DNA of 64,000 nt from Fimicolochytrium jonesii (lineage: Eukaryota). The position numbers and the translations under genes were made by a program. Of the stretch, positions 1 through 64,000 are shown piece by piece. The stretch lies in assembly GCF_025526975.1 (NCBI RefSeq), contig NW_026515669.1, positions 1,798,001 through 1,862,000 on the forward strand, in the 5' to 3' direction. Positions within the stretch are counted from its first letter, which is position 1, and the number at the start of each line of letters is the position of its first letter. The notes below the pieces were generated by a model, which was not told where the DNA came from, did no database searches, and worked only from the letters and a program-made list of their open reading frames with translations.

Positions 1-547
1 TGACAGTGAAATTTTTACTTGTCTAAGAGCGAATGTCTAGAGCGAGATAGCAGCCGCCGCGGCGACGGTTTGCGCGAACGTTTCGCGCATGAAGGCTCAT
101 TTTCCTTGCCGTCAGGACAGTCAGGCGGACATCTCTTCTATCTCCGACCTCTCGTAGCTTCGCCTCGGAGAGTCGCCACCTTCGATTGCCAAAAATCTGA
201 TGAGTCGTGCCCCATGTCCGACCGTGAAGGATACGCTTTATCGGAGGTCCTTCGGCGTGTTTTTTGTAGGTCGGGGCTGTCGGAGTAGTTTCCCGATGTT
301 GGAATTACCCCACCGCGCAGTACGCCACTTGTGAGTATTGGGTGGCACGCACGTTCGATTTCGTCGGGAAGGGGGGCTTTCCGGGGGTGCCCATTACTTT
401 TTGTTGTATGATTCCGTTGGCTTTGCGATCCGCCCCTTTTCGGTAGCTCAGCCCAGAAAAATAGTATAAATCCCTGAGCGTTCACAGATCCCCACTCCCA
501 TTCCATCACCACGCACACCACCTCCTCCTCCTCGTACCATCACAACC

Positions 548-1157
548 ATGCGCACCCACCTCTTCCTCCTCGCCCTCCTCGCGGCCCTCGTCGCAGTCGC
601 ATCCGCCGACAAGATCGTCTTCAACGGTCTCGACTTTGACGACGGCGCCGACGACACCACCGCCGTCGCCGTCAGCGCGCGCTCGGACCTCGCCACCCGC
701 GCGCCGGGCCAATGCACGATCTTCACGGGCTTCAAGTGCGCGCTGGAGATCGCCAAGGCTGCCACATGCTTTGCTGTTACCATCATGGGTGAGTCTCACA
801 TATCCTCGTTTTCAAACCACAAACCTCCAAACACATTTCTGACCCCTTCCATCCCTTCTCTTAGCCGCCCCTGTGACCTTCGGCGCCGCGCTCGCGGCCT
901 TCACCGCCTGCTCCAGCTTCGGCCGCACCGCCGTCAGCACCTGCAAGCCGTGCTTCGACAAGCTGTTTGCGAAACTCGTCGCGCTCGCACATAAGCACAA
1001 AAAGGCGCTGCCGTGGGAGAAGAACACGCCTAAGAAGAAACTGACCATCCGCGCGCCGACTAAGGAGTCCTTGGTGGCGTGTTTGGATGATCTGGTCAAG
1101 AGCCAAGGGTTTGAGCAGGACGACGCGATGCGGTTCTGCAAATTGGGCGGATACTAA
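548..1157 (+). CDS. Small secreted cysteine-rich protein, 2 exons (548-788, 865-1157), unknown family
   Basis: Signal peptide MRTHLFLLALLAALVAVASA. A GTGAGT..TTAG intron (789-864) joins ORFs 548..994 and 873..1157 in frame. 8 Cys. Confidence 0.8.
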
Positions 1158-1889
1158 TAACCGAGGGTCGTTGGGGAGTCAATCCCCTTCCCTCGCCGTA
1201 CAACCGCCGCCCACATCCCGCCCCCAGCGCCATATGCACCATACATAGATACCCGTAAGCATCGGGACCCGTCCTCATCCGCACGATACATACACCGTCG
1301 CTATAATCTAGATTACACAATAGTCACCCCACCTGCCCCTTACACATACTGTACTTAGTTTAGATGACTCGGAGACCACCCGGAAGCTGGTTCTTCTCTA
1401 TAATGAATTGACGTTCCTGTGACATGTGTCTGCTGCACCGGGTGTTGGCCGTTCGACAACACAGCGTTCTGATCCCTACGGGCGCGGTACCTGGGGGATG
1501 AAGCGCTACTCCACCTCCCGCGTCCAACGCTACGACCGTCTTAAACGATTCGATCCGGACTGATATTCCGTTCAATCATGCTGGGTGCAGGACGATGTCG
1601 AGAAGTAAACGGTAAACGTTGCTTGGTTCATATTATTTCCTTATGCTCGCATGCCACCGGGAAGCTTATGTCCCGTTTCCAATGACGCTCTTAGGCACGC
1701 TCTATTCAGCTACAGAAACTGTGTGGATACGGTACATATACCGCGGAACTAGTATACTTCTATAATAATTGAGCGGCTCTACCGCACGCACTTCCGTCGG
1801 TCCAAAGCTATGAGCAGAAGTCTCAACCCGCTCCCAACATCTCCCCCCTCGAATCGGGTAACTGTACCCACGAACACACCTTCCACATC

Positions 1890-3566
1890 TTACCAATCCC
1901 TTCTAAGCCCGGCCGCCTTCGCCTTCATCCTCTCCACGGCCCTCTGCGCATACTCCTCCCGCACCCTCCTCTCCTCCGCCGCCTTATTCACCATCCACTT
2001 TGCATCGGACACTCCCAGCTTCGCCAGCGCGCTCATCGTCTGCCGTTTGGGCGTGACGTTCTTGTCGATGGGCGGGATGTGCAGGTACTTGGCGCGGATG
2101 GTGGGGTTGTTGACGGCGAGGACTTGGAGGAGGGAGATTAGGTTCGCGGCTATCCAGTACATGAAGACGGCCTAAGAGGAGGATGGGATGGGGATTAGTG
2201 CGGTGGGACCGGGAGGCGGAAAGGGGAAAGAAAGCACTTACCGCGGGGAGTTGGGCGGTGAAGAAGAACCCTCCGACCATGAGGGCGCGGAGAAAGTTGC
2301 GCATTCCGCTGGGCATGGGTCGGCCTCCGCTTTCGGCGCCGAGCTAAATCGGAACAACCGAACAATCAGAAGGAGGTTGGAACTTCCCATCGGTATCAAA
2401 AAAAATCCCACAACGAAGCTTATTCCGAGTAAACCCACCTCCAAAGTGGCCATCAATCCCACCACGGCAGCCAGGGGCAAAATATAAGTCGGGTCCGCCA
2501 CAGTCAAATCCGTGAACCAAAACGCACCGCCCGTCTCTAACCCGGGTACAGGCGCCGCAACCATCTTCCTAATCCCCAAGAACGCAAACAACGCCACGGG
2601 TCCTTGGATAACACCCCAAAACGGTGAGAAGAAGCTAACACCCGCGTCCTCATGCAATTTCAACAATTTCTGCCTCGTGCGGGTCTGCTCCACCATATCT
2701 TTGTTGGCGCTCGCGCGCATCATCTCGGCTTTGATCGGTTCCGTCTGCGGGGAGATGTTGTGCAGGATGGCGCCGGCGCGCAGGCCTTTTAGTGTCAGTG
2801 GGAGTAAGGCAACGCGGAGGAGGATGGTCCCGACCATTAGGCTGGCCCACCAGGGGAGGCCAGTGGTTACGTAGACGGCCTCGAAGAGTTTTTGGCACCA
2901 GCCGGAGGGTGTCCAGTTGCTTGCGAGGCCGATGAGTTTTAGGTCGCCGATGTGGGTGATGGCTGTTAGTGTTGATTGGGTTGTTGCGGTGTCGATGAGG
3001 GTTGTTGTGGTGGTGTCGAGGACGGTGGGGTCGACGATGAAGGATGGGGTTGTGCTGCTTGCGCTGAAGGCGGTGGAGGCTGCCTGGCCCGCATCTACGG
3101 TCGTTTCCACAATCGGTGAAGGCGAGGCTGGTGGTGCTGGTGATGGTGATGGTGCCGCCCCAGGTGCGGTGGCCTGTACAGTCGCTGGAGGAGGGACAGC
3201 GCCTGTCGGTGGTGTTGGTACGGGTACGACGTCAGGGGCGACGACGGCCTCTTTGGGCTTTGAGGACCAGAAATACGTTCGGGAGGAAGCCGCGAACGCT
3301 CCGGCATCGGGTGTTACATTTCGTGCGCCGAGCCCAACAAACAACAATCGAGACCGACTTTCTATCCGCTGGAGCGAGGAGACATTCCGGCTGACAACGT
3401 TGATCCGCGACGTGATGACCCTGTTGTTGAAACAAAAACGCACAGTTAGCCAAGTGCGATCGCGAGCAAGTCAGGCAATCGGCATCTACCTTTGCCCGGC
3501 TTTGGGAAACTGAGGTCCACTTTGACCCACTGCTGAGCGCAGCAGCGACACACTAGTCTTCAACAT
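1890..3566 (-). CDS. OXA1: Mitochondrial inner-membrane insertase Oxa1 (YidC/Oxa1 family), 4 exons
   Basis: TGLPWWASLMVGTILLRVALLPL, GGAFWFTDLTVADPTYILP and MYWIAANLISLLQ motifs. Introns about 3421-3489, 2344-2438 and 2172-2241. Presequence-like N-terminus. Confidence 0.9.
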
Positions 3567-4488
3567 GGCGTTCGTAGCTGTGTCCTAATTGTCACAGGTA
3601 TAAGGGGAGGTGGACGATCTCCTTCTTGAGCCGTGTGAAGGACGACTTTTTCGCCCGGTGACTTCTTGCTGTACACGCTCGCAGAATAGTCCAGGCAGGG
3701 ACGCCGCCTGTGTTCTAGCAAGCTGCTGCCGTGCTCAGGATAGGCTTCGGCTTGCGTGTCGCTAACCACGACGTTGCAACTTGCACCTTGCAAAGAAATG
3801 GCGAGTTTTTGAACTTTCCGTCGTCGCAAGATTTCGACAGTACGCTTGCAAAATGGAGCAGCCCTGTCAATGCGGGTGAATCAGCGTGTTCTCCAGTCGG
3901 AAATCATCCCATCGGCGTGTGTCATCACCTCTCCAAATTCCCGCTGCCCTTCCCCATGACCCCCCTTTCTCAACTGCCCACGCAGCCTGCCCTCGCAGAG
4001 TCTATGCGAGAAAAACATATCACCACTCCTGCACAGCACCGTCGTCTACAGCACTGCTCATAACACTCTAGGAAACCCGCACGACCCTCGCCGAAGAACA
4101 CCCCACGATTGCCTCGCTCTCCCAGGCAACGTAGATAGCGAGCTCGTAGTGCTTCAACGCAAAGTATACCACTCCTACCCAAAAAGCATACGCTGGTAGC
4201 CGACTGTATTCCGAAGTGGATTATTCAGCCTTGACACGGCGTTAGTCGATAAGCGAAACGTGGGCTCTTTTCCGTCCTTTTTTGGAGCCGGAGTTTGAGT
4301 TTTTCGCGATAACTTACCGCGGCGCCGAAAGGGACGTACGAAGCAAAGGACGTACGATTTCAAAAGGCAAAGCCGGATTCCAGTCTACGTAAGAGAACTA
4401 CCTCCCCATCGTGAAAACATACACAATCGCTAACTCCACGTCCTCCCCGAAGTCCACAAACCGCATCATCCACACCTCACCATCAAAA

Positions 4489-5125
4489 ATGGGAATCATA
4501 TTCAAACGCTACCTAGACACACCGACCCACAACAACAGCCGCATATTCGGCTGCTCGGAATGCAAGACGCATATGGCGACTACCGAGGATATCGTGTCAA
4601 AGGTGTGTACACATACTTTGAATTTTTGTTTGCGATTGGGATTGGGATTGATTCCTTTTGGGCTTTTGGTTTCAGGCGTTTCAGGGAACGACCGGGCGGG
4701 CGTATCTTTTGCAGAGTGTGTAAGCAACACCTCCCAGTAATGGTTTCTCTTCGGTGTTTGCTCTATCCTAAAGCATCTCATAGGGTGAACGTGATTGAAG
4801 GCGATCTACGAACAGCAACCATGACCACAGGCGTCCACACCGTCAAGGACATTTTCTGCACCGCGTGTCAGACGCTTGTCGGGTATGTGACTATCGCTTA
4901 ATGCATCTATGGACCCGCGAACCCATCTGCTGATACCGACGTTTCGTATCCCCACTCATCAGATGGAAATACGTGAGTCCCATCCTCGCTACGACGCTGA
5001 TGACGCGCTAGATCTTCCCAACTGACAGCTATCAATCCCATCAGGAACACGCACACGAAGACAGCCAAAAATACAAAGAAGGCAAATTCATCCTCGAGCG
5101 GCAACTCGTCTGCGAAGTCATATGA
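4489..5125 (+). CDS. Yippee-like (YPEL/Moh1) zinc-binding protein, multi-exon
   Basis: FGCSECKTH, MTTGVHTVKDIFCTAC..VGWKY and SQKYKEGKFILER. Includes a 10-nt exon at 4963-4972. Confidence 0.9.
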
Positions 5126-5754
5126 TGCTTTTCCTTTCATCAGTTATCATCTCCGTACGACCCCCGACTGTTCTCTCCCCTTTCGCCATCTCATTCACGC
5201 CTTCTCCACTCTCAGTTTTGTTTATTGTTTTGTTTTGTAGTTACGCACGCCAGTTTTGCTCGTATGGGAAGGCTACTGTACTGGCCTTTCTTTTCGCTGA
5301 TCCCCGTACTCTCCGATCAGCAGTTTTTGTTTGATATGAAATCTAAGTTTTCTGGTTTATCTTGTGAGCGGTATGAGGTTATGCGCTGGTTCGTAGATAC
5401 ATTCTCTTCACGGAACCCCATTGAAATATGCCATCCAGGCCTGTTGCAGTAAAGAAACAACTCTATTTGAAGCATCGAGTACATTAGGGATCTGCACAGA
5501 TATGGGGGACAAGAGACGGTGACGAGGTGCATCGCTCTTAAAAAAAGAGGAGGTGAACGGAGAGACACGCCACGGAGAGTTTCGGTTTAAAAAGATGTCT
5601 TTTTTGCTTTTTCTTTGTGAATGGAGGGGGGGTACCACGATGATAAACAAGGGTGGGAAACAGAGAGTTTCCTCCACATCTTCACACATCACGGACTCCC
5701 CATCTCAAACATTTCCACCATTTCCGTTGTACATCAAATCTGCAATTTCCCCAT

Positions 5755-6561
<807 letters not shown>

Positions 6562-7395
6562 TTACTGAGTGGGTAAATCGGGGAGTTCGTTGCTTTGTTG
6601 GGTTAGACGGAATGGGTTGTAGACGGACGGTGGGAGGGAGTCCGAGCTGTGAAGGAAATACGAGATGGGTATTGAGGATTAGTGAGGTGCGGTGGGAATG
6701 CGAACGCGGAGATTTTGAGCGTTTGGCGGAGATGTGCATAGCAATCGCGAAGGGGCAATCCTATCGTTAAAACGAAGTGCCTTGGCGCCGGAGCTCCAAG
6801 AATCATAACCTCCTTCCTGTCCTCCAGCGGTTGCCCCGCTCGCGCCTCCCCAGCGATGCTGTCCTAGCCGAGCGTTCCGCACATACATACCTGTGTGTTT
6901 GGGGTTTGCAGATTAAGATTGCAGAATGCGAAGGAGGGTTTATTGGCGGCGGGTCTTCTGGGCGTTCCTAGCGAGCCGCAAACGCAATGAATGGTACTGT
7001 AAACAGATGGAGGAATAAGTCACCGCCCTGCCGCCGCCGTCCTGCGCATGTGGTGGAATGCTGTGACTTCTTGTTCCCTAGTCCCTTAGTGCCAGAATCT
7101 GTTGATGATGACGGACGTGGCGGCTGGGAGGCTTATGTGGCGCGTTGTCACTTGTGTGTCATGACTTGCCACGCTTCTTGAACTTGGAGTTTGCCGTCCA
7201 CGTTGACTGTTTGCAACTTGCAACGTTTGGGCCCATCACGACTCCAAAGACCCATTTTCCCACGCAATTACCACTGCTCCTTTCGAAGTAAAAGAACCCA
7301 TTCCAATCTCAGCAGCGGCAGGCCCTCCCTTTATCTCCCTTATCAAAACCCACAGCACCTCGCTCTTCGAACCATCACCGACACATACCCCCAAG

Positions 7396-10820
<3,425 letters not shown>

Positions 10821-11528
10821 GCGATGGGAATAGGCATTTTTTGTGACGCATGCTCTTGCGAGATAATCAGACTCGTTGTAGCGCCTCTGTGGATCTTTTT
10901 TTGTTATGAACATTTGCATTTTCTGTAACTTGTGCTTGAGAAGCCATTTTTTCTAGCTATCTATGTTGCATTGACTGAACACGTGTGGATTATACTCTCA
11001 GCTCCACTCTCCGTCGCCCACCCCAGGGCGAACGTGTGGTAGATGGGGATCACATAATTGGCACGAGCCCTCCTAACATTGAATCCCTGACTCGGGATAC
11101 CACTAAGACGCAGGCCTGGACGTTCCCCATCGGTTGATTGGGCGGCATAGCGTGCGGCTGAGAATAAACACGATGCGAGGGAATGTGTCGATGTCCGTGG
11201 CGAATTGTCGGTATTGATCCCCCCACATGAAATCACCAAGGGCCCGACTGGTGGGGCATCAGCTGCCCAGCGTCTTAGTCTGCGATCTGCGCCGACGATA
11301 TCCGCGGTCTGACCACTTCAGATGTCGGTTCGCACGTTTTGAACCCACCCGGTGTTCGGTCGGGTACTTGCAGCTACGCCGACCTCTGTACGTCCCCAGC
11401 CGACTATACGGGCCTGCGATATGTAATCGGCCTGAGGGGCGGGGTTGCGTCCTCTACCATGAATTGCAGGACTAATCGAGGTCGCATTTTGATGATATAC
11501 GAGCCCCTACAATGCTTGCGATGTGCCC

Positions 11529-12128
11529 TCAGGGAACCTGCTCCGCGCCCGGTCCGTCAACGTACAGCGACTTGCTCGCATCAGCAGGGAGATGCCTCGC
11601 ACGCCCGCAATCCCTGCATGTCGTTTTCACGCCTTTCGTTCCCGCCTTGACTACAAAACAACCCGGAAAGTCAACAACACCAAACCAATACGTTCAGCAC
11701 AGCAACGAGCGAAATCCCTCACCGGCAGACTTAACATCAGCATTAACCCCAACAACCAACACAGTCCTACAATACTTGCAAAACGTCCGCTTAACCGCCG
11801 GATGCGACCTCAACACCAGTTTCTTCTGCACCACGTGGTACGTCTGCGCGTAGAACCGGGCGAGAGGTCTCATATCTCCCCCTCCCTTCCCTTTCCCTCT
11901 CGCCTGCTTTGGTGCTGACTCTACTGTCGAAGTGGAGTCCGGTGCCAAGGTGACATCCGGCGAGGAAGGGGAATGGGAGAGGGGGGCGGTGTTCATGAGC
12001 AGTGCGGCCTGGTAGAGGAAGTTCATGCGCTGGTAGGCTTCGCGGTTCTCGACTTTTGCGGGGTTGGATTGATCATTGCGGCCTCCCCCGCCTCGTTTTT
12101 TGCCGCGCTGGTTGTTATCTCGACCCAT
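11529..12128 (-). CDS. RPR2: RNase P subunit Rpr2/Rpp21, 2 exons (12128-11723, 11650-11529)
   Basis: RMNFLYQAA and KRTFCKYC. The spliced second exon supplies the second CxxC (TCRDCG). Confidence 0.85.
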
Positions 12129-12401
12129 TGTTATAGGGCGAATTTACTGAAGGATGGGTCGAAGGTCCAGTGGCGGGGTAGCTGCGTTTGGTGAAGCTCT
12201 TGATCTATACAGAGAGTGGGCTGTCCTTTCAGCCTTTTGCGGCTTGCGGCTGGCGTCATGGGAAAAGACACGTCCCGCTCAAAGCTGCTCAAAGCGCCCA
12301 AAAACACAATATGCCCGCCCGTCGGACTTTGACTTGCCTCCAATCTTGACCTTCAAATCCATCCTCAACTCATACACACCGAGAAGCCCACTCTCGCAAC
12401 C

Positions 12402-14933
12402 ATGCTAGACGCAGTAACAGTCCTTACAAAAGGCGGCCTAGTCCTCTGGTCCAAAGTCTACTCCCCGCTCACCAAGGGCCCCGCCGCTAACCCGATCGAC
12501 AGCCTCGTCCGCACCGTCTTTATCGAGGAGAACCCGACTACGAACGCTGACGAGGGGTTTACAAAGGACGCTTATCAGATCAAATGGACTTTTGCTAATG
12601 ATTTGGGGTTGGTTTTTGTGGTATGTCTGGCGCGAAGGAGTGGGATGGGTTTGTGACGTGCTTCATGAGGGGGGGCAAGATGCCCGGCGGCGAGCCAGGG
12701 CGCTAGCTAGGGCGTTTGGTTCGGTCCGGGAGTCGGACCGTTAGGGAGGGCGAACGCCTTTGCGCCAAAGGCGCAATGCTCCTCTCACCGCGGTTTTTAG
12801 CAAGCACCGGCGAGCGTTGGGTCTTTGCGAGGGAAGCGAGCTACGCTCCGCCCGCCACATTCTTGTCGCGAGCGGCGCGATCAGAGTATCGTTTCAATTG
12901 TCCGCTCCAATCACCCTTCCACCGCATCGCTCAGCCTCACCTTCACTGACATGGATTCTATATGTTCTCTTACGAAGATCGTGTATCAGAAGATCCTCCA
13001 GCTCGCCTACATCGACGAACTCCTTGAAGGCTTCAAACGTCTGTTCTGCCAGGCGTTCGCTGATGAGATCAGGGACTCAACCGCATTGCACGACTATGAC
13101 TTGTTTGACGATAACTTTGAGACATTGTTACATGCGTTGGAAGCAGAGGATAAAATGGTGAGAGATGCATGGATAATGGAGGGGCACAGGCGCAAAGGCA
13201 CTGACTGCTGATTCTCATGGATGCAGAAACAGAAAAGGAAAGCCCCTCGCAAATTCGAACAGACCAAAGCGTATCAGACAACACTGGCCGCCCAATCCGA
13301 CACGGGCAAAGCGGACGCGACTGGGGACAAGGGTGCGGGGTCAAGACCCGCCGTGATGGAACGCGTAGACACACTCGATGAGAAGCTTATGGCTCTTGGG
13401 TTAGGGACTCGTAAAGGTGGGAAGGCCGCGAGACGCAAGCCTGGAAGCAAGTCGGGGTCGGGAGGGAAGAATAGTAGTGCTGTGAGCAGTGAGGGGTCGC
13501 CGGCGCCCAAGTAAGTACCGGATCCGAGATTGTGGTCTCATCGATGAAGTTCAGAGCATGGCAGCCGTCGACTGATGCCGTTTTGTTTTCGCTCGAGTAG
13601 CCGGTCGCCTAAACCGCAACGAACCTGGGTGAATGGAATCGCGGGAACGGCGTCATCGGAAAGCCTGGATTACAGCGACAGCAAGGCGGAGGATGCTGTC
13701 GCGTCAACGTCCGATTTGGTTGGAACTCACCTCGGAACGCGCGGTGCAGACGGCCTCTATGACGCCGCAGAAATGGACGGCCAAGACTCTGACTCCGAAG
13801 AAGACATCGACGAAACCTCCACGCCCCTCTCAACCCCCACCCGCGGCCTCTTCTCCTTCTTCCAAAACCTCACCGCCTCCCGCAAACTCACCCGCGAAGA
13901 CCTCGACCCCGTCATGACCAAAATGCGCGAGCACATGATCACCAAAAACGTCGCTTCCGACGTCGCCGACCACCTCTGCACCTCTGTCATGCAAGAGTTA
14001 ACAGGGAAGGAAATCGGCCGCTTCACCTCCCTCACAAAAACAATCAAACAAAACCTCGAACAATCCGTCCGCAAAATCCTCACCCCGAAAACTTCCACCG
14101 ACCTCCTCCGCGATATCATGGTCGCCAAACAGGCCAACCGCCCATACACCATCACATTCGTCGGCGTCAACGGCGTCGGGAAATCAACCAACCTGTCTAA
14201 AATATGCTTCTGGCTTGTCAAGAACGACTTGAAGGTCCTCATCGCCGCCTGCGATACCTTCCGATCAGGCGCGGTTGAGCAGTTACGTGTTCATCAACGG
14301 AATTTGACCGCTGTCCAGCCCGGCGCGGTAGTAGAGTTGTTTGATAGAGGGTATGGCAAAGACCCAGCGGGGATCGCGAAAGATGCGATTGGGTATGCGG
14401 CGAATAAGGGGTTTGATGTCGTGCTTGTGGATACGGCGGGGAGGATGCAGGATAATGAGCCGTTGATGAGGGCTTTGGCTAAGGTACCGTTTCACATACC
14501 CCGCTCTTATCATCACCCACCCCAACATCCCTACTCATCCTCCAAACTTGCTTCAGCTGGTAACACTCAACAACCCCGACAAAATAATCTTCGTCGGCGA
14601 AGCCCTCGTCGGCAACGAAGCAGTCGACCAGTTGACCAAATTCAACCAAGCCCTCAAAGATTTCAGCGGCGTGCGTGACCCGCGACAGATCGATGGGATC
14701 GTGCTTTCGAAATTCGACACGATTGACGATAAGGTAACAAAGAACACCCCTAATGATACACCCCTATGATACACTGGATTGATTTATTTTTGCGTTTTCA
14801 ATAGGTGGGAGCGGCATTGAGCATGACGCATATAACGGGCCAGCCGATTTTGTTTGTGGGGACCGGGCAGACGTATACGGATTTGAGGCGGATGAATGTG
14901 AGGAGTATTGTTGGGAGCTTGTTGGCTAAGTAG
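12402..14933 (+). CDS. SRP101: Signal recognition particle receptor alpha subunit, multi-exon
   Basis: SRX-type N-terminus [75 protein letters not shown]. Confidence 0.96.
12700..12897 (+). repeat. Intronic dispersed element, copy 2 (SRP101 intron 1, 12621-12977)
   Basis: Perfect hairpin TTGCGCC-AAA-GGCGCAA at 12760-12776. A ~90 nt block is colinear with 48687-48776. Confidence 0.8.
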
Positions 14934-15313
14934 TGATGTAGGACGGGAGGAGTTTCTGGATGGGGAGCTGTACTTCTGTTCAATGAGGATTGAATGAAAG
15001 GGTGTATTGGGATTGATATGGAAAGTGAGATGCCTGAAAGTGGCATATGCACAGATATGCATGTCATCGAATTACGCGGCACTGCGGCTTTCCCGAGTTT
15101 CGCACTTCAAGAGATCTGCAAAACCAACGCACACTGTACTGTAACATCCACTACTGACTCACGGCGGAGTCTTCCGTCGACGACTGCACAGGAGCCCTTC
15201 CTCTCCCCGCCAACAAGCTCCGCGACTATCCGCATTTGTGATCATAGAGTGGAACAGGGTCAAGCCACGCTTCAATTCCCAGCACATACTCCTCCAAGAT
15301 GTACCCCGAGTCA

Positions 15314-17461
15314 ATGAGCCTGCACCTGACAGGTGAGAGTCCGAAACGGCAACCGGGTGGCAAAACCTGCAGCAACAAAGTTCATTCCCGCCCTTTTAAT
15401 TCCCTACGTTTGGCTCACACCCATTTCCTCCGCCCCCCTACAGGCCGAAAATACTACGAAATTCTCAGCCGCGAACTGAACCACCCCATCGACAGCGCCG
15501 AATTTGCCGCCGCCCTGGACGCCCGGGACCCGTTACGACATCTCCGGAGTCAGTTCCATATACCGCTGCGGAGGGATTGTGTGCCGGAGGGGCAGACAGG
15601 TACTGCGGGCGGGAAAGATTTACGGGGACGGGGAACGTGATGATGGTGGATATTGATGGGGTCTTTGGGGGGTGCAGAGACTGAAGACCCGGATGCGGAA
15701 GCGATATACCTATGTGGGAACTCGTTGGGGTTGCAGCCGAAGCATACGCGGAAGCTGGTGGATGAGGAGTTGGATGTGTGGGCTACCCTGTGAGTATCTT
15801 CCGGGGTGGGAAATGTTTGCTGAGGAAAGGGATGGCAAGATTGGGACCCGAAGCTGATGAAGGGGGCAACAGAGGCGTACAGGGCCACTTCCGCCACCCC
15901 GAGAACCGCGAGTGGGTCACGATTGACGACCATGTTGTTGAGGAGAGCGCCAAAGTCGTCGGTAGGTGTGCGGGGTAACTCCGAGCGAGGACGATGCAAA
16001 CGAAGACCGGGGGGGCGGGAACTCACTGCGGGGAATTCGGTCTTGATGGGGCAGGCGCGAAACCAAGCGAAGTGGCCATCATGAACAGCCTGACCGTCAA
16101 CCTCCACTTCCTCATGGTCTCATTCTACCGCCCCACGCAACAACGGTACAAGATCCTGATGGAGAGCAAATCGTTCCCGTCCGACTACGTACGCTTCCTT
16201 CATTTCAGTCCCCCCGGTGGTATGCGACTCCACTTCCTCAACAATCTGTCCCCCCCTGAAATGTAGTACGCGATCGAATCCCAAGTCAAACACCACAACT
16301 TCCCCCCCTCCACCGCCATCATCCAGCTCTCCCCGCGCGAAGGGGAGCATACCCTCCGCACGCAGGACATTGTCGACGCGATCGAACGCGAGGGCGAGAG
16401 CATCGCGTTGGTGATGTTTAGTGGCGTGCAGTATTATACGGGGCAGTTTTTTGACTTGCATGCGATCACGAGCGCCGCGAAGGCGAAGGTGCGGGTGGCG
16501 GGCCATTTTGAGTGTGCGTGGGAGGGTGGAGATGTGCTAATGAAGCGGGCGTTCTTTTTTTTCTGGGGGTAGGGATGTGTGGTTGGATATGACCTTGCGC
16601 ACGCGGCGGGGAACGTGCCGTTGAAGTTGCATGATTGGGGTGTGGACTTTGCGTGTTGGGTAAGGAACAAACGGGGGGGGGGGGGGGGGGGGGGGGGGAA
16701 GTTGTTACGCGTTGAGAGGGAGACGGAAAACTGATTCATGGGTATGGGTGTGGTTTGTTCAGTGCACGTACAAGTACCTCAACGCAGGACCCGGCGGTAT
16801 CGGCGGGGCCTTTGTGCACGAGCGCCACGCCAGAGCCGATATCCCAAGGTAAACGCACTACGTTCAGCAAACTCCCCTCGCGAAATATCAGGCAAGCTAA
16901 ACATACAGCTCCTCCTCTCTCTGTTCAAAACCCAGACTGGCGGGCTGGTGGGGCACGGACCCGGCGACGAAATTCGACATGTCGCACACGTTCGCCCCGA
17001 TCCCGTCCGCGCTCTCCTTCCGCGTCTCCAACCCCTCCGTCCTCGCCACCGTCTCCCTCCTCGGCTCCCTCCGCGTCTTCGCTCAAACCACCATGGAGGA
17101 CATCCGCGCCAAATCCGTCCTGCTGACCGGATACCTCGAGGTCCTCCTCGACGCGCTGGACTCGGACAGGTTCACGCAGCTGACGCCCCGCGACCCCGCT
17201 GCACGCGGGTGTCAGCTGAGTCTGCTGTTCAGAGAGGAGGGCGTGATGATGAAGGTGTTTGAGGCGCTGTGCAGGCAGGCGGTGATTGTGGACGAGCGCA
17301 AACCGGACGTGGTGAGGGTCAGCCCCGCGCCGTTGTATAACACGTACGCGGAGGTGTGGAGGTTTGTGAGGGCTTTCAGGGGCGCGTTGGAGACGGTGAG
17401 CGTGGGCGGGGATGCGGTGGATGCGGAGGGGCATGCGGAGAAGGGGTTTGTGACTTTGTAG
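15314..17461 (+). CDS. BNA5: Kynureninase (PLP-dependent), multi-exon
   Basis: [60 protein letters not shown] and RGCQLSL. An alternative upstream ATG exists at 15299. Confidence 0.95.
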
Positions 17462-17626
17462 AGTGGGCGGTTCGGCGCAAACGGGATCGTCCATGTAGGA
17501 TATAACGATATACGGCCTCTAGATTCTATGCTTCGTCCTCAGATTTCTGATACTCTACGCTTTTCCCTGTACACTAGATTACCCGGCTACTATATACATA
17601 CGCGCTCCTATCGTTCATCCTAGTCT

Positions 17627-20005
17627 TCATCCCACCTGGTACTCCAAACAGGGCATCCCGCCCGCCCTCCGCACACCCTCCACAAACGCCTCAACATCCG
17701 CACCCACATCGACCCCACCCGCGCGCGCCGCATCCACAACATCCGCAAACGCGGCCTGGATGAACGGGTGCCGGTGCGCGAGCGTGGCGTGCAGCGTGAG
17801 CGTCGTCGTGACGATCCCCTTCACGGCCGTGTGCGTCTCGGCCGTCCCAGTCGGATACATCGCAGCCAACGCCTCCACGCAACACAACGCGCCATGCAGC
17901 GCGTTACCGCCCGTGCGTCCGGTGAGGATGCGGGTCAGGGCGGGCAGGACGCGGGTATGTACTAGGGCCGGCGGGGTGGTGTGCGCGAGACAGCGGGCGG
18001 CGAGGGTGCGGACTGCGTACGAGGGGTGGGTCGACGCGGTCAGAAGGTGGTGTGTCAGTGGGTCGGTCGGTGGTGCCGGTGGTAGTGGTATCGCGGGAGC
18101 GCCCGGTGCTGACGACCCCGCGTGTTGGCGTCTCCTTCCCCTCCTCCCCGCCTCCAGTGTGTTCATCGGGGTCGATCGACCGCCAGCAACAGACTCCAGA
18201 ACAACCAACCCGGCCACCCGCCCCATCTCCGTTCCCGTTCCGCCCAGCGCGCTGACAACAGCGGCCATCGCGGCCGGGTACATGCGAGAAAAGGCTTCGA
18301 CCCGTTCCCACGCCTCCGCCTGACATAGCCCGGGTACGCCGCGCTCGAGGACCGCGCAGAGTAACAGGACCCCGGCGCTCGCTACTCCCGCCGCGGCATC
18401 GGGGGTATGGATGGAGTGTAGCGCAGCACACAGCGTCTCGCCAAACGGCATCCCCGGCCCCGTCTTTGCGTCCTTCACGAGACGATGCAAGATCGTCAAC
18501 GCCATGACTGTCCTCGTTCTGTCATGTGTGTTACCGGGGTTGAGACACGCGAGGAGGGGGGCGACGACGGTTTCGTTCAGGACCGTGATGCGCTCGGTGG
18601 GGTCGGGGAAGGCGCCGTGCAGGATGGCGAGGAGGATCCGCGCGGGCCCGGATGTGCGGTCGTCGTGGCGGGGGTATACCTGCGCCTCCACGCTACTACT
18701 CGTACCCGCGGGTGAGACGATGCCCGCGATGACGGCATCCAGCCACTGCTGTGGGAGGTGGTGGTAGGTGGGTGATGTTACGAGGGCGGCGCAGAGAGAT
18801 TGGAGCGATTTCTGCGTCCAGTTGGCGGCGCCCCAGTGGCGGATTTCGAGGAGGGTTTTGGTGAGGAGGTGATATGTGGTGGTTATGATTGTTTCTGTGT
18901 GGCGTGCAGAGGAGTGTGACTGTACGAGTTTGACCGCGATCGTCGAAAGAGCCAGACCTCCGGATCGGATCGTGCGCCAGGCTGCTGCGATTAGAACTTT
19001 CCGTGGAAATTCTTGCGATGCAGTATCTTCACCCGCCTGTTCGTCCTCGTCCTCCTCCCCTTCGTCATCATCACCCTCTCCCACCTCCAAAAACATCGTC
19101 TCCCTAAACACCCCCACCGCCGCCTTACACGCCTTTACAAGCCCATCCACCAACTCACGCACTAGGTTCCGGGGTACGGATTGGATGTGTGTGATATCCT
19201 GCACGACGTACGCGATACCTTCGACGGCGCCGTGGATGTTGGGTGCGGCGGATGCGAAGGTGGGTGAGGAGAGGTGGGTTGTGAGGAGGGATGAGAGGTG
19301 GGTGAGTGATGCATAGGTGGGGTGAATCACGGGATCCTTGATGTCGGAGGGAATCGCAGACTCGAGACAGGCGACCAACCGCCAGACCATCCCGCCGCGT
19401 AACCTCGCCAACGTCGACACGTCCTGGGATAAAGCCACAGCGGTGTTTATCAACTCTCCCGTCCGCGGCTGCACCGTCTTCAGCCATCCCGGTTCGTCGC
19501 GTAGGAGACTGAAGGCGGCTGCTCGGGCATACTCAAACGGATTGTGGATGACGATTTCGACTAATTGCGTTGCGATGGATTGTATAGTGGTGCGATCGTC
19601 GAGGGGGGTAGAGATACCGCGATGCAGGCCGACAAAAACCTGGAGAAGGCCGAGGGAGAGAGCAATGTGCGGGTACGGCCCGGTTACGATCGTACATTCA
19701 TTCTGCAGACGCAGGACGAGCTCCACGAAGCTGTTGAGTTTATCTTCTTCTCCGCCCGAATCGCTCGTCTTCCGGAGGGATGCCCTCCTGACGGCGGCGT
19801 AGACCTTTTTGCATGCCTGCAAGATGTCATTGCGGAACTTGTTGGAGATGGGAGGTGTGGTTGTTTGCAGGAGGCATGAGCGGAGGAAGGTGAGGAACTG
19901 GGAGGTGAGGAACTGGGAGGGCTCGTTTGTTGGTGGAGCGGCGAGCGCTGCTGTGATTGTCAGCAGGTCTTGTGGGGAGGGAGGCTTCTCTGGAGGGTTG
20001 GACAT
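17627..20005 (-). CDS. ARM/HEAT-repeat protein resembling THADA/Trm732 (DUF2428 region), intronless
   Basis: Long helical ORF. An acidic patch is followed by AWRTIRSGGLAL and LLEIRHWGAA, resembling DUF2428 motifs. Start is uncertain (ORF extends to 20080). Confidence 0.55.
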   Translation of the reverse strand: MSNPPEKPPSPQDLLTITAALAAPPTNEPSQFLTSQFLTFLRSCLLQTTTPPISNKFRNDILQACKKVYAAVRRASLRKTSDSGGEEDKLNSFVELVLRLQNECTIVTGPYPHIALSLGLLQVFVGLHRGISTPLDDRTTIQSIATQLVEIVIHNPFEYARAAAFSLLRDEPGWLKTVQPRTGELINTAVALSQDVSTLARLRGGMVWRLVACLESAIPSDIKDPVIHPTYASLTHLSSLLTTHLSSPTFASAAPNIHGAVEGIAYVVQDITHIQSVPRNLVRELVDGLVKACKAAVGVFRETMFLEVGEGDDDEGEEDEDEQAGEDTASQEFPRKVLIAAAWRTIRSGGLALSTIAVKLVQSHSSARHTETIITTTYHLLTKTLLEIRHWGAANWTQKSLQSLCAALVTSPTYHHLPQQWLDAVIAGIVSPAGTSSSVEAQVYPRHDDRTSGPARILLAILHGAFPDPTERITVLNETVVAPLLACLNPGNTHDRTRTVMALTILHRLVKDAKTGPGMPFGETLCAALHSIHTPDAAAGVASAGVLLLCAVLERGVPGLCQAEAWERVEAFSRMYPAAMAAVVSALGGTGTEMGRVAGLVVLESVAGGRSTPMNTLEAGRRGRRRQHAGSSAPGAPAIPLPPAPPTDPLTHHLLTASTHPSYAVRTLAARCLAHTTPPALVHTRVLPALTRILTGRTGGNALHGALCCVEALAAMYPTGTAETHTAVKGIVTTTLTLHATLAHRHPFIQAAFADVVDAARAGGVDVGADVEAFVEGVRRAGGMPCLEYQVG

Positions 20006-20739
20006 TGCCGAGTGCCTTTGCCCCAGGAAGTTAGGGACGCTCTTCTCTCGACGTGTGCTGCTGCTTCTGCTATAGTCCATTCAGTCCATTCATTTCTGCT
20101 ACCCACGCAGGTCACTTCTGAACGGCGTCTGGTATGTACTGTATGCGAAAGGGACCCGAAGCGGGGGGGATATGCCTGTGTTATGTCATCCAAGTCCTCG
20201 TTTAAATTCAGAATGGCTTCCCCTGGTTGAGCGAGGGAATCACGTGAGGCGTTGTGGGAGTGAAATCCGATGAGTCAGTCAGTCGGATGCAAATGGGAAT
20301 CTCTTATCAGCCATCGACTCACGGGCTCAGCATCATCTCCCTCCGAGTCCCTCCCACCGCATGTGCTGCTGTGCTTGCTGTGCTGTGCTCTCGCATGGCT
20401 GCGCGGCGCGTATCCTCCATCCCTCTTCGCAATGTCGCATGTGCGTGCGCTATGACGAGCTACGTATGTACTGAGGAGCTAAAAGGCCCAAAGGGTATCG
20501 CCCCTCCCATACATACTGTATCTATCCGTCGTCGCCGAGAAGTACATATATCCATACCACTCCGTCTTCACTATCTGCTATTCGTCAGAACTGTATGTAG
20601 AGACTCCCTGGCGCGGAACCATAAGAGCATCCGCCCACTCCGCGAGGAAACTGTCTCGTCTCGCAATTCCACCCCCCCCCCCCCCCCCCCCAGGCATTCC
20701 CGGCGACGAACATTTATTCACACACAGTCATCACTAGCC

Positions 20740-22029
20740 ATGGCCGCTGCAACCACCACCCCAGAACACTCCTTCCTCCACTCCACCCTGCAAATCCCTT
20801 CTTCTCGTAGCCCACGGCACAGTCCCGACTCTCCTTCAATGTCCGCCCGCTCAGTCGAACAACAACAACAACAACAACAAATACCCCACCCGCACCTTCT
20901 CTCCCCCTACCAAACCCTCCGCAACAACTTTGGCGCCGGCGCAATAGCCCTCTCCACCTCCTTCGCTGTCATGCACCCGCTCGATACCCTCAAAACTCGC
21001 ATGCAGGCCGCTTCAAAATCCACATCACACTCAAATCTAACCATAAAGAGTTTCTTCACCCGCGATACTCTAAAGACTCTACGGAGAGGATTCACCACTA
21101 GCGTTCTGGGTGCGGCCGCACAGGGCGGGTTGAGGTGGATGACCTTTGACGCGTGCAAGACGGAGCTGTGCGCGCGGTTTCCCGAGAAAGTCCCAGAGAC
21201 GACCGGAGGGACGGGGACGGGGACGACCGCGGACGGGACGAGACGAAAAAAGAACATCCTCCCATCAGCCTCCTTCATGCTCACATCCGCGGCCTCAGCG
21301 ATCGCAGGCGACCTCGCATCCTCCATCGTCAAAGTACCCCGCGAAGTCGTCACTGCCCGTTTACAGACCGGTCACTACGACACACCTCCATCTCATTCCC
21401 ACTCGGTACAAGGAGTTTCCAAGCCAAAGGGGGCAACCTACGCCATCCGCACCATCCTCCGCTCCGAAGGCGTCCCAGGCCTCTTCCGCGGGTTCTGGTC
21501 CCTCACCCTCCGCGACTGGCCCTTCATGATTATCCTCTTCACCACCTACGACACCCTTAAATCCGTGCATCACAATTTCGCCATCAACAACGCCCCACCC
21601 GCAGATATTGCTGATGGAACAGCAGTCTACACCCACGAGATACCCACCCTGAAATCGACGTTATTTGGCGGTCTTGCTGGGGGTCTGGCTGCGTTTGTCA
21701 CCACCCCCTTTGATGTCATCCGCGCACGGATCATGACCTTCAAGGCTGCCCCAGGGACCGCCGCAGGGGCGACGCCGAATATGAGACAGATCTCTGGGAT
21801 GATTTTAAGGGAACACGTTGCGAAAACGACATCATCGTCAGCAGCAGCGACAACGACGATAGCAACAACGACACCGACACCGAGAACGGCGATAAGCATG
21901 ATCCCCGCAGCCTCACGCGCGTTCTTTGTGGGAGCCGCGCCGCGGACGGTGTGGTGGTTCTGTGTGTGTTCGATGTTTTTCCCGATTGTGGAGAGGTGTA
22001 AGGAGGGGTTTGATGCGCTTAGTGTTTGA
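20740..22029 (+). CDS. Mitochondrial carrier (SLC25) protein, SAM-carrier-like, intronless
   Basis: Three carrier signatures: HPLDTLKTRMQ, VPREVVTARLQ and TPFDVIRARIM. Confidence 0.88.
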   Translation: MAAATTTPEHSFLHSTLQIPSSRSPRHSPDSPSMSARSVEQQQQQQQIPHPHLLSPYQTLRNNFGAGAIALSTSFAVMHPLDTLKTRMQAASKSTSHSNLTIKSFFTRDTLKTLRRGFTTSVLGAAAQGGLRWMTFDACKTELCARFPEKVPETTGGTGTGTTADGTRRKKNILPSASFMLTSAASAIAGDLASSIVKVPREVVTARLQTGHYDTPPSHSHSVQGVSKPKGATYAIRTILRSEGVPGLFRGFWSLTLRDWPFMIILFTTYDTLKSVHHNFAINNAPPADIADGTAVYTHEIPTLKSTLFGGLAGGLAAFVTTPFDVIRARIMTFKAAPGTAAGATPNMRQISGMILREHVAKTTSSSAAATTTIATTTPTPRTAISMIPAASRAFFVGAAPRTVWWFCVCSMFFPIVERCKEGFDALSV

Positions 22030-22569
22030 TTATTGTTGTTGGAGGCGGGGAGTAGCGGATATAGCACAGGGAGAGTGATGGAAGGGCTAGCGATATCGTG
22101 GTGGATCTTTTTCCCCGCTGATGGATTAGACGAAACGTCCGCTTTACTTTTACGTCCTTTTCCGTCTGGCTTGCGGGCTGTAGATGTACTGTATACTCTT
22201 TCTCTTTTATGTTTGAGTATTTATTACATTTATCTTATGGGAGCGATGCGCACAGTCTGAGCGGTGCCAATACTATGGGTTCGTGGGGCCGTCCTGGGGC
22301 ACTGGCTGGGGCTTTGTTGAGAGGTGTAGTGTCCGAGGCGCAACCCTAACCCGCAGACGGCATCTCGCTAGGCGCGTGTGCAGCCATTTACTCATCCTCT
22401 CTGGTCTCTTCCCTTTCCTTTTTTTTTGCGCACTTGCACATTCCCACTCGCCAACGGACCCAAAGGCTTGCTGGCAAGTGCTCCTGCTTCTGCTGCTCCC
22501 ACAACACACAGCAACAGCAGCACCCCCCTCCACTCAACCCACTCACACCCCCCCCCCTCCCCCAGCAAC

Positions 22570-24267
22570 ATGGTCGCCTCAGACACCCTCCCCGACTTCC
22601 CTACCGCCCCCACCTTCCCCTCCGAATCCCCCTCGGCCCAAGCCACCCGCCTCGCAACCCTCCTCTCCACCCCCGTAACCCAACAAGATGGCCTCTCCGC
22701 CGCCGAGCTCATGTCCCCCACCCTCTCCGGCGGCCTCACCTACAACGACCTCCTCATCCTCCCCGGCTACGTCGATTTCCCCGCCACAGCCGTCTCCCTC
22801 GAATCCCGCATCACAAAACGGTTCACCATCAAGACCCCTTTCGTCTCCTCGCCGATGGATACGGTCACCGAGACGGCGATGGCGGTCGGGATGGCCCTGA
22901 ACGGGGGTATCGGCGTGATTCACCACAATTGTCCCGTGGAGGAGCAGGCGGAGATGGTGAGGAAGGTGAAGAAGTTTGAGAATGGGTTTATCACGGATCC
23001 GAAGTGTTTGAGTCCGAGGGATACGGTGGGGGATGTGGTCAGGATTAAGGAGACGCTGGGGTTCTGTGGGATTCCGATTACAGGTAAACAAAACAGAAGG
23101 GAATGTGGGACGGGGTGATAAGGCTTTAATACTGATCGAATTTCGGATTGTGTAGAGGACGGAAAACTGCAGTCTAAACTCCTCGGCATCGTGACCTCCC
23201 GCGACATCGACTTTCTCCAATCCGCCGAAGAGCGCAAACGCAAACTCCAAGACGTCATGACCACCGACCTCGTTACGGCCCCGCAAGGCGTCTCCCTCCT
23301 CGAAGCCAACACCATCCTCAAAGCCTCCAAAAAGGGCAAGCTCCCCATCGTCGACAAGGACGGCCACCTCACCGCCCTCCTCGCGCGTTCCGACCTCATG
23401 AAAGCCAGGGACTACCCCTGGGCGTCCAAAATGGCGTCCTCGAAACAACTCCTGGTCGCCGCGGCCATCTCCACGCACGAGGAGGACAAGATCCGCCTGA
23501 AAGCGCTCGTTGACGCCGGCCTCGACATTGTCGTCCTCGACTCCAGCCAGGGAAACTCCCTCTTCCAGATCGAGATGATCAAATACATCAAACAAACTTA
23601 CCCGCACATGGACGTCGTCGCCGGTAACGTCGTCACCCAAGAACAAGCCCGCAACCTCATCGCCGCCGGCGCCGACGCCCTGAGAGTCGGCATGGGCTCC
23701 GGCTCCATCTGCATCACCCAGGAAGTCATGGCCTGCGGACGCCCCCAAGGGACAGCAGTCTACCGCGTCGCACAGTACGCGCGCCAGTTCGGCGTCCCCG
23801 TCATCGCCGACGGGGGTATCGCCAACGTGGGCCATATCGTCAAAGCCCTCGCTCTCGGCGCCTCGGCCGTCATGATGGGGTCCCTCCTCGCTGGCACCGC
23901 CGAGTCCCCCGGGGAGTACTACTACCACGAAGGCCAACGTCTGAAAAAGTACCGCGGGATGGGATCCATCGACGCCATGGAGAAGGGCGACGCGGCGGGC
24001 AAACGGTATTTCTCCGAATCAGACAAGATCAAAGTCGCGCAGGGCGTCGCGGGCGCTGTGGTCGATAAAGGCAGCGTGAAGAAGTTCATCGGGTATCTTG
24101 CGGCGGGCGTGCAGCACTCGTTGCAGGATATCGGCGTGACGAGCCTGGAGACGTTGAGGAGCGAGGTGTGTGAGGGGAATGTGAGGTTTGAGAAACGGAC
24201 CGCGAGCGCGCAGATGGAGGGCGGCGTGCATGGGTTGCATTCGTATGAGAAACGGTTGTTTTCGTAG
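22570..24267 (+). CDS. IMPDH: IMP dehydrogenase, 2 exons
   Basis: [21 protein letters not shown], catalytic loop [21 protein letters not shown] and VAQGV. Intron about 23084-23156. Confidence 0.97.
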
Positions 24268-24708
24268 AAGGGGGGACTGAGCGACATGTCGTCACACGGC
24301 TGTGTTATCCACACCATCCTGCACAACCCGGCATTGCCAAATCGGGACAAACCGCTTAGTCTAGTGCCCCTGCGTCATCCCTTTCCATCTGCATCTGACC
24401 ATTTCTTCCTGTATTTATCATTTCAACAAAACATACGTGCTATTTACATGACTAAAATCGACCCAGGCTTCGTTTTGAGTCTCCAAAAAATGGCGATGGC
24501 GGTGTATATATGATCACTCAAGGCCCCTTCCCACCAACAGCCGGACAGTGCCTGGCTTGCGGGTGTGGCTCTCCCCATCTCCGCGATCGCCGCTCTTCCT
24601 CCCTCTCGGACGTACAATGTAGTCGGCCTGGCAAATCCTGCCATGCATATACTGTATGAAGTACGATATCGGGGCGTGCCGCCTAGGGTGTGTCGTTGTT
24701 CACACCCC

Positions 24709-25190
24709 TCAATCCTCCGCGACATTCCACACAGCAATCGTGCCGGCCTCCGAGGGTTTGATCACCACATTCCTGGATTCGCAAAACCACACCAAACAAT
24801 CATCAGGACGGTCAAGTCCCCCTTACTAACAACGGCAACTGAACCCAACTCACCCCCGCCCAAACTCCACACAAACGGCCTCATACCCCCCCGCCGCGAG
24901 CCGGGATGCCGCCGCCGAGAGGGAGATGATGTGCGCGGCGGAGGAACGTGGGGGTGGCCCGTGGGCTAATACCGATGTTAGTAGGCCCGGGTGTGGGGAG
25001 CGGATCGAGAAAGGACACGCCTCCTTACATGCGATGCGGAGCCCGTTGGCGTCGAGGAGGAGGAGGGAGGTGAGTTCGGGGGATTGGGAGGCGCTGTGCG
25101 GGGGGAGGAGGGGTGAGGAGGGGGATTTGAGCGGACGGGGGTGGGGGGGACTTACAGGCGGCGGAGGGTCGGTGTGAGGGAGGAGTCCAT
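24709..25190 (-). CDS. LAMTOR5: LAMTOR5/HBXIP-like Ragulator subunit, 4 exons (25190-25156, 25093-25029, 24965-24854, 24772-24709), 91 aa
   Basis: Three GT(A/G)AG..AG introns with consistent phases give MDSSLTPTLRRLASQSPELTSLLLLDANGLRIASHGPPPRSSAAHIISLSAAASRLAAGGYEAVCVEFGRGNVVIKPSEAGTIAVWNVAED, colinear with the LAMTOR5 pattern. Confidence 0.8.
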
Positions 25191-25433
25191 TGGTGCTGGG
25201 GGGGATTTGGGTGTGGGGTGGGATGGGATGGGGACAATGCGAATGTCAAAAGGGTTGGAAACTTTGGAGGCGGCGGACAAAACCTTAATGATCCCTCGAC
25301 CACTTTGACATCCCCAACAACCTGCCCCCCCAGCTGTCATCCCATCCCGGAACCCCCTGGCCCTCCTCTCGCATGCGCAAGGCCACAGGTCCCTCCACAC
25401 AACTCCTTGGAAAAAAAAACAACAACGAAAAAA

Positions 25434-26932
25434 ATGCCACCTCCATCACGGCCCCCACCCTCCACCTACGTCCCCCTCTCCGACTTCCAATACCCGCCCC
25501 GCCCAACCAGCCCCCGCCACAATGCGAACATCACCATCACCACACTCCCGCCTAGCGACCTCCTCGACGACGACGACGACGACGACGACGACACATTCCT
25601 CGCGGATACATTCCGCAGCGCCGACGACGACCGGGGAGATCATCCCCGCCACCACACCCCGACGCGGCAGCACCATCCCCCATCCCCACGCAGACGGACG
25701 AGTTCACCGAGACGGGCGGGGGGGATCATGCCGCCACCGCTATTACATTCCCCATCGGGATCGGGATTCCGGACTTCCCCAGTGAAAGTACAACCAACCT
25801 CATCGACCTCCTCGACCCCCCCGCGGCGAACAAGCTACCTCGACGATCACTCCCACCCCGACGCCGACGCGAATCACAGCACGGTTGTGGCGCTTCTCTC
25901 CGGCGCTGGGCACCACCACCACCATCACAATCAGCCACATCCGGGCTATGGGGATAAAGATGGGATCGAGAGCGTGCATTTCAGGTCGGCGGAGAAGTTG
26001 CCTGAACAGGAGTTTTTGAACCTGTTGTTGCATCAGACGAGTTTGGATGACGCGCAGGAGTTGTGTCGGGCGAGGTTGGATTATTTGTTTGAGAGTGATG
26101 ATGCGAGGAAGTTGCAGAGGTACGGGTGTTGTGAGTGTGAGAGAGAGGGGGGTGTAGCAAGGATTTGCACACCCGGCGCACGACGAAAGACTGATGGGTT
26201 TCCCCCGCCCCAACGCAGAACACCGTTCTACCGAATCGCCCTGTTCCGCTTCCCCGCCATCGTCCTCACCCTCTGCCTGGAGCTCGTCGTCGCGGCCATC
26301 ATCAGCAGCTACGCGGACGTGATCACGGCCCAGCCGCGCTTGAGCGCGTTCATCCCTGTGCTGTCGAGTATCTCAGGTGGGTGTGGAAAAACGCCCCGGA
26401 AATGTGTGCGGTCGGGAAAAAAGAAACGATATCGCATGCCGAATATACTGATTGGGGGTTCCGGATGGGTTCGTAGGCAATGTCGGCTTACAAGCATCAA
26501 CCACAACCCTCCGCGCCCTCGCCACCGGTCACGCCTCCAACTCCAACCTCCAAGGCGTCCTGCGGGTCATGTTGCGAGAGGTACAACCAGTTTCCCACCC
26601 TCCCCACTTCCTATCACCATTCACCCATCTGACCCCACATCGCCCTCCCCGCTCAGTTCCTAACAGCAACCCTAATAGCCCTAACCGCCGCCGCCGTCCT
26701 CCTCCCCATCGCCCACACCTGGTCCGACTCCTGGCCCTTCGGCCTCATCACAGCCACCGCCATCCTCCTCTCCTCCTCCCTCGCCGGGATCATCGGATCA
26801 ACCGGCCCGTTGCTGTTCAAGCGACTGGGCATCGACCCCGCGCTGACCGCCGGCCCCTTCGAGACCGCGGTCCAGGACTGCGTCGGCGTTAGCGTGTATC
26901 TGGGACTGGCAGCGGCGTGGGGGTTTGGATAG
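25434..26932 (+). CDS. MgtE/SLC41-type divalent cation transporter with long disordered N-terminus, multi-exon
   Basis: FIPVLSSIS/GNVGLQASTTTLRALATG and GIDPALTAGPFETAVQD match the MgtE membrane-domain motifs. Confidence 0.8.
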
Positions 26933-27519
26933 AGGCCGTGCGGGACGGGACAATGGAATCTTTTATTCCCCTCTCGTTTTTTTTTTTGGAACGGGTGTAT
27001 ATGAGTAGGAAGAGGATGTGACGGATGAAGCCGCGCTTGTGTATATATCACATTTGCCTATGGACAGAGTGACGGGTCAGGAACAGCCTTTTTTTTTGGG
27101 AGTGTGGGGGTATTGGGGGTGGTGCGGCGGGCACGTTTGTACATATGTTCTATAGATTGTATGTGTTCTTTGACCCGGTTGGAGCAAGCGAGCACGGGTG
27201 CTGGGTGTGAGATGGTCGGCCGCCCACCCCCCATCCCGTCCATTGCCACTCTATCCGGCCCACTCTATCCGGCGCCACCAGATGCAAGTGATCTGAATGT
27301 GTGGATCGGGCTATTGTTTCCGAGGACGTTATCGTGCAGAGGTTTTTGATTTGGGGAATCTTTCTATTCCCATCCTTGTTCATATATGTACACCGTAATA
27401 GAACCCATCCAATCCCGTTTCATCCCATTCCATACACGCCGCCCCCACTACCTAATCACTGATCCTCCGTCCGAGAAATAATAGGCAAATGGTTGTACGC
27501 TCCCTTCCGGTGATCATCT

Positions 27520-30303
27520 AACAGTTCGATAGCCAGCTCTGCGCCCCTCGTCTCACCCCGAAACAACATACACCCTCGGCCCCTTCTTGATCAAGAACCC
27601 GTCGGCGTTCAGCGTGTCCAGCAGAGTCGAGAAGGTGTTTGGGGTTGTTGCTGAGGGGATGTTTATTGCTGTGTGTTTGTTGTTGAGTGTATGAGCGGGG
27701 TGAGTTGGGGGGAGACGAAAGATGAGAATGGGTAAGGGGGCGAAGGGGATGGGGAAGGGGGAGATATATGTGGTGTTTTACCTTTTGCTATCTGTCTCAG
27801 CTCGTCAAAGTCGTATCGGTTGGTGCCGTTTGCCGCGGATTGTCGGAGGTGTGCGATGAATCTAGAAAAAACGATCGATAGTAAGCACAGCGACAAACAA
27901 ACCCCCCGAATGGGAACTTCGAAGAAAGATCCAGCAAGACCGGGGAAAAACCACCCAACACAACCTCTGAGCTTCCGCCACAACACCTCCACCCCCACCC
28001 GCACCCCGTTTCCTCTTCCCCAACCCGGCACCGGGCCCCTCGACAACAGCAGCACAACTCCCAAACGCCTCCCTGCACAGCTCCACCACATCCCTCACAT
28101 CCCCCACCTCCACCGCCTCCCGCAACTCACTCCTCGCTCTCGCCTCCGCCATCTTCACCACCGTCTCCAGTGTGCGCGACGGCGCCGCCGCGGCCGGCTG
28201 CAGGGCGTGCAGAGTCGGGTAATTCGCGAGGATCTCGGCGGCCGCGGCGGGAGTTAAGTATGGGTGGACGTGGGTGCGTGCGTAGGCGATGTAGGCGCGC
28301 AGTTGGTGTGTCGGGAGAAGGGTGGATACGGGGGGGAGGGTGTGTTTGAGGCGGTCGGGGAGCGGGTCGGTTTGAAGGTACTCGGACGCGTCGTCTTGGA
28401 CGTCGGTGCAGGCTGTGACGCGCGGGTGGGGCGTGGGTCCGCGCATGTTTGTCCCACCGGCGTGGAGGTCGAGGACGCGGCGGGCCATGTAGCCGTCTTT
28501 TTCTTTTTCGGGGATATCCAGGATGACGAAGACGAGGTCGAAGCGGGCGAGCATGGCCGGGGTCATGCGGGTGTTTTCGCAGACGGTTTTGCTGCGGTCG
28601 TAGGTGCCGACTGGCGCGGCGGTGGCGCTTCCGCCGGGCGCACTTTTTCTCCAGCCCCCACCTGCCCCACCGCCACTGCCGCCGGAGGGCATGCCGCTGC
28701 TTGTAGGACAGACGGGGTTGGCGGCGACGATCAGAGAGGTTCGGGCGGGGACTTGTACGTACATGGGCACGTCCTCCGCACTGCCGTCGAGTGTGACATA
28801 GCCGTTGTCGAGGGTCTGGGCAATCCAGGTGTGCCAGGGAGCGCACTTTTCGAAATTGTCGACGCAGCATGTCCCAAGGTCCGAGAGCACCAGGGGGCCG
28901 GCTTCTACGGCCACGTCGTTGCCGGAGTCGGGGAGACGGGTAGTGCTTAAGCCGAAATTTGGTGGTGAAGACTTGGAGGTGCCAACGGTGAGGTATTCGC
29001 CTCGAGGTAGGACGGCGCTGAGAGAGGCTAGCATTTGAGATTTGCCCATTCCGCGGTCGCCGACCAGCATGATGTGAATGTCTGAGGATACTGATGTGTT
29101 GTGATCCGGCGCGCAATTTCGAGGTCCTCTGTCTTCTTGGGCTCCAGCGGATCCCTTCACACGACCTCCAAACAGCGCGAGCAGAAGAGTGGCCTTGATC
29201 ACCTCGTGTCCGTATATGGCTGGGCAGAGTGAATGCACCAGCAAAGAAAACAGGTTGGGATCCTCCGCCAGTTGCCGAATGCCATACAAGTCTGCCTCCG
29301 TATAGGCTATGCCCGCCTTACTGAGAACCCCAGCGTTGCCAGTCGGATTCGCAAGGGCGTTTATCCCACGCCCATCATTTGCCTTTACTATCGAGTTGAC
29401 ATCGATATAGAGCCCCGCGTAGGTGTCCACTTTCCGTCCTTCCACGACCTTCAGAACCCCACTGACCGTCACTACATCTCCCGGCATGATGGAATCCACA
29501 ATCTCATCCGCAAGCTCACACTCTACGACCCTCGCTTGCGTTCCCCGTGACGACGACGACGACGGATCGCCTTCACTCGCGTCCTCCCGCACCCAGATCC
29601 GCTGCTTGTTCTGAGCGACGGTCGCGCCTAGCTGCGGGGTGAACTTTCGACTCTTGCAGCCATACCGAGCACATTTGGCTGGCACACGGTAGTAATGCGT
29701 TGGCTGCTCTTTGAATGCCATCTCCTGCACTTCTCCGCAATCATCGCACATGTATGGGATGGACGTAAGCACGGGTTTGACGACTGCTACGCGCAAGACT
29801 GTGCCGCGGATACTGAGGAAGGATGATAGGAGGTTCGCTTTGACTTTCTTAATCGGGGTGGATTGGGTATAGTTGAAGAGTCGGACTGTGCGTCTCTCAA
29901 ACGACGGCTTGATTGCGTGAGAAGAGTTTGCAGGCGCTTGAGCTCGTAGTATGGAGATGGTTGCTGCGTGGGCTGCGAGGTTTAGACACGGCAGGATGGA
30001 GCCTGGTGATTGGCGAAGCTTGGCCTCCAGAGCAGGGACCTCCTCACAACCCTGCACGAAATCCCCATATTCCAGCTCTACAGTGTCCCTGTCCGTCCAT
30101 AGCACCCTTCCCGTCGTCGTTTGACTATTGCTGTTGTTCCATCCAATATGCCCAACATCGTCGGACGATGCCGCGCAGGAGTAGTTCCGGACGAAGTAGT
30201 GGAAGAAGGCGGTTGCGAATGCCACGTCGTCGTCGCGGAGTCTGAACGTCTTGAGTGGGAAGTAGGTATCCCAGAAAGAGGCGAGCAGCTGCGAGGGGTT
30301 CAT
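27520..30303 (-). CDS. MCM8: MCM8-like helicase (3' end approximate)
   Basis: Zn finger CDDC..C, SLCPAIYGHEVIKATLLLALFGG, Walker A GDRGMGKSQ, AANP and ARFDLVF. Spliced C-terminal exon LNADGFLIKKG resembles the MCM8 tail. Confidence 0.75.
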
Positions 30304-30484
30304 CTTGCGGTGCGTATGTACGTTGCTGTGGGGTGCCATCTGCGTGGTAATGGCCAAGGACTCGACAAGCCACTTTGACCTTCTTGGGCCAAAAGCACAA
30401 AGCGGCCAGTCTGGTGTTTCTGACTTGCCGACGGACCATAACACTGCCATCCACAGCTACCCGCCAGCCAGCCAACCACCTACC

Positions 30485-32937
30485 ATGACTTACAACGGTA
30501 CTGGAGACGGCGCTCCCGCTGCTGCTGACCCGGTACGTCGTCACTTGGAGCCGGCAGGGTGGAAAGGCCGCTGTCTATTCTTGTGTGATCTCGCAGCATT
30601 GTCTGCTGGCCCCCTCGCTAACCCATCTTTCGTGCTCATTTTACAGAGCGCCATTTTGAATGCCGCCGTGGAGAGAGCGAAGGCTATAGCCGCTCGTCTA
30701 TCACAAGTGAAACCTCCAGGTGCGTCTGATAACCTGTCCATTGTCCCCAAAAGAGGCGGCGTTGCACGCTAACACCTATTCTCTTTGACGCAGCAGGGGA
30801 TCAGTTCGAAAATGCAAGCAGTCCAACTACTTCCGGCACCAAACGCTCCCACGCCGAATTCGATGACTACCGTCCTCCGTCCTCTGGCTACCGCCGCGAG
30901 GACTTCCAAAGCGAAAGCAAACGTCAGGCTTCCGACCACGATCAGTACGGCGGAGGCAGCCGCAGCTTCGGTTCGAACCCTTACGACCGCCCGAACGATA
31001 GTTATGGAGGATCCAGTGGCGGTGGTGGAGGCAGGCCTCGCATCGGTCTTGGTCACTCTGACGCACCACCTTCGTCGCACTACGGTCCCGGCGCTTCTCA
31101 CGGCAGGTCCTCTGTGAGTGAGGAAATTACAGTTCCCAATCAATTTGTAAGTGTGCTTCACCCCGCCACCCTCCCACTCCCGAGATCGACGAGGAGGAGG
31201 GTGCGGTGCCTCGTTTCGCATATGTGTGTGTCCGTGGTTGGCAGGTCATGACCCCGGTCCGTATAGGTCGGGCTCATCATTGGCCGCTCCGGTGACAACT
31301 TGAAACGAATCGAAAGTACTTGCAACGTCAAGGTGCAGGTTGCGTCAGGTAAATGTCCCATCGTTCAGCCCACATGCTGCCTTCCATTCTCGCTCACTAT
31401 CTTTCCCACCGCCAGACAAAACAGACGGGCCGGACGCAGACCGCCGCACCACAATCACCGGTGAGCCCGAGGACGTCGCGCGAGCAAAAGCAATGATCAT
31501 GGAGCAAGTCAACCAAGGAAACGCTCCTCCGTTCCGCGCCCCAATGTCCTCGGCTCCACCTGCAAACCCATCCGACTCCATTACCGTCCCTGCTCATAAA
31601 GGTGATATTCTCACATTGTTCTCCTGCCGTATTCGCATTCCCGCACTTATCGTTCTTCACCTCTTCTTTTCGCAGTTGGTCTTGTTATCGGCCGTGGCGG
31701 CGAAACAATTCATCGCTTGCAGGACCAAAGCGGCGCCAGCATCAACGTCGTGCAGGAGAGTGCACAGGACACGTCCTCGGGCTTGCGAACCATCACATTG
31801 TCCGGAAACCCTGCTTCGGTCGACATGGCCAAGCAGCTGATCGATGAGCTGGTCAACTCTCAGGGGCCTCCGGGCAGGGTAATGCCTTTCTTTCTGAATT
31901 TTGTGGTGCGTTGGTGCACAATGTTAAATGCTGATTTTTCTGTTCGATAGTTCCAAAACAACTTCAGGGGCGAGACTGAGATCATCAAAGTCCACACCGA
32001 CAGGGTACGTTGTTGCACGCCGGACAAAGCGAAGAGGTTCGCCTTTGCAAAGAAATACACCGGAGAATTCATTGACATCGCTCTCCCTCTTCAGGTCGGC
32101 CTAGTAATCGGTCGCGGTGGCGAGACCATCAAATCCATCCAGATGCAATGCGACGTCAAGATCAAAGTCGACTCACAATCCGACCCCGAAGGAAATCGCA
32201 CGGTAACCATCTCCGGCCCGCCCGAGAACATCGCCCGCGCCAAAGAGATGGTGATGGAGCGCGCTTACAGTAGTCGAAGGGAAGGTGGGCCGATGGGTGG
32301 GCCGATGGGCGGTCATGGCGGTGGCGGCGGATACCAGCAGCAACAACAGCAGTACCCGCAACACGTTCAACAGCAAGCGTATGGGCAGTACGCCCCGCCT
32401 GGGAACTACGGCGGATACGGACATGAGCAGTGGGCGGGCGGCGCGGAGGGTGCCCCCGGCGCGTACGGCGGGTACGATGCCAACGCATACGGGTGGAACG
32501 CGGCCGGTTATGGGCAGCAACCCGGCGGTGAGGCCGGTGGCGCTCCCCCCGGTGCCGGCCCCGACTCTGCCAACCCGCAAGGAGACGCAGGAGGCGAGGG
32601 CGGTCAACCCCAACAACAGTACGACCAAGAAGCCTGGGCGGCTTACTACGCGCAGTACCAGCAGTATTACGGCATGTACCCCCAATACGCCGCCGGTGCG
32701 GTCCCCGATGCGTCCGCTGTACCTGGCGCACCTCCTGCACCTGCCCCCGACGCGACCACCGAAGACAAACCACCCACCGACGACCAGAATTCGTCCGCGG
32801 CGCCTTCTGCACCCGCCCAACCGAATGCGTCCTCGTCACCTGGCAGCGTAACCGGGAAGGATGATTCGACCGCTGCTGCTGCGTCGCCACCGGCCGCCGA
32901 GTCGGGAACCGCGTCGCCGGCGCCTCCATCGGAATGA
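30485..32937 (+). CDS. KH-domain RNA/ssDNA-binding protein (FUBP/KSRP-like), multi-exon
   Basis: AAVERAKAIAARL N-box, three KH GxxG motifs (IIGRSG, VIGRGGE twice) and a Tyr-rich AWAAYYAQ tail. Confidence 0.88.
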
Positions 32938-33886
32938 AGCAGATTGAATTAATTATCTGAAAGCGTTGATTAAGGTTGACGGGGAAGGAAGGGCGGGGAA
33001 GGAAGCGAAAACAGGAAGGGTTGGTTTCTCGCTGTATTCTCCGGCGGGCTTCAAACGAGGATTTCGCTGGCTGGCGATCTTAAATATATATTCGATGCTC
33101 AAAATGGAGCTCCAGTTCAATTTCTCAGCTTCCCCTTCCATCTGAATGACATCTATTTTTACATGACCATACATATTCCACCATGCACAAGGCCCCAACA
33201 CCCTTGCGTACGTAGTACTGTTCTATGGCTGCAAAGCAGACAGAGCCCTAGCGCTCGTCGCATGGTGTCCCGTACGGGGGAAACGCGCATGCCGCATCTG
33301 ACTGCTGGTGACTCTTCTTCACCCGCTCCCTTCTGTTCTTACTGCCTCCACCATTTCAAAAACCGACATCTTCCCCATACGTGAGAAATTTTTTCTTTGA
33401 CCAGCTGGGGATAGTCAGCTGAGCTACATGCGACCATCTCACGCTTGAACCGGTAATGCTGTGAGTGCCTTTGGGATCTGCCTGCCGCTGATGAGTTGAA
33501 ATCTCTACAAAAGGGTTAACCCTTACCCCTCCTGACATTCCTCTAAGGCAGAGACTGTCCACTGGCTTCCGCTGCACTAGTAAGCATAACGGCAATGCAG
33601 GGGCTTTGTCGCCATAGCAATCGCCCCGCCTACGGCGGCTCGCTGTTCGTAACCCGAACACCAGCTGTCCGCAAATCGCGTAGTCTCCCCTCCGCGACGG
33701 CCGTTCGGACACATTCGGACAAGAATCCCAATTTCACACTCGCTGAGCGTTCGCCTTTCCATCCGGACTCGTTGCTTGCTTGCGCTTGGCTTCGTGCAGG
33801 GGCAGCAAAGGGGACACACATAGCAAAACCGAAGGAGATATTGCGTTGGGTTGCACTTCACCTTCACACTCTTCGCCTCCGGAATA

Positions 33887-36800
33887 ATGTCCAACCGAAA
33901 AGCTGCGTTGCAGAAGCTGCGGAATGCGAAAGCAGCGGGTGTCTCCGCTTTGGAGGCCTACAAGGTACGAACGACAGCCCTCCGCATAGTTGTCTCGCCC
34001 ACTGGCTGCTAGGGAGAAAGTGGGACCTTGAATGTCTTCTAACCCTTTCTAACGCGCAGGTAGATGAACCCGACAAACTCGACGTCTACGACGAGGTAAC
34101 GGAAGAAGAGTACAATGCCTTCCGCCGTCGCCGCATGGAGGAAGGCGGTGATTTCGTGGTGGACGACGACGGTCTGGGATACGTCGACTATGGCCAGGAT
34201 GAGTGGGCGTCCGAACATAGCAGTGAGGAGAGCGACGAGGAGGACGATAAGGGCAAGGCGGGGAAAGGTCTGAGGTAGTGCGTTCGGTAAAGACTTTTTG
34301 AGATTTGATATTGATTGGCATCTGCTTGATTGTGGTTAGGCAAGCGGAAACGAGGGAAAGAGAATGATAACAAACCTGCCGGCGGAAACATTCAGAATCT
34401 GTTCAATCAACAAGCGCGGAATCCGAAACCAAAGCCAAAAGTAGCTCCACGGGTAGGTAGTCATTTGGTCACATCACCCTCGATTCATCGAGCATCCCCT
34501 TACCTTCATCCCACTTTCCCTCCCATCCACCACCTACCACTCTCTCAGACAGCCATCTCCGACGCGACCGCGAAGGATCTACTAGGGTCCATTTTCGAAG
34601 ATCTCGACAATCTCGACAACGAAGTAGACGATCACGCGGCCAAACGGCAGAAATCGGAACGTATCTCGAATGCCTTCTCGGCCTATGTCACATCGGCGCA
34701 GAATCCGTTTGCGGCTTATGCCCGGGGATCTCGGAACACGAATGCTGCTAACCCCGCGGTACCTAAGGAGCGTACCGTTACGAAGGTATGCCATCATCTG
34801 TGCTTTCCTTTGCCATTGCTGCATTAAAAACCAAGCGTATTGACATTTTTGCTTATGTGTAGACCAGCGAACCCCAGGAGGATTCTTCACCACCGGCTTT
34901 TGACATGTCGGATTTGCAAACGCAGGAGCCCCCACAGATAGACGAGGATGAAGTCGCGGACCTCCATTCACCCGAAGCCGATACGAGTGCAGTCGAAACG
35001 CAAGCACCCGCCCTCCCCGCACCCGTTACAGTCAAAGTAAAAGCCCTGCAAACCAGCACCGCCAAAAAACCCGCACTGAGCTTCGCACCTAAATTCGCCC
35101 CAAAAGTGGACAGAGTCGAAGCCGAAGCGCGAGCAGAATCAACCGTCGTCTCCGCGCCCGACAACGCCAACTGCCGTGGCTGGATGTCGCTCAAGGATGC
35201 GATCCAGGTCCAGAATATGGAGCCGTCGCAATCGATGACGGATGCGGGGTCGGCGACACAGTCAGGACCCGCGGAGTTTTTGGAGGAGGATGGGTCATTG
35301 AGGATGTTCTGGTTTGATGCGTTTGATAGAGATGGGGTTATTTACCTTTTTGGAAAGGTGGGTTTGTTGTATCTGGGTATTGTGATGGCATAAGTGGAAT
35401 GCTTTTCGTAACCGTCGAAACCTTCTTTCCCTCCCAATCAGGCCCAGAATAAGAGGGACGGAAGCTATGCGTCGTGCTGTACAATCGTCAACAACATGCA
35501 GCGGAACCTTTTTGTCCTCCCTCGCGCCCGTCTTCTGGACGACTCTGGCCACGAAACCGATATCAACGTGACCATCCCCGAGGTATACCGCGAATTCGAC
35601 GCTCTGCGCCGCCAACACCACATCAAAGAGTTTGCGTCCGCTAAAGTCTCCCGCGCCTACGCGTTCGAAGTGCCCGACATACCTGCCGAGTCGGACTACC
35701 TGAAAGTCGTGTACCCTTTCTCACAGCCGGCACTCCCCACCGGTCTCAGCGGTAAAAGTTTCAGCAAGATTTTCGGAACCAAAACCAACGCATTGGAGCT
35801 GTTCATCCTGAAGCGGAAGCTGATGGGCCCATGCTGGGTCGAGATCAAGAACCCCAGCATGATTAACCGCAACGTCTCCTGGTGCAAGCTCGAAGTCAAC
35901 GTCGCCGACCCCAAAAGCATCAGCCCCCTCAAAGACGAGCAGATGAGCCCCACGCAGAAAAAGGCGCCCCCCTTCGTCGTCATGAGTCTCACACTCCGCA
36001 CAGTCATGAACCACAAAAAGCACGTCAACGAGATCGTCGCCGCCAGCGGGCTCGTGTACACCAACGTCAACGTCGACGGCGTCTCGGCGGAACAGCACCC
36101 GTCGCGGTTCACCGTCATGCGACAGTTGAACGAGATCCCGCTTCCTGCCGGGTTCCATGATCTGTTGCAACAGCAGCCGACGCGCATCGAGGTGCCGAGG
36201 AATGAGCGCGGGTTGCTGGGGTTCTTGATTGCGCAGATCCATCGGAGTGACCCGGATATCATTGTGGGGCATAATTTTATTGATTTCGATTTGGATGTGC
36301 TTTTGCATCGGATGCAGGCTTGTAATGTGGAGCATTGGTCGAAGATTGGGAGGTTGAGGCGGACGAAGTATGGTGTTGTTGTGATGTATTTTCACTGGAT
36401 TGATTGAGGTTTGTTTGCTGACGTTGTTGCTCCCGATTCCGAATCAATAGATGGCCGAAGCTTCAAACCGGAGCAGGAGGCACCGCCGACTCGACATTCG
36501 GCGAACGTCAAATCGCCAGCGGCCGCTTGCTTTGCGACACCTACCGCGCCTCACAAGACCTAATCCGATCCAAATCCTACAGCCTCACCCAACTCGCCGC
36601 CTCGCAACTCAACGTCGACCGGCCCAACATCGACTACGAAAAGATCCCCACCTACTTCTGGGACGCGGGCAAACTTATGGAGATGATCCAGCACTGCCAG
36701 TTCGACGGATACCTCCAGGCGCAGCTCATGTTCAAGCTGCAGATCTTACCCCTTACGAAGCAGCTGACTAACCTCGCGGGGAATCTATGGGCGCGCACGA

Positions 36801-39213
36801 TGACGGGGGCCCGGGCCGAGCGGAATGAGTACCTGCTCCTGCATGAGTTCCACGATAAGAAGTTTGTGGTGCCGGATAAGACGCTCCCCGGAGCCAAGAT
36901 TGTAGTGGATCAGCTGCAGGAAGGCGACGACCAGCCGGAGCCGGCTAAGAAAGCGGGTGCAAGCGCTCGAAGAAAACCGGCGTATGCGGGTGGACTTGTT
37001 CTGGAGCCCAAGAAGGGCTTCTATGACAAGTATGTCCTGCTGCTGGATTTCAACAGTCTGTATCCGTCGATCATCCAGGAGTACAACATTTGCTTCACGA
37101 CGGTGGAACGCGGGCGTAATACCGGTGGGCTTGTCCTAGGAGATGATCAATTGCCCGACGTGCCCGACCCAGAGCTGCCCAAGGGTATCCTCCCCAAACT
37201 CCTAGGCACGCTTGTCGACCGTCGTCGGGTGGTCAAGAACCTGATGAAGGACCCTCGCGCCACACCCACGGAACTCGCGGGGTACGATATCCGCCAAAAA
37301 GCGCTGAAACTAACTGCCAACTCCATGTACGGCTGCCTGGGTTTCTCGCACTCACGCTTCTACGCCAAACCGCTCGCGATACTGATCACTGCAAAGGGAC
37401 GGGAGATCCTCCAAGCCACGGTCGACTTGGCCGAGCATGAGCACCTGGAAGTCATCTACGGCGACACGGACTCGATCATGATCCATACCAACACCGATGA
37501 CCTGCAGCAGGTGAAGCGGATTGGGAATGACTTCAAGAAGGCGGTGAATAAACGGTACAATCTGCTGGAGATTGAGATGGATGGGTTTTTTCAGCGGATG
37601 TTGCTCTTGAAGAAGAAGAAGTATGCGGCTGTTGCTGTTGAGGAGAAGGGTGGGCAGCTGGTGACGACGTTGGAGACTAAGGGGTTGGATTTGGTAAGGA
37701 GGGATTGGTGTGGGCTGAGTCATGATGTCAGTGGGTGAGTAGCTCGATAGATTCTTTGCGTGATGGAAGACGTTGACTCTCTAACTAACTGCCGTGTCCG
37801 ACGACTCTCTGTTCAGCTACGTGCTCAACCAAATCTTCTCGGGCGCCTCGCGCGAAGAAGTGATCGACAACATCCACGCCCACCTCCGCAAAGTCGGGCT
37901 CGAAACCCGCTCGGGCCTGATCCCCATCCCCAAATTCGTCATCACCAAATCGCTCACCAAGAACCCCGAAGAGTACGCCGACAAGAACTCGCAGCCGCAC
38001 GTGCAGGTCGCCTTGCAGATGAAGGCCAAAGGAATCTCCGCCCGCGTTGGGGATACCATACCCTATGTTATCTGCATCAAGGACAAGGATGCCACCGGGG
38101 ACGGAAAGTCGTCCACGGTGAACACCGCACCGACCAACCTGATGGCTGCGAAAGCATACCACCCGGACGACGTGGCCAACGATGCATCGCTGCGGATCGA
38201 TTTCGAGTGGTACCTCGCCAACCAGGTGCACCCGCCCATCGCGCGTCTGTGCAGCCCGATTGAAGACACGGACGCTGGCCGGCTTGCGGACTGTTTGGGG
38301 CTGGATCCGAGCAAGTATAGGAATGTGGGCGGTGGGGGTGCGGGTGGTGGCGCCGCGGCGGACTTGGATGAGCTGTATACGCTGGATAGCCAATTGACGG
38401 ATGAGGAGCGGTTCAAGGATGTGGAGAAGTGGTGCCCGAGGTGTAGGGCGTGTGGGGAGATGGGGGAGTTTATGGGGTGTGTTCGGCGGGTGGTATGTAT
38501 GCGAGTTCGGTTCAGACTCAAATAGGGCCATTGATGCACAATCCGCGTCTTACGCAACGTTTTTTCTCCTCCCGCTCACAGGACGACGGCACCCTAACCA
38601 GCTCCTTCGCCTGCCCGCACCCAACCTGCGGCACCCGCCTCAGCACCGCCTCCCTCATCGCGCAACTCTCCACCGCGATCCGCACCCACATCCAGCGCTA
38701 CGCCAACGCTTTCTTGATCTGCGACGAGCAGGCCTGCGCGACCCGCACGCGCTCCATGGGCGTCTATGGCGAGCGGTGCCTTGTCCCGGGGTGTCAGGGC
38801 ACCGTGAGGTTCGAGTACCCGGATACGAGGCTGTATACGCAGTTGAAGTATTTTGCCAGTTTGTTTGAGACGAGGGAGGGGGAGAAGAGAGTGGGTGGGG
38901 ATAGGGATTTGTTGGGTAGGTCTTTTTTGTTGTTCGTGGGGTTACGCGCTTATTCCACCACCACGCACTCTTTCTCACACGTCTCTTCGCTTCGCTTCCA
39001 TATACAGCCCAATTCAACACCCTCATCCGCCAAGACGCTGAACCCCTCACCAAATTGGCCGCGTTCACGGACAGGTACCTGCAAAAGAACGCCCGTGGGT
39101 TTGTGGATCTGCGGCAGGTGTTTGGGTTCTTGACCATCAGCGGGAGCGGCAACAAGACGGGGGCGGGAACGGTTGGAGGTGTGGAAGGGCAGGTGGTTGC
39201 GGTAAATGGGTGA
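33887..39213 (+). CDS. POL1: DNA polymerase alpha catalytic subunit, multi-exon
   Basis: DFVVDDDGLGYVD, LLDFNSLYPSIIQEYNICFTT, KLTANSMYGCLG, YGDTDS and C-terminal Cys clusters. Confidence 0.97.
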
Positions 39214-39399
39214 AGGTGTTGAGGCGCACGGCGTAGCAGGAGCAGTTGTGCACTCCGTATTAAATGCGGATACATAAATGTACACGCTTGGTATGCGAAT
39301 GGAAGGGGTTTGTATGTACATACATCTGAAAATACATAGGCTTGTGTATATCTGAGGGTGTGTGAACCCGCGTAATAATAACGCGAGAAACAACCCAAA

Positions 39400-40060
39400 A
39401 AGTGTTCAGCGGTGAATTCACGTCCTCCGGTGATCTCGGCTTGCCGCTTTAGTTCCAGCTCTTTCAGCTCAGCGGTGAGTTGAATGAAGTCTTGTCCTGC
39501 GATCTCGGCTTCTCGCTTCAAATCCAGCTCTTTCAGCTACGCGGTGGGTTGAAGTCGTCCGGTGATCTCGGCTTCTCGCTTCAATTCCAGCTCTTTCAGC
39601 TCTGCGATCTCGGCTTCCAGGTTCAGTTCCGACTTTTTCCGCTCAGAGGTGAGTTCACGTCGTCCTGCTTCCAGCTTGAATCCCACCTGTTCCAGCTCAG
39701 CGGGGAGTTTATGTCGTCCGGCCGCCCCTTCGCCTTTCTAGAGTACGAGATGGGGCATTGAGCTCGCCGACTACAGGTTGCAAGAGCTTTCCTTCCTCCT
39801 CGAGGTTAGCGGATAACATTGTCCTTGTCCTGCGCATGGTCCTCCTCTTCACACATACACAAAGCTCGAAACGTAACTTCGCAACAGTCCGGCGAACATA
39901 TCTCTTTGACTTTTCCGCGTTTAGCAACCTCCGCGAGGGCTTGCTGTCGTTGGGCTCTTAAATCCGTCCACGCCGTTTGCATCAGCATCCGCTGCGTCTC
40001 AAGGTTAGCGATAACATTGTTCTTGTCCTCCGCGTTGTCCACCTCTTCACTGAGCCGTCG
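39400..40060 (-). pseudogene. Decayed coiled-coil repeat coding sequence
   Basis: Several copies of gatctcggcttctcgcttcaa..ccagctctttcagct encode ELKELELKREAEI. One copy has TAG in place of GAG. A duplicated block (about 39802 vs 40002) differs by a 1-nt insertion. Confidence 0.6.
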
Positions 40061-40074
40061 ATGAACAGACTACA

Positions 40075-41691
40075 TCACTGTTTCATCTGATCCAGCAGGT
40101 CCCAAACGACCAAAACCTGGGCCAACCCATGCGCGGCGGAAACCACTCCAATCATGTATCCCTCATGCAGGAACACCAGCGGCTTGCCCTGTAAAGTGGG
40201 CCAGACCGAAACCAAACCCACCTGCGTCCAGACCGCACTGGTGGGACCGCCTTCGCCGCTGGGTGCTGCTACAATATCCACTCGATGCAACGCCGCGTTA
40301 CCCGCTGCGCCGCTCGACCCCCATGAAAACACATAAAGCGCATCCCCAACCCGCACCGTCGAATGATGCGGGAGGAAGTGCTCGCAGCTGATTTTCGGCA
40401 TATCGTCACCCACCGAGGGCAGTCTCAAGAAAGTCTGTTTGTCACGTGCATCCAGCATATATACATCGATCAGATCCGCGGGCGAGAGGGTTGTCGGCTG
40501 CGTACCACCAAACGAGGCGAACGCGTTCAGGTGCGGTACGTCAATGAATGTGTGCCGGTCCCGTGCGGGTGGGGCTGAAGGGTGGGTAGTGCAACCGAGC
40601 CACCCCCAGCGGTAGTAAAGGGTTGGTCCATCGGGGATTAGTATGATTTCCAGGCAATTTAAAGTGTCCAGAGAGGATGGCAGAGAGGTATCTGATGGAT
40701 GGCGAAGGAAGGTGCCGGCTATTAGGAACTCTGTGGTGGAGGTTGCGTGGATGGTGATGCCGGAGGATGCGGGTAGGGGGATGGGATGCGGACAGCGTGG
40801 ATCAGGGATGATGGTTTGGAGTGGATGTCCTGGTCGGAAGAGGTATAGTTGGGCCATATCCGGTTCATCAGAGCTTGAGTCCTCCCCTAAGCCGTCCGTT
40901 GCCGTTCCCGTCCCATTGGGGACCATGTCATCTTCATCGCTGTCGTCTTCATCGTTGCCATCCGAGGAATACGCGTGAAGATTGTTGCGCAGATTACAGT
41001 AAAAGAGAGCGGCAGCGTCAGATTGCGGTGGTCCAATGAACAAGGTTCCCTCGACTCTCTCCAGGCCAGCACCCAGAGTAACCGCCTCCCATTCCACTTT
41101 GTTGTCGGTATGGACGAGGTCGACGGCGGCCCCATCCCAATAAAGCAATCCGGACCCAGGGGCGGACCGTTCCCGTTTCCGCAGGAATCCATCAAGATCC
41201 AATCGAGACAGTTCCCTCGAATAGCTGAATCCGTCCGGTTCCGCCACAACCGCCATACGATACAAGTGCCTCCCCACTACAAAGTGTGTCTGATTTTGGG
41301 GAGCCGAGCGCTGAAAGAACCGCGGGAACTCGTCTCGAACTAGAAACAAGCCTGGACGGCGGAGTAAACGACGGGAAGCCAGCGCTATGTATGCAGAGCG
41401 ACATATGTCCGGATAGCGCCCATGGAGAACCCGGGAGGAACGGCTTAGCTGCGCGGAAAAGTCCCGGTCGAGCAAGCGTTTCCAGAGCATCGGAGTGGAC
41501 TCCAACGCGAGCAGGCTGCGGGAGGACGCACGGAGATGCAGCCATGAGCGCACGGGGAGGAAAAGCGCGAGGCGCTCGGCGATGGTGTGGATGTTCAAGA
41601 GAAAGAGGAGGGTGGGCTTCTGTACAGTCATTGGATGGATCGTGCCTGACTGAGGAACGTCGGAGCCCAGGTCGGAGCCTGCGGATGTCAT
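40075..41691 (-). CDS. F-box-like protein with probable Kelch-type beta-propeller, intronless
   Basis: F-box-like IAERLALFLPVRSWLHLRASSR..LWKRL; Kelch-like PPARDRHT..FGG and HHSTVRVGDALYVF. Start is uncertain. Confidence 0.6.
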   Translation of the reverse strand: MTSAGSDLGSDVPQSGTIHPMTVQKPTLLFLLNIHTIAERLALFLPVRSWLHLRASSRSLLALESTPMLWKRLLDRDFSAQLSRSSRVLHGRYPDICRSAYIALASRRLLRRPGLFLVRDEFPRFFQRSAPQNQTHFVVGRHLYRMAVVAEPDGFSYSRELSRLDLDGFLRKRERSAPGSGLLYWDGAAVDLVHTDNKVEWEAVTLGAGLERVEGTLFIGPPQSDAAALFYCNLRNNLHAYSSDGNDEDDSDEDDMVPNGTGTATDGLGEDSSSDEPDMAQLYLFRPGHPLQTIIPDPRCPHPIPLPASSGITIHATSTTEFLIAGTFLRHPSDTSLPSSLDTLNCLEIILIPDGPTLYYRWGWLGCTTHPSAPPARDRHTFIDVPHLNAFASFGGTQPTTLSPADLIDVYMLDARDKQTFLRLPSVGDDMPKISCEHFLPHHSTVRVGDALYVFSWGSSGAAGNAALHRVDIVAAPSGEGGPTSAVWTQVGLVSVWPTLQGKPLVFLHEGYMIGVVSAAHGLAQVLVVWDLLDQMKQ

Positions 41692-43736
41692 TGCGAGGAT
41701 TACACGTGGCAGAATCAAAGAATTGGCCGATGCCCAGTCGGAAGTTCGGAAGCAGTTGCCCTCCGTTCGTAGAATGTCCCCAAGAGCGGCTTCCAGAATC
41801 CGCACCAGCATACTGTATATATAGTTCGAGTATGCGTGCAGACCTAAACCAACAAGTTGCCCAAATCCTTTCCGTATGAAGAGGGGCGGGTTCTCTGAAT
41901 ACGCGATCTTCCCAGTCTTGCACCCCATGCTGCGACTCCCTCCGAACACGTTCAGCGCACAAATGTTCAGGCCAACAGACCGCATTCCCTCCCCCCACAC
42001 CCTCCCCGGTGGCCGCCGCGAAACCAAAGCCCTCTTCTTTTCTGTCAGGGCAGGGGGGGTCGTGCTCGCCGGACTTGTACTCGTAAGTCGATCTCCTTAC
42101 GTTCACACTTACTTCTCCTCAGTCCCACCAACGTCTTACATAAAACAGGTCGTCTGCATGAGTCAATTTGGACCTCGTCGGTCCTTGAAGTCTTGGCCAA
42201 TTGTCAAGCGCGGCCTGAAGTGGTTGGAGGAGAGACGCAAGTAGGCCAAAACCATCCAAAATTCGGACACATGACTTGGAACACTGCAAGCGGCAACCGT
42301 ATCGTAAAGGTCGTTGTTGAACTCTAGTTCTTCAGCAGGACTACCTAGAAGCGCTGACTTCCAAACTTTCCTGTCTCTGCATCCTATTTGCACCGCAACG
42401 CATAAGCCCGTTTGTTCTGCGAAGCGGTTGCAGGAATGATGATCGACGCAGGCTATCCTTCTCATTAAAAACCGCCTGACAAAACGAGACTCAATGAGGG
42501 GACCCACTTGCATTCTTCCCTTTCGAGCGCCTCACACTAGCCCAGCAATGTACGGTTCTTGATCAGGTCACACAAGGGCCCCAATGGAGCCGACGGACCA
42601 TATTCCCGAGCTCAAAGCCCCCAACAAGTCGGCCACCTTCTATGTTTTCGCTGGATCGCGGACAAAATGGAAGACGTGTTTAAAGAGGTGCGGGGTCCAA
42701 CGGTGCTAGACGTTCTGAACGAGGATTACGATACGGAGGAAGATGAGGACTTTGTGGCCGACTTCTGGCCTTATTTGATGAACGCAAGTGGACCGAGGCT
42801 ATCGAGAACATGGTGGCCTATAGCATCCTGTGGGACAGGGATTGGGAATTGGAGGACATACAGTGGGTGCGTCGGTGCCGGACATCAGGAGAGGTTATTT
42901 CGAACCTTACACGCGGAGAGGAGACGGAAAGACTAGGGAAAGATTGTGGCATTGCTGTAATGATCATCTTCCGATGCTGGAGCTAATTAGACCGCAGGCG
43001 GTTTCGGCTGCTGACACGCCAACGGAGACGGATGGAGCCCTGACGAACTCGGCATCAGATCATTGCTTCCGGTGCCACCACACCTACAGATGTTGGCACA
43101 ACCGTGGGCAACGCAACTAACATCAGCACCTCAACTGACCTCGGCAGTAGTCCTCCGCACCAGGAATGCCAACCGCCACGGCGGAGACTGGAGCAAATGC
43201 AGGCCTCGCCGAAACCGATGGAATACAACCCACTCAGCGCATCGTCTGAGTAGCGTACGCACACCGCATCCCCTCCTGAACAAACTTCCTCGACTCCCGC
43301 TAACCGCAAAGAAGTGATCATGATGAACTGGATTAAATGGACATAGGAAGGAAGTATAGAGGAATGTACTATACATGTATAGATACCCCCCGTAAGATGC
43401 TCGGTGTTTCCTCTGATATAATCCATCCAAGGTTACCTTCTCAAGATGAACGAACCTCTTTGTTGTGAATGTCAATAATCGTCGACGACCTTTGCCATGC
43501 AGCGCGGTTCTGTCTTTTTCGCGTGCGTGACGTACAGTACTACAGTAGTACGCTTCAACTCATGGATGCCACGCGCTTGAACGCCCTCCGGTTTGTCCCG
43601 GTTTCTTTACGCCTTTTCCCACGGGCACATTCGCATAAAAACAACCCAGCAGCTGCCCACCACCCCCGGAAGTCAGCATCATCGTTCATCACCCCTTTCT
43701 CATCCACATTTGACCTCCCACCCCACGCCCCCCACA

Positions 43737-45182
43737 ATGTCCCACGAAAACCCCGCAACAGATCGCGAAGACCTGCGCACGGACTTTGTCACCCTCACCA
43801 ACGACATTCTCACCGGCCAGCTCAAACATGGCCGTGCCACCGGCGACCTGACCATTCTGTTGACCGCTATCTCGAGCGCGTGCAAGTGGATCTCGAACGT
43901 TGTCAGGAAGGCGGAGTTGATGAAAGTGTATGTATTAGGACGGGGTTTTAGGAGGCGCGATTTCGGGCCGATGTCGTGAGAAGCGGGCCGAGCGACTAAC
44001 GCAATTCACCACCCCCAGCATCGGCGTAACAGGCGGCACGAACGTACAAAACGAGAACGTGCAAAAGCTGGACATTCTCAGCAACCAGATCATGTGCAAC
44101 CTCCTGCGCGAGTCTGGCCGCACGGCGATCTTGGTGTCGGAGGAGGACGATGAGGCGATCTTTGTGGATGGCGGGAAGCAGGGGCAGTACTGCGTGTGCT
44201 TTGACCCGCTGGATGGGTCGAGCAATATTGACTGTGGGGTGTCGATTGGGACTATTTTTGGGATCTATAAAGTGGTAGGTTGTGATAAAGAGGATGTGGG
44301 CCGGTTGGGGCGATGTGGCTTTGGAGAAACTGTGCACGGGGAACTGATTTGACATGTTGCTGGTGATTGCAGAAGAATGAATCGGGAAAGCCCACGTTGG
44401 CCGATGTCCTCCGTCCCGGAACGGAGATGGTTGCTGCTGGTATGTTATCTTGTGCTATGTTTATCCGATCCGGGCCGGTGAACCACGAAATTGAACGAGA
44501 CATCGTACATTTTTTTCAGGATACTGCATGTACGGCAGTTCGACGGTCCTAGTCCTCACATTCACCGGCTCCAACCAGGTCAACGGGTACACCCTCGACC
44601 CTCACATCGGTGAATTCGTGTTGACCCACCGCAACGTAAGTCCCTCCATCGCGTTGAGCCTTGAGATCGATCTCCTCTGATATGATCGCATTTGCCGAAT
44701 GCAGATGAAACTCGGCAAAAAGAAGATCTACTCCGTCAACGAAGGCAACGCGCACACCTTCGACCCAGCCATCAAAGGCTACATCGACTCGCTCAAGTTC
44801 CCGCCCGCAGGCCACACAGGCAAATTCACCCCGTACTCGGCTCGTTATGTCGGGAGTATGGTTGCCGACGTAAGTACCCCCATCTACTCCCTCCGCACAC
44901 CGCAATCGCTAACCCCTCTTTATCCCCCACCAGGTACACCGAACAATCCTCTACGGCGGCGTCTTCCTCTACCCCGGCGCCAAACTGCGCATTCTCTACG
45001 AATGCTTCCCCATGGCCCTCCTCATCGAAGCGGCAGGCGGGAAAGCGTCCACGGGCCGACAACGCATGCTGGACATTGTGCCGGACAAGCTGCATGCGCG
45101 GTCGGGGATCGTGCTGGGGACCGCGGAGGAGGTTGAGGCTGTTGAGGGGTGGTATAGGAAGGTGGATGCGGGGAAGAAGTAA
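43737..45182 (+). CDS. FBP1: Fructose-1,6-bisphosphatase, multi-exon
   Basis: [54 protein letters not shown] and [12 protein letters not shown]. Confidence 0.97.
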
Positions 45183-45499
45183 AGGGGTTTTGTTGCGTAG
45201 TTTGGCTTTCAATCCAGGAGCGTATGTTACATACTTGGGGCTTTGAGTTTGGTGGAAATAGGCTGGGTTTTTTGACCGCTGCGTAAAGCGGGGTGGACAT
45301 CTATTCGGTCGAATGAATCGAGGTTTCGAACCATCTACGTGGGTTACCAGGCCGGAACGATCGCATGCAGTGCAATTCTACTACTATTCCACTCTCTAAG
45401 TACGCCCTCCCGTCAGCCTTCCTTCTAACCCCCCTTAAGCCGCCGAACTCGATCAATAAAAACCACCAAAAATGGCCCTAACTACACCTACTCCCGCAC

Positions 45500-46643
45500 C
45501 TACTCCAAATTCGTATTCAAATACTCCACAAACCCATCTACAACCTTCCTCACATCCAACTGCGTATGCATCCGGTTCAAAGTCGTATACTGTCTCCGCA
45601 GCCGTCTCAGTTCCGCCAGGGGTACGATACGCGGCGGGAGGCGGAGTCGCGGTTGCTGAGCTGTACTGCTGCCGTTTCCTTCTCCCGCCGCCGCAGAGCT
45701 ACCGGGGACGACCAACCCCCTCCCCGAATTCTCCGAACCCGACGTCGGATCATTCTGCACCTTCCAAACAAACTCCACCACCTCCCCCGTCTTGCGATCC
45801 ATCTCATGCAGATAATTGGTCTCCGTCAGTGGTTTGACGACCGTGGAGAGGTTAGGTGGCGGCGGCGTGCGGAGGAGGGCGGCGAGGATATGGGGGAGAG
45901 GGGAGGGGTCGGTGGGGAGGAGGGTGAAGAGGGGGGCGTCCCAGCGGTTACGTGATTCGGGCTCCTCGAAGCGAGAGGTTAGGTTTGCTATCAAGATCGG
46001 TGTGAGTTGCGTGTTCGGCGATGGTGTCGCCCCCTCTACGGGTGGTGACTGTGTTGATGCAACATCGTCTGGCTCTATCTCCCCCTCAACATCCACCCCC
46101 CTAACCCCCTCCCCACCCACATAAGGCCGATACCCCCCACTCTCGAACGGCCGCGCGCAAAACACCGTACACGTCGGCGTCCCCAACGCCCGTGCGACAC
46201 AGAACAGCTGGTACCGGAATCCCTTGATGTAGTTGAGCGAGTCGCAGATGACGATCGTGTCGCGTGAGAGGTGCCGTTCGATGGCGGAGAGGAGGGCGCC
46301 GCGCGCTTTTTTTTCTTCATGCGGTGCTGGCCGAGAAACGAGATAAACAACCCGTTCGTACATGGTGGAAGAAGCCGGAGGGTAAGACATGTCACTTACA
46401 GGAATACGCAACACCCTTATCTATCCCCAACGACTCCTCATTAACCACAACAACAGTGCGGTTCATGACCGGCGGTGCTCGGCCCGTTTTCTTCCTTCCG
46501 TCCCCTGCTGATGCGTTTGGTTCGTTTGGGTCATGGGTGCTGGTGGTTTCGGCGGCCAGGTGGATTTCGATTTCTTCCTTTAGCAGGAGGGCGCGGGTGG
46601 TTTTGCCGGATTGCGGGACGCCGCAGATTGTTATTAGCGGCAT
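45500..46643 (-). CDS. KTI12: Elongator-associated Kti12, 2 exons
   Basis: MPLITICGVPQSGKTTRA, DSLNYIKGFRYQLFC, RFEEPESRNRWDAPLF and ELRRLRRQY. Confidence 0.93.
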
Positions 46644-48306
46644 GATGGGGTGCGAGGGGTGGAGGGGTGTTTTGATTTCCGAAGGAAATGGGTGTTGCGG
46701 AATGTAGAGGAAACTCGAAGTTTGAGAAGCACGGCGCATGGAAGGAACGCGTATTTTCCTTCCTTTAGTCGACATCAAGCATATTCAAGCGGAGTCACAC
46801 CCCGCAAAGGGAATCAAATAGATGCCTGTGCAGGAGCAACAGCTTCCGGGCCACCATCTCAGACTAACCAGAAAGGTGTATAGTAGGCGGTGTTGCTATC
46901 CATCTACATGTCTGCGTGTCCCATCAAAGAACGAGTGTGGCGAAGAAGCCCCATAATAGGAAAGTAATTAAGAAACCAGATCCGGAATGCATCAAAAGCA
47001 CAAGACTGTCGCCGATGGAGTTAAAGAGCATAGCGAATGCAACAACGAGTGACGCCAGAGCGATGAAAGACGGCGATACCTCTGCTTCAGTACCTGGTGA
47101 TTTTCCATGACGGCAGGGTGGTCGGGTATCCAAACGGCGCGGGGATGAGATTTCGCAAAGGCATGTCATCTTCGTCCGGCTTCCTGAAGACAAGCAGGAA
47201 GCGTCCCGCGGCGAAGTAGCGCAGGCACTCGGTTGGGGGGAGGTAGCTCTGATGGCATGACATTAGGTGTTCATCCTACGTCTTTGTCCTAAGCAAAGTA
47301 GACCCGATATGGACGCACGGCATTGCACGCGGAATCTCCATCCAGTCTGATAAAGATTTCTCCCGCACCAGGGAGGTTTGTGCGCGGAAACATGTTCCGG
47401 CCGCCCTCTTCTCCGCCTCGACGCCGACGTTTGAAAACGGAGACACCTGCGACGAAAGACAGGGTTCCACATATTCAAATGTTATGCGAGATTTCTCTGT
47501 GATCAAGAGGTTCTCCTGGAGGTATTTTTTTAACCCCCTTCCGAAATCATCAGTTTCGAATAAAGATCGGATTTGCGGCCGATCTTCCAAGACGACGTCA
47601 AAGGTTTTCTGCGCCGGCATCTGTAGAACGGTGGCCCAGGCCAGTCCAGTCCAGTCTCTCGTTGCTTGTGGGAAATGCGGACCCAGACGCGACCGACCTC
47701 TACAAGAAGCGCGGAGGCAGAGAAACGTGGCTCCGCGCACCACTTCGTCACAGGCTGGCAAGGGCATAGCTGTAGACGAGGAGAGAGATGTCTGCGGGTG
47801 CAGATGTTGACGGAGTTGTGATTTGGGCTCAGACCCCTTCCGACTGGTAGCTCCCAGCTCCCCATGATGTTTCTCGAGACGAAGAGGCGGGTGGTTTGAC
47901 AGGCAGGCAACAAGGGACGGGGGACAACACCAGGTGTTCCATTCCCACGCAGAACCTCCACTCAGACCTCCACCTGCCGTGGCGGAGGAAAGGAAACGTG
48001 GCGATTGGGACCAGCCTGTCACAAAGCGAGTGTTGCGCAGCCTTTGTTACTGGTATCTAGTTAGTAGGAGTAGTAGCATTAGTAGGAGTAGCAGGAGAGA
48101 GAGCGGCGGCCTCCGCCTGAAATTGCTCTGAGCATTTTGGGCTTTTTGCTGCGGCCGCCGCGCTCCCTTTCCTTTCCTTTCCGCGAAAGGGCACCGGGCA
48201 GCATTGCAACCATCACAAGTGATCAGCAGTAGTGACATCCTCTTCCCCCCCCAGGCCTTCAACCCACACTCCCCCGCTCATCCACTCGCCAGCCAACGCA
48301 GCAACA

Positions 48307-50003
48307 ATGGCCTTCCACGACGGCCTCCACCCCTCCATCCTCATATCCCTCTGGTTCTTCTTCTCAACAACCCTCATATTCTCAAACAGATACATCCTCG
48401 TCGAACTCAACTTCCCCTTTCCTCTCCTCCTCACCACCTGGCATCTCTCTCTTGCCACTATCGCCACGAGGGTCTTGAGAAAGTACACGAATTTGTTGCC
48501 GGGAATCGACGAGATTGATAAGAAGCTCACTTGGGATAAATGGGCGAGGACTGTGCTGCCCATTGGCCTGCTGTTTAGTGGCAGTCTCGCTTGTGGGAAC
48601 TATGCTTGTGAGTACCGCGAGCGGAGCGCCAAACGAAGTGAGGCATTGGGTTGCTCTGGGAGCTCGGGCGGGAGCGAATGCCTTCCGCGAGCGCCTTGCG
48701 CCAAAGCCGCAATACCCCTAACCGCGGCTCTTAGCGAGCCTCAGCGAGCGTCAGATCATTTGCGAGCGAAGCGAGCACCACATTGCGTCAAGGGCACAAT
48801 ACTCCGTTCACCCAGCCAACCCAACCTCTTTGTCGCGAACGGAGCGAGCAGGGTGTCGTTCAACCAACCATCAACCATCCGTCGCTTCGCTTCGTTCATC
48901 GTCCACTTTCTCACACTCACACACATCCCTTCACCTCCCTTCACCTCCATTACACAGACGTCTACCTATCCGTCTCGTTCATCCAAATGCTGAAATCAGC
49001 CACTCCCGTGGCCGTACTGATGGTATCCTGGTTCTTTGGGACCGAGAAATTCGATCCAAAGATCTTTGTCAACGTCCTGTTCATCACATTCGGTATCGCT
49101 ATTGCTTCGGTAAGATCACAAGGCGCATCTCTCACTTGATCCTCGTCCCTCACTCACATTAACACCGACCCCATCACAGTTCGGAGAGATCACATTCGTA
49201 ATGACCGGCTTCATCCTCCAATCCATGGCCCTCCTTTTCGAATCGACGCGGCTGGTGCTCATCCAGAAACTGCTGAGCGGGCGGGATATCAAGATGGAGG
49301 CGCTGGTTGGACTGTACTACTTTGCCCCCGTCTGTGCGGGAATCAACATGTTCACGACGTACTTGCTGGAGTCGGATCGGATTACGATGGCCGCGGCGCA
49401 GAATGTTGGGTTGTCGGTTATTCTGTTCAATGGAGCTAGTGAGTTGATTCAAAGAACCAAATTCGTGGCTTCTCCCCAGAATCTTGTCTCCCTGACACCT
49501 TCCAACCCATCATTCAACCTCCTCGTCCAGCCTCATTCCTCCTAAACGTCTCGGCAGTCCTCGTCATCAAAAAGACATCCACCCTCGTCCTCGCCCTCTG
49601 CGGCCTCCTAAAAGATATCGGCATTGTCGTCCTCGCCACCCTCGTCTACAGCACCCCCATCGGCACCCTGCAGGGGTTCGGCTACTCGCTAGCCCTGCTC
49701 GGGCTGATCAGGTACAAGACCCGGACAGAGGCGTTTTGGAATCATCCGGTTAAGAGCACGTTGTTGGGGGTAAAGAGGGTTCTGGGGTGAGTTTCACGTT
49801 CCGCTGTTTCGCTATGGGTCCCTTTTTCTCTACTGACTTTTCTTCACGATTGACGCTCTCGTAGGTTATTGAGTAACAAAGGTGGCGAATTCTCTTCATC
49901 ACAAAAGGGCGGGTACAAACCAGCCAACGTCATGGCTTCCCGTGACGACGATAAGGAGTACGCGCTGCCGACAATGGCGTCGCATTCGCCGGTTCGGCCG
50001 TAG
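48307..50003 (+). CDS. TPT/SLC35-family nucleotide-sugar transporter, multi-exon
   Basis: FPFPLLLTTWH, LPIGLLFSGSLACGNYA, YLSVSFIQMLKSATPVAV, LYYFAPVCA and LCGLLKD. Confidence 0.9.
48640..48865 (+). repeat. Intronic dispersed element, copy 3 (transporter intron 1, 48608-48957)
   Basis: Hairpin TTGCGCC-AAA-GCCGCAA at 48696-48712, GCGAGCGAAGCGAGC at 48762-48776, and a second hairpin variant ttgcgtcaagggcacaa. Confidence 0.8.
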
Positions 50004-50804
50004 ATTGTAAATCCTGGGCTGAGGGAGAGTGGAAGGAGAATGAGAAACATGGGAATGGACATCGAAGACATAGAGGCCGGGGAAGGGGAAGGGGGAGGGT
50101 TGCAGAGACGCTGTTTCTGCGAGAGGGTATCAGGACGGGAGAATACCTCCCTGGGGGCCCCATGTTCCGATCCTGATCCACGACGGCGGCATCACGACAT
50201 CTCGGGCCCCCCTCTCATAGTAGATCGCCCAGGAGACGGGCCAAACCAACGACAAGCCATTGCGCGAGACCGAGGAGCGGGAAGAGGGGCAGGGACATTT
50301 TTGTACATTATTATAGACGGACGGCTTTCTTTTCATCGAAGAGGAGTGGGAGCAGATTTAAAAACATTCTGGATATGGCTCTTGGAGCTGGCGGACGGAC
50401 AGTGGGTGGCATGCACCTAGCTTGCGGTGTCCCTCGCTTCCCAACAGGAGTGGTATTTAATTTTCAAGTGATCCTATCAACACGCTTTGGTACCGGTTCT
50501 GTAACAGTGCGCCCTCATTCCTCGAATCCCTCGCTTTTGCTTTTCGTGTCGTTGGACCCCTTTGGCCCATCGAAGATGTTGCCTTCTACATGTGAATGGA
50601 AGAGGTCTCCCAACCCGCTTGAAGCTCATGAAACGAACACAGATTGCATGGAAACGAATAGTATTAAAAGTGCATACAGCCCAATATATGTCCAAACGAC
50701 AAGTGAAATGGATAATCAAGAAGAAGAGAAGCGAAGTCCCAAGAAATGCAGAATTAGGGGGGGTGGGGGAATGAAAAATGATGTGGAGTGGGTGGGTTCC
50801 ATCT

Positions 50805-53800
50805 CTAACGACCGGTCTTATAAGTCCTAACCAAGAAGTTCAACACCACCAAATTGAACATCCAGAACCCCACCAAGATGCCGAGATTCCTCCACCGGTG
50901 GTCAAAGCTCCACGACAGCTGATCCGTGAAATCGTCCCCGTACTTGATCGCGCAGAACCCGCACGCATCCGTCGCCGCCTCACTGACCAGCTGCCCCGGC
51001 CCGCCGTTCGCGAACCACGGCGCAAAGTACTGCCCACACGTCTGCCCCGCGGGCGGGATGATGGTCGCGACGTCGCCGCCCGCGCAGATCGTCCGCACCC
51101 CGCCGAGCTCGTTGCCGATGATGCCCTCCACGAAGTAGTGGAACGGGTCGATCCAGTACAGCCAGCTGCGCCAGAAGACGGGCATGGCGAGGTAGGTGAT
51201 CGTGACACCGCAGAAGAGCATCTGCATCGACATGAAGATCGGGTTGAGGATCGCGGCGAACTGCACCGTGGGCGACACGGAGGCGATCATCTGCCCGAGG
51301 GAGATGGCGAAGAAGTGGAAGATGACAAAGATAAGCCAGAAGAAGCCTGCGCGGTCGGAGCCACTGTTGAGCTGGTGAGGGGAAAGAGTGGGAGGGGATG
51401 ATGAGTTTTCATGGAAAGGAAGGGAAGCAGACTCGCAAGGAAGAGCGGATTTACATACCCCAACGATGTAGTAGAAGATGACGAAGAAACAGGTAGCGGC
51501 GACCAAAGCGAACGGCCACTCGGCGGTCGCGATCGACAGCGAGAAGGCCTTCCAGTCATAGAACCCAGCGGCCGACTCCCGCGTGAACCAGCTCCTGTTC
51601 TTGATGTAGTTGGGCTGGACCAAGTTGATCAACAGCGCGCCGATGGTCATCGCCATGAAGATCGCAAACACCTTGTTCTGCAGATCGGTCGCGGTGTTTT
51701 CAAGCTGGTAGTACGAGAACCCAATGAGCAGGGCACACAGAATCTGCGAGATGATCCGACCAAAGTTGTAGGACGGGTTGCGCCAGTACGACAGCAGCAT
51801 GCGTTTCCACACAAGGCTCAGCTGCGTGCCGAAAGGGACGTTGAACTGCCGGGTACCCGACGCCGCCTTCTTTTGCGCGACAGAGACGTCCTGCGCGGCC
51901 GAGTCGCCGACCCCGCGGATCGCGTCGATCTCTTCCTGCCGACGGGTGAATTCCGGGCTCTGCTTCCACAACGCCGGCCAGTCCTTGAGCCCTTCGCGCA
52001 CGGCGGTGCCCGCGCCAATGACGTCCAGCATATATTCGGCGACGTTGGCGGTGGGCGGGCACGGGGGCGCGCCGTGGCCTTCGAAGTAGTGGCGGAGCGT
52101 TTCGCAGTCGGGGCCGAGCTCGCCGAAGTAGACGGTGCGGCCGCCGCGGGCGAGGAGGAGGAGGGCGTCGAATTTCTCGAAGAGGACCGCGGAGGGCTGG
52201 TGGATGGTGCAGAGGATGGCTTGCCCGTTGTCGGCGAGGTTGCGAAGAAGGCGCATGATGTTGAAGGCGGCTTGCGAGTCGAGACCCGATGTGGGCTCGT
52301 CGAGGAGCAATACCCGGGGGCGGGAGCAGAGCTCGACGCCGATGGTGAGACGCTTGCGTTGCTAGATAGATTCGTAGAGAACACAGACTTAGTATACGAT
52401 CAATAAACCAATTATCAACGATGAAGTGTGTGCATACCTCTTGACTGATTCCAACGCTTCCACCAACTTCGCCAATCAACGCATCAGCGAGCGGCTCAAG
52501 TTCCAAAATCTGCATAATGTTCTCCACATACGCGTCCTTCTCATGCATCGGGATCTCAGCCGGCTGTCTTAAGCGCGCCGAGAACTGCAACGCCTCACGG
52601 ACGGTACACCAACCATTATGCACGTCCATCTGCTCGCAATACGCAGTAATGTTCTTGAAATCGGGGCCTTGCGGGTTCTTGCCGACGTAAATCTGGCCAG
52701 AGAGTTTGCCCATCGTCTTACGCTGCGACACCGAGTCGATCAGCGTGGTCTTGCCGGCACCGGACGAGCCCATCAGCGCCGTGAGTTGTCCCGACCGCAC
52801 GTAACCGGAGACGTCGGCGAGGAGCTGCTTGGGTCCGCCCTTGACCTGCACGGTGTAGTCGATATGCTTCCAACTGAAATCCTCGGCTTTGCTGAGCGTG
52901 ATCCCGCCCATTCCGGGGTGGTTCTGCGCATCGTGGTTGTTGGTCGTCGTCACGCCGCTGGTCACGGAACCCGGTGACCCGCCGTCCTCTACATCCACTT
53001 TCCGTTGGCTCATCTCCTGGTGTCCCGGATCGTTCTCGGCGCGGCGTGTGCGCCGGTCGCCACCGCGGCACTCGAGGGATTTGTGCTTCTTCCACGCGTT
53101 GATGGAGTACCGCTGCGGGCTGAAATCGATGAATTTGGCAGCGAACATCATCCCCATACAGATGACGAGCCAGAATCCCATCAGGATCGCAATGTTCCAC
53201 CACTTGTTGTACGACGCGATGCCGTAGGTGGCGCGCAGGTAGTCGAACCCGTCGACGTGGTCTTGGCCGGGCTGCCCGCCTTTCACGCCGACACAGGCCT
53301 TGTTGGCCGCGGGGGCGTTGGGGTACATGGGCATGAACTGGGAGGAGCAGTCGATCTGGAACCCCTCGAACTCGTTCTCGAGCAGCGACTTGATTCCGTA
53401 GCTGAGCGGGTTGAGCCAGAAGACCCACTTGAGCCACGGTTTCATCGAGATGTACGGGATGGTGTAGCCGGTGTAGAGGATGAACAGCAGCAGGAACACC
53501 GAGTTGACTTGGTTGGCGACCTCGATGTCCGGCGCAGAGAGAGAGATGATGCGGACCAACCCGCCGAACGCCTGGTTGGTGGCGAACAGGAAGATGATGT
53601 AGGTGAAGAAGGCGCCGGCGGTGGGTTTGAGCCCGACCATCCAGTAGTTGATGCAGGACCAGACGATACACATCCCGAGCGACACGGGCATGTCGGCGAC
53701 CTGCATGACGAAGGGGGCGATGTAGGTGCGGTAGAGCATGTAACTCTTGTGTTTGGACGCGACAGCACGGCCCTGGATGACCAGCGGCACGGACGCAAGG

Positions 53801-56000
53801 GCGCCGAAACAGTTGTACAGCACACCGAAGAAGATGGCACCACCACGGGAGAACGAGCCACTGGGTGTCGGGTCCAGTTGGAAGAACGCGGATCCGACGA
53901 TGATGGCCATGACGGTGTCAAACACCAACCTGCCGATAAGCGCCACGTTCCCCTTCTGCAGCTCGACCTCGCGCTTCAGCGCCGCCTTGAACTGCTGCGA
54001 GAGCGAGGTCGTGTACTGCGTCTTGAGCAGATCGAACCGGCCCAACGCCTTCTTGTTCTCCGTTACCTGCGTCCCGAAGGTCTCCTTGCGCTTCTCCTGC
54101 TCGATCTGCGCGTCGATCTCGTCGCGCTCCGCGCACATGTCCTTGTACACCTGCGACTTGAGGTACGCTTGCTCAAACTCCTCGTCGCTGTTGGGGAGTG
54201 CGCCCGTCCAGCCTTTTCGCACGTCGCGCTCGTTGGGCTCCGTGATACCCGTCAGGAAGTCGGGCATCACTTTGCGCTTGGGGCAGTAGAACCCGAGGGA
54301 CTCGAAGTAGGCTTTGGCGTCCTTGGCGGGGCCAAAGTAGATGCAGTGGCCGCCGCTGACGAGGAGAACGCGGTCGAAGAGGTCGTAGATGTCCTGACTG
54401 GCTTGGTATAAACTCAACACTGGGAACAAAGGGTTGGGTGCATGAGCACATCGAAGGCGTCAACACATGTAAGAAACTCATCAGGAACTCACCATTGGCA
54501 GTCTGCGAAATATCGGTCGCAGTCCTCAACGCCCGCACGAAATCCAAGGCACTCGACGAATCCAGTCCCTTGGTACTCCCGTCCCAGAACCCAATACTAG
54601 CCGCAGCACAGATCTGTTCGGCAATCGACACCCGTTTCTTCTCACCACCCGAACAACCGCGGATGTTTTCGTCGCCGACTTTCGTGTCGCCGCAGTTTCG
54701 GAGGCCAAACACGCGGAGGAGCACCTCGATGTGGGTCTCGATGCGTTGCCGGCGGGTTGTGTCGATCGCGCCGCCGACGCGGCATTCGAGGACGAAACGG
54801 AGCGTTTGGCGGACTGTGAGGGGGCTGTAGTGCGGGTCTGGCAGATGAAAGAGAGAAAATACGGTAAGCAACCCAAAAAGAACGAAAAGTGAAGCGCCCC
54901 GAACTGATGATATAAACCGACGCTTACCATCCTCAGGACTATAAGCGATATAAGAACTGTAGTTCTTCTTGAAGGTCACCCGGTCAATGCCGTTGTACCG
55001 CACATCCCCCTCCACCTTCGACAGCCCCTCCGTCACATTCGCCAACGACCTCAGCAACGTCGAGCACCCCGCGCCCGGTCGTCCAAGCACCAGCGTCATC
55101 TCCCCCGGCTTGATGAACCCGGACATGGGCATCAAGATCTGTCTTGCGGGCGGCTTGGGTTTCTGCGTCTTGGTCACACCGCGCACGATCCCCTCCACAA
55201 GCGGCACGGGGTTGAAGATGTTGAAGATCTTGGCGCCGACGGTCTCGATGTGCGGGCGGGTGATGCGGTTTCCGAACACGGCGAGGTTCTTGTACGTGAC
55301 CATGACGGTGGGGACCTTGAACCCCGCATCTCCCGCGACCTGCACGCGGGTGGCGAGGAAGGTCTGCAGGTCAAAGTTATCCTTTGTGGGATCCACGCCC
55401 TTTTGTCTGGGGATGAGGAGGGATTTTTTGGATGAGCGCCGGGTCGCGGTGCTGACGGCGCGGGTGAGTTGGTTCAAGGGTCCTTTCCGCGATTTGCGGT
55501 CGTCGTCGTCGCTATTAGCGTAGTCGACGTCGACGACCGCGGCGTTGGCGGCGGTGTTGGCTGCCGTTGGGGTGGACGGGTCGTGGATGTCGTGATGATC
55601 GTCGTCATCGGATTCGAGGTCGCGGTCGAGTTCGTTGACGCTGATGACGTTGCCGTTGGCGTCGCGGATGTAGAGGGGGGTTGTGAGAGCTTCACCGAAG
55701 AGCGTTGCGCGGTTGGCTTGGCGGATGCGGGCGGCGGCGTCGGCTTCGTCTTCGACTTCGCTGGGAACGACGATGTCGCCAGAGTTGTGGGTTCCGGAGT
55801 CTGTGTGGGGGCAGGGGGCAAAAACGCGGATGAGCATGAATATCCAGGAACGGGATCGCTGCGAGTCTGTCTGGGCGGGCTCCTTGTAGATGACATTGAC
55901 GTCGAAACATACCTGTCGTTGGAACACTCCCCCTCCAGACCGGCGCGCCGACATTGTCGGTCACGACCAGATTGACAGAGCTGCGGTTGTTTGCAGACAT
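50805..56000 (-). CDS. PDR/ABCG full-size ABC transporter, multi-exon
   Basis: NBD1 GRPGAGCSTLL and CSGGEKKRVSIAE; NBD2 GSSGAGKTT, RKRLTIGVEL, LDEPTSGLDSQ and CTIHQPS; two TMDs. Confidence 0.95.
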
Positions 56001-58743
56001 CTGTACTTATTTGCCAACAGAAACCTGGTATGAAAAGCGCTCGATGTTCTCAATGCCCGAGATCGAGATCGGTATATGTAAGCGAATGAAAGGGGCTGTT
56101 GCAAGATCTGAGGGTATGACAACCCAACGAATATTTGATAGGCCAGCACTCGAGATCGAGTGAGGTTAGAAGAGTGAGCGAACGGTGTTTGGGTTGGGTA
56201 TCGGAACGAACGATGGGAATGAATGAACACTTTCTTTGGAACAGGGAGGCGGCCACGAAACGGGGCGTGGACTTTATACTCGTCGAAAATGGCCCTATCC
56301 GGGTGCAGCATCTCATAAGGAACGCCGCCTTGCTTCCCTGATTTCTCATCGAGGCCCACGGTACTCTATTCGCGTGTTGGAGCACGCTTAGATTTCTTTC
56401 AGTGTTGTGGGGGGAGGGGGCGTACTAAGGGGGAATATCCCTGCATCCCGTGGCAAGCACGTCAATTGGAAGTTTACGCTCTTTGCAGAAAGTTCGGCGT
56501 CCGAGAGCGGTGAGGAGGGTTGAAGGCACCGCCCTCGATCGACGCACCCGCGCTGCGTTGCATGCGTGTCCGGGAATCCGGCTGGTCAAAGCATTCCTTG
56601 TTTGCGAAAGCCTTACCGAGTGGCAGGCGCCGCACCTTATCCGCTGGACACTTTTTGCAGGCAGCGAGCGGGAGCCGACTCAGCCGAGTGAGCGGGAGAC
56701 GGGTATGACGGAGTTTTGCCAGACTTGAAATGGTTATCCGTACCCGGCAAAACATACATACATAAGCCCTGGGCATGCAGCGAGGACGCGTGGAAGAGCC
56801 GTTTTGCGAGTGGAAAAAAACTCGCGAGCGACTCGGAGGCGTTTGCGTGTTACTACTATCGATACATAGCACTAGCCGCGGGTCCGTCTCTGCTCCCACT
56901 CACTTCCCCACAGGCTTCATGTTCAAATCCATGGGAGTCAATGGACAGTTAAGTGACTGCAAGTTGACAAGGTACGTCTCGGACGAATCTCGGACACCAT
57001 TTTCGTAAGGACAGCACTCGTCATTGTCGGGGTTTCAATTCTGAACAGACCCACCGATCGATGACTGGAAGCAGCATATGCCATCATTGCCATGACATGC
57101 GGAATCCAAGGCATGTGAAGAGCACCCGCGGGCCGACTGGCTCCCCAAGAATTTAATTTATCCTTGCGCTGCCCATTGCGATCGATATCTGGGGAATTCG
57201 ACACTTTGCGCAGTCAACAATCGCGTTGTGGCATGGAGCCATCTCCGACAACAACAAACACCCACGGACTCGCGGGCGGTGGGCGTCAACCCCCAATCAA
57301 ATATACAAACAACCAACAAACAACCTCGGAGGCTTCGTGCCGAGGCTTGCGGGCGTAAATCCTCTTTTTGGAAGATCCAGAATCATATGCCGATCCGTGC
57401 ACAGCTTGAAGTCGTCTCTCACCGACAGACTCTCCGCTATCATGCCACAGGTGTGAACTCAACACGCCCTCGAGATCGAGCAGGCAAATGGAGATCCGTG
57501 GAAAAGTCACTGCAGGACGCCCAACGCCGCAAAGCACCGGCGAACGCCCCGGATGCATCGCTCAACTTCCGCGCGCACGCCTCGTTTCCATCAAGGAGCT
57601 CAACGACTCTAAAGCGCAGGACAATCATAGCGGCAGAACGCACGAGGCTCGGGGCTGAGAGGGAAACGTGCTGGAGAAAACAGAGGCCCGTGGTAGACCG
57701 CACATTGGAGACGGACGGATGGGAGCGAGTTTGGTGGGCGTGCCGACACAGACGAGTGCCATGTTACATGTGAACATCCACCGTGTGAGAGTGTGCATTT
57801 CGATTCGCCTCCGTGGATTCCGCGCATGATCTGCATATCCAACATAGAGTCTACCACAATTCTGCAGCTTGATCCCAACCCCACGCAGGCGGCCTCGGAG
57901 CATCGATACGTCGCGAGAGAATATGGTCAGGAAAAAATTGCCGCAGGACGCCCCAACCGAAAAGAAAACGGCGACCGCCCCGGATGCAACGCTCAACTGC
58001 CAAAATGTTGTAGATACAAACGTTTCTTTACCCCACTCCTCTTTCTTCATTCAGGAGTCCGACGACGCAACGCACGTAGGACATCTGTCCGTAAGCGGAA
58101 GATAGCACGAGGGGAGGATGCTCAGGCCGAAGAAAAAAACAAGACGGACCGCGACTAGACGGCAAGTGCGCGATGGTTTTTTTGTTGTTGATGCCGGACC
58201 ATGAGCGCGCCCAAAGGCCATCTTATCCGGATGCATGTGCGTCGCAAGCAAGCGATCGCCTTCCCGTGGGGAAGCTCTACGCCCAGCACTGAGATCCGCC
58301 AAATCTTCGACCGGAGCAAAATGCACGTCTCACGTTGCTGCCCACATACATACATACCGAGTGCTGTCACCACATGCCAACATGAAAAGGTGAAAAGGGT
58401 TCCAGCCCCGTGGACGGATGGTAAACGGCCGCGGCAATCAGTTCTTCAAACTGAGGCTTTCCACTCGAACGAACCCCCGCCTGCATTTGCAAGTCCCATA
58501 TCCCCAGTTTCACGCCGCACCAGCGCACCACACCGTTCGAATATGCATGTAGAAGTTGTCACTGCTAGGACAAAACAAATGGTTTGAGATTTGCAGTCAG
58601 AACAACCCATCGGCTCCATCCCGTCGAACGGGCAAAACATCTATATACCCTACGTGAATCCCAATATCTACATATAACCTACTTACATCCCACCACCCCT
58701 CGCAACACGTCGTAATCTACATCTACCGAAAAACGCCCACCCA

Positions 58744-61700
58744 TCATCCCTCCCTCCTCTTCATCTCCTCCAACCCCACCCTCACATACGCCCGTTTCAC
58801 ATTCTCCTCTCCATTCCCGGTCGCAAGCACCGCCACCCGTCTCGGATGTCCATTGTTCCCGTCCCCCAGCATCTCCACCGCCCGCGCCCTCAGCGTCGGG
58901 AGATCGTACGCCTCCAATGCCCTCCTGCGTCGTTCAATCGCATCGAAATGCGGCTGGTCGTCGTCATCATCCCCATCCATCTCGTTCTCGTCAAACGCCA
59001 GATGCTGCATAAACCGCAACTTCCCCGCCGCGGTGTCGTACGGGCTCCGTAGGCGTGCCAACAGCGCGGCTTTGATCGAGTCGAAGCGGGGTTGGAGGGT
59101 GGCGGCGTCGTCGGCGAGGGAGCGGAGGAACGTTTCGGTGAAGAGCTCGATGCGGGAGAGGAGGTCCCGTGGATCGTGGGTGTTGGATTGGATGGCGGCT
59201 TGGAGGAAGAGTTGGTGGGCGGCTTGGAAGCCGCTGGACGAGACGAGGTAGCCTGTCTGTTTTGTGCGCGGGGGGGGGGGGGGGGGGGGGGAGGGTGTGA
59301 GTGTTTGACTGGGGACAATTCACGGACCCACCCCAACTTGAGACGCGAGAGGGGGACATGACACTTGTACCTGCTGCCGAGTCCGCAACTCCGTATAAAA
59401 CGGCTCCTTGACCAACTTCACCAACAACTCCTGCGCCGCCCGCAACTCATAGCTTTTTCTCCCCACGTTCAACGCCCACACCACCGCGTTCCCCTTCACA
59501 TCCACCGCCATCTCATGCAGCATGGGGCGGGTATTCGTGAACGGGCGCACTTTTGTTCGCGACACCTCCGAAGGCGCGCATGGCTGGCCGGGGAGCATGC
59601 GGTGCAAAGTGTCCCATGAACGCCGCGCATCGTGCTCGGTGACGTTGCCGCCGACGAAAGCTTCGATGTAGCGGGTGTCGAAGAGGGTGCGGGAGAAGTG
59701 TTCAAGGTCGGCGAGGGTTATAGAGTCCACCGCTTCTGCGAGCTGCCGCCCATAAAATTCATTGTCAGTTAGCCACGACGGTCAGCAAAAAAAAGGGATG
59801 CCCCACCAACCACACAACCGCACCTGAGCAGAAGTACAATACTCCTCATAAACCACTGCCGACATGCACTCCATCGCCTGCCTCACAGGCCCGTCCCTCC
59901 CCGCATCCCGATACCCTCTACTCGCACTCTCCCTAAAGATCCCAAACTCCGCCTCCGTAAACCCGGGCTCTCGCACGCACCCCAACACGCTCTCCAGCAA
60001 CAACTGCGCTTTCTCGCTGTACCCCTCAACAGAGACCGCGATGCCCGTGTCGCCCGGTGCGACGGCGACGTCGTAGTGTAAGCCCGCGGAGGCGGCGTCG
60101 TAGGAGAGCTCGGTGAGCCGTTCGTTGACGAAGCGGGTGTAGAGGTGGGCGAGGACGATGGAGCGCGGGTTGTTCGGACGGATCTTGGGGGTCTTCAGTG
60201 TGAAGGCGTGCAGGCATTCCGGGACGAGGAATTCGGAGTCGGGATAGAAGTACAGTTTGCCGGCGGGGTCGGTGGGGTTGGTGAGTTGGGGGGAGAGGGG
60301 TTTGTCCTGTTGCACATAAACGTGTGTGCGTGCGTGTGAGTATATATGTATCAAATAGACGAAGCAGTTACACCCGGATAAAAAGAAGAAGCTACGCAAT
60401 GCCGGCACACTACCCGCTAATCCACCCACACTACTTACACCAGCAACTCTCAACATATCCTCCACCCTAACAACCTTCTCCCTCGGCTTCCCCACCTCTT
60501 CTCCTCTTCGCACCTCAACATCATCTATCCGCTTCCACCCCTCAAACGACACCGTCTGAATTCCTCGTGCGTCCAGGAGGGGTTTAACGGATGCAAAACC
60601 GCCGGATGTTTTCGAGGTGGCGGGGGTGAGAGAAGGGATGTTGCCGCTCCGCACGTCGTCGATGATGGTATCGGCGGTCTCGACGGCGTCGTACATGGTG
60701 GCGGCGATGACGCCTGTCGGGCCGCGTTTGACCCAGCCGGCGACGTAGAGGGGTGGTGAGGGTGTTGTGTTGTCCTAAAAACGATTCGTTGTTTATTCAT
60801 GTGAGTTCTCAACCTGGGATGCATATCGCGCCCCCAACTCACCTCATCAACAACCCTCCCTCTGACATTCGGCACCCGTCCCCTCCTTTCATCAAACGGC
60901 AACCCGGGCAACGGCGCGCTCCTATACCCAATGCTCCTCACCAACAACCCCGCCTTCAACACTTCCATCTCACCCGTGCCCACCGCCTTCGGAGCCCCTA
61001 AATCCCCCTCCAGCCTATTCCTCTCCACCATCATTGCTTCCAGTTGCCCATCGTCTCGCGTTTCGAGTGCCACGGGACTACGGAGGAAATCGAGCGTCCA
61101 TGATTTTGTTGGCGGGTTGTTGGCCGGGAAGGTCTTTGTAGCGCCTTTGCGGAGAAGATCCATGAGGCGTTGGCGTTGGCGGTCCATGATGGAGGCGCTG
61201 GCTTTGACGTGGGAGTCCAGGAGGGCGACGTCGAGGTTGAGTTTGGTGTCGGGGAGGGCGATCATTTCTCGGAGCTCTTTTGACGTGAATGCGATCTACG
61301 GGGCTGAATATTCAGTGAACGCCATAATCTCGCGTGAGCACAGAGAAAGCGTGACCCCCCTACCTGCAACGGCCCCCGTCGACCCACAAGCCGCACATGT
61401 CTAACCCGACTCCCCCTCAGCGCCTCCAACGCGTACTCCGTAATATCCGTCTTCGCCAGCTCCTCCACCGGCCTCAACAGTGTCCTCGCCACATCCAACG
61501 CCACATTCCCCTGCCCGACCACCACCGCCGTATCACTGCTGACCAAATCCGGTTTCAGATCCGCATACTCCGGTGTCCCGTTATACCACCCGACGAACGC
61601 GCGCGCGGAGAAGACGTTGGGGATGGTGTCTTCGTTGGGGAGGGAGAGTTTTTGGTCCTCGCTGGCGCCGTAGGAGAAGAGCAGGGCGTCATAGCGGGGT

Positions 61701-63951
61701 TTGAGCTCGGTTAGGTCGAGGTCCCGCCCGATGGTGACGTTGCCGATGAAGGTGAAGCGGGGGTCTTGGGAGAGGAGGTCAAATTTGTGGATAACGTTCT
61801 GTAATGTGAGGGGAGTTTTCTGAGTACGTTTACTTGAAGTTGGGGATCTTGTATTCATCGCTCACCTTGACTTCCCAATGATCCGGCGCAACGCCATATC
61901 TAATCAAACCATACGGGATGGGTAAGGAGTCATACATATCCACATGCACATTAGGCAGGTTCTTCAGCAGATGTTGAGCGGTATAAAAGCCAGCCGGCCC
62001 AGCACCAATGATCCCGACATTCAGCCTCTTGGTCGACGCCGGCGGAGGGTGTGCCGACAGCGAGTACGCGCGGATTTGTGGCCGAAGCGGGTGGCTCTTC
62101 GTCGAGGACACCCGACCACCGACCCCATTCGTGGAAAGCATCACAGGCGGACCGTCACGGCGTGGAACGATCTTCAGATTCTGCGGCACATACGGGTTCG
62201 GCTTCGGGTATTTCACCTCCGTGCCCGGTCCCAGCCCCGTCCACCGCGCAACCTCGTCAGCAATCGGTCGGTTTGCATATTTCGCGCCCATCCACTTTTC
62301 GGTCCTATCAAGCTTGACCTCTGCGTTGGGCGGCGCGATTATCGTGTACATGCATTTATTGGGGACCAGCTCGGTGAACAGGGCGCGCGCGGCGTCTGGA
62401 TCGAAGCGGTCGATGAAGTAGGAGCGGCGGGGGAAGGTCTCGAGGCCTTCTTTGCGGAGGAGGCCGCAGAAGTGGGTTGCGATGGAGGAGTTGCGTTGTT
62501 GGTATTGGTAGCCTATCTTGCGCATGTAGTTTTCCTCCTCAAAGAGGTGCTGCGAATGAGGGACGTCTTGATCAGCACGGCGCTGGGGTGACTGAGCCGC
62601 GACTCGGATCGCAAGACCGCAATAGAATCGACCTACCTCGGGATACGGTTGCTCCGCCAATGCATTGATGGCCTGAAAAACGCGAGAAACCACTCCCCTC
62701 CATTCCCTAACCCCTTTCTCCGTCAACGAGATGGACACCTCAAACAGCAGGTTATCAGCCCCCAGATGGCTTTTCCCAGCCGACAACCCCTCCGCAAGCT
62801 CATGGGCCCTCAAAAGCGACAACAGCGAGTTCGTCCCTTCGTACCCCAACACCTTCGAGGCGAGGTTAGCAGGCTTCGTCGACATGTCGTGGTATTTGAA
62901 CGGAATCTCCCATGAGAGCGTCAGCTCCCGTAGGTTCTTGATGGGCTCCACCCACGTCAGGGTGCCGTGCAGGGAGTCTGGGAACACGCGTCCGTTGGTG
63001 GTGGAGAGGATCGGGACGTCGCTATTTGGGATAGGACTAAATGCCGCGGCTGCCTTTTCTGCAAGCACCGGGATAGAATCTTTCCCCAGCAGTGCAAAGT
63101 TCATCAGATTCGCACTGTAGTTCTTCCGAAACCAGCCCTTCAAGTAATCTTGATCAATCAGCTTCATCGTCTCCAGATTCCCCGTGTTGAACCCCGCGAA
63201 CGGATGTTTGGGGTCGGCCAGTTCTTTTCGCACATGCAGTACGCGCCATCCGTCCTGCTCGATGTTCTTCTTGAACTCCTGGTCCACTGCGTTCATCTCG
63301 CGATCGACGCACGACTCGTTGAAGAGCGGCTCGTAGAAGAATCGCGAGAACCGGTCTAGAGCGCCGTCGAAGGCATCTGGTGTCACGGATTGGAAGTAGT
63401 AGAGGGAGTGGTCGGATGCTGTGTACCCGTTCAAGGCACCATTGTGGTCATAAATGAATCGTTCGTAGTCGTATTCATTGGGATATGTTTTGGTCCCAAG
63501 GAACAGCATGTGTTCTGTAAAGTGTGCCGTGCCATCGTGTCTACAGATGCATAGATATGGGTAAGAACAAGCAAGGGAGGAGACCCTAAACCCCCATGAT
63601 TATATCCCCTGCAACTAACATGCCGTCCATCCAACTTCCTGCCTCCACCGACAGCGAGGCTCCTGTGACGGGCGACTCCTTGTCGGAGATCACCACCCCC
63701 TTTATCCCATTAGGCAGCTCCAATTTCGCAATCTGGCGGTTCTCCAGCTGCTTTGTGAGAACTGGGATGTTGAGGTCCACCGGCAGCAGCTTGTATTTCG
63801 GTGCCGGAGTCGGTGAAGTGAGGGTGCTGGAAGTGAAGGTCCTCACTGACGCTGCTGCTCTCCGCCTCACAATGGCGACAGAGGCGGGGTATCTCCAAGG
63901 CCCCAGCCGCGAGGCAGGCGGCGGTCGCTGGGAGAGGAGCCGCCTATGCAT
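58744..63951 (-). CDS. M16A insulinase/pitrilysin-family metalloprotease, interrupted at its inter-half hinge by ARH1
   Basis: Exons 63951-63620, 63540-62637, 62549-(62124 or 61866), 60306-59824, 59742-59371 and 59256-58744. Motifs HFTEH, REMNAVDQE, HPFAGFNTGNLET, PKPNPYVP and ELRTRQQTGYLV. Presequence-like N-terminus. Confidence 0.9.
60439..62141 (-). CDS. ARH1: NADPH:adrenodoxin/ferredoxin oxidoreductase coding region (~500 aa) embedded in the insulinase gene
   Basis: GIIGAGPAGFY, PYGLIRYGVAPDH, AFVGWYNG, VVGQGNVALDVAR, GRRGPLQ, SIGY, YVAGWVKRGPTGVI and GKPREK. Introns 61799-61865, 61296-61363 and 60775-60842. Confidence 0.95.
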
Positions 63952-64000
63952 GTGGGGTCCTCCTCGTATCAGTATGTACTATATGCAAGTACAGCTCTAA

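Follow-up and report, generated by a model that had tools for sequence, protein, structure and literature searches.

In Fimicolochytrium jonesii, a complete adrenodoxin reductase (ARH1/FDXR) is encoded in frame within the body of an insulinase gene, and the resulting tripartite reading frame is confirmed here. The window, that is the whole stretch of DNA analysed, comprises 64,000 nt, and all positions are given within it. Nine minus-strand exons spanning 63951-58744 encode 1503 amino acids plus a stop codon with no internal stops, and all introns of the fused gene are of the GT-AG type. Along the product, the insulinase N-half is followed by the complete ARH1/FDXR (aa 549-1048) and then by the insulinase C-half. 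Exon 1 (63620..63951) carries a presequence-like leader (aa 1-39) and the beginning of insulinase domain 1, whereas exon 2 (62637..63540) encodes domains 1-2 including the HFTEH zinc motif and E199. The end of the N-half and the hinge are located on exon 3 (61866..62549), where the frame runs from PKPNPYVPQNLKIVPRRDGPPV directly into MLST of ARH1 (M549 at 62141), with no intron at this 5′ junction. The ARH1/FDXR coding region (60439..62141, minus strand) continues through exons 4-6 (61798-61364, 61295-60843 and 60774-60439), contains three introns (61865-61799, 61363-61296 and 60842-60775) and has no stop codon. Exon 7 (59824..60306) encodes DKPLS, the C-side strand copy PQLTNPTDPAG and then insulinase domain 3, followed by exon 8 (59371..59742) with domains 3-4 and R1329 of the substrate-binding motif LRTRQQTGY, and by exon 9 (58744..59256) with domain 4 and the stop codon.

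The original prediction, which proposed a stop-free passage from the insulinase N-half into ARH1 within the exon 62549-61866, an ARH1 ending in EDMLRVAG without a stop codon and summed exons of about 1503 aa, was borne out by this reconstruction. ARH1 ends at 60439 and GTAAGT follows from 60438. Intron 6 (60307..60438, minus strand; 132 nt, GTAAGT...CAG, phase 0) joins ARH1 to the insulinase C-half; its donor at 60438 is strong (6.8 bits), a CTCAC branch-like word lies 29 nt upstream of the AG, and the acceptor ends at 60306, as expected for the proposed phase-0 splice to CAG/DKPLSPQ. The intron is also in frame and free of stops, as had been claimed. Retention of intron 6 as a coding spacer was considered and not adopted; it is stop-free (as are 12% of shuffles) and acid-free (0.9%), yet scores as non-coding. 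The AG at 60392, which would add LLLFIRV and a stop, was rejected as main acceptor: the resulting intron of 47 nt has no branch word and is shorter than all introns of the window kept by hand (n = 39, 64-112 nt). The public F. jonesii gene model (P0001) uses the same splicing, has both fusion junctions and agrees over aa 1-1209; it ends early at 1222 aa by running into intron 7 and lacks exons 8-9. As this model derives from the same assembly, it is not independent at the level of the DNA. By rough arithmetic, a random same-strand insert would be in frame at both ends and fall within ~30 of 1000 residues in about 1 of 600 cases.

The host gene retains the characteristics of an insulinase. The HxxEH zinc motif with its downstream Glu (HFTEH, aa 117-121, 63524-63510; E199, 63278), the four domains (Peptidase_M16, M16_C, M16_M and PqqF-like_C_4 in Pfam) and the domain-4 Arg/Tyr pair (LRTRQQTGY, aa 1328-1336) are all present. 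The two halves are not linked by a short hinge in one chain, as 500 ARH1 residues stand just after the hinge; a hypothetical 1009-aa form skipping ARH1 would have the short hinge. The insert splits Pfam Peptidase_M16_M (profile positions 3-121 before and 124-280 after it), and the N side reaches residue 541 of human IDE while the C side restarts at 556. Since the human IDE hinge comprises residues 516-541 (PMC10604886), the insert is located at the first beta-hairpin of domain 3. The linker between the IDE halves, originally proposed as the site, is thus its immediate neighbour, but the insertion is not in mid-hinge. The site corresponds in the Powellomyces model to the beta-hairpin directly after the hinge loop (E522-527, E530-536). 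On the N side, PVMLSTNGVG (aa 547-556; 62118..62147, minus strand) repeats the strand with which domain 3 begins, and its spacing to NPY (27 residues) is the same as in six of seven close relatives; M549 within it may be the old ARH1 start. At this spot 14-17 extra residues are tolerated in relatives, and Polyrhizophydium has a natural 14-aa insert in the same turn. The AlphaFold model covers aa 52-1209; in it, the N-half superposes together with the piece of domain 3 on human IDE 46-692 (~620 residues, rmsd ~3.5, Z 40), a docking that follows the uninterrupted relatives in the model's alignment, and both linkers have pLDDT values <50. ARH1 is poorly modelled, as that alignment holds just two ARH1 rows, and the Foldseek alignment covered the N-half only.

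The inserted ARH1 appears as an entire enzyme, aligning to residues 9-459 of the 460 of bovine adrenodoxin reductase (1cjc, E 1.3e-130) and showing 61-65% identity to free ARH1 of Spizellomycetales among the matches listed. Its FAD and NADP domains are full-length with intact GAGPAG and GQGNVALDVAR motifs, and its coding end lies at the modal C-terminus, 12 residues beyond GKPREK. In the GVAPDHP motif PDH is retained and is followed by W637 (PDHW, not PDHP); in 125 homologues this position is P in 121, Q in two, A in one and unmatched in one, and W637 could impair ARH1. No second Fimicolochytrium ARH1 was found among the best 120 of 7853 free ARH1 matches, and the insulinase part is absent from the other long ARH1 models P0406, P0407, P0409, P0411, P0414 and P0222.

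The insulinase is uninterrupted in 17 named chytrid orthologue records and free ARH1 is kept in the three sister genera, which makes the insertion lineage-specific. All three parts of the product retain their catalytic motifs, with no consistent change in rate: 24 of 27 relative-rate tests were not significant and the three significant ones pointed in opposing directions, the C-half being faster than that of Powellomyces in two of nine. Relaxed selection on any part is thus unsupported by these tests. A metagenome scan with the N-half (80 of 449 loci kept, best identity 45%) yielded no close chytrid locus among the 80 kept, and ARH1 was carried by none of the 160 metagenome loci examined. The host protease belongs to a chytrid clade nearest to Chlamydiae-type proteins, and the same fungi also carry a canonical eukaryotic IDE; it was apparently acquired from Chlamydiae-type bacteria, in a transfer shared across the chytrids.

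Both fusion partners look mitochondrial by their sequence. The N-terminal leader (aa 1-39), which is common to most full-length close orthologues, fits a presequence in composition with nine basic and no acidic residues, the first acid occurring only at aa 58. A second presequence-like stretch is retained at the start of ARH1 (aa 549-586; 62028..62141, minus strand), comprising an MPP-type site R572-A-Y/S-L (62072-62058) and the conserved SAHPPPAS, and nowhere else does the product stay free of acids for as long as over the 71 aa (545-615) that span this junction. RAYSL at 572 fits the MPP consensus (PMC5063612) at four of five positions, and of the three internal matches it alone has no acids nearby. 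An R-site at the equivalent position ahead of (S)AHPPPAS also occurs in the free ARH1 of Spizellomyces and in two of the three Geranomyces records. The internal presequence is short, with four basic residues compared to 5-7 in the closest free ARH1. Internal MPP cleavage requires an internal MTS-like stretch and a strong N-terminal presequence, and MPP reportedly scans precursors while they are imported in an unfolded state (PMC8734313); by composition, both features are present in the product. No MPP-like site was found at the boundary of ARH1 with the C-half, and the reductase would therefore have to function while carrying 51 kDa of protease. Given the presequence-like stretch inside the product and its MPP-type site, cleavage of a mitochondrial precursor is more probable than persistence as a stable chimera.

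We therefore favour, at about even confidence, one mitochondrial precursor from which MPP would produce two pieces, IDE-N and ARH1-IDE-C, that associate again to form a split protease. A single precursor of 1503 aa is likely made from the locus and would be imported via the N-terminal leader; MPP would cut near R572-A-Y/S, at the retained ARH1 presequence, giving products of ~60 kDa (aa 39-573) and ~103 kDa (aa 575-1503). The free N-half would then re-pair with the reductase-fused C-half. As to the origin, an intron-bearing ARH1 gene probably moved at the DNA level, and the insert may end near the ARH1 coding limits because no other kind of insert would leave both enzymes in a single frame. 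We put forward only tentatively, as short of an even chance, the fuller proposal of a naturally split insulinase in which the reductase is made only within the protease precursor, one MPP cut releases IDE-N and ARH1-IDE-C to act in trans, and a permanent matrix protease-reductase complex is built on a protease derived from the Chlamydiae type. The first domain-3 strand is duplicated such that both pieces would have one, and the copy on the N side could hold the protease halves together. In the literature searched, which included few subscription journals, we found no description of this fusion, in this genus or otherwise, of a chlamydial insulinase in chytrids, of nested composite precursors or of split-IDE activity. 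IDE halves made separately were reportedly active (Li et al. 2006).

The original prediction had also suggested that alternative splicing yields both enzymes, by use of a phase-0 GTCGGT at 62123. Such a candidate donor (GGG/GTCGGT, 62118..62123, minus strand, 5.3 bits) was indeed found in phase; it would skip ARH1 and give an intact insulinase of 1009 aa, and the same hexamer serves as SEC18 donor at 9033 (GAG/GTCGGT), as had been noted. Splicing of 62123 to 60306, in a minor share of transcripts or under regulation, might thus provide the protease while the long mRNA serves mainly to supply ARH1, which would be freed at RAY and would tolerate the attached C-half, a version compatible with the favoured precursor. 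The site lies within the range of true donors, eight of 44 of which score as low, and the tolerance of relatives for 14-17 extra residues at this spot would accommodate the skip product. The exon-end G peak of exon 3 lies 93 nt before 62123, as if the exon ended there, and 351 nt from the real exon end, whereas 17 of 19 other exons of at least 400 nt have it no more than 230 nt from the 3′ end. However, exon 2 also has its G peak in mid-exon (508 nt) with no donor suspected there. Furthermore, the donor is weak, being equalled or beaten by 11 of 219 exonic GT sites in the gene, the skip would need an intron of 1817 nt compared to 64-112 nt for the kept introns, and a stronger donor lies only 132 nt from the same acceptor. 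If skipping were enough, there would also be no need for the ARH1 frame to stay open into the C-half. Overall, the claim stands as regards a usable in-phase site, but the splice switch itself appears unlikely. A second donor that would give back an almost native linker, GTGATG at 62144, was rejected as it scores -3.1 bits, under all 44 true donors.

Quite unlikely is an uncut chimera, in which the leader is removed but the remaining 164 kDa stay in one chain, ARH1 protruding as an inserted domain from the first domain-3 hairpin. The predicted position of the insert on a surface hairpin beside the hinge, the insert in the same turn of Polyrhizophydium and a model that docks the halves natively with ARH1 in place between flexible linkers are in line with it. 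Against this, the internal RAY/SL site and the acid-free stretch have been retained, and MPP reportedly scans unfolded precursors (PMC8734313). It is improbable that ARH1 is transcribed from a promoter of its own within insulinase exon 3, which would give an importable ARH1-IDE-C of 955 aa starting at M549 independently of the long mRNA. MLST resembles the starts of free ARH1 leaders, aa 549-574 could act as a presequence, and the segment 62123-61866 lacks the C-run of internal exons. Nevertheless, as no non-coding DNA separates the insulinase codons from M549, promoter and 5′ UTR would fall within conserved coding sequence, and M549 may not be a start since PVMLSTNGVG aligns gap-free to the insulinase's own strand. 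An assembly artefact is very improbable; sequences would have been wrongly joined, or a single-base error near 60438 would mask the stop of ARH1, and the true state would be two separate genes or an ordinary nested gene. The fusion is known from one assembly only and the donor stands exactly at the expected ARH1 stop, where a one-base change would create a stop. Such an error must, however, hit a few specific bases, exon 7 begins with the C-run of a long-used acceptor, both ends are in frame at a tolerant position, none of the repeats shown (the 20 largest families of direct repeats and the 25 longest inverted pairs) links the two junctions and no free copy of either gene from F. jonesii is among the matches listed.

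If the favoured precursor is correct, a nested form would join the head-to-tail fusions among MPP-tailored precursors, and an entire housekeeping enzyme would be shown to be able to enter the body of another gene and persist, with both under constraint. The locus would represent a natural test of whether the IDE clamshell can do without a covalent hinge and of the tolerance of Arh1 for a large C-terminal partner, and mitochondrial targeting would be one route by which otherwise disruptive gene insertions survive. As a single-lineage event so far, its generality is limited.

Compared to M16A insulinases and pitrilysins (human IDE, E. coli protease III and chlamydial Ptr-like proteins), the host shares HxxEH...E, the four-domain fold and the domain-4 R/Y pair, but differs by the 500-residue interruption at the start of domain 3 and by a leader that is presequence-like rather than signal-peptide-like. 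The guest matches adrenodoxin reductase/Arh1 over its full length, but has no stop codon, PDHW and protease halves on both sides; for a same-strand nested gene, a stop codon of its own would be required. Inteins and in-frame homing-endonuclease insertions likewise place a whole protein in frame within a host protein. Here, however, the inserted protein is a housekeeping enzyme whose gene has spliceosomal introns, and a Pfam search of the product gave no self-splicing or mobility domain. As in grass rps14/sdh2, a gene for a mitochondrial protein lies inside another and borrows its targeting peptide; there, rps14 is located in an sdh2 intron and reached by alternative splicing (PMC1543663), which would favour a splice switch by analogy, whereas the guest described here meets its host within an exon, lacks a stop codon and continues by splicing into the 3′ exons of the host. 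In its predicted processing, the product is most like composite precursors cut by MPP, such as Arg5,6 and Atp25 of S. cerevisiae and Etp1 and Rsm22-Cox11 of S. pombe (PMC8734313, PMC5063612), which share one nuclear frame, an N-terminal presequence (here a leader of presequence-like composition) and an internal MTS-like stretch with an MPP-type junction motif, and whose partners can be functionally unrelated, as in this fusion. These described precursors join two whole proteins head to tail, whereas here one is nested in the other, such that one cut, as predicted, would divide the host protease and keep its C-half attached to the reductase.

On the minus strand, nine exons with GT-AG introns (63951-58744) join into a single frame of 1503 aa with zero internal stops. 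Pfam places insulinase domains on both sides of a flavoprotein, with the Peptidase_M16_M profile interrupted at profile positions 121/124, and the insert (aa 549-1048) aligned with residues 9-459 of the 460 in bovine adrenodoxin reductase, the counterpart of ARH1. All coordinates of the original prediction were confirmed. They include the in-frame 132-nt intron at the ARH1 end (intron 6, 60307-60438), the possible skip donor GTCGGT (62123), the alternative acceptor AG (60392) and the donor of SEC18 (9033). Intron 6 and one other (62550-62636), both on the minus strand, are the two of eight that are stop-free and in frame; read-through of intron 6 would lengthen the product by 44 residues, free of acids and with an Arg-Ser-Phe motif. 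Beyond the insulinase stop, the 3' UTR holds an intron-like stretch of 122 nt (58565-58686, minus strand), which has GTAAGT, has CTGAC as its branch word and ends in TAG. No gene was identified in the ~2.7 kb between the ABC transporter and insulinase genes (56000-58700), where short ORFs are listed. The neighbours at 1700-56000 are ordinary housekeeping genes, which Pfam identifies as OXA1-like, Arf, SEC18/NSF, Rpr2, SRP receptor alpha, kynureninase, Trm732, IMPDH, an MgtE-type transporter, MCM, a KH protein, DNA polymerase alpha, FBPase, KTI12, a TPT transporter and a PDR ABC transporter.

It had also been proposed that a donor at 62123 could skip the whole reductase. Using a score trained on 44 hand-kept donors from other genes of the window (self-trained models; a 45th was discarded because its coordinate was wrong), the donor at the ARH1 end (60438) reached 6.8 bits and 62144 only -3.1. 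The proposed site is present and scores 5.3 bits, a value reached by 11 of the 219 exonic GT sites of the fused gene; eight of the 44 true donors score no higher. Introns kept by eye, 39 in all and without the longer ones of doubtful models, span 64-112 nt. Across the window, four-fold sites run from C-rich after acceptors to G-rich before donors and stops, and among the 19 other exons that reach 400 nt (a doubtful one was left out), 17 have their G peak within the last 230 nt. The peak of exon 3 is 351 nt away from the exon end but 93 nt away from 62123, in favour of an exon ending at the latter, although exon 2 likewise peaks mid-exon. The proposed switch has in its favour the site, its place within the true-donor range and the nearby G peak, but the donor is weak and the intron would measure 1817 nt. 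We infer that the long mRNA is dominant, with skipping of ARH1 via 62123 a possibility; whichever of the likely routes is taken, the C-half would be attached to ARH1 as made. The AG at 60392 was rejected as main acceptor, giving a 47-nt intron without a branch word.

On the N side the alignment with human IDE ran as far as residue 541; on the C side it resumed at 556. PMC10604886 places the hinge at 516-541 and domain 3 from 542. In a confident model (pLDDT 93.7) of the Powellomyces protein, which is uninterrupted, a long loop precedes the site, and the site itself forms a hairpin with strands 522-527 and 530-536. Its first strand occurs on both flanks of the insert, as PVMLSTNGVG on the N side, with the 27-residue spacing of six of seven close relatives, and as PQLTNPTDPAG on the C side, keeping the relatives' PQL. 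Both copies score in the top 0.3% of the product's 8-mers, yet low within the range of the orthologues, and the breakpoint can therefore be narrowed only to aa 547-556 and 1049-1054. The model built for aa 52-1209 was confident for the N-half and the domain-3 piece, partly confident for ARH1 (two homologues in the alignment) and below pLDDT 50 in both linkers. Its protease parts superpose jointly on human IDE 46-692 (~620 residues, rmsd ~3.5, Z 40); the model, guided by uninterrupted relatives and without domain 4, shows an insert compatible with native docking.

ARH1 retains three introns, and P0127, a mis-spliced ARH1 record of a relative, breaks at two matching places, so that ARH1 probably moved into the insulinase gene at the DNA level. 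Its coding end is at the modal C-terminus, 12 residues after GKPREK. Including DKPLS, the first residues encoded by exon 7, its tail comprises 17 residues as in Powellomyces, and intron 6 and DKPLS may thus be its original last intron and tail. Alternatively, the ARH1 stop may have been converted into the donor.

The best protein match was P0001, a public F. jonesii model of 1222 aa that is identical over aa 1-1209, both junctions included. Its use of the same splice, together with exon joining, bears out the predicted tripartite frame; as a choice of that splice by another pipeline, it is not independent for the DNA. P0001 continues into intron 7 (59743-59823, minus strand), where it ends with domain 4 lost; given the good agreement of exons 8-9 with orthologues, the public annotation is probably cut short. 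Both parts occur together in one of 425 proteins compared, P0001 itself, and insulinase without ARH1 in 17 named orthologue records of chytrids, which cover 15 genera and lengths of 748-1030 aa. Neither the same arrangement in relatives nor another ARH1 copy, both raised with the original prediction, was found: in Powellomyces, Geranomyces and Thoreauomyces, the family's other three genera, the insulinase is in each case uninterrupted and ARH1 is free, and the best 120 of 7853 matches hold no second Fimicolochytrium ARH1. The protein searches score just the candidates with most words in common and report the best, which bounds such absences; within this scope, the insertion is lineage-specific. 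The best free ARH1 among the matches listed is that of Spizellomyces punctatus, whereas the 37 insulinase matches contained no orthologue from this species, which may have lost it or been missed by the search.

The three parts all appear to be maintained. The protease motifs HFTEH, E199 and LRTRQQTGY and the reductase motifs GAGPAG, GQGNVALDVAR and GWVKRGPTG are intact. Of 27 relative-rate tests, which combined the three parts with three relatives and three outgroups, 24 were not significant; in the others the C-half was faster than Powellomyces (two tests) and ARH1 slower than Geranomyces (one test). An oddity counting against full health of ARH1 is W637 (61875-61877, minus strand), the Trp after PDH, which is Pro in 121 of 125 homologues. 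Substrate recognition requires IDE-C, according to PMC7956289 and PMC10604886, and as the C-half is conserved here it is probably in use. Insofar as a single assembly can tell, the fused arrangement is real, and an assembly artefact is very improbable.

In a FastTree phylogeny of 45 rows, the insulinase grouped with other chytrid proteins (support 1.0), and this clade had as its sister (0.94) a group of 12 proteins, one labelled Waddliaceae; the canonical IDE that these chytrids also carry was placed apart. Eleven of the top 16 genome loci listed are titled Chlamydiae and two Verrucomicrobiae, three being without label. A transfer from Chlamydiae-type bacteria is likely, and the literature search found no paper on such an origin. 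The first 39 residues of the product contain nine basic and zero acidic residues; most full-length close orthologues have similar leaders, and eight checked bacterial-type neighbours have hydrophobic signal-like ones. The insulinase is likely an old bacterial acquisition that was retargeted to mitochondria, a presequence-like leader replacing the signal peptide.

The longest acid-free run of the protein (aa 545-615) spans the ARH1 junction and includes R572-A-Y-S-L, which fits four of five positions of the mitochondrial processing peptidase (MPP) consensus as quoted in PMC5063612. Free ARH1 of relatives has an R-site at the matching place, and two further internal consensus matches have acids nearby. 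As described in PMC8734313, MPP cuts composite precursors internally when these carry an MTS-like stretch inside the chain in addition to a strong presequence. The leader, the acid-free stretch with its MPP-type site and this behaviour of MPP suggest a single precursor of 1503 aa that MPP would cleave at the internal presequence-like stretch of ARH1, after which IDE-N (~60 kDa) would pair again with ARH1-IDE-C (~103 kDa); we give this reading as a whole an even chance. IDE halves made separately reportedly regain activity. Arh1 is essential in yeast. It acts in Fe-S assembly, as noted in PMC3721309.

Such an arrangement is undescribed in the literature searched, most subscription journals lying outside the search. 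The MPP-tailored composite precursors (Arg5,6, Atp25, Etp1 and Rsm22-Cox11) work similarly to the proposed mode, with cleavage here predicted, but they are head-to-tail, an order from which the F. jonesii locus departs. The insertion of rps14 in sdh2, as presented in PMC1543663, is alike overall, but the guest's own stop is absent in F. jonesii ARH1.
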